Assembly (NCBI GenBank): GCA_000025185.1
Contig: CP001848.1
Span: forward strand, 4,350,001 to 4,382,000
DNA: 32,000 nt
Direction: 5' to 3'
Source: Pirellula staleyi DSM 6068
GTDB lineage: Bacteria > Planctomycetota > Planctomycetia > Pirellulales > Pirellulaceae
Part shown: in pieces, positions 1 through 32,000 of the stretch
Layout of the letters: every line of letters begins with the position of its first letter
How positions within the stretch are numbered: the first letter of the stretch is position 1
Made by a program: the position numbers and the translations under genes
The notes under the pieces: generated by a model
What the model saw: the letters and a program-made list of their open reading frames with translations, nothing else
What the model was told of the DNA's origin: nothing
Databases searched by the model: none

Positions 1-30
1 GGCGAGGAATTGACGCGCTGCCGAAATCAC

Positions 31-231
31 GTAGGTCAGATGCCCGGAGGGAATCTGACGGGAGCAGATTTTGCCAGCAGAAAACGCGTTGTAGATGCGA
101 GGCCACGCAATCAGATCACGACATCTGGTACTAGAGACTTCAAGCGTCGACTCGCTGGCAGGAGAAGTGAAGCCGGTTTGAGAATTGCCGGATCAACTCC
201 TGTCAGGTCCCTGAGAGGGGACCTGACCTAC
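31..231. repeat. REPIN-like ~200-bp intergenic element, copy A (two inverted GTAG-headed palindromic units flanking a variable core)
   Basis: The left end GTAGGTCAGATGCCCGGAGGGAATCTGACGGGAG (31-64) and right end CTCCTGTCAGGTCCCTGAGAGGGGACCTGACCTAC (197-231) are imperfect inverted repeats. Each end is itself a hairpin (GTCAGAT/ATCTGAC; GTCAGGTCCC/GGGACCTGAC, 202-227). The same ends plus ~30 nt of subterminal sequence recur at 5291-5492 and 11367-11569, with a divergent core. All copies are intergenic. Confidence 0.8.
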
Positions 232-250
232 TACTGAGGATTACATTAAC

Positions 251-380
251 CGATAGACGAAGTGCCACTAGTCCGTCTAGCGATCAATGTCATCCTAATT
301 CGAGCCTCACACTGCTGGACAAGCCAGCAGTGCCACCCCGCTTTGCCTGACATTGATTGCCAGACGTCGTACTACGGGAT
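251..380. repeat. Second small intergenic repeat family, copy X1
   Basis: CGATAGACGAAGT(GCC)ACTAG (251-268) and CGTCTAGCGATCAATGTCAT (274-293) match 27327-27344 and 27151-27170 (19/20 for the 20-mer). A degenerate second copy of the first motif lies near 361-380 (AGACGTCGTACTACGGGA). The motif cores CGATAGACG and CGTCTAGCG are near reverse complements. An internal perfect hairpin CTGCTGG-acaag-CCAGCAG is present. Confidence 0.4.
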
Positions 381-415
381 TGCTTTCGCGGCAGGAGCGT
401 GGCACACGGCATTTT

Positions 416-438
416 TTGTCCGGTGGAACCGGACCTAC
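416..438 (-). repeat. REP-like unit (minus strand GTAGGTCCGGTTCCACCGGACAA)
   Basis: A GTAG head is followed by a 7-bp-stem palindrome GTCCGGT-TCC-ACCGGAC. The same unit occurs at 5395-5417 and 11328-11350, and in opposite orientation as a variant at 11241-11264. It is followed by 13-nt periodic head repeats (435-459). Confidence 0.75.
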
Positions 439-498
439 AGGTCTGATCTACAGGTCTGACCTGCGGGACGGCGGGGCATTGTAAAACCGGTGGAGTTT

Positions 499-1923
499 TT
501 AGCTCAAAATGGGTTTGACGATGTGGCCGTGGACGTCGGTGAGGCGGAAGTCGCGACCTTGAGCGCGGAAGGTCATGCGCTCGTGATCGACACCAAGCAG
601 ATGCAGCAGCGTGGCGTGCAGGTCGTGCACTTCGCAGATGTTGTCGACCGCATTGTAGCCCAGTTCATCGGTGGCACCGTAGGTGATGCCACCCTTGATG
701 CCTCCGCCGCAGAGCCATGCCGAAAAGCCTTTGATATGGTGGTCGCGGCCATTGCCTTGCGCCATCGGCGTGCGACCGAATTCGCCCGTCCAGACGATGA
801 GCGTATCTTTGAGCATGTCGCGCGCTTTGAGGTCGCGAATCAGCGCTGCACAAGGTCCGTCGATCTCTCCCACCGTTCCGGCGATCTGATCTTTCACGCC
901 GCCATGATGGTCCCAGTCGCGATGATAGAGCTGAATGAAGCGGACGCCCCGTTCGGCCAAACGGCGCGCGAGGAGACAGTTGGCGGCGAACGTTCCATCG
1001 GCTCCCTTGGTGCCGTAGAGGTCGAGCACGTGCTGCGGCTCGTCCGACAGATCCATCAGTTGCGGCACACTCGTTTGCATCCGAAACGCTAGTTCGTACT
1101 GCGCAATGCGCGTGGCGATCTCGGGATCGTGCAGCGTGCTGTTGGCCTCTTCGTTCAGTTTGCGGACGGTGTCGACGACATCACTTTGCTGATCGAGCGT
1201 GACACCGGCGGGACGATTGACGTAGAGAACCGGATCCCCTTTGGAGCGAAGTTCTACCCCTTGAAACTTGCTCGGCAAAAACCCGCTGTGCCACTGCCGC
1301 GAGGCGATCGGCTGTCCCTGGCCATACTTGCCAGTGGAGGTGAGGACGACAAAGCCGGGGAGATTTTCGGTCTCGCACCCGAGGCCATACGTCAGCCACG
1401 AGCCCATCGCGGGTCGGCCGCTGATGGTGCTGCCGGTGTTCATGAAGGTGTGGGCCGGGTCGTGATTGATCGCCTGCGTTCGCAAGGAATTGACGATGCA
1501 AAGTTCGTCGGCCAATTCGCCGAGCTTGCTGAACAGCGTCGCCATTTGCTGGCCCGACTCGCCAAACTTTTTGAACGGATGCTGCGGCGCCAGGCACTTC
1601 AGCTGTTGCCCTTGCAGCTGCGCGATCGGCTGACCTTTGGTGAACGACTCGGGCATCGGCTGGCCACTCATTTCGGCCAATTTGGGCTTGTAGTCGAGCG
1701 TTTCGAGATGCGATGGGCCACCGGCCATCGTCAGAAAGATGATTCGCTTCGCACGCGGCGCGTGGTGCAGTTGTCCCAAGATGCCGGGGACAAAATGGTC
1801 GGCGCCATGCAGCGTGGAACTTGCCAGCAAAGAACCGAGCGCGACGCTGCCAATGCCAGTGGCGGTGCGTGAAAGGAAAGTGCGGCGCGACATCGCGGCG
1901 AGAAGCTGTGAAGTGAGTTGCAT
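499..1923 (-). CDS. DUF1501 domain protein (sulfatase/alkaline-phosphatase-like fold) with twin-arginine signal
   Basis: 474-aa ORF. The N-terminus MSRRTFLSRTATGIGSVALGSLLA is TAT-like. Motifs typical of DUF1501 are present (GGPSHLETLDYKP, HRDWDHHG, WTGEFGRTP). It sits 55 bp downstream of its usual PSCyt/DUF1553 partner. Confidence 0.9.
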   Translation of the reverse strand: MQLTSQLLAAMSRRTFLSRTATGIGSVALGSLLASSTLHGADHFVPGILGQLHHAPRAKRIIFLTMAGGPSHLETLDYKPKLAEMSGQPMPESFTKGQPIAQLQGQQLKCLAPQHPFKKFGESGQQMATLFSKLGELADELCIVNSLRTQAINHDPAHTFMNTGSTISGRPAMGSWLTYGLGCETENLPGFVVLTSTGKYGQGQPIASRQWHSGFLPSKFQGVELRSKGDPVLYVNRPAGVTLDQQSDVVDTVRKLNEEANSTLHDPEIATRIAQYELAFRMQTSVPQLMDLSDEPQHVLDLYGTKGADGTFAANCLLARRLAERGVRFIQLYHRDWDHHGGVKDQIAGTVGEIDGPCAALIRDLKARDMLKDTLIVWTGEFGRTPMAQGNGRDHHIKGFSAWLCGGGIKGGITYGATDELGYNAVDNICEVHDLHATLLHLLGVDHERMTFRAQGRDFRLTDVHGHIVKPILS

Positions 1924-1978
1924 CGGAATATCTCTAGCGAATGGTTGTGCGGAGGGAATCGCTCGTGGCGCTACAGGG

Positions 1979-4900
1979 TTAGTTGCGGGTGATACCTTCG
2001 TGAAGGTTCAAGAGCACGCGGCTGATGCTCGTCCAAGCAGCCAACTGCGGCGCGGGGATATCGGCCGGCGATCCGCTCATGCCAATTGCCAAAAGTTCGG
2101 CGGCCGAGGAAGGATTCGCCTCGTACTCCTGGAGATGCTTGGCGAGCAGCTCGGTGAGAATGGCCAGTTCAGCGGGGCGCGCTTCGCGCGAGACGACGGT
2201 GCGATAGCCAAACTGCAAACGCTGCTCGGTCGACTCTCCCCCTTGCTTCAAAATCTTCACCGCCAGGTTGCGTGCCGATTCGACGTAGGTTGGATCGTTC
2301 AGCAGCACGAGCGCTTGCTGTGGCGTGTTCGAACGAGGTCGCTCGACGGTGCATTCTTCGCGGCTCGGCGCATCGAAGGCGGCAAGGCTTGGATGCAGGA
2401 ACGTGCGCTGCCAGTAGGTGTAGAGACCGCGACGATACTGCGCATCGCCGGTGTCGTTTTGCCACTCGCGGCGTGGGAAGTTGAGGTACTGCCAATAGCC
2501 GGCGGGCTGATAGGGCTTCACGCTCGGGCCACCGATTTGCGGCACGAGCAAACCACTGGTGAAGAGAGCGTTGTCGCGCACCATTTCAGCATCGATGCGA
2601 AAACGGTTCTGACGCAAAAAGAGCTGATTAGCCGGATCAGCCGCCAGGAGTTCAGGAGTCCCCAGCGAGCTTTGACGATAGGCACTGGAGGTGAGAATCG
2701 TCTCGAACAGACGTTTTACATTCCACTTGCTTTCGATGAAGTCGACCGCGAGGTAATCGAGCAGTTCGGGATGCGTTGGCTGTGCACCTTGCGAGCCAAA
2801 GTCGTCGAGCGTTTCGACGAGCCCTTCGCCGAAGGCGAGTTTCCAAACGCGGTTGACAAACACACGGGCGGTGAGGGGATTTTCGCGCGCGACCATCCAG
2901 TTGGCGAAGTCGAGTCGCGAGGGAGCCGCCCCATCTTTGCCGGTGACTTGCGGCAAGAAGGCAGGAACAGCTGCCGTGACAATTTCGCCCGAATCGTCGA
3001 GCCAATTTCCTCGGGGAAGAATGCGCACCACTCGTGGCGCGCCCGACATACTGACGAGTGTCGTGGGAATCGAAGCGTCGACTTCTTTGCGCTCTTTTTC
3101 GAGCGTCAGCTCGCGGGCCCGGGCATCGGCGAGGACCGGCGTGGTGCGCCGGAAATCAGCGTCGAGCAGTTTCTTTTGCTCGTCGGTCCGCTTGTCGTCA
3201 GGAGTCAAAACCGCTTCGGCGAGCGACGGACTTACGGGGCTGGTGGTGAGCGCCGGTTTATCGCTCGAAGTGGTCGACAAACGGAATTTGCCAAACACAT
3301 GCTGGGGGAACTGCGAGCGGTGCTGGAGCGCGATTCGCAGCGTCGTATCGGCCGCTGCTGCGAGTGGCTGTTTCAGCACGAAGAGGGCGACGTGATCGGC
3401 AGGCGTTTGATGTCCCGAGACGGCCCAACCGGTGTCGTTCTTGTCGTCGATCGCGCCGCTGATGTCGTAGGTTGGCTGCGAAAAATCAGCTTCCGCGCGT
3501 GCCATTTCGAGCTTCGTCGCCGAACCATCGGCGGCGATTTTTTCCGCGACAAACTCCGTCATCACCACATTGCCGTTCCCCCCCTTAGCGAGCCCCTTTC
3601 CAGCAAACGCCGGATCGACAAACACTTCAAGGCGAATCGCAGTGATCGGTTTCTCGTTGATCGGCAGCGTGACCAGAATCGTCTCTTGATTGGGGGTGGC
3701 TGCGGTCGATTTCAGCACGCGATCGTCTTGCAAAGCATAGGTGCTGCCGTCGAGCGTTTTGGTTTCGAGCGGAGCAGGGGTATTCCACTCAAGCTTCACG
3801 CCAGAGGCTTGGGCCTGCAGTTCTTTTTGCCAGAGAGCGAACGCTTCGAGGTAGGCTGGGCTCGACTCGCTCAACTCCTTCTTCACCGCCGCTAGTTTGG
3901 CGTCGATCTCGGCGAGCTTCTGCCGGTGGACTTCGGTCATGATCTTCGTTTGGTCTTGTCGACCGACAGCCCGCTCGTTGACGTCGGCAAAGAAGGCGGC
4001 CATCGAATAAAAGTCGCGAGCCGTGAAGGGGTCGAACTTATGGTTGTGGCATTCGCAGCACCCCATGGTGCTGGCCAGCCAGATAGCAGCGGTGTTGCGG
4101 ACCCGATCGGCCTGATACTTGGCGCTATACTCCTTGGCCTGTGCGCCACCTTCTTCGGTCGTTTGCAACAGCCGATTGAAGCCCGAAGCGATGCGGGTTT
4201 CGTCGGTAGCACCGGGGAGCAGATCGCCAGCGAGCTGCTCGCGTGTGAACTCGTCGAACGGCTTGTTGCTATTGAACGCGCTGATCACGTAATCGCGATA
4301 CATCCAGACATCGCGGTGGTTATCGCTGTGATAGCCACCGGTGTCGGCGTAACGCACAATGTCGAGCCAGTAGAGCGCCATCCGCTCGCCAAAATGCTTG
4401 CTCGCCAGGAGTCGCTGCACTTGTTTCTCGTAGGCATCGGCGCTCGTGTCGCGCAGGAAGGCATCGACCTCGGCGGGCGTGGGGGGGAGCCCGGTCAGAT
4501 CGAACGACAAACGGCGCAGCAAGGTGGTCCGATCAGCTTCGCTGCTTGGCGCGAGCTTGCGCTCTTTCGCAGCGGCAAAAATGAATTGGTCGATGGCTCC
4601 ACGCGACCAGCTATCTCCGGCGACCTTGGGTGGCGTGGTGCGCACGGGCACCTGGTAGGCCCAGTGGCTGTCGAATTTGGCCCCTTCAGCGACCCAGCGT
4701 TTCAGCAGCTCGACTTCGGCCGCCGGCACCGTGGGCTTTTTGCTCGCGGCGGGTGGCATCCGCACCTCAGGATCGTCGCTGATGATCCGCGCAATCAACT
4801 CACTGGCGGCCACATCCCCCGGCGCGATCAGTTTTTTGTTCTCGTCGGTCGGCAGGTCGAGCCGCAAATCGGCCTGACGCTCCGCTTCGTCCGGTCCGTG

Positions 4901-5035
4901 ACAGGCAAAACAGCGGTTGGAAAGAATCGGTTTGATCTGTCGGCTGAAGCTCACCGGCGGCTCGGCTGCGAGCACCGGTTGCTGCGTCAAAAGCGTGATG
5001 GCGAGAATCCAAGCGACGGACGAAAGACGGAGCAT
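1979..5035 (-). CDS. PSCyt / DUF1549 / DUF1553 (PSD1) domain protein, secreted
   Basis: 1018-aa ORF with a signal peptide (MLRLSSVAWILAITLLTQQPVLAAEP). It has a planctomycete cytochrome-c-like CFACHGPDEAERQADLRLD (CxxCH) motif, a DUF1549-like RRLSFDLTGLPPTPAEVDAF motif and a DUF1553-like C-terminus (RRGLYTYWQRTFLHPSLAAFDAPSRE). Confidence 0.9.
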   Translation of the reverse strand: MLRLSSVAWILAITLLTQQPVLAAEPPVSFSRQIKPILSNRCFACHGPDEAERQADLRLDLPTDENKKLIAPGDVAASELIARIISDDPEVRMPPAASKKPTVPAAEVELLKRWVAEGAKFDSHWAYQVPVRTTPPKVAGDSWSRGAIDQFIFAAAKERKLAPSSEADRTTLLRRLSFDLTGLPPTPAEVDAFLRDTSADAYEKQVQRLLASKHFGERMALYWLDIVRYADTGGYHSDNHRDVWMYRDYVISAFNSNKPFDEFTREQLAGDLLPGATDETRIASGFNRLLQTTEEGGAQAKEYSAKYQADRVRNTAAIWLASTMGCCECHNHKFDPFTARDFYSMAAFFADVNERAVGRQDQTKIMTEVHRQKLAEIDAKLAAVKKELSESSPAYLEAFALWQKELQAQASGVKLEWNTPAPLETKTLDGSTYALQDDRVLKSTAATPNQETILVTLPINEKPITAIRLEVFVDPAFAGKGLAKGGNGNVVMTEFVAEKIAADGSATKLEMARAEADFSQPTYDISGAIDDKNDTGWAVSGHQTPADHVALFVLKQPLAAAADTTLRIALQHRSQFPQHVFGKFRLSTTSSDKPALTTSPVSPSLAEAVLTPDDKRTDEQKKLLDADFRRTTPVLADARARELTLEKERKEVDASIPTTLVSMSGAPRVVRILPRGNWLDDSGEIVTAAVPAFLPQVTGKDGAAPSRLDFANWMVARENPLTARVFVNRVWKLAFGEGLVETLDDFGSQGAQPTHPELLDYLAVDFIESKWNVKRLFETILTSSAYRQSSLGTPELLAADPANQLFLRQNRFRIDAEMVRDNALFTSGLLVPQIGGPSVKPYQPAGYWQYLNFPRREWQNDTGDAQYRRGLYTYWQRTFLHPSLAAFDAPSREECTVERPRSNTPQQALVLLNDPTYVESARNLAVKILKQGGESTEQRLQFGYRTVVSREARPAELAILTELLAKHLQEYEANPSSAAELLAIGMSGSPADIPAPQLAAWTSISRVLLNLHEGITRN

Positions 5036-5290
5036 AGACGTAGTTCCTCGGCAAACATCGCGCGGAAAGAAGGGAGAGGTGGGAGGGACCGCAGGTCGAT
5101 CAGCAGCCAGGTGGGAGATCGCGGCTGCGGGAAGTCTTGGTGCGACCTCGCGGGGCTGCGACCCATCAATCTTGCTTAATAGTTTACTACGCCTCGATTT
5201 ACAGCGTCAACCAAAAGGTTGGCCCTGGAGCACCGCCCAAGCAGCCGCGGAATAGACCGCCAGCTCTGTAGGTCATTTATGTAGGTCCGG

Positions 5291-5492
5291 TGCCCGGAGG
5301 GAATCGGACGGGAGAGGAGATTGCCAACCGAGAACGCAATCCGGCTTCAGAGCCCCGCGATAAGAGCCTTGCACCCGTCAATTCTTGTCCGGTGGAACCG
5401 GACCTATGGGGTTCGACGGTAGAAGGCATGAAACCGGCTTGAGAATTGCCAGCTCAACTCCCGTCAGGTCCCTGAGAGGGGACCTGACCTAC
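5291..5492. repeat. REPIN-like ~200-bp intergenic element, copy B (with a nested small REP unit at 5395-5417)
   Basis: Left end GTAGGTCCGGTGCCCGGAGGGAATCGGACGGGAG; right end CTCCCGTCAGGTCCCTGAGAGGGGACCTGACCTAC (stem 5463-5472/5479-5488). Extra partial heads flank it (GTAGGTCA 5278-5285; CTGACCTACA repeated with 13-nt period at 5484-5514). Confidence 0.8.
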
Positions 5493-5536
5493 AGAGCTGA
5501 CCTACACAGCTGACGCGATAGGAGCATGGCACCCGG

Positions 5537-5562
5537 TTACCAGGGATGTATATCCCTGGTAA
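5537..5562. repeat. Perfect palindrome TTACCAGGGAT-GTAT-ATCCCTGGTAA
   Basis: An 11-bp perfect stem with a 4-nt loop, read directly. It is intergenic, just beyond the putative terminator of the DUF11 gene. A stem of this length is unlikely by chance in 32 kb. Confidence 0.6.
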
Positions 5563-5607
5563 GAAAATGAGCAAGGGCGATGAAAACCGGTTGGTTGACA
5601 TCGCCCT
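5561..5607 (-). terminator. Putative intrinsic terminator of the 5643-7724 gene
   Basis: On the minus strand the sequence reads AGGGCGATG-(16 nt loop containing AACCGGTT)-CATCGCCCT followed by TGCTCATTTTCTT. It starts 36 nt after the stop codon. The loop is long and the T-run is interrupted, so confidence is moderate. Confidence 0.45.
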
Positions 5608-5642
5608 CGTGTGATTGCTAGAGACTGCCCAATGATCGGCTG

Positions 5643-7724
5643 TTAGCGAATGAGTGGGGCTGGGGTGGGAGCGACGGGACTAGCAGCGGCTGGGGCTCGG
5701 CGGGCAGCGGCACTGTCGGCAAAGAAGCGGCTGGCACCTTCGCTCACGAGTCGCAGCTCACCGGCATCTCCCGTCACTTCGACGCGGAACTGCAAGGTTC
5801 CACCCCGATCGGCCCGGGCCTTAATCTTCACCGTCACCTGCTCGCCTGCAGGGAGCTGTGGCAGAGGTTCGCAAACCACCTGACCCGGCACGATCTTTCC
5901 TTCGCCACCTTCGACAGCGATTGGCTCGATCCCTTCGGCAAACTGCATCACGATTCGGACATTCTCGGCGGCCTTAGTCCCCCGGTTCATCACCTGCACT
6001 TCGTACACCACATCTTCACCCGCTGGGGAAGGACCGGCTGGGTCGTTCACCACCAGTTTGAGATCCGAAATCGCTTCCACGGTGGTCTCGCACTTGGCTT
6101 GCGAAGCCGTACCATTGCCGCTGATTGCTTCGAGGTCGAAGCTGAGCGGACCAGTGGCACCGAGCAGCACCTGGAACGTGTACGTTTTCTCGCCACCCGG
6201 TGGAATGCTGGTCACTTTCCACTTGAGGCCAGCGGCGTCGGTCTTGGCGTTTTCGATACCGCCGAGGTACTTCACACCACGGGGCAGGGCCACGCTCAGC
6301 ATGACGTCGTCGGCAGCAGCATTTCCTTGGTTAACGACCGTCACACTGTAGTCGCCAGGGGTGCCGGCATACTTGAGGGCGGGACCTTGCAGATCGAGAG
6401 CGAGCGAAGCCATGCGGACGAGCACTTTCGTGGCGGTATCGGCCACGAGCGCCCCATCTCCGGTGGCGGTTGCTTTGATTTCCATTTCCCCAGGATCGGT
6501 CGCTTTCACGTCGACAGCGACTTCGCGCGAGGTACCTGCTTCGAGCGTTCCGACGTCGATCTGCTGCGGTGGATTGCCGGTCGAAGTGATGGTGATCATC
6601 ACTCCCGAAGCATCACCGGTGCCAGGGTTGGCGATTGTCAGCACCGCTTGCTTGGCCTCGCCATAGTTCATGTCGGCAGGGGCCTGCATCGCTAGTTGCA
6701 GCTGTGGACGACGGACCGCAATGGTGGCTTTGGCGGTGGTGGGACGAGCGGTGAACTCGACCGATAGATCGACCGGCTGACCATCGGTGGCGGTGAGCAT
6801 CACGCGGAGCGACGAATCGCCACGGGCTTCGATGCGCGGAATGGCCCAGACTAGGCGTCCTTGACCTTGCGGATCGGCCACCAGTTGAGCTTCGCCGTCG
6901 GCAGCTTCGAGGCCATCGATCGAAACCGAAGCGGGGACGTTGAGACGTACCAGCAGATCGGTGGCAGGAATATCAGCTTCGTTGAAGAGGTGGACGACGT
7001 AGGGAGATGATTCTTTGACGGTGATCGACTGCGGACCGCTCACATCGATACGGAGGCTAGGGCTCCGCGACGAGAGGGCGAGGTCTTGAATCGAGCGTGG
7101 CAGTGGATTGGTGCCGACCGTGGGGATGCGGCGCGACGATTGCACCGGGGCGAGCCCTTCTTCCCCTTCGACCGTTTCGAGGCGCGAAGGACGAGGCATC
7201 GACTCAGCAGGACGCGTGGCAATTTCAGGGACGGCGGCTTCGTTGATCGTGGCAGCAGCGGGACGCTTGAGAATCGACCGCGTTGCACCATCGTTATCAC
7301 TGGCCGGGGCACCGGCTGGCAAATAGTCGGTGGGAACCGGGGCAAAAGCAGGGGCCTGTGCTTCGCCGATCGGCGTGATCGAATCGTCGCTCACCGATTG
7401 CGTGGCCCCTCCCAAACGTTCGTTGACCGACGACGAGCGGCGGGGACGAACGATCGAGTTGCCTTGGATCTCTTCGCCAGCGACGAGCCGGGCTTCCCCT
7501 TGCGGCACATAAGCCGGTGGGGCCGGAATTTGCGTCGGAGGAGGGAGCGGAGCGGGCTTCACCGCAGCGGGCGGAAGCTGACGGGGCTCGCGTGGATAGA
7601 CGTTGGCCGATCCACCGCCGTAGATGCTCGAACGCGGACGAATGGCCTCTTGCGCAGTGACGATGGCGAGGGCAGAGCCAGCCACCAATCCCAGAGCGAG
7701 CACGATAGTTGCTTTACGAGGCAT
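5643..7724 (-). CDS. Secreted DUF11 (conserved repeat domain) protein with Pro-rich N-terminal region
   Basis: The ORF runs to 7769. I prefer the ATG at 7724 because it gives the signal peptide MPRKATIVLALGLVAGSALAIVTAQEA and has an AGGA 8 nt upstream. Repeated DUF11-like modules are present (VTVVNQGNAAADDVMLSVALPRGVKY; YEVQVMNRGTKAAENVRIVMQFAEGIEP). Confidence 0.8.
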   Translation of the reverse strand: MPRKATIVLALGLVAGSALAIVTAQEAIRPRSSIYGGGSANVYPREPRQLPPAAVKPAPLPPPTQIPAPPAYVPQGEARLVAGEEIQGNSIVRPRRSSSVNERLGGATQSVSDDSITPIGEAQAPAFAPVPTDYLPAGAPASDNDGATRSILKRPAAATINEAAVPEIATRPAESMPRPSRLETVEGEEGLAPVQSSRRIPTVGTNPLPRSIQDLALSSRSPSLRIDVSGPQSITVKESSPYVVHLFNEADIPATDLLVRLNVPASVSIDGLEAADGEAQLVADPQGQGRLVWAIPRIEARGDSSLRVMLTATDGQPVDLSVEFTARPTTAKATIAVRRPQLQLAMQAPADMNYGEAKQAVLTIANPGTGDASGVMITITSTGNPPQQIDVGTLEAGTSREVAVDVKATDPGEMEIKATATGDGALVADTATKVLVRMASLALDLQGPALKYAGTPGDYSVTVVNQGNAAADDVMLSVALPRGVKYLGGIENAKTDAAGLKWKVTSIPPGGEKTYTFQVLLGATGPLSFDLEAISGNGTASQAKCETTVEAISDLKLVVNDPAGPSPAGEDVVYEVQVMNRGTKAAENVRIVMQFAEGIEPIAVEGGEGKIVPGQVVCEPLPQLPAGEQVTVKIKARADRGGTLQFRVEVTGDAGELRLVSEGASRFFADSAAARRAPAAASPVAPTPAPLIR

Positions 7725-8251
7725 TCCGAGGTTCCTGAAAACGGGAACGGAGTATCTAGGCGCGGTCATGTATCGGTTAGGCGAACCTTGCGGGTTTAAT
7801 CAAGATTTCGTTTTGCGAGGAATTGGGAGAATAAGTCGACTTTGCGGCCGCTAGCGGGCTCTGATTGGCTCTCAACTCGCCATCACGGGGTTGCTAGCTC
7901 TGCTGCACGCTGCCGGATGGTCCACTGAGACAATCCGCACATTTATTTGTGCACCACAGCACAGCTGGGCGCGCTTCCGAAATTACACCCCTCGGGTAGC
8001 AATCCCCCTTTTGGCAAAATCTTGGCGCGAGCTCTCTCGTACCTAACTTCTGTCAAAGCCAGAAGATCAATTCGCCACGCCAGCATCCGCTGCCAGCCCC
8101 ACTGTGCCGCCATGACGCAGTTTTTCGCAACTGGCCCGGCCTTTGCTTTCTATGCTCTCTGCCGCCAGAGTGTGCGTTGACGAGATCCGGCTTTCGCCAG
8201 ATTGGATTGCCAGGCAAGGACTCTGTGGTGGAAGATGAAAGGTGGTGTCTC

Positions 8252-8749
8252 ATGAGAAGGTCTGCATACTACATCGTAACATTCCTGGTAATCGTGATGC
8301 TGGCTTGTGGAGCTTCGGCTCTTTGGGCGCAAGATCCCATCGAAGGGTTGGGGAAGATTCAGCCCGATGTCAAAAAGTTCATGCGGGCCAAACTGGGACA
8401 CCAGCAGTCGCTGATCGAAGCGCTGGCGATGGAAGATTTTCCGATGCTCGCCAAGCATGCTCAGGAGATGAGCCTGCTGACGCACGCGGAAGTGTGGCAA
8501 GTGTTTCAGACCCCTGACTATCTGCAGCACAGCTTGACCTTCCGCCGAGCAGCCAACTCGCTGCGAGAAGCGGCCAAAAAGGAAAACCTGGAAGGGGCGG
8601 CGCTCGCGTATGTCGAAATGACACTCGAGTGCGTCCATTGTCACAAATATGTTCGCCGTGCTCGCATGGCTGATTTCCGCGCCGATGAAGCAGCCCTCCG
8701 CGCGGTTCTAAGCCCGCCAGCACCCGTTAAGGAAGGGCTCGTGCGATGA
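8252..8749 (+). CDS. Putative class II (c'-like, four-helix-bundle) cytochrome c
   Basis: The ATG at 8252 gives the signal/anchor MRRSAYYIVTFLVIVMLACGASALWAQ. A single CxxCH (ECVHCHKY) lies near the C-terminus of a predicted helical ~165-aa protein, which is the class II cytochrome c layout. The stop overlaps the next start (ATGA at 8746-8749). Confidence 0.6.
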   Translation: MRRSAYYIVTFLVIVMLACGASALWAQDPIEGLGKIQPDVKKFMRAKLGHQQSLIEALAMEDFPMLAKHAQEMSLLTHAEVWQVFQTPDYLQHSLTFRRAANSLREAAKKENLEGAALAYVEMTLECVHCHKYVRRARMADFRADEAALRAVLSPPAPVKEGLVR

Positions 8750-9174
8750 GTGGCCTCCGCCGCGAATGCGTGATTGTGCCTGTCGATTTCTCGGCCGAGT
8801 CGTACAAGGCGTTCGACACCGCCCTCGGGATTGTCGATAGCCCAGCCAAAGTGCACGTGGTGCATGTGCTGGCCGATCTCGCGCCGCTGGAAGCTGGCGA
8901 AGTGTGGGGCCTGCCCGATATGACAGTGCGACTCGAGCGGGCCAAACAGCTGCTGGTGCAAGAGCTTGCTCGAGGTGTGGCGGGGGGAATGTCGGTGGAT
9001 GTGGTGGTCGGTGATCCGGCGCATGCCATCACCGACTTTGCCTCCGAAAAGAAAGCCGACCTGATTGTGATTCCGTCGCATGGTCGGACTGGCCTGACGC
9101 GGCTGCTGATCGGATCGACAGCGGAGCGCGTGGTTCGGTTGGCTCATTGCCCGGTCTTGGTCCTTCGCTCGTAG
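8746..9174 (+). CDS. Universal stress protein (UspA family)
   Basis: 142 aa with Usp hallmarks: VIVPVDFS, HVVHV and a C-terminal IVIPSHGRTGLTRLLIGSTAERVVRLAHCPVLVLR (ATP-binding G-2x-G-9x-G(S/T)-type region). The SD-like AAGGAAGG lies 9 nt upstream. Confidence 0.9.
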   Translation: MSGLRRECVIVPVDFSAESYKAFDTALGIVDSPAKVHVVHVLADLAPLEAGEVWGLPDMTVRLERAKQLLVQELARGVAGGMSVDVVVGDPAHAITDFASEKKADLIVIPSHGRTGLTRLLIGSTAERVVRLAHCPVLVLRS

Positions 9175-9219
9175 ACAGCAGATTTTTCCCGGGAAATCCT
9201 TAACGAAACATTCGATCCA

Positions 9220-9408
9220 GATCGTGAAGTTCACTGCGAGTTGTGGAAGGATTCGCAGCTTCAAGTGACTCCCTGAGGTGCGACCAGTAGGGGCAGACTC
9301 TGGTCGCGCCAAACGGCGAGGGCGCTTGCTTTGAAAGTAGGGACACCGTTCTCGACAGCGAATTTCTTCGCCTGTCCTTAGCCAGTGAACTTCACGATCC
9401 TTTTTTAT
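9220..9408 (+). ncRNA. Candidate structured RNA / leader / complex terminator
   Basis: A perfect 17-bp closing stem pairs GATCGTGAAGTTCACTG (9220-9236) with CAGTGAACTTCACGATC (9383-9399). Nested inside are a stem 9245-9256/9358-9369 and a hairpin GCGACCAG-12 nt-CTGGTCGC (9280-9307). CTTTTTTATT (9400-9409) follows on the plus strand. No ORF is present. Confidence 0.35.
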
Positions 9409-9566
9409 TCTCGGCCGGTGCCGCTTGGCCGCGCTGCTAATCGCAACGGTTTGGCCGATTGAGCTTTCTTCCGCCGCGCGAGCCTGAGTAAACTGACAAA
9501 GAGCAGCGCAGCGTTCTGGGCGCTGCCACTCTTCTTTTCGGTTCTCTTCTCAGCAAGGCCAATGCC

Positions 9567-10064
9567 ATGAACACGCAGCCATCGGCTGTTGGCGCGGAAA
9601 CTTCGCGCCCCACGATCAACTGGCGACGACTCGCCATCATCACCGCGCTGTTGCTCGCTGTGGCCGCCGGTGTGACGTGGCAATACGTGATCGTCCCCGC
9701 GCGTGGTCCCGCGCTCCGCGAAAATGCCATCATGGTGATCGCGCCGTATCGGCATCAGGGAACCTGGGTGTTTGACGATGCTTCTGCGGGGCTCGTCAAA
9801 GAGCCGTTTGTTGCCGGGGTCCCCGAGATGATCGATGTGCTGGTCGAGGAGATTCCGACAGCCGACCAAGGTTTTCGGCTCCTCTTCTCGGCCCAGCCTT
9901 TCCCCGGGCATCAGAAAAAACTGACCTGGCTCCGAGGCGATTCGGGGGGCAATTATTACGCGGTCGACGAGCCGCCGATGGAGGGCTGGATCTGCCCAGC
10001 CCTTTTTAAGTACTACGCCTCCGCCCCGAAAAACCTGTACGTCAAAGCCGAACCGATCCACTAA
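9567..10064 (+). CDS. Hypothetical membrane-anchored protein
   Basis: 165 aa with one N-terminal TM (LAIITALLLAVAAGVTW) followed by a globular region that looks conserved (WVFDDASAGLVKEPFVAGVPEMID; MEGWICPALFKYY). The antisense 218-aa ORF is Arg/Gly-rich and judged spurious. Confidence 0.65.
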   Translation: MNTQPSAVGAETSRPTINWRRLAIITALLLAVAAGVTWQYVIVPARGPALRENAIMVIAPYRHQGTWVFDDASAGLVKEPFVAGVPEMIDVLVEEIPTADQGFRLLFSAQPFPGHQKKLTWLRGDSGGNYYAVDEPPMEGWICPALFKYYASAPKNLYVKAEPIH

Positions 10065-10127
10065 TTGCTATAACAGAGCAGGCGTAGCTGCGACCTCCGA
10101 TTTCTTTTTGCTTCAAGTAAGTTCACG

Positions 10128-11192
10128 ATGCTCCCCCCGCTTGTGATTGGTAATGTGCACGTTGGTTTTCCGGTGGTGCAGGCGGCACTTTCGGGCTACA
10201 GCGACTGGCCGATGCGCGTGATTGCGCGGCGGCATGGCGCGTCGTATGCCTTGTGCGAAGTGATGCTCGATAAGTTTCTGGTCACGCTCAAAGGGGACCG
10301 GAAAAAGAATCGCCACTTCCTCTACCTCACCGACGAAGACCATCCTGTCGCCGGGCAGCTGATGGGGGCCGAACCAGCCGAGTTTGCTCAAGGAGCGCTG
10401 CGTCTCGCTGAAGCTGGCTTCGACGTTATCGATATCAACTTCGGCTGTCCGGTCAAAAAAGTGCTCGGGCGCTGTCGCGGTGGGTTTCACTTGAGTCAGC
10501 CCGACGTGGCGCTCGAGATTGTTCGCCGCACGCGCGACATCGTGCCTGCCCACATTCCGGTGACGGTGAAAATGCGCCGCGGGCTCGACGACACGCAGCT
10601 CAGCCGCGATCGCTTTTTTGAAATTCTCGACGGCGCGTTTGCGGCCGGGGTGGCCGCCATCACGGTGCATGGCCGAACGGTGGTGCAGCGCTATGTCGGT
10701 CCGAGCCGCTGGAGTTTTCTCACCGAAGTGAAGCGGCATGTCGGCTCGCGTGTGATTCTCGGCAGCGGCGATTTGTTCTCGGCGCAAGATTGCCTGGCGA
10801 TGATGCGCGAGACCGGTGTCGATGGTGTCACCGTGGCGCGCGGGGCGATTGGCAACCCGTGGATTTTCTCGCAGTGCCGCGCGCTCGACGCCGGGGAGCC
10901 ACTTCCACCTCCACCGACACTTTTCGAGCAAAAAGCGACGATTCTCGAGCACTATCGACTCGCCGCTGAACTCTACGGCGACGACAAATGCAGCGCTCCG
11001 ATGCGCAAGTTCGGCATCAAGTACGCCGCCCTCCATCCGCGCCATCTCGAGCTCCGCGAGGCGTTCACCAAAGTGAAATGTCTGGCCGATTGGCAGGGAG
11101 TGCTCGACAGCTGGTATGCCGAAGATCTGCCGGGGCAATATCCCGATCCCAACCTCCACACCTCAAGCGACAGCTGCGAAGAAGCGGCCTGA
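10128..11192 (+). CDS. tRNA-dihydrouridine synthase (Dus family)
   Basis: 354 aa with Dus motifs: AALSGYSDWPMRV, DINFGCPVKKV (catalytic Cys region), ITVHGRT and VTVARGAIGNPWIF. Confidence 0.9.
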   Translation: MLPPLVIGNVHVGFPVVQAALSGYSDWPMRVIARRHGASYALCEVMLDKFLVTLKGDRKKNRHFLYLTDEDHPVAGQLMGAEPAEFAQGALRLAEAGFDVIDINFGCPVKKVLGRCRGGFHLSQPDVALEIVRRTRDIVPAHIPVTVKMRRGLDDTQLSRDRFFEILDGAFAAGVAAITVHGRTVVQRYVGPSRWSFLTEVKRHVGSRVILGSGDLFSAQDCLAMMRETGVDGVTVARGAIGNPWIFSQCRALDAGEPLPPPPTLFEQKATILEHYRLAAELYGDDKCSAPMRKFGIKYAALHPRHLELREAFTKVKCLADWQGVLDSWYAEDLPGQYPDPNLHTSSDSCEEAA

Positions 11193-11235
11193 CCCCAGAC
11201 GCTCCTGCGCCGCTGCTAAACTTCTTAGTTGCTCC

Positions 11236-11355
11236 ATTAAGTAGGGCCGGTTCCACCGGCCACACCACCACGCGACATCGCACTAAAAACCGCCAAACGC
11301 TATCCCTGCAGTAGAGCTGTCGAGTTCTTGTCCGGTGGAACCGGACCTACTTAAT
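11236..11355. repeat. Inverted pair of small REP-like units
   Basis: ATTAAGTAGGGCCGGTTCCACCGGCC (11236-11261) and GTCCGGTGGAACCGGACCTACTTAAT (11330-11355) are near reverse complements separated by ~65 bp. Each is itself a GTAG-headed palindrome. Confidence 0.7.
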
Positions 11356-11366
11356 GCTTGACCTGC

Positions 11367-11569
11367 GTAGGTCAGATGCCCGCAGGGAATCTGACGGGCG
11401 AGGATTTCGCCAGCAGAGAGCACGATGTAGCTTGCCAAGCCCCGCGCGAAGAGCGTGGCTCGCGCAACGCAGGAACCCAAATTTCGACTCGATGGCCAGA
11501 GACGTGAAACCGGTTGAAGAATCGCCGGATCAGCTCCCGTCAGGTCCCTGCGAGGGGGACCTGACCTAC
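11367..11569. repeat. REPIN-like ~200-bp intergenic element, copy C
   Basis: Left end GTAGGTCAGATGCCCGCAGGGAATCTGACGGGCG; right end CTCCCGTCAGGTCCCTGCGAGGGGGACCTGACCTAC (stem 11539-11548/11556-11565). The subterminal blocks GATTTCGCCAGCAGAG and GTGAAACCGGTTGAAGAATCGCCGGATCAG are shared with copies A and B. Confidence 0.8.
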
Positions 11570-11592
11570 GGGATGTGTTCGCAGCCAACTTA

Positions 11593-12129
11593 CTAACGTG
11601 GTGGGCGGGGGCGACGTTTGGGGCCTGTAGCTTGGGCCGTTGAGGCAGCAGCGGGTGCTGTGGTGGGTGGTTTTGGAGCAGGGCGGGCCGAGCCTTCCAC
11701 CACGCGGCTTTCCGAAGGGGGCTCTGTTTTTGAAGGGGAGACGGTGGCGGTCGTTTTTTTGGCGGCTGCGCGCGACTTCGAAACCGAGGTCGACCGTTTG
11801 CTTGTCACCAGCGACCAGACCATCGGAATCCAGGCCCGATAGGTCGCTGCGAGTCCCAAAACAGGCAAAATCAGCACCAAAATCTGCGAACTGGGGATGA
11901 TCGCGACGATCAGAATCACACCCCCGACGGCCCAGCCGAACCATTTGGGGGTTTTGGCGATCAGCGCTTCGATCGGCGGCATCGCCAGCCAGATGGCCAG
12001 CGTCACGATCCCCATGCGCACGAGTCCCCCAACCAGCCCCGGCGAGTGCTCGGTGGCCCCTGACAACCACAGCAGGATTCCGCTCGCCAGCAGTCCAGCG
12101 GCGAGCCATCCAATGAGCGTTCGTTTCAT
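11593..12129 (-). CDS. Hypothetical integral membrane protein with basic Pro/Ala/Thr-rich C-terminal tail
   Basis: I prefer the ATG at 12129 (MKRTLIGWLAAGLLASGILLWL). About 4 predicted TM helices are followed by a low-complexity tail ending RRPRPPR. No family was recognised. Confidence 0.6.
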   Translation of the reverse strand: MKRTLIGWLAAGLLASGILLWLSGATEHSPGLVGGLVRMGIVTLAIWLAMPPIEALIAKTPKWFGWAVGGVILIVAIIPSSQILVLILPVLGLAATYRAWIPMVWSLVTSKRSTSVSKSRAAAKKTTATVSPSKTEPPSESRVVEGSARPAPKPPTTAPAAASTAQATGPKRRPRPPR

Positions 12130-12208
12130 AACGGGTGCGAGATCGCAGGACCATTCGTAAGCGAGCATCGCCCAGGAAGCTCGCTGAGGTTAACCACAGG
12201 ACGGGCAG

Positions 12209-13498
12209 CTACTTGGCTTTGCGAATCGCATAGAGGGCGTCGAACGTGCGAATATAGATCGTGCCGCCAGCGATCGCGGGGCTCGCGCTGATCGATTCTT
12301 TCATGTCGTTGGTCGAGACAATTTCAAACGTCTTGCCCGCCTTCACCACGGTGATGTTCCCGTTACGAGCCGTCAGGTAGATGTGACCATCGGCATACAC
12401 AGGCGAAGCGCGGTGACGATCGCGCACGGTCGGCTGTGTGTAAAACTCTTCGCCTGTCTTGGCGTCGACCGTGATGAGGTTTCCATTCTCGCGGCAGAGG
12501 TAGACAATCCCATCGTGCACCAGTGGCGAAGGGACGTCGGGCGTGTCGCGCTCCCGTTGCCAGAAGTAGGCCGCATCTTGGAACGACACATCTCCTTCAG
12601 CATCGGGCTTCAGACAGAAGACCGGACCATTTTTGGCCGAAGGGATCACAATCATTCCTTCGGCAGCGACCGGAGTTGCCACAAAACGAAGGGTTGGGTT
12701 GTAGTTCCCTTTGGGATTCAAATTGCCGACGCGGAAAATCTCGCTCCCATCCTTCAGACGATGGGCGATGGCATAGTCGGCCCCGTGGGTCAGCAGAAAT
12801 TCGTGCTTGGCATCGCGGTAGATGATCGGAGAGGCATACGAGTGCTCGCATTCGTTTTTGCCATCGCTCGGACGATCTCGTTTCCAAATCTCTTTTCCAC
12901 TCGCTGCGTCGAGACAAACCACTACTGCTTCACGCGTGTCGGGATTCCCTTCACCATGAATCAGTTGCAGGTAGAGCTTATCGCCATCGAGCACCGGCGA
13001 GCTGGTCATCCCAAACGCGATGTCGAGCTTGCCGTAGCGATCTTGCACATTCAGCTTCCACACCTCTTTGCCGTCGACGGTGTAGCAAGCGAGGGTGCCG
13101 TTGGCCATGAAGGCCCACACATGTTTGCCGTCGGTCGATGGGCTCGGCGAGGCGCTGTTCCCTTCCCCATCGCGCACCACTTTGTTCCCTTCGCTGACGA
13201 CCTGCTTCCACTGCAGCTTGCCATCGGTGCCGATGCACATCAGTGTCAGGTCGTTTCCATCCACCGTGGTGAGGAAGACTTGATTGTCCCACACGACGGG
13301 CGAAGCACCGGCAGGTCCTGGCAGAGGAAACCGCCACGCGACGTTTTCGGTCGGCGAAAACTTCGTGGGGAGATCTTTCTCGGCGCTAATGCCATCGAGA
13401 CGTGCGCCGCGCCACTGCGGCCAGTTTTCCGCACGGAGACTCGCTGCCGATGCCAGAGCCACAGCGCTACCAAGAACGAACAGGGCAAACCGTTTCAT
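12209..13498 (-). CDS. PQQ-like beta-propeller repeat protein (BamB-like fold), secreted
   Basis: The ATG at 13498 gives the signal peptide MKRFALFVLGSAVALASAASLRAENWPQWRG, a typical start for this family. Repeated W/G-containing blade motifs occur throughout. Confidence 0.85.
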   Translation of the reverse strand: MKRFALFVLGSAVALASAASLRAENWPQWRGARLDGISAEKDLPTKFSPTENVAWRFPLPGPAGASPVVWDNQVFLTTVDGNDLTLMCIGTDGKLQWKQVVSEGNKVVRDGEGNSASPSPSTDGKHVWAFMANGTLACYTVDGKEVWKLNVQDRYGKLDIAFGMTSSPVLDGDKLYLQLIHGEGNPDTREAVVVCLDAASGKEIWKRDRPSDGKNECEHSYASPIIYRDAKHEFLLTHGADYAIAHRLKDGSEIFRVGNLNPKGNYNPTLRFVATPVAAEGMIVIPSAKNGPVFCLKPDAEGDVSFQDAAYFWQRERDTPDVPSPLVHDGIVYLCRENGNLITVDAKTGEEFYTQPTVRDRHRASPVYADGHIYLTARNGNITVVKAGKTFEIVSTNDMKESISASPAIAGGTIYIRTFDALYAIRKAK

Positions 13499-13736
13499 GA
13501 AAAACTCGCAGGCGGGAGAGTCGGGGTAGGGGACTCGCGGACCTTGACACGCCACACCACTGCGTCAAATCGCAGGTCCGAAGTTAGTGGTAGTTTGGAT
13601 GGTACAGGGAACGCGGTCAAGGATTTCTTCCGACCATCGTTCCCGGGGTACAAAACTCGATAGGCGGCCGGGTGCCTGTAAAATAGACTAAAGTGGTTAT
13701 ACGGCCCTCCTTCTGTCACCACGCGAGTTCCCGATC

Positions 13737-15428
13737 GTGATGCGAATCCGTTCCATACCGCAAATTTACCGCAACGTGCGGCGGTGGACGGAAATCATCT
13801 CCGTACTCAGTAAGTACGGACTGGCCGATTGGCTCAGCCAAACCAATATCGACTTTGCCAAAGATCAGCTGAAAAACACCGATGGTGAAGCGATTGCGCG
13901 GCTGACGCGCGAAGCGCGCATTCGTCTGACCCTCACCGAACTCGGCCCGACGTTCATCAAGCTTGGCCAGCTTCTCAGCACCCGCGCCGATGTGGTGGGG
14001 ACCGAACTTGCCAGCGAGCTGAAACAGCTGCAGTCGGCAGCCCCCGCCGATCCGCCTGACGTAGTCCGACGCATCGTCGAGAGCGAACTGGGAGAAACAC
14101 TCGAGGAGCTGTTCCTCGAGTTCGACCTCTCGCCGATCGCTTCGGCTTCGATCGGACAAGTCCATCGTGCTCGCTTGCTCACGGGCGAAGCGGTGGTGGT
14201 GAAAGTCCAGCACGACAAGATCGAGCACACCGTTAACGAAGATCTCGAAGTCCTGGCGGGGCTTGCGCAGCTGGCCGAAACGATCACCGAATTCAAGCCA
14301 TATCGGCCCGTCGCAACGGTCGCCGACATGGGGCGCACACTCCGCCGCGAACTCGATTTTGGACGCGAAGAACGGAACTTACAGCAGTTCGCCAGTCTGC
14401 TGAAAGACGACACGACGGTTCACATTCCCAAGTCGATTACCGACCTTTCGACCGCGCGCGTCTTGACGATGGAGCTGATGGAAGGGATCGCCATCGAGAA
14501 CACCGCCGCCATCGAAGCAGCCGGGATCGATCGCGAGGAAGTGGCCCGTCGCGGCGCGAAACTCTACTTGCAAATGATCTTCGTGCACGGCTTTTTTCAT
14601 GCCGATCCGCACCCCGGCAATGTGCTGCTGCTGCCGGGCAATGTGATTGGCCTGCTCGACTTCGGCATGGTCGCCCGGATCGACGAGCGACTCCGCGAAG
14701 ATATCGAAGAAATGCTGCTGTCGATCGTGAACCACGATGTGACGAGCCTCACGCGGGTGATCAAACGGATCGGAGCAGTCCCCCCCAATCTCGACGAAGC
14801 CGGGCTTTCGAACGACGTGGCCGACTTCGTGGGTCACTATGGCACGCAAGCGCTCGATCAATTTGACCTCAGCGGCGCGCTGACCGATATGACCGGGATC
14901 ATTCGCCGCTATCGCATCATGCTGCCGACCCAGGTGGCGATGCTCATCAAAGTGCTGGTGACCCTCGAAGGGACCTCCAAGCTGCTGAGCCCCAAGTTCA
15001 GCCTGATGGAAGTGATGCAGCCGTTCCATCGCAAGATGCTGCTGCACCGCCTCAGCCCGCTGCGACAGATCAAAAAATTCCGCCGCCTGATGCTGGAAGT
15101 GGAGCAAATGGCCGAGGTGATGCCGCAGCGGATCATGCAACTGGTCGAGCAGGTGCAGGCGGGCAAATTCGACGTCCATCTCGACCATCGCGGCATGGGG
15201 CCCAGCATCAACCGGCTCGTTCTTGGCATGCTCGCCAGCGCCCTGTTCGTGGGCTCGTCGATGATGCTCTCGAGCAAGGTTCCGCCGGTCCTGTTTCAGG
15301 AGAAAACCTGGTTTGGACTCCACGATCTCTCGATCCTGGGCCTCGCGGGCTGCATCACCAGCATCCTAGTCGGCCTGCGGCTCCTATGGGCCATCGGCCG
15401 CAGCGGCCACCTCGACCAAAAGACGTAG
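13737..15428 (+). CDS. ABC1/AarF/UbiB-family atypical kinase
   Basis: 563 aa (GTG at 13737, ATG at 13740) with the ABC1 signature: LGPTFIKLGQLLSTRADV, ASIGQVHRA, VVKVQH, GFFHADPHPGNVLL and LDFGMV. Two TM helices lie at the C-terminus. Confidence 0.9.
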   Translation: MMRIRSIPQIYRNVRRWTEIISVLSKYGLADWLSQTNIDFAKDQLKNTDGEAIARLTREARIRLTLTELGPTFIKLGQLLSTRADVVGTELASELKQLQSAAPADPPDVVRRIVESELGETLEELFLEFDLSPIASASIGQVHRARLLTGEAVVVKVQHDKIEHTVNEDLEVLAGLAQLAETITEFKPYRPVATVADMGRTLRRELDFGREERNLQQFASLLKDDTTVHIPKSITDLSTARVLTMELMEGIAIENTAAIEAAGIDREEVARRGAKLYLQMIFVHGFFHADPHPGNVLLLPGNVIGLLDFGMVARIDERLREDIEEMLLSIVNHDVTSLTRVIKRIGAVPPNLDEAGLSNDVADFVGHYGTQALDQFDLSGALTDMTGIIRRYRIMLPTQVAMLIKVLVTLEGTSKLLSPKFSLMEVMQPFHRKMLLHRLSPLRQIKKFRRLMLEVEQMAEVMPQRIMQLVEQVQAGKFDVHLDHRGMGPSINRLVLGMLASALFVGSSMMLSSKVPPVLFQEKTWFGLHDLSILGLAGCITSILVGLRLLWAIGRSGHLDQKT

Positions 15429-15492
15429 CCCCCAAGCGGTTAGCGGCTAGGCGAACGCAAGGCATGTGCGTAAACACCTACTAGAAAGCAAC

Positions 15493-15693
15493 TTAGGCTG
15501 CTTTGGCGATTGAGATATCGCCCCCGCCTGCGGTCGCTTCGCGAAGGACTTTCTCGATCCGCTCGTTGAGCTCGTCGAGTTGCATCAGCAGAATGTCTTG
15601 CTGCTCGTTCATTTGCTGCAGCAAACTCTGCTCGCCCGTCGCCGAAAGGGTGTCGATCAGCGATTCATCGTCGTGGTGTTCGCTCGTGGTCAT
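15493..15693 (-). CDS. Small acidic coiled-coil hypothetical protein (66 aa)
   Basis: The ATG at 15693 gives MTTSEHHDDES...LLQQMNEQQDILLMQLDELNERIEKVL with a heptad-like pattern. The longer 146-aa version adds Arg/Cys-rich sequence that looks non-coding. Support is weak. Confidence 0.35.
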   Translation of the reverse strand: MTTSEHHDDESLIDTLSATGEQSLLQQMNEQQDILLMQLDELNERIEKVLREATAGGGDISIAKAA

Positions 15694-16033
15694 GTCGGAC
15701 GGAATCGGCAGTTCCCCGGGGGCAGCACGATGACAGCAGCCAAAGGTCGCATCGTGAAGCCGGGGCAAACTGCACAGTTTGGCGAGACTTTCTAGCCTGG
15801 GGATACGCTTCCGCAGCACCAAAAACAATTGAAGCTGGCCAGAGGGGAGCCGAGGGCGGCCTAAATCTTCGCAAAACCATCGCAGAAGCCCGTTTTTGGA
15901 GCCCTCGATTAGTTGAAAGTTGCCGCGAGACACGATATGGTGAGCTTCTGCCGAAGGTCATCTTGATTTCCCTTGCGGGGCGGTAACGGCTTCGAGTCTC
16001 ACCCCCACCCAGCAACTTTTGGAGTCTTGCTCA

Positions 16034-17374
16034 ATGCACGAATCTTCTCCGCTCCCCTCGGCCAAAGGGGCTGCCTCGCGCCGATCGTTCCTCAAGCATT
16101 CGTCGCTGCTGGTGGCCGGAAGTGCCATCGCTGCCTCGCAAGTGCAGATTGCCCAGGCCGCTCACTCGTTTGGTAGCGACACCATCAAAATCGGCCTCGT
16201 CGGCTGCGGTGGTCGTGGCACTCAAGCTGCCGTTCAGGCCCTCAACACCACAGGCGGCGATGTCAAGCTTGTGGCCCTGGCCGATGCGTTTGCCGATCGC
16301 GTGCAAGCTGCTTATCGCGGCATCAAGGGACGTCACTCCGAGAAGGTCGACGTGCCAAAAGAGCGTCAGTTCGTCGGTCTCGAGTCGTACAAAGAACTGC
16401 TGAAAACCGACATCGACCTGGTGATTCTCGCCACGCCTCCCGGCTTCCGCCCGCTCCATTTCGATGCAGCTGTGGCCGCTGGTAAGCACGTCTTCATGGA
16501 AAAGCCAGTGGCTGTCGATGCCGCCGGTGTTCGCAAAGTGCTCGCCGCGACCGAAGAAGCCAAAAAGAAGAGCCTCGCCGTGGCTGTCGGCCTGCAGCGC
16601 CGCCACGAACGCCGCTACATGCACTGCATCGAAAAGCTGCAGGAAGGTGCAATCGGCGACATCATTCTGTCCCGTGCCTACTGGAACGGCACCACACCTT
16701 GGCTCAAGCTCCGTCAGCCTGAGTGGACCGAACTCGAATACCAGATGCGCAACTGGTACTACTTCAACTGGATCTGCGGCGATCACATCGTCGAACAACA
16801 CATCCACAACCTCGACGTCATCAACTGGATCAAGAACGGCTATCCCGTTTCGGCCCAGGGCCAAGGTGGCTGCGAAGTCCGTAAGGGGAAGGAATATGGT
16901 GAGATTTTCGATCACCATATGATCGAATTCACCTACGCCGACGGCAGCACCATGCTGAGCCAATGCCGCCACATTCCAGGCTGCTGGAACGAAGTGGCCG
17001 AGTTTGTGCACGGCACCAAGGGGAAGGCCAATCCCAGCGGCTTGATCTACGACAACGATGGTAAGGTGACCTTCGATTCGACGAAGGATGGTGGCGACGG
17101 TCACCAGCAAGAGCACCACGACCTGTTTGCCGACCTCCGAGCTGGTCGCCTGCCTAACGAAGGGGAATGGGGGGCTTTGAGCACCATGACCGCCATCTTC
17201 GGTCGCATGGCCACCTACTCGGGCCAAAAGCTCAGCTGGGATCAGTGCCTCAAGAGCGAAGTGGTGATCTCGCCCGTCGAGCGCCTCGCTCAGCTGACCG
17301 ACGAACCATTCGTCAAGCCACTCCCCGAAGGTGGCTACGCCCTCCCAATCCCAGGCGTCACCAAAGTGGTGTAG
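16034..17374 (+). CDS. Gfo/Idh/MocA family oxidoreductase with twin-arginine signal
   Basis: TAT motif SRRSFLKHSSLLVAGSAIAAS; Rossmann motif IGLVGCGGRGT; EKP motif (FMEKPVA); a typical C-terminal alpha/beta domain. Confidence 0.9.
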   Translation: MHESSPLPSAKGAASRRSFLKHSSLLVAGSAIAASQVQIAQAAHSFGSDTIKIGLVGCGGRGTQAAVQALNTTGGDVKLVALADAFADRVQAAYRGIKGRHSEKVDVPKERQFVGLESYKELLKTDIDLVILATPPGFRPLHFDAAVAAGKHVFMEKPVAVDAAGVRKVLAATEEAKKKSLAVAVGLQRRHERRYMHCIEKLQEGAIGDIILSRAYWNGTTPWLKLRQPEWTELEYQMRNWYYFNWICGDHIVEQHIHNLDVINWIKNGYPVSAQGQGGCEVRKGKEYGEIFDHHMIEFTYADGSTMLSQCRHIPGCWNEVAEFVHGTKGKANPSGLIYDNDGKVTFDSTKDGGDGHQQEHHDLFADLRAGRLPNEGEWGALSTMTAIFGRMATYSGQKLSWDQCLKSEVVISPVERLAQLTDEPFVKPLPEGGYALPIPGVTKVV

Positions 17375-17457
17375 GCCTGACGGCGAAGTCATAAAAACCG
17401 GCGTGGGGCGACACAATTGCAATCGCCCCAACAAGTTAGCGCCGCCTAAGTTAGTCG

Positions 17458-17498
17458 AAAAGCCCCTGGCAAACCTCTCCACCTGCCGGGGGCTTTTT
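17458..17498 (+). terminator. Intrinsic terminator downstream of the oxidoreductase gene
   Basis: AAAAGCCCC (17458-17466) pairs with GGGGCTTTT (17489-17497) and runs into TTTTT (17494-17498). It lies ~85 nt after the stop codon. Confidence 0.65.
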
Positions 17499-17792
17499 CG
17501 CGCGCTGGCGTCAATCTTTGCCGCTGCTGCTTCGCCGATTCTTCACCGGCGACTACCGACCAGCACCAGACGATGCACCCCTTTTTGAAGGATTCGTTAG
17601 CGGAAGCCGAAGTCCCCTACCGGTCTGGCAACCCTTCCTGCTAGGATCATCTACTGAACTGTTGTTTTTCCGCTCGAACTGCGCCCTGCAGAGTGCTCGT
17701 CAGGACGCCACTTGAGCCGACAAACCACGGCAGGTCGGCTCGACCTGCTCCACCGAATCCCGCCGATTCTCAGCCGAAGTAGCAGTAGATCC

Positions 17793-19622
17793 ATGCGTCG
17801 TACCGACATCCGTAACATTGTCATCATCGCCCACGTCGATCACGGAAAAACCTCGCTAGTGGACTGTCTGCTCCGTCAAAGCGGTCAGTTTCGCGATAGT
17901 CAGCTGCAAGGGGACTGCATCCTCGACAGCAACGACCTCGAGCGCGAGCGCGGCATTACGATTCTCGCCAAGAACATCGCGCTCCCTTATCGCGACGTGA
18001 AGATCAACATCATCGATACCCCCGGACACGCCGACTTCGGTGGCGAAGTCGAGCGCGTGGTTCGCATGGCCGACGGTGCCGTCGTGCTGATCGACGCCGC
18101 AGAAGGGCCGATGCCTCAAACACGCTTCGTCCTCTCCAAGGCGCTCGAAGTCGGCATTAAGCCGATCGTGGTGATCAACAAGATCGACCGCCCCGACGCT
18201 CGTCCCCACGAAGTGCTCGACGAAGCTTTCGCGCTGCTGATGGAACTCGGTGCCGACGAACACCTCGAAGATTTCAAGTATCTGTTTGCCAGCGGCCGCC
18301 AAGGCTATGCCACCACCGATCCGGAAGTGCGCGGCGAATCGATGCAGCCGCTGCTCGATATGGTGCTCGATGTTATTCCTGGTCCGGAAGTGAACCTCGA
18401 AGATCCGCTGCAGATGCTCGTCACTACGCTCGACTGGTCGGAATACGTCGGACGTATCGCCATCGGACGAATCAAAGCGGGCAATATCAAAGTCGGGCAA
18501 ACGATCGCTTGCATCAAAGCGGGCAAAGTGACCGAATCGAAAGTCACCAAGCTCTACACGTTCGACAAACTCGGCCGGGTCGAGACCACCGAAGTGACCG
18601 CTGGTGATGTGTGCGCTGTGGTCGGCATCGAAGATGTCGAAATCGGCGACACGATTTGCCACCGCGAACATCATCGCCCACTGCCACGCCTGGTGGTCGA
18701 CGAACCGACCCTCGAGATGGTTTTCACCATCAACAGCAGCCCGTTTGCTGGCAAGGAAGGGAAGTACGTCACTAACCGCCAGCTTCGCGAACGTTTGTTC
18801 AAAGAGCTCGAGCGGAACGTGGCCCTCCGCGTTCGTCAGGTCGAAAATAGCGATGCTTTTGCAGTTTCGGGACGTGGCGTGCTGCACCTTTCGGTTCTCA
18901 TCGAAAACATGCGCCGCGAGAGTTTTGAGCTGTCGGTCAGCAAGCCTCAAGTGATTTTGCGCGATGGTCCTAACGGCAAAGAAGAGCCGTTTGAATCGCT
19001 CGTTGTCGAAGTTCCTTCGGTGAAGCTCGGCCCGGTGATGGAACTGGTCGGTGCACGTCGTGGTGAAATTGAAGAGATGCATGTGCGCGGCGATTTCACC
19101 CACGCCAAGTTTTTGATTCCTGCTCGCGGACTGATCGGATTGCGTACGCGACTGCTCAACGCCACGCAAGGCGAAGCGATCGTGCATCACCGATTTGCTG
19201 GCTATCGGCCGATGATTGGCGAGATTCCCGGCCGCGCGAATGGCGTTTACATCTCGATGATGTCGGGCAAAGCGAACGCCTACAGCCTCAACACACTGCA
19301 AGAGCGTGCCGACCTGTTCATCACGCACAACGACGAAGTGTACGAAGGGCAGATCATCGGTGAGAACAGCCGCGAGAACGACAACGCGGTGAATCCGACG
19401 AAGGAAAAGAAGCTCACGAACATGCGGGCGAGTGGTTCGGATGAAAACATCCTGCTCAAGCCACCACGCAAGATGGACCTCGAAGCGGCCCTCGAGTACA
19501 TCGAAGACGACGAGCTGGTCGAGATCACTCCGACGCAGATTCGTCTCCGGAAGATGTACCTCAAGGAAACCGATCGCCGTCGCGAAGGTCGTCGCGCGGC
19601 CGATGTCGCTGCTTCGTCGTAA
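17793..19622 (+). CDS. typA: Translational GTPase TypA/BipA
   Basis: The ATG at 17793 gives [24 protein letters not shown] (G1). [14 protein letters not shown] (G3) and NKIDR (G4) are present, as is the BipA-specific C-terminal domain. The product is 609 aa. Confidence 0.95.
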
Positions 19623-19649
19623 GCGAGCGCCGCGCGAAACCTCTGATGG

Positions 19650-20282
19650 CTAACTCGCTGGCGTTTCTCGCTTCTGAAACACCAGCGTGACGAGCATCCC
19701 GCCGAACAGGCCAAACAGCGTGCCGAGGATGGCGTGCGCGCTGGAGCGCGTGCCGGGAGAATTCGAAAGAATTTGCGTCCCTGGGGTCCACTGCGGCGCG
19801 CTCCCGTCGGTCCATTTCACCAGGTAGTTACTCCCCTCGATCTCTGCGATCGTGCCGGAGTAGTAGCTGCCGTTCCGCCAGCGGGCCATCACCGTTGCCC
19901 CGACATAGCGCGAGCCGATCACGTTTTGCTCGATCAGTTCGACGAGGCTCGACGTAATCATTTTGGAAACGGGGCGGAGATTCGAAGTGCCGCTGGGGAC
20001 CATGATCACGCCCGGCGATTGAACCATCTGCTCGAACGACGAAACCGCCTCGTATTCGGTGAAGAGATAGGTCCACCCAAAGATCGCAGCGCCGAGCCAA
20101 AACAGCTTGTCGTTCCCGAGGGTCGCAATCGCCCCGGCAGTCGCTAGACAGACAACGCTGATATAGACCGTCAGCGCCACGCTTCCGGCGATTTCGGATT
20201 TCGAGACCATGAGGGCCAGCAGCACCGACAGCAGTGTGAGGGCTGAGAGTCCTCCCGACATCGAGAATCGAAGGCCACGCAT
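19650..20282 (-). CDS. Membrane protein with an inserted Tudor/SH3-like domain
   Basis: ATG at 20282. There are three N-terminal TMs and one C-terminal TM. The loop contains VGATVMARWRNGSYYSGTIAEIEGSNYLVKWTDGSAPQWT, which follows the Tudor pattern (A.W..G.YY.G.I..I....Y.V.W.DG). Confidence 0.65.
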   Translation of the reverse strand: MRGLRFSMSGGLSALTLLSVLLALMVSKSEIAGSVALTVYISVVCLATAGAIATLGNDKLFWLGAAIFGWTYLFTEYEAVSSFEQMVQSPGVIMVPSGTSNLRPVSKMITSSLVELIEQNVIGSRYVGATVMARWRNGSYYSGTIAEIEGSNYLVKWTDGSAPQWTPGTQILSNSPGTRSSAHAILGTLFGLFGGMLVTLVFQKRETPAS

Positions 20283-20785
20283 AGTGCTAACGTCCTGTCT
20301 CAACGATGTGTCTGTCGCTGCTCGAAATCACGTCACCTAGGCGAGGCTCATCTTGTTGCCCCAAGTGGCTAGCGATTCGTGGCAGGCGGGAGCCTGCTCT
20401 ACGAGTCTGTCGTTCAAGGCTCAAAACCAGGCAATTCGCTTCAGGGTGTCGAGCTACGGCATTGTAGGGCTCTGGGGACTCTCTTCGCGAGCCTTCTCAG
20501 GGGGTGGAAATCTGTAACTTCCACGTAAAGATGCCCCATAGAACGCCGAGCGCCTACGAGCCAAAATGGTGGGGATGTCCCGATTGCTACGCCTCACCAC
20601 CGGCCCGGGGATCGCGCGAGCGGAAACTTACCAATTCACTCTGATTCTCGAGGCACACGCAAGCCGAAGCTGACCAACACCCTGCCGCTTCGAAACTTGC
20701 TCGTTGCTCCCCTTGGCTATGCTTTTGGGGGCCGCGTCGCCGACTTACTCGATTTTCCCGAATTTGCGGGGGAGAGATTGTTTCT

Positions 20786-21610
20786 GTGGCATCCATCATC
20801 GACGACGTGCAGCTTCCAGCCGACCAATCCAACTTTCCAACGACGGCGCTCGATCTGCGTGAATCGCTCCGTCCGATTCGAGCGAAGCTCGTCGGGCATC
20901 GACTCTACTCCAAGATTCGCACGATCGACGATTTGCGACTCTTCCTCGAGCATCATGTGTTCGCGGTGTGGGATTTCATGTCGCTGCTGAAGTGGCTGCA
21001 GCGCTCCTACACCTGTGTCGAAACGCCTTGGCTGCCGAGTCGCGATCCACTCACGCGCCGCCTGATTAACGAGATTGTGCTGGCCGAAGAGTCGGACGAC
21101 GATGGGGAAGGGGGCTACACGAGCCATTTTGAGATGTACCTTGCGGCGATGAACGCTTGCCATGCCAGTGCTGCGCCGATTAGCGCGCTGGTGCAATATT
21201 TGGCCGAGGGAGCTTCGATCGAAAGCGCCCTCGAGCGCTGCGGTGGCCCAGCAGCGGCGACTACGTTTGTACGCTCGACCATGCAGCTGATCCACGAGGG
21301 GAATCGCTCGAAAATCACAGCCGCCTTTGCCCTGGGGCGCGAGGATGTGATTCCCGACATGTTTCGGATGATTGTGGCCGATCTCGAGCAGCAGTTTCCG
21401 GGTGAACTCGCGACGCTGCGGCTCTATCTCGAGCGGCACATTTCGCTCGACGAAGAGACCCACACGCCACTCGCTCTGCGGATGCTGACGCAAGTGGCTA
21501 GCGAAGATGAAAACGGCTGGCGCGACGCGCACGAGGCAGCTCAGCAATGCCTGCTTGAGCGGCTCCGTTTGTGGGACGCCATTGCCGACGCGCTCGATGC
21601 TCGTGTGTAG
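20786..21610 (+). CDS. DUF3050 family protein (heme-oxygenase-like fold)
   Basis: GTG start; 274 aa. Strong DUF3050 signature: LFLEHHVFAVWDFMSLLKWLQ, INEIVLAEESD, SHFEMYLAAM, AAFALGREDVIPDMF, LYLERHISLDEETH. Confidence 0.85.
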   Translation: MASIIDDVQLPADQSNFPTTALDLRESLRPIRAKLVGHRLYSKIRTIDDLRLFLEHHVFAVWDFMSLLKWLQRSYTCVETPWLPSRDPLTRRLINEIVLAEESDDDGEGGYTSHFEMYLAAMNACHASAAPISALVQYLAEGASIESALERCGGPAAATTFVRSTMQLIHEGNRSKITAAFALGREDVIPDMFRMIVADLEQQFPGELATLRLYLERHISLDEETHTPLALRMLTQVASEDENGWRDAHEAAQQCLLERLRLWDAIADALDARV

Positions 21611-21714
21611 TTCGCCGCGCATTGGTCGCGCTATGCCTCTGCATTCAGACGCCTCAAAAACTTGCGATTTCCTAGCTCCGCTCGACCACTCCCGCAAAAG
21701 GTTCTCTCCACCGT

Positions 21715-22773
21715 ATGCCCGAGTCGCCACTCCCTCATGCCACGATTGATCCGACCTCAATTTTCGAGCACTTTCGTGGCAATCATGGGACCGAACTGCT
21801 GACGGCAGCAGCGGCCCATTTTCGGCTGTTCGATAAGCTGGCGGCTGGTCCCCTCGCGTGGCATGAACTTCGGAGTCAACTGGCCCTGGCCGAGCGCCCC
21901 TTGGTGGTGCTGATCACGGCGCTGCGTGCGATGCGGCTGATCGAGCGCGCGAGCGACAAGTATCGGCTCACGCCGCTGGCGCGCGAGCACCTGGTTTCGA
22001 CTTCGCCACTGTCGGTCGCCGACTACATCGGTCTCGCCGCCGAGTCTCCCGGTGTGCTGGCGATGGTCGAGCGATTACGCACCGATCTTCCGGCCGGAGC
22101 CAAGTCCGACACCGACGAGGGAGCGGGAACTGCGTTCATTTATCGCGAGGGGACCGACTCGGCGATGGAGCAGGAGGCTTCCGCGCGGCATCTCACGCTC
22201 GCGCTGGCCGGACGAGCAAAAAATGTGGCACCGGTTTTGGCCGATGTCCTTCCGCTCGCAGGGGATGAAACGCTGCTCGATCTCGGTGGCGGCACCGGGA
22301 TCTACAGCATCGCGCTCTTGCGAAAATATCCGCAGCTGCGCGCGATCGTGCTCGATCGGCCCGAGGTGCTGAAAGTCTCGCATGAATTTGCCGAGCAGTA
22401 TGGGGTCGCCGATCGTTTAGAGCTCTTGGCGGGAGATATGTTCAGCGCCGCGCTGCCCGCAGGAGTCGACCGCGTGCTCCTTTCCAACATCTTGCACGAC
22501 TGGGATGTTCCTGAGTGCATCGAGCTGCTGAAGCGTTCTGCAGCGGCTCTTTCGGTGCGTGGCGAAGTGCTGATTCACGATGTGTTTCTGAGCGACGAAC
22601 TCGATGGACCACTCCCGATCGCGCTCTATTCGGCGGCTCTCTTTACGCTCACCGAAGGGCGAGCCTATAGCGCTGCGGAGTATCGCGCGATGCTCGGCGC
22701 AGCTGGGCTCACAGCGGGACAGGTAATCCCCACGCTGATTCACTGCGGTGTGCTTGTCGCGCGACGCGCGTAA
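21715..22773 (+). CDS. Class I SAM-dependent O-methyltransferase (family 2, with N-terminal dimerisation/winged-helix domain)
   Basis: 352 aa. SAM motif I is LLDLGGGTGIYSIALLRKYPQLRAIVLDRP, followed by GDMF and the LSNILHDW motif typical of COMT-like O-methyltransferases. Confidence 0.85.
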   Translation: MPESPLPHATIDPTSIFEHFRGNHGTELLTAAAAHFRLFDKLAAGPLAWHELRSQLALAERPLVVLITALRAMRLIERASDKYRLTPLAREHLVSTSPLSVADYIGLAAESPGVLAMVERLRTDLPAGAKSDTDEGAGTAFIYREGTDSAMEQEASARHLTLALAGRAKNVAPVLADVLPLAGDETLLDLGGGTGIYSIALLRKYPQLRAIVLDRPEVLKVSHEFAEQYGVADRLELLAGDMFSAALPAGVDRVLLSNILHDWDVPECIELLKRSAAALSVRGEVLIHDVFLSDELDGPLPIALYSAALFTLTEGRAYSAAEYRAMLGAAGLTAGQVIPTLIHCGVLVARRA

Positions 22774-23013
22774 TGACGTCTGCGTCGTGTGCAGCTCCGA
22801 TTAAGGCCAGTTTGTAGCGATTTTGACACCTTTGAGCCCTGGCGAGCGCTGCATCGCGCCACTTCTTCGGAAAATGCATCGTCTGCCTATCAAGCCGAAC
22901 GTTGCGGTCGTAGCACAGCCGCCAGCCGTAGTAGATCGATCGATTCCGAGCGGTCGATAAGTAAGAAAGTGCGTCACCTCGCACAGGCGGAACCACGAGG
23001 TGCGGAATTGATT

Positions 23014-24495
23014 ATGTCTTGTCACATCGCGAAGTATTTGCTGGCGGCCAAGGCCGTTTGCGATCGCGGTGCGCGACGAGCGATCCATTTCAGCCTGCTT
23101 TGGTTCGGCGCACTCGGCTGGCTCCTCGGCGCTTCGAGCGCTACTGCCCAGCCCGGCTTTCTGCCGATCGATAATCTCCGCCACGCGCAGCCGGCTTATC
23201 GCGGGGGCTCTTCAGCCACCGTAGCCCGCCCTATCTCGGGTGGAGCGCCGCAAACACCGCACCCAGCAATCGTGCGTGTCGTCGTCGCCGAGAAAGAGGG
23301 AATCTCGCTCGGCAGCGGCACGCTGATTGATGTTCGTGGCGAGTGGGGGCTGGTGATCAGCAACTGGCATGTCGTGCGCGATGCGGCTGGTCCGATTCAA
23401 ATTCAATTCGCCAATGGCTACGTCGCACCCGCAACCGTGGTGAAGACCGATAGCGACTGGGATCTCGCTGCCCTTTCGGTCCATAAGCCGAGCGCTGCTC
23501 CGATTCCGCTGGCAGGGGCCGCGCCTCAGCCGGGCGAACCGCTGTCGATCGCCGGTTACGGATCGGGTAGCTACCGAGTGGCGAGTGGCCGCGTCACGCA
23601 GTACCTCGCGCCGGGTGTGAAGTTTCCGTATGAGATTGTGGAAGTCTCGGCCGAAGCTCGCCAAGGAGATTCGGGGGGACCGATCCTCAACGCGCGCGGC
23701 GAACTGGCCGGGGTGCTGTTCGGGTCGGCGGGCGGTTTGACGTCGGGAAGCTATGTCGGCAGGGTGCGCGAGTTTTTGGTCGGCGTCTTGCCAGCTGGTA
23801 ACGCGTTGCCAGGTGCAGCCGCTCCGATGGTCGCTTCTCCAGCGCCCCGTTTTCCGGTCCCTAGTACACCGCAAATGCCTGGGAATTTGCCCCCTTTTGC
23901 GACCGAGCTGGCCCAGGCCAATCCCGCGAGCTCTGGCTGGAAACCGGCCACTTCGTCGCGCGAATCACTGGAGTCGAGCGCCGCCGATCAGCCTCGCGAG
24001 CCGAGCAGCGCCGGGGATCGCGCGCGGATTGTCGATCAGCCTCTCACGCAGGTCGGCGACCATGTCGGCAACGAAAACGCGCCGCTGATGGATGCTCCAC
24101 CACCATCGGCACCCGAACGGGCGATCGATCTTTCTCCAGCGACACGTCCGGTTCTCGAGGCGACACCAGCCGACCGTTTGGCGGTGGTCGACGAGCCGCG
24201 CGCAGTGGCGCTACAGTCGCTCGAAGATGAAGAAGAACAGCCGACATCGCGTGGCCTGGGGATCATTCACTCCCCGCTTCCACCGCGTAGTTCGCAAATG
24301 ACAACCGCCGGGGGAATCTCTCCCGATGCGCCAGCCGAACAACTCTTGGCCGCTGCTTGGAGACAGATTGCGGGGAGCACGTTCTACGATCAGGCCAAAA
24401 CCGTGTTTGCCGTGGTCGGCATCCTGCTATTGCTGGGACACTTCTACCGGATGAACGCGCAGCCCGAAGAGGAAGTCCATCCCGAAGAAGAGTAG
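23014..24495 (+). CDS. Trypsin-like (S1/S1C-type) serine protease with long Pro-rich region and C-terminal TM
   Basis: The ATG at 23014 gives an N-terminal hydrophobic segment (FSLLWFGALGWLLGASSATAQ). Catalytic-triad context is present: ISNWHVV (His), DWDLAAL (Asp) and QGDSGGPIL (Ser). A ~190-aa disordered Pro/Ala/Ser segment follows, then the TM segment VFAVVGILLLLGHFY. Confidence 0.8.
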   Translation: MSCHIAKYLLAAKAVCDRGARRAIHFSLLWFGALGWLLGASSATAQPGFLPIDNLRHAQPAYRGGSSATVARPISGGAPQTPHPAIVRVVVAEKEGISLGSGTLIDVRGEWGLVISNWHVVRDAAGPIQIQFANGYVAPATVVKTDSDWDLAALSVHKPSAAPIPLAGAAPQPGEPLSIAGYGSGSYRVASGRVTQYLAPGVKFPYEIVEVSAEARQGDSGGPILNARGELAGVLFGSAGGLTSGSYVGRVREFLVGVLPAGNALPGAAAPMVASPAPRFPVPSTPQMPGNLPPFATELAQANPASSGWKPATSSRESLESSAADQPREPSSAGDRARIVDQPLTQVGDHVGNENAPLMDAPPPSAPERAIDLSPATRPVLEATPADRLAVVDEPRAVALQSLEDEEEQPTSRGLGIIHSPLPPRSSQMTTAGGISPDAPAEQLLAAAWRQIAGSTFYDQAKTVFAVVGILLLLGHFYRMNAQPEEEVHPEEE

Positions 24496-24549
24496 TCGCA
24501 AGAATCGCTTAATGCCTGGCACTGAGCGACCAACACAACGCGCCTGGCA

Positions 24550-26076
24550 CTACGCAATAGCCCGCACGAGTACGAGTTTATCGTCTCCCGGCAAGTAGAA
24601 ATCTTTCAGCACCGCTTCGAGCTGATAGCCGCAGCGCTCGTAGAACTTTTGCGTCGGAAGGTACTCTGCTTTCCCCGACGTTTCGATGTAGATGCGACGC
24701 CCACCAGCACGGCGCACTTCTTCCTCGGCACGCGCGAGAAGCTTTCGCCCCACCCCCATTTTTTGTAGCGCCGGATCGACCGCAATCCAGTAGAGATCGT
24801 AGCTTCCTTCGGTCACGGAAATCGGACCGTAACAGGCGTAGCCCACCACCGCGCCATCGATTTCAGCGAAGAGAAATTCGTAGCCCGAAGCGGCTCCTTT
24901 CGCGAGTCGCTCCTCGACTAGCTCGACCGCGACTCCAATTTCCGCTTCGCGAAAGAATCCGGTCGCGCGCACAATCCGCTCGACGTTTTTTAGATCGCTG
25001 TGAGTCACCTCGGTACGAATCAGCATCGCGGATGCTGACGTTTCGCTCGCTACGACTTGGCTGGGTGCAACAACAGCCGCGCGCTCGGAGCGCCGCAGCG
25101 GAGCGAGCACGATCTGCTGAATCGCTTCCTCGAGCGAGCGGCCCGACTGCGCAGCAGCGGCAGCAAAACCGGCATCGGGGGAAAGGCACGGATTGGTGTT
25201 CACCTCGAGCAGCAGCGGCTGAGCCTGTTGATCGACCCGAAAGTCGATCCGCGCATAGCCCGACAGCTGCAGCGACTTCCAAGCCTCGCGGCTGAGCTTT
25301 TCCAGCAGCGCGAGGAGCGGGCCATCGGACGCCGGAAAATCGAACGTGCGCGGCGTTCCTGTAAACTCGGCCGAATCAGCGCTCCACTTGGCGTCGTACC
25401 CCACAATGCGCGGTTTTCCGGCGGGAAAATCGACAAACAGGATCTCCGCGATTGGCAGCACCTCGACACCTTGCTCGGTCGCCAAGAGCGAGACGTTGAA
25501 CTCGCGCCCGTCGATAAACTGCTCGGCGAAGCAGGGGGTCCCCAAACGGGCTGCCTGCGCGCGAATCGCTGCTGCCACATCGGCCGCCGGACCTAAGACC
25601 ACGCAGCTGTCGTCGAGGCCCAGCGACGCGTGCTGGCCAATCGCCTTCACGATCCACGGGGGACGAAGTTCAGCGCTCGCGTTCCCCGCGTCATCCAGGG
25701 TGCACCACGCCGCTGTCGGCAACTGTTTCTCGCGCAGCAATTGCTTGGTCGCGATTTTGTCGTTGCTCAGCTGCAGCGCTCTGGCTGAAGAGCCGGTGAT
25801 CGGCACGCCGCGCGCTTCCACTAGACGAACAAACAGCTCGGCCAGCTGATCGCTGCCGGCGAGGGACTCGACGAGATTAAACACCACATCGAATCGGCCG
25901 CTAGTGAGCAGTTGATCGACTCGGGTGAAGTCGAGCGACGTTTCGCACACCTCCACTGGCCAGCCAGCGGCACGGCAGGCCTGCTCGACGACAGCCACTT
26001 GCTCGAGAACGTCGCGGTCGGAAACGAGCGCATCGCTTCCGACATGCTGATGCACAATCAAAACGCGCGGAATCAT
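24550..26076 (-). CDS. Fusion protein: D-Ala-D-Ala-ligase-like ATP-grasp domain + C-terminal GNAT N-acetyltransferase
   Basis: The ATG at 26076 overlaps the upstream stop (ATGA, 26073-26076). The ATP-grasp region includes WIVKAIGQHASLGL, EQFIDGREFNVSLL and ARIDFRVD...LLLEVNTNPCL. The GNAT domain spans the last ~158 aa (24553-25026) and carries acetyl-CoA motif A, IAVDPALQKMGVGRKLL. Confidence 0.85.
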   Translation of the reverse strand: MIPRVLIVHQHVGSDALVSDRDVLEQVAVVEQACRAAGWPVEVCETSLDFTRVDQLLTSGRFDVVFNLVESLAGSDQLAELFVRLVEARGVPITGSSARALQLSNDKIATKQLLREKQLPTAAWCTLDDAGNASAELRPPWIVKAIGQHASLGLDDSCVVLGPAADVAAAIRAQAARLGTPCFAEQFIDGREFNVSLLATEQGVEVLPIAEILFVDFPAGKPRIVGYDAKWSADSAEFTGTPRTFDFPASDGPLLALLEKLSREAWKSLQLSGYARIDFRVDQQAQPLLLEVNTNPCLSPDAGFAAAAAQSGRSLEEAIQQIVLAPLRRSERAAVVAPSQVVASETSASAMLIRTEVTHSDLKNVERIVRATGFFREAEIGVAVELVEERLAKGAASGYEFLFAEIDGAVVGYACYGPISVTEGSYDLYWIAVDPALQKMGVGRKLLARAEEEVRRAGGRRIYIETSGKAEYLPTQKFYERCGYQLEAVLKDFYLPGDDKLVLVRAIA

Positions 26077-27101
26077 AGCTGTTTGCGCGGAAGACGTCGC
26101 GCCTTGCTCTGCCGTGAAGCTGCCACGCGCGGAGTCGCGCAAGCGATGATCGCCCCGATCAGCTCGGTGTAGGTCATGCCGATTTTGGTCGCGAGCATTG
26201 GCAAATCCGAATGTTCGGGGTGCAAACCGGCCAGCGGGTTCACTTCCAAAAGGTACGGTTTTCCCAAGCTATCGCAGCGAATATCAACCCGCCCTGCATC
26301 GCGACAGCCGAGCGTTTTCCAGGTCGCCAGCGACAGAGCTTCCACTTCCTTAACGAGCGGATCATCGGCAGGTCGAATCAGATCGTAGATGATCAGCTCT
26401 TCGCAGTTCTCTTTGTTGCGATAGGTGTACCCCACCTGATCGGAATCGCTGCGGAGTTTGATTTCGAGCGAACCGAGCACACGTGTGCTGACTCCTTCTC
26501 CGAGCAAACCGGTGGTGAACTCTCGGCCGTCGAGGTAGGTCTCGACCAACACGCTTTGCTGATGCTCGCGGAGCAGATGCTCGCAGATCGCGCGTAGCGC
26601 TTCAGGCGATGTGACTTTCGAGAGGCTGGTGACCCCTTTGCTCGTCCCTTCGGCAATCGGCTTGGCGAACAGCGGATAGGGGAGGGTAAGTCCCTCGAGA
26701 TCTTCGAGCTTACTGATCACCGCAAACGGCGCTGTCGGAAGTCCCGCCGCCGCGAGGACTTGTTTGGTCAGCCCTTTGTGGAGCGTGAGGCTCATCACCA
26801 GCGGATCGGAAAAGGTGTAGGGGATGCCGTACACATCGAGGATCGCTGGCACTTGCGCCTCGCGCCCCATCCCTTCGATCCCCTCGGCAATATTGAGAAC
26901 GAGATCCCAGTCGTCTCCTGCGGTGAGTCGCGCCATGAGCGCTCGCGCACTCCCGATCCGATCGCTGGTGTGACCAAGCTCGGCGAGCGCTTGCTCGAGA
27001 TGAACGATCGTGTCGTCGCGGTCGAATTCAGCCGCATCGTCGAGCGACATGCCGAGCGCGACATATTCCGAGCGTAGGTCGTAGGTAATTCCAATCCGCA
27101 T
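26073..27101 (-). CDS. D-alanine--D-alanine ligase family ATP-grasp protein (non-canonical Ddl paralogue)
   Basis: 342 aa. Motifs: GREAQVPAILDVYGIPYTFSDPLVMSLTLHKGLTKQVL, LFAKPIAEGTSKGV, VETYLDGREFTTGLL, GRVDIRCDSLGKPYLLEVNPLAGL. It lacks the canonical Ddl N-terminus (GGxSxEHEVS). Confidence 0.85.
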   Translation of the reverse strand: MRIGITYDLRSEYVALGMSLDDAAEFDRDDTIVHLEQALAELGHTSDRIGSARALMARLTAGDDWDLVLNIAEGIEGMGREAQVPAILDVYGIPYTFSDPLVMSLTLHKGLTKQVLAAAGLPTAPFAVISKLEDLEGLTLPYPLFAKPIAEGTSKGVTSLSKVTSPEALRAICEHLLREHQQSVLVETYLDGREFTTGLLGEGVSTRVLGSLEIKLRSDSDQVGYTYRNKENCEELIIYDLIRPADDPLVKEVEALSLATWKTLGCRDAGRVDIRCDSLGKPYLLEVNPLAGLHPEHSDLPMLATKIGMTYTELIGAIIACATPRVAASRQSKARRLPRKQL

Positions 27102-27150
27102 GGTCGGGCGATCTACTGCTTACAAGCGAGAGTCAGGAAGTCTAGCGTTT

Positions 27151-27345
27151 CGTCTAGCGATGAATGTCATGGAGCAACGAACAGTCTGCCATCCAGTGTG
27201 CCACTGGGCTCTGCCCAGTTCGAAGTGTGAAGGGAGTCGATGTTTCAAGGAGATTTCACCAAAACATCGTTTCCAACTTCTGCACTGGCAAGATGCCAAT
27301 GGCTCCCAACAACAACTGCCATTGCTCGATAGACGAAGTACTAGG
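27151..27345. repeat. Second small intergenic repeat family, copy X2
   Basis: CGTCTAGCGATGAATGTCAT (27151-27170) and CGATAGACGAAGTACTAG (27327-27344) bracket ~155 nt. The same two motifs are adjacent and in swapped order at 251-293. The interior holds two mutually exclusive hairpins, CCAGTG-tgc-CACTGG (27193-27207) and ACTGGGC-tct-GCCCAGT (27203-27219). Confidence 0.4.
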
Positions 27346-27358
27346 GAGCCAACAAGGT

Positions 27359-27847
27359 TTAACCGGGATCGCCCGAGACGATTTCTTCGTACAGCTGTTT
27401 GTGCCACCGCTCGGCATCGGTCTGGTTCATGTCGAGCGCTTCGAGCAACGTCTGACCGATTTGCAGCAGCTGCGTCGGACAGCCGTCGGACAACCCACCT
27501 GTCAGTCCAGTGTGGTTGTACTGAAATGGATAGATGCGGCAAACGAGGGGTCGCACTTCCAGCGGAAGGACGCAGCCCGCGTTTCCGAGGAACATGCAGT
27601 CCCCATTTTCCTTCCGCTTCAGAACCCGCCGCGTCATGTCGGGACGAAACACATGCGCGAGCCAAACCGGGTCGTCGTCGTGCTGCAAATAGACTGGATC
27701 ATCCGGGTAGCGATACTCGGTGAAGTCGGTGAGCCCGGTATGCTCGGCGATCCGCTCGGTATCGCCTGCCGTCGGATGAATTTCGCACGATTGGCAGCAG
27801 GTGAGCTGCACGCGCGAGCAGCGCACGCAAAGGAATTCTTCAGACAT
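27359..27847 (-). CDS. YkgJ-family cysteine-cluster protein (CxxCxxCC, UPF0153)
   Basis: The ATG at 27847 gives MSEEFLCVRCSRVQLTCCQSCE. This is followed by ENGDCMFLGNAGCVLPLEVRPLVCRIYPF, matching the CxxCxxCC ... C.FL...C.....RP..CR.YPF pattern of this putative Fe/Zn-binding family. Confidence 0.7.
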   Translation of the reverse strand: MSEEFLCVRCSRVQLTCCQSCEIHPTAGDTERIAEHTGLTDFTEYRYPDDPVYLQHDDDPVWLAHVFRPDMTRRVLKRKENGDCMFLGNAGCVLPLEVRPLVCRIYPFQYNHTGLTGGLSDGCPTQLLQIGQTLLEALDMNQTDAERWHKQLYEEIVSGDPG

Positions 27848-28031
27848 CGGAAAGCATCGCTTCGAAAAACGCGGAGGGACCGAATGAACAATGGATTCGT
27901 GCTGTGCTGAGCTATGCCGGTAACACGGGCACCCCGTACCCACGTCTAGCTAGTCACACAGCCAGTCCGCTGCGACATCCACCCCGCAAGGTGGATGCCG
28001 CAACGCTGGGATGACGATGGCTCGAGGGCCT

Positions 28032-29342
28032 TTAAGGCGTCGGATCGGGATAGCGATAAACCTGCCCTTCGTAGTTGCGCAGCAGCAGGTCGTTGCCATC
28101 GCGACCGACGACGTAGTTCGGCTGAAGTGGAATTTTTCCACCACCGCCGGGGGCATCGATCACATAAGTCGGCACTGCGTAGCCGGTCGTATGCCCACGC
28201 AAACCTTCGATGATTTCGAGTCCTTTGGAGACCGAAGTTCGAAAGTGAGCCGAACCGCTGATCGGATCGCATTGATAGATGTAGTAAGGACGTACGCGCA
28301 TCATCAGCAAGCGATGCACAAGATCCTTCATCGTGTCGACCCGGTCGTTCACCCCTTTGAGCAGCACCGTTTGCGAACCGAGCGGAATGCCAGCGTCGGC
28401 TAGCCGCGCGCATGCTTGGTTTGCCTCCGGCGTGCATTCGTCGGGGTGCAGGAAGTGGATGCTCATCCAGAGGGGCGAATACTTTTTGAACACCCGGATC
28501 AGCTGCGGGGTGATGCGCTGCGGCAAAACCGCCGGCATCTTGGTCCCGATGCGGACGAACTCCAGGTGGGGAATCGATCGGAGCCGACCGAGAATCCAGT
28601 CGAGTTTGTCTTCGCTGAGGGCCAGAGGATCGCCACCACTGATCAGCACGTCGCGAATCGTCGGAGTTTGGCGAATGTATTCAAACGCCTTCTCCAGACG
28701 CTGTTCGCTCGGCATGATTTCGCCATGTCCGACCACGCGCGACCGGGTGCAGTAGCGGCAGTAGGTGCTGCAGAAATCGAGCGCCAGCAGGAGTACCCGA
28801 TCGGGATAGCGATGGACCAGCCCTGGTGTTGGACTATGACCATCTTCTCCGAGCGGATCGTCGGCTTCCCCCGGCGTACGGAGGAATTCGCCAGTCACCG
28901 GCACCACCGTGCGGCGGAGAGGCTGATTGGCATCCTCGCGGTCGAGCAGGCTCATGTAGTAGGGGGTGATCCCTACCGGCAACATCGAGCCGCCGTCGAC
29001 CAGCGCCTGACGCTCGTCGCTCGACAGAACCAGCATCTTTTCGAACTGCTGCAGCGTCCGGATGCGGTTGCGCGATTGCCAGCGCCAATCGTTCCAGTCG
29101 CGGTCGGCAACTTCAGGAAAGAAGGCGCGGCGAAAAGCGCGGGTACGAGTCGTTGTGCGTGGTCGCTTGAAAGCAGGTGCGACGAAGCTGGCGGGCTCGG
29201 TCGGCAGACTCGCTGGCGCGATTCGACTCGTGGGAGTGACAACGGGTAAAGAAAATTCCGAGGTGGTTGTTTCGAACCTACTACTTGGAGGTTCTTCAAG
29301 GTCAACGGAAACAATCGACTGCTCGCAGTCGGACTGAGTCAT
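28032..29342 (-). CDS. kamA: Lysine 2,3-aminomutase-like radical SAM/PLP enzyme (KamA family)
   Basis: Motifs: DWNDWRWQSRNRI, HRYPDRVLLL, radical SAM CSTYCRYCTRS, GGDPL, YIYQCD...HFRT, VIDAPGGGGKIPL (PLP Lys). I prefer the ATG at 29342 (436 aa); the ORF is open to 29474 (480 aa). The N-terminal 60-105 aa are low-complexity. Confidence 0.9.
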   Translation of the reverse strand: MTQSDCEQSIVSVDLEEPPSSRFETTTSEFSLPVVTPTSRIAPASLPTEPASFVAPAFKRPRTTTRTRAFRRAFFPEVADRDWNDWRWQSRNRIRTLQQFEKMLVLSSDERQALVDGGSMLPVGITPYYMSLLDREDANQPLRRTVVPVTGEFLRTPGEADDPLGEDGHSPTPGLVHRYPDRVLLLALDFCSTYCRYCTRSRVVGHGEIMPSEQRLEKAFEYIRQTPTIRDVLISGGDPLALSEDKLDWILGRLRSIPHLEFVRIGTKMPAVLPQRITPQLIRVFKKYSPLWMSIHFLHPDECTPEANQACARLADAGIPLGSQTVLLKGVNDRVDTMKDLVHRLLMMRVRPYYIYQCDPISGSAHFRTSVSKGLEIIEGLRGHTTGYAVPTYVIDAPGGGGKIPLQPNYVVGRDGNDLLLRNYEGQVYRYPDPTP

Positions 29343-29902
29343 ATATAGATGTCCAGGAGACACGGAAAAAAGCCTGCGCTCGCCACGGTTTTCCTCCCGA
29401 GGTGCGCCAGACCGCCAACACAGCGGCCTAATAAGAGTGGTCGCCGCGAGCCATTCGCGGACGTCCGGAACCAACCAACCGATTTCAAGGGACGTTTTTG
29501 GGGCCGAATCAAACGGCGCGTCGCTTGTTTTCCAGACCGATACAGCGTCTGGCAGCCAGCAAAGTCATCGTCTCTGCGAGCTTTAGGGATGCCCACCTCG
29601 ACGGGCAACAAATTTCGGTCGATCGAAAGCGGTCGCACTGGCCCGAAGTGAGCCAAGCGGGGATTCGATAGGTCAGCACCACCAGGCAAAACTGCCGTGT
29701 AAGAGAGCAGTCGTGCCACACTCAGGTCACGAGCTCGCTGTTGCGATCGAGTGGCAGCGATGGTAACGGGTGTTACATCGCCCCCAGCAGACATTCCCAG
29801 CTTCCTGGAATTGCCACTACGAACTACTCGACGAACTTGCCAAGACAACGCAGTTTGACTTTGTTGCGGCACATCCACCGAGATTCGCCACTGGCTATCC
29901 AT
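29339..29902 (-). CDS. Possible hypothetical protein with degenerate PilZ-like motif (very uncertain)
   Basis: 187-aa ORF whose TGA overlaps the preferred kamA ATG (ATGA at 29339-29342). It contains RRVVR ... ~30 aa ... RDLSVARLLSYTAVLPGG, resembling the PilZ pattern RxxxR...DxSxxG with Gly replaced. Third-position GC (~55% by my hand count) is not elevated and the C-terminus looks non-protein-like. Confidence 0.25.
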   Translation of the reverse strand: MDSQWRISVDVPQQSQTALSWQVRRVVRSGNSRKLGMSAGGDVTPVTIAATRSQQRARDLSVARLLSYTAVLPGGADLSNPRLAHFGPVRPLSIDRNLLPVEVGIPKARRDDDFAGCQTLYRSGKQATRRLIRPQKRPLKSVGWFRTSANGSRRPLLLGRCVGGLAHLGRKTVASAGFFPCLLDIYI

Positions 29903-30228
29903 AACCGAGCCAAGCTCACGGACCAACACGATCAAGTGATCGCTGCGGAATTAAAGAAATACCCGCACGAACTGTCAATGGTTGTTCGCTCTCGAATACC
30001 AAAAATCGGCAAAATCGTTTCCAAGATCGATCTTTGCCATCCATTTTCACTCCCCTCGACCCAACTGTCCCGCTCGGGCAAGGCCTCTTCGAGCCTGCTT
30101 CAGCTTCACAAATCGGGCTGGGTTTCGTATCACTCACCGGTCGGTTGCATGCAGCATGGCGGCCCCTGAAACATCGCCGCTGCTAAAGCCCCTCGAAACG
30201 CAACCAGCGAAAGCCGAGCGAAAAACCT

Positions 30229-31593
30229 TTGAAAAACGGCGCTACCACCGATCCTCCTCCCGCTCCAAGCACCTGGCTGCTGTGGCAACGCGCCCTGCCA
30301 TTCGCCACGCTGTTTGGGGTGGTCTACTTCGTGCAAGGCTTTGCCGAACCGACTGCGGGGCTCGTTTCGCAGCCATTTGTCGATAGTTTTTCGAGTGCCG
30401 GTTTCGCCGCCACCGAAATCGGGGCCTGGCTCGGAATCGTCGGCCTCCCTTGGTCGATCAAGCCACTCGCCGGACTGATGATCGACTTCATTCCCCTGGG
30501 AAGACTGGGGAGAAGCGGCTGGCTACTGCTCGGGAATTTGCTCAGCATCGTCGGCTATGGCTGTGCGGCGCTCACGCTCCTGCTGGCGGGCGGGGAAGGA
30601 CTCGTCGCAGCGCTGCTGCTGGCCAGTTCCGGGGTCGCAATCGCCGATGTCGCCACCGATGCCTTGGCGATTTCCCGGGGACAGCCGCTCGGGATCACCG
30701 GGCAACTGCAGTCGGTGCAGTGGGGAGCCCTTTCGCTCGCGGGGATTCTCGCTGGCGAACTGGGGGGCTATCTCGCCGCCAGCAATCGGCTGGGGCTCGG
30801 GATGGTCGTTTGCGCGCTGCTGGGTCTCTTGGTGATTGCGGTGCAGTTGATTTTGCGCGTCTTACATCCAGCGGTGATCGTCGAGCACGCGCCGCCCGTC
30901 ATCAGCTCTGATGAACCAACAGCCGCTCGGGCGTCGACACTCGGCGAGGCCTACCGGCAGCTGATCCTGGCAGCCCAAAGTCGACTGGTAATCACCACCG
31001 GGCTGTTTCTGTTCCTCTGGAGTTTCAATCCGTTCTCTACGGCGGTGCTGCAAAGCTACGCCACCGACATCCTGGGGCTCGACGAGCAGTTTTATGGGCG
31101 ACTCATCAGCGTGCAGTGCCTGGCGATGTTCGTGACCGCCTGTGTCTACGGCATCATCTGCCGCATGGTTGCGATGCGGGTGCTCGTGCATCTCTCCATC
31201 GCCGCCGGCATCGCCTGCACACTCGCTTACTGGGGATTCAGTGGCGCTACTTCGGGGGTGATTGTCACGCTGTTTGTCGGAGCGGCCTACATGCTCGGAA
31301 CCTTGATTCAGCTCGACCTGGCGGCCCGCGTCGTTCCGATCCGCTCGGCCGGAACCGTCTTCGCGCTTTTGATGGCGATCAGCAATTCGGGACTCTCGGC
31401 CAGCCTCACCGTGGGTGGCTTTCTCTACGATCAGCTCTTCCTGTGGACCGAAAGTCGTCACGCCGCCTTTCATCTGCTCGTCGGAATTGGGGGGCTCTCC
31501 ACCTCCCTCTGCTGGCTCGTCGTGCCGTTTCTTCCGCCACTCGATGATCGGCCAATTTCCCCGGCCAAGGCTGCCGATGTGACAGAAACGTAA
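30229..31593 (+). CDS. MFS-type transporter of the folate-biopterin transporter (BT1) family
   Basis: 454 aa with ~12 predicted TMs. BT1-like N-terminal motifs are YFVQGF and GLPWSIKPLAGLMIDFIPLGRLGRSGWLL. The only in-frame start after the upstream stop (30184) is TTG at 30229, so the start is uncertain. Confidence 0.75.
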   Translation: MKNGATTDPPPAPSTWLLWQRALPFATLFGVVYFVQGFAEPTAGLVSQPFVDSFSSAGFAATEIGAWLGIVGLPWSIKPLAGLMIDFIPLGRLGRSGWLLLGNLLSIVGYGCAALTLLLAGGEGLVAALLLASSGVAIADVATDALAISRGQPLGITGQLQSVQWGALSLAGILAGELGGYLAASNRLGLGMVVCALLGLLVIAVQLILRVLHPAVIVEHAPPVISSDEPTAARASTLGEAYRQLILAAQSRLVITTGLFLFLWSFNPFSTAVLQSYATDILGLDEQFYGRLISVQCLAMFVTACVYGIICRMVAMRVLVHLSIAAGIACTLAYWGFSGATSGVIVTLFVGAAYMLGTLIQLDLAARVVPIRSAGTVFALLMAISNSGLSASLTVGGFLYDQLFLWTESRHAAFHLLVGIGGLSTSLCWLVVPFLPPLDDRPISPAKAADVTET

Positions 31594-31791
31594 TGCCGTA
31601 AACTGATGCCCCTCCTGGGGTTCTCGAAATTCGATCTTTCGGCGATCGAAGCCACCTCTGCACCACACCACCAGTCGATCGACTATAGTAAGATGAGTGA
31701 GACGATCGGCTGACGATCGCTTTAGCCCTGCCGAACTTCCTGACGCGAAGCCTACTAGCGAAACTGGTACTGCCAGTAGCGACTCTCTCCT

Positions 31792-32000
31792 ATGCCTACC
31801 GTTGGTCTGTTTATCCCTTGCTACGTCGACCAGATGTATCCCCATGTCGGGATGGCCACGCTCGAGTTGCTCGAGCAGCTGGGATGTAAGGTCGAATTTC
31901 CCACCGCCCAAACTTGCTGCGGACAGCCGATGTCGAACACCGGCTGCACCGACGAGGCCAAGCCTTTGGCCCGGAAGTTTCTCGATGTCTTTGCCGACTA
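31792..32000 (+). CDS. lutA: (Fe-S)/CCG-domain oxidoreductase, LutA/YkgE-like (5' part, truncated by window end)
   Basis: My own translation from the ATG at 31792 gives MPTVGLFIPCYVDQMYPHVGMATLELLEQLGCKVEFPTAQTCCGQPMSNTGC. This closely follows the LutA/YkgE N-terminal pattern (FVTC..D......ATV.LLE.LGC.V.FP..Q.CCGQP..NSG). It is absent from the ORF track because no stop falls inside the window. Confidence 0.75.
   Translation, partial: MPTVGLFIPCYVDQMYPHVGMATLELLEQLGCKVEFPTAQTCCGQPMSNTGCTDEAKPLARKFLDVFAD

Follow-up and report, generated by a model that had tools for sequence, protein, structure and literature searches.

What does a bacterium make with a lysine 2,3-aminomutase that is encoded beside two ATP-grasp ligases and an acetyltransferase? 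The question was raised by four genes of Pirellula staleyi DSM 6068 (ADB18043-ADB18040), which lie in the 32,000-nt stretch of DNA analyzed here (the window). An earlier note on this DNA had proposed that they act as a functional unit. To our knowledge, the roles of beta-lysine in bacteria and archaea are few: osmolyte precursor, EF-P modification, intermediate of lysine fermentation and antibiotic building block.

An ORF check of the window placed the four consecutive genes on the minus strand (Table 1). Profile searches with PF07478, PF00583, PF03692 and the KamA models all gave matches, in agreement with the domains named in the earlier note. The longest ORF of kamA (28032-29474, 480 aa) is longer than the annotated gene, which starts at 29342. 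For AG2-GNAT, homolog alignment and public annotation agreed on the ATG at 26076 as the start, not the TTG at 26142. Its two domains are joined by a disordered linker (residues 334-348 of ADB18040).

Table 1. Coordinates of the genes, domains and intervals of the locus, in positions of the window
Feature	Coordinates	Strand	Description
kamA	28032..29342	-	L-lysine 2,3-aminomutase (radical SAM + PLP), predicted; 436 aa, annotated ATG, ADB18043
gap kamA/ykgJ	27848..28031	.	184 bp
ykgJ	27359..27847	-	cysteine-cluster family protein, 162 aa, ADB18042; accessory member
gap ykgJ/AG1	27102..27358	.	257 bp
AG1	26073..27101	-	Ddl-fold ATP-grasp ligase, non-Ddl specificity predicted, 342 aa, ADB18041
AG1 stop/AG2 start overlap	26073..26076	-	ATGA, read from sequence
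AG2-GNAT	24550-26076	-	two-domain ORF, 508 aa, ADB18040
AG2 domain	25078..26076	-	residues 1-333 of ADB18040, second Ddl-fold ATP-grasp ligase
GNAT domain	24550..25032	-	residues 349-508 of ADB18040 + stop codon; acyl-CoA N-acyltransferase

The overlap of AG1 and AG2 is a predicted translational coupling. The gaps on either side of ykgJ were re-measured and had the lengths first reported. No Rfam element was present in either gap, and no promoter-like site was found in them. Terminator-like sites numbered 8, against 6.1 +/- 2.9 in shuffled sequence, and were thus not above expectation. Given gaps of this size, a shared transcript is only putative in this species.

The KamA protein scored 88.8 bits against LAM_C, 44.4 bits against Radical_SAM and 337.5 against the subfamily model TIGR00238 (cut-off 199.2). 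Its best-scoring equivalog was AblA (TIGR03820), with 500.8 bits, slightly short of the cut-off of 525.4. The EpmB model (TIGR03821) gave 239.2 against a cut-off of 369.3, and the Glu and Arg aminomutase models gave lower scores, far under their own cut-offs. Against 2A5H, a solved lysine 2,3-aminomutase, the score was 483.8 bits. Relative to the clostridial enzyme, P. staleyi KamA is shorter by ~46 residues at the C terminus and extended at the N terminus.

In the 480-aa ORF, the cysteines of the radical-SAM CxxxCxxC motif (C235/C239/C242) correspond to C125/C129/C132 of 2A5H, R244 and K447 to R134 (carboxylate-binding) and K337 (the PLP lysine), and D403 and D440 to D293 and D330, which bind the lysine epsilon-ammonium. 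These residues (C125/C129/C132, R134, D293, D330 and K337) were all kept in 57 of 57 cluster-linked KamA orthologs. In glutamate 2,3-aminomutase, Lys and Asn reportedly take the places of D293 and D330 (Ruzicka and Frey, 2007). The retention of all lysine-binding residues supported the prediction that this KamA is lysine-specific, and agreed with its earlier description as a beta-lysine-forming radical SAM aminomutase.

AG1 and AG2 matched PF07478 with 101 and 61 bits, respectively. They share the three-domain fold of the Ddl/Van family at only 24-28% identity. The AF2 model of AG1 (pLDDT 87.3) matched Ddl with a TM-score of 0.84 (26% identity), and Foldseek gave about 0.82 for AG2. The residue set for ATP, Mg and acyl phosphate was complete: K97, K144, E180, E187, K215, R255, D257, E270 and N272 (DdlB numbering) were invariant in 66 AG1 orthologs, and the same nine were kept in 78-79 of 79 AG2 orthologs. 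With this catalytic set and the fold retained, both proteins look like active ATP-grasp ligases.

Their substrate pockets differ from that of Ddl. The D-Ala-binding residues of DdlB are S150, Y216, H63 and S281/L282; we located these by alignment to DdlB, in which the N-terminal part (E15, H63) is less secure and the DdlB sequence used is provisional for residues 1-66. AG1 has H63→E, S150→T, Y216→E and L282→D with S281 unchanged, and the swaps at 63, 216 and 282 occurred in nearly all 66 orthologs. In the 79 AG2 orthologs the swaps were H63→E, S150→A, Y216→W, S281→A and L282→G, together with Y210→V and G276→C. Each family showed near-invariant replacement of H63, S150, Y216 and L282.

The public record of AG1 is labelled D-alanine--D-alanine ligase. 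Against the Ddl model NF002378 (cut-off 243), AG1 scored 156.4 and AG2 106.4, about 90-140 bits short, and both missed the Ddl equivalog models by hundreds of bits. By model scores and specificity residues the two proteins did not group with true Ddl; we rejected them as bona fide Ddl and agree with the earlier view of a non-canonical branch of that family. The acidic pocket residues (E63 in both; E216 and D282 in AG1) would suit a cationic-amine substrate, such as beta-lysine or lysine. The roomier, less acidic pocket of AG2 (A150, W216, A281, G282) suggested that it may accept a larger or acetylated intermediate.

The GNAT domain scored 57.8 bits against PF00583 (cut-off 20.7). Its acyl-CoA motif (Q/RxxGxG/A) reads QKMGVGR, in which G441 and G443 are invariant. 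It was rejected as AblB (TIGR03827, 15.8 against a cut-off of 205.1), and GNAT/AG2 was rejected as Ngg (TIGR03103, 10.2 against 569). The closest named NCBIfam model was RimI, with 57 against a cut-off of 86.4. The domain is orthologous to Dde_3044 of Desulfovibrio G20 (PDB 2R7H; 168.9 bits, 52% identity, TM-score 0.98), a structural-genomics GNAT that is a stand-alone protein, unlike the P. staleyi domain fused to AG2. The near-identical structure backs the GNAT assignment. The name given by the depositor of 2R7H, 'putative D-alanine N-acetyltransferase', was apparently guessed from context.

To determine how far the arrangement is conserved, we compared species-level loci of other species, taken as the best 80 of at least 593 matches to the AG2-GNAT query. 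The order KamA-(YkgJ)-AG1-AG2-(HDAC)-GNAT, on one strand, recurred in these 80 loci, from phyla that include Planctomycetota, Desulfobacterota, Verrucomicrobiota-related lineages, Krumholzibacteria and Spirochaetota. Where enough flank was available among these best 80, KamA was found in 51 of 58 loci (7 had none nearby) and AG1 in 53 of 58. GNAT was found in 54 of 60 (absent nearby from 6), a co-occurrence partly built in by the query and the choice of top scorers, which also make the sample non-random. Such collinearity in dozens of species of several phyla places the arrangement far beyond chance. The proposed functional unit was upheld by the shared order and strand that KamA, AG1, AG2 and GNAT keep across phyla.

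Two details of the earlier description held for P. staleyi but not in general. The fusion of the second ATP-grasp to GNAT is real there, but is one of three architectures among the best 80 of at least 593 matches: 30 loci have the fusion, 23 have the two genes side by side, and in 15 a GNAT-HDAC gene intervenes. Likewise, tight coupling of the ATP-grasp genes alone (the ATGA overlap) was correct for P. staleyi, but elsewhere the median gaps were 54 bp for KamA-AG1 and 4 bp for AG1-AG2. The large gaps are a peculiarity of P. staleyi. The GNAT-HDAC deacetylase gene (PF00850), inserted in those 15 loci, is a second accessory gene and is absent from the P. staleyi window.

The other accessory gene is ykgJ, which had been counted as a cluster member. 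It was present in 11 of the 80 loci (8 of 58 with enough flank; best 80 of at least 593 matches) and so is not core. On the other hand, it recurs at a fixed position, always between KamA and AG1, in Planctomycetota and Desulfobacterota alike. Its family held, by the NCBI name of ADB18042 (YkgJ family protein), a marginal pass against PF03692 (25.0 bits, gathering cut-off 23) and eight cysteines kept among 11 positional orthologs; the motif did not, as the N terminus in P. staleyi reads CxxC-x6-CCxxC instead of CxxCxxCC. YkgJ is a probable Fe-S or Zn protein. The [4Fe-4S] flagellin lysine N-methyltransferase FliB also has eight conserved cysteines, in a motif called PF03692-like by its authors, and acts on lysine epsilon-amines. 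The motif of FliB is CX4CX3CC, however, and the protein is far larger; the likeness of cysteine pattern is a lead only. YkgJ, probably as an Fe-S protein, may serve KamA or modify a lysine amine.

We consider it rather probable that the genes form a conserved putative operon whose product is a small molecule of the cytoplasm made from beta-lysine. Its most likely function is the synthesis of an N-acetylated amide or peptide that contains beta-lysine. KamA would convert L-lysine to beta-lysine, a predicted step that is well supported by its residues. AG1 and AG2, whose pockets would suit a substrate such as beta-lysine or lysine, would each make one amide bond, the carboxylate being activated to an acyl phosphate. 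GNAT would then N-acylate, probably acetylate, either the product or a substrate at a free amine. Acetylation would neutralize charge; N-epsilon-acetyl-beta-lysine and N-acetylglutaminylglutamine amide are precedents. The GNAT-HDAC of other species would permit deacetylation, so that the acetyl group may be a transient protecting group or serve in product turnover.

Physiologically, the leading guess is a compatible solute, or else a metabolite akin to polyamines. No transporter or regulator was conserved near the cluster among the best 80 of at least 593 loci, and no riboswitch was conserved (Rfam), so nothing points to osmotic control. The habitats of P. staleyi and many other carriers (freshwater, sludge or sediment) make an osmolyte less plausible. 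A bolder idea, possible but doubtful, is that an oligo(beta-lysine) or beta-lysyl peptide, its charge switched by GNAT/HDAC, is assembled by the two Ddl-derived ligases independently of ribosome and NRPS; alternatively, these enzymes would beta-lysylate a protein as an ATP-grasp analogue of EpmA.

Known systems share parts of this scheme. AblA/AblB, which makes N-epsilon-acetyl-beta-lysine in methanogens and some bacteria, likewise has a KamA-type aminomutase followed by a GNAT, but here the GNAT is not of the AblB family and two ATP-grasp ligases stand between the two genes. Ngg/AsnO, which makes N-acetylglutaminylglutamine amide, also combines GNAT and ATP-grasp in one polypeptide, with the same logic of ligation and acetyl cap. 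In our cluster the domain order is reversed, the ATP-grasp is of the Ddl type, family-level similarity is lacking, no AsnO-like amidotransferase was conserved among the 80 loci, and the proposed precursor is beta-lysine, not glutamine. In EpmA/EpmB, beta-lysine from a KamA-family enzyme also enters an amide bond (on EF-P), but the ligase is a lysyl-tRNA-synthetase paralog. The searchable literature contained no description of a system with KamA, two ATP-grasps and GNAT, in line with the earlier note.

Alternatively, the ATP-grasps might attach beta-lysine from KamA, perhaps with a second residue, to a side chain or terminus of a protein in the manner of EpmA/RimK, or to a peptidoglycan precursor, and GNAT/HDAC acetylate and deacetylate the adduct. 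There is precedent in E. coli, where beta-lysine for EF-P modification comes from KamA-family enzymes (PMC6522883). The nearest GNAT model, RimI, is a protein N-acetyltransferase, albeit below its cut-off; HDAC-type enzymes include protein deacetylases; and the lack of a conserved transporter or regulator of the solute-pathway type fits as well. We nevertheless consider this reading unlikely. No efp was found in 1.15 Mb of flanks of the 80 loci or in the window, with a provisional EF-P query sequence, and neither a protein-target gene nor a small carrier-protein or precursor-peptide ORF was conserved nearby among the best 80 of at least 593 loci, which favors a small-molecule product. The fold of AG1 and AG2 is not that of RimK or TTL but that of Ddl, a group in which the known enzymes use small molecules as substrates, and KamA is far nearer AblA/KamA than EpmB. 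An envelope target is further disfavored, as no mur or dcw genes were linked to the cluster. Chance neighborhood without shared function, to which the wide gaps of P. staleyi, where neither a promoter nor a terminator signal common to the genes was detected, would lend themselves, was effectively refuted by the conserved order and strand, the tight spacing and the gene fusion, and has a negligible probability.

The ligases might instead prime and elongate oligo- or poly(beta-lysine), or a mixed beta-lysyl chain, with GNAT capping the amino terminus and HDAC uncapping it. Such synthesis would need neither a ribosome nor an NRPS and in this would resemble the ATP-grasp steps of cyanophycin or RimK. 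Two distinct ligases, acidic pockets that fit a polycationic chain and the capping and uncapping pair in 15 of the best 80 of at least 593 loci agree with it. No enzyme supplying a second substrate was conserved in the cluster, so beta-lysine may be the sole building block. The idea is quite improbable, being wholly inferential: we know of no Ddl-type enzyme that acts iteratively, and export or granule-associated genes are absent. Finally, the cluster might make plain N-epsilon-acetyl-beta-lysine, as AblA/AblB do, with the ATP-grasps separate, for example as alternative D-Ala-D-Ala ligases. AblA as the best NCBIfam match of KamA, albeit slightly under its cut-off, the presence of an acetyltransferase and the public annotation of AG1 speak for this. 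Against it, GNAT is remote from AblB, AG1 and AG2 sit between KamA and GNAT, in most species so closely that the genes overlap or nearly abut, AG2 is fused to GNAT in 30 of the best 80 of at least 593 loci, and the Ddl specificity residues are replaced, with the Ddl cut-off well out of reach. This makes it very unlikely.

The cluster adds two dedicated predicted amide-forming ligases to beta-lysine biology, in at least about 590 species-level genomes of several phyla. Carriers include anammox bacteria, syntrophs, sulfate reducers and planctomycetes. Were the product identified, beta-lysine would gain a new metabolite and the ATP-grasp enzymes two new substrate specificities; thousands of entries labelled 'D-alanine--D-alanine ligase' would be corrected, and the structural-genomics protein 2R7H would acquire a function. 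If the oligo(beta-lysine) reading were true, the product would represent a new class, a polyamine-like cytoplasmic metabolite made by ATP-grasp enzymes; its producers, which range from Planctomycetota to Desulfobacterota, would number hundreds of species. P. staleyi DSM 6068 is in culture, and the hypothesis is directly testable there.

The earlier note had described four consecutive genes on the minus strand, and an ORF check of the window, from Pirellula staleyi DSM 6068, found all of them in place (see table). The gaps reported there, 184 bp between kamA and ykgJ and 257 bp between ykgJ and AG1 (the first of two Ddl-like ATP-grasp ligases), were confirmed. The gene for AG2-GNAT, the second ligase fused to a GNAT acyltransferase, started with an ATG at 26076 that overlapped the AG1 stop codon as ATGA, and the fusion protein of the window was 100% identical to ADB18040. 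Genes on the opposite strand, for a trypsin-like protease and a BT1-family transporter, bounded the cluster; the remainder of the window held unrelated genes typical of planctomycetes.

Genes of the cluster and other genes of the window
Feature	Position	Strand	Length	Accession
kamA	28032-29342 (longest ORF to 29474)	minus	436 aa	ADB18043
ykgJ	27359-27847	minus	162 aa	ADB18042
AG1 (ATP-grasp)	26073-27101	minus	342 aa	ADB18041
AG2-GNAT (ATP-grasp fused to GNAT)	24550-26076	minus	508 aa	ADB18040
BT1-family transporter	30229-31593	plus		
Trypsin-like serine protease	22789-24495	plus		
DUF3050/haem-oxygenase-like protein and O-methyltransferase	20786-22773	plus		
Predicted membrane protein	19650-20303	minus	217 aa	

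Profile searches returned the domains that had been claimed: LAM_C and Radical_SAM in KamA, PF03692 in YkgJ (25.0 bits, cut-off 23), PF07478 in both AG1 (101 bits) and AG2-GNAT (61 bits), and PF00583 in the latter (58 bits).

KamA matched the solved lysine 2,3-aminomutase of Clostridium subterminale (2A5H) with 483.8 bits. It kept the cysteines of the radical-SAM motif, R134, K337 as the PLP lysine, and D293 and D330 (2A5H numbering), the two aspartates that hold the epsilon-ammonium of lysine. All these residues were kept in 57 of 57 KamA orthologs beside related clusters. The top NCBIfam model was the AblA equivalog, which KamA missed narrowly (500.8 vs 525.4); the models for glutamate and arginine aminomutases and for EpmB scored lower than AblA and far under their own cut-offs. 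The conserved lysine-binding residues and the model scores suggested that KamA forms beta-lysine, a prediction that we take as well supported. The same evidence ruled out a glutamate or arginine 2,3-aminomutase. We also rejected a catabolic role in lysine fermentation, as genes of the kamDE, kdd or kce type were not linked and the ATP-consuming ligases would point to biosynthesis.

Ahead of the region aligned to 2A5H, KamA carried an N-terminal extension, which measured about 70 aa if counted from the annotated start and about 115 aa if the longest ORF (28032-29474) is used. Its C-terminus was about 46 residues short of that of the clostridial enzyme. For the KamA of B. subtilis, the physiological role is still listed as unknown.

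AG1 and AG2 shared only about 27-31% identity with each other, and 24-28% with real Ddl enzymes. Their AlphaFold models (pLDDT 87 for both) were folded like Ddl, in three domains, at target TM-scores of 0.82-0.84. In 66 AG1 and 79 AG2 orthologs, the ATP-binding, Mg-binding and acyl-phosphate residues were all invariant. In the same orthologs aligned to DdlB, four positions that bind D-alanine in that enzyme, H63, S150, Y216 and L282, were replaced. H63 became E in both ligases and S150 became T or A; at Y216, AG1 had E and AG2 had W, and at L282 they had D and G, respectively. These replacements were fixed within each family. The N-terminal part of this alignment is less secure, with a provisional reference sequence for DdlB residues 1-66. 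Against the cut-off of the Ddl family, both proteins fell short by about 90-140 bits.

These results agreed with the earlier description of the ligases as non-canonical members of the Ddl family. Invariant catalytic residues, replaced D-alanine positions and missed cut-offs together suggested that AG1 and AG2 look active and are predicted to use non-Ddl substrates. Their additional acidic residues hint at a cationic substrate, e.g. beta-lysine. In public records, AG1 and many of its homologs (P0135-P0253) are automatically labelled 'D-alanine--D-alanine ligase'; from the missed cut-offs and the absent D-Ala specificity residues, this label is probably wrong, and the misannotation systematic.

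The GNAT domain was tied to AG2 by a disordered linker (residues 334-348 in the AlphaFold model) and kept the acyl-CoA motif. It was an ortholog of Dde_3044 (PDB 2R7H; 52% identity, TM-score 0.98), a structural-genomics protein without characterisation. A literature search on the tags Dde_3042-3047 matched only Dde_3047, an unrelated phosphatase. Assignment of the domain to AblB (15.8 bits vs a cut-off of 205.1) or to Ngg (10.2 vs 569) was rejected.

A profile scan with AG2-GNAT, using one genome per species, found at least 593 loci. The best 80, mostly MAG contigs, were taken with 10-kb flanks, and all counts below refer to them. They came from Planctomycetota (including anammox and Phycisphaerales lineages), Desulfobacterota and Syntrophia, Lentisphaerae/Kiritimatiellia, Krumholzibacteria and Spirochaetota, with single MAGs of Acidobacteria, Clostridia and Proteobacteria. 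Where enough flank was present, co-occurrence of the genes held for KamA (51/58), AG1 (53/58) and GNAT (54/60, partly built in by ranking the loci on AG2-GNAT similarity), whereas it did not for YkgJ (8/58; 11/80 overall).

The order KamA-(YkgJ)-AG1-AG2-GNAT on one strand was kept in nearly all loci. AG1 followed AG2-GNAT in L038, and KamA was on the opposite strand in L051 and L071. The median gaps were 54 bp from KamA to AG1 and 4 bp from AG1 to AG2, which makes the long gaps of P. staleyi atypical. AG2 and GNAT formed a single ORF in 30 loci and neighbouring separate genes in 23, and were split by a GNAT-HDAC gene in 15. In the loci lacking GNAT, nothing was conserved downstream of AG2.

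ORF clustering of these 80 loci found no conserved transporter, regulator, amidotransferase or second-substrate enzyme; beyond the core, YkgJ and HDAC, no ORF cluster occurred in more than 7. The only transporter inside any cluster was a multi-pass membrane protein of 463 aa, judged by eye to resemble a transporter, between AG2 and GNAT in Desulfatirhabdium butyrativorans (L077:2156-3547). The insertions in L008 (IS transposase) and L009 (unrelated ATPase) were uninformative; the former, an IS transposase/integrase-like ORF by eye (L008:7559-8731, minus strand), split the operon of a deltaproteobacterial MAG between KamA and AG1. In a spirochaete (L041:6112-7497), the cluster was followed directly, on the opposite strand, by one more stand-alone GNAT and another AG2-like ATP-grasp gene.

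YkgJ, where present, was always between KamA and AG1, in Planctomycetota and Desulfobacterota alike, and its orthologs conserved eight cysteines. The sole biochemical lead was FliB, which has a similar cysteine motif that holds a [4Fe-4S] cluster and contributes to the N-methylation of lysine. YkgJ may be an Fe-S partner for KamA or a modifier of a lysine amine.

The GNAT-HDAC protein carried a GNAT-like domain at its N-terminus and a histone-deacetylase domain at its C-terminus (585 aa, PF00850 249 bits, in L047:10976-12733). It was also present in L048, L049, L053, L056, L059, L061, L064, L066, L068, L070, L073, L076, L078 and L079, covering Planctomycetota, Desulfobacterota and Krumholzibacteria. 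The window of P. staleyi had no HDAC homolog.

In the P. staleyi cluster, no Rfam match (E<=1) to a riboswitch or RNA regulator was found in the gaps or upstream, a promoter scan gave no promoter-like site, and terminator-like sites were only at background level.

Among the other genes of the window, the protease (PF13365, 73 bits) had a C-terminal region that was long and rich in Pro, Ala and Ser, with a hydrophobic segment at the terminus. Its gene was convergent with the cluster and was not conserved beside it elsewhere. The DUF3050/haem-oxygenase-like iron redox protein (319 bits), followed directly by the O-methyltransferase (PF00891, 105 bits), may form a small tailoring unit of two genes that has no relation to the beta-lysine cluster. 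The predicted membrane protein had a sub-threshold match to a Tudor-like domain (PF18104, 28.9 vs 31.4 bits), which is unusual in bacteria.

We interpreted the cluster as probably encoding a four-step small-molecule pathway, with substrates, step order, product and role as we infer them. KamA would convert lysine to beta-lysine, the sole step well supported by sequence. AG1 and AG2 would then form two ATP-dependent amide bonds, and the GNAT that travels with AG2 would N-acylate the product or an intermediate. The HDAC, where present, suggests that the acetyl group can be taken off again, serving as a protecting group or being lost in turnover.

Modification of a protein or of the cell wall is an unlikely alternative. 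The ligases borrow the Ddl scaffold; linkage to efp was absent from the 80 loci and the window (with a provisional EF-P query sequence). A search of the loci for a small ORF encoding a carrier protein or RiPP precursor gave only shadow frames within the HDAC gene and one ORF of about 82 aa (MALKKVQNTTLTGIVIPADWNDDQEV...). This ORF was just upstream of KamA (L028:2868-3116, L057:5171-5419, L062:50-283, L063:8242-8358) and was limited to these four Syntrophia/Acidobacteria-type loci. Iterative synthesis of oligo(beta-lysine), in which the ligases with their acidic pockets would act on beta-lysine, ranks next and is also unlikely.

A simple AblAB-like pathway, with the ligases serving a separate function, is quite improbable: although AblA is the nearest model for KamA, the GNAT domain falls far from AblB, and AG1 and AG2 lie between KamA and the GNAT in most species. 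Chance adjacency, for which the gaps in P. staleyi would leave room, is hardly credible beside the order kept across phyla.

The small-molecule pathway would work like AblAB and Ngg, which make acetyl-capped solutes derived from amino acids, whereas the P. staleyi proteins fall outside AblB, Ngg, Ddl and EpmB. The claim that no such system had been described held in the literature searched, where no description of a KamA and ATP-grasp cluster was found, the amidoligase survey of Iyer et al. 2009 aside, which may include the neighbourhood. For Pelobacter, the genome paper names ablAB only. The cluster occurs widely, its chemistry is well defined, and it can be tested in an organism that is in culture.
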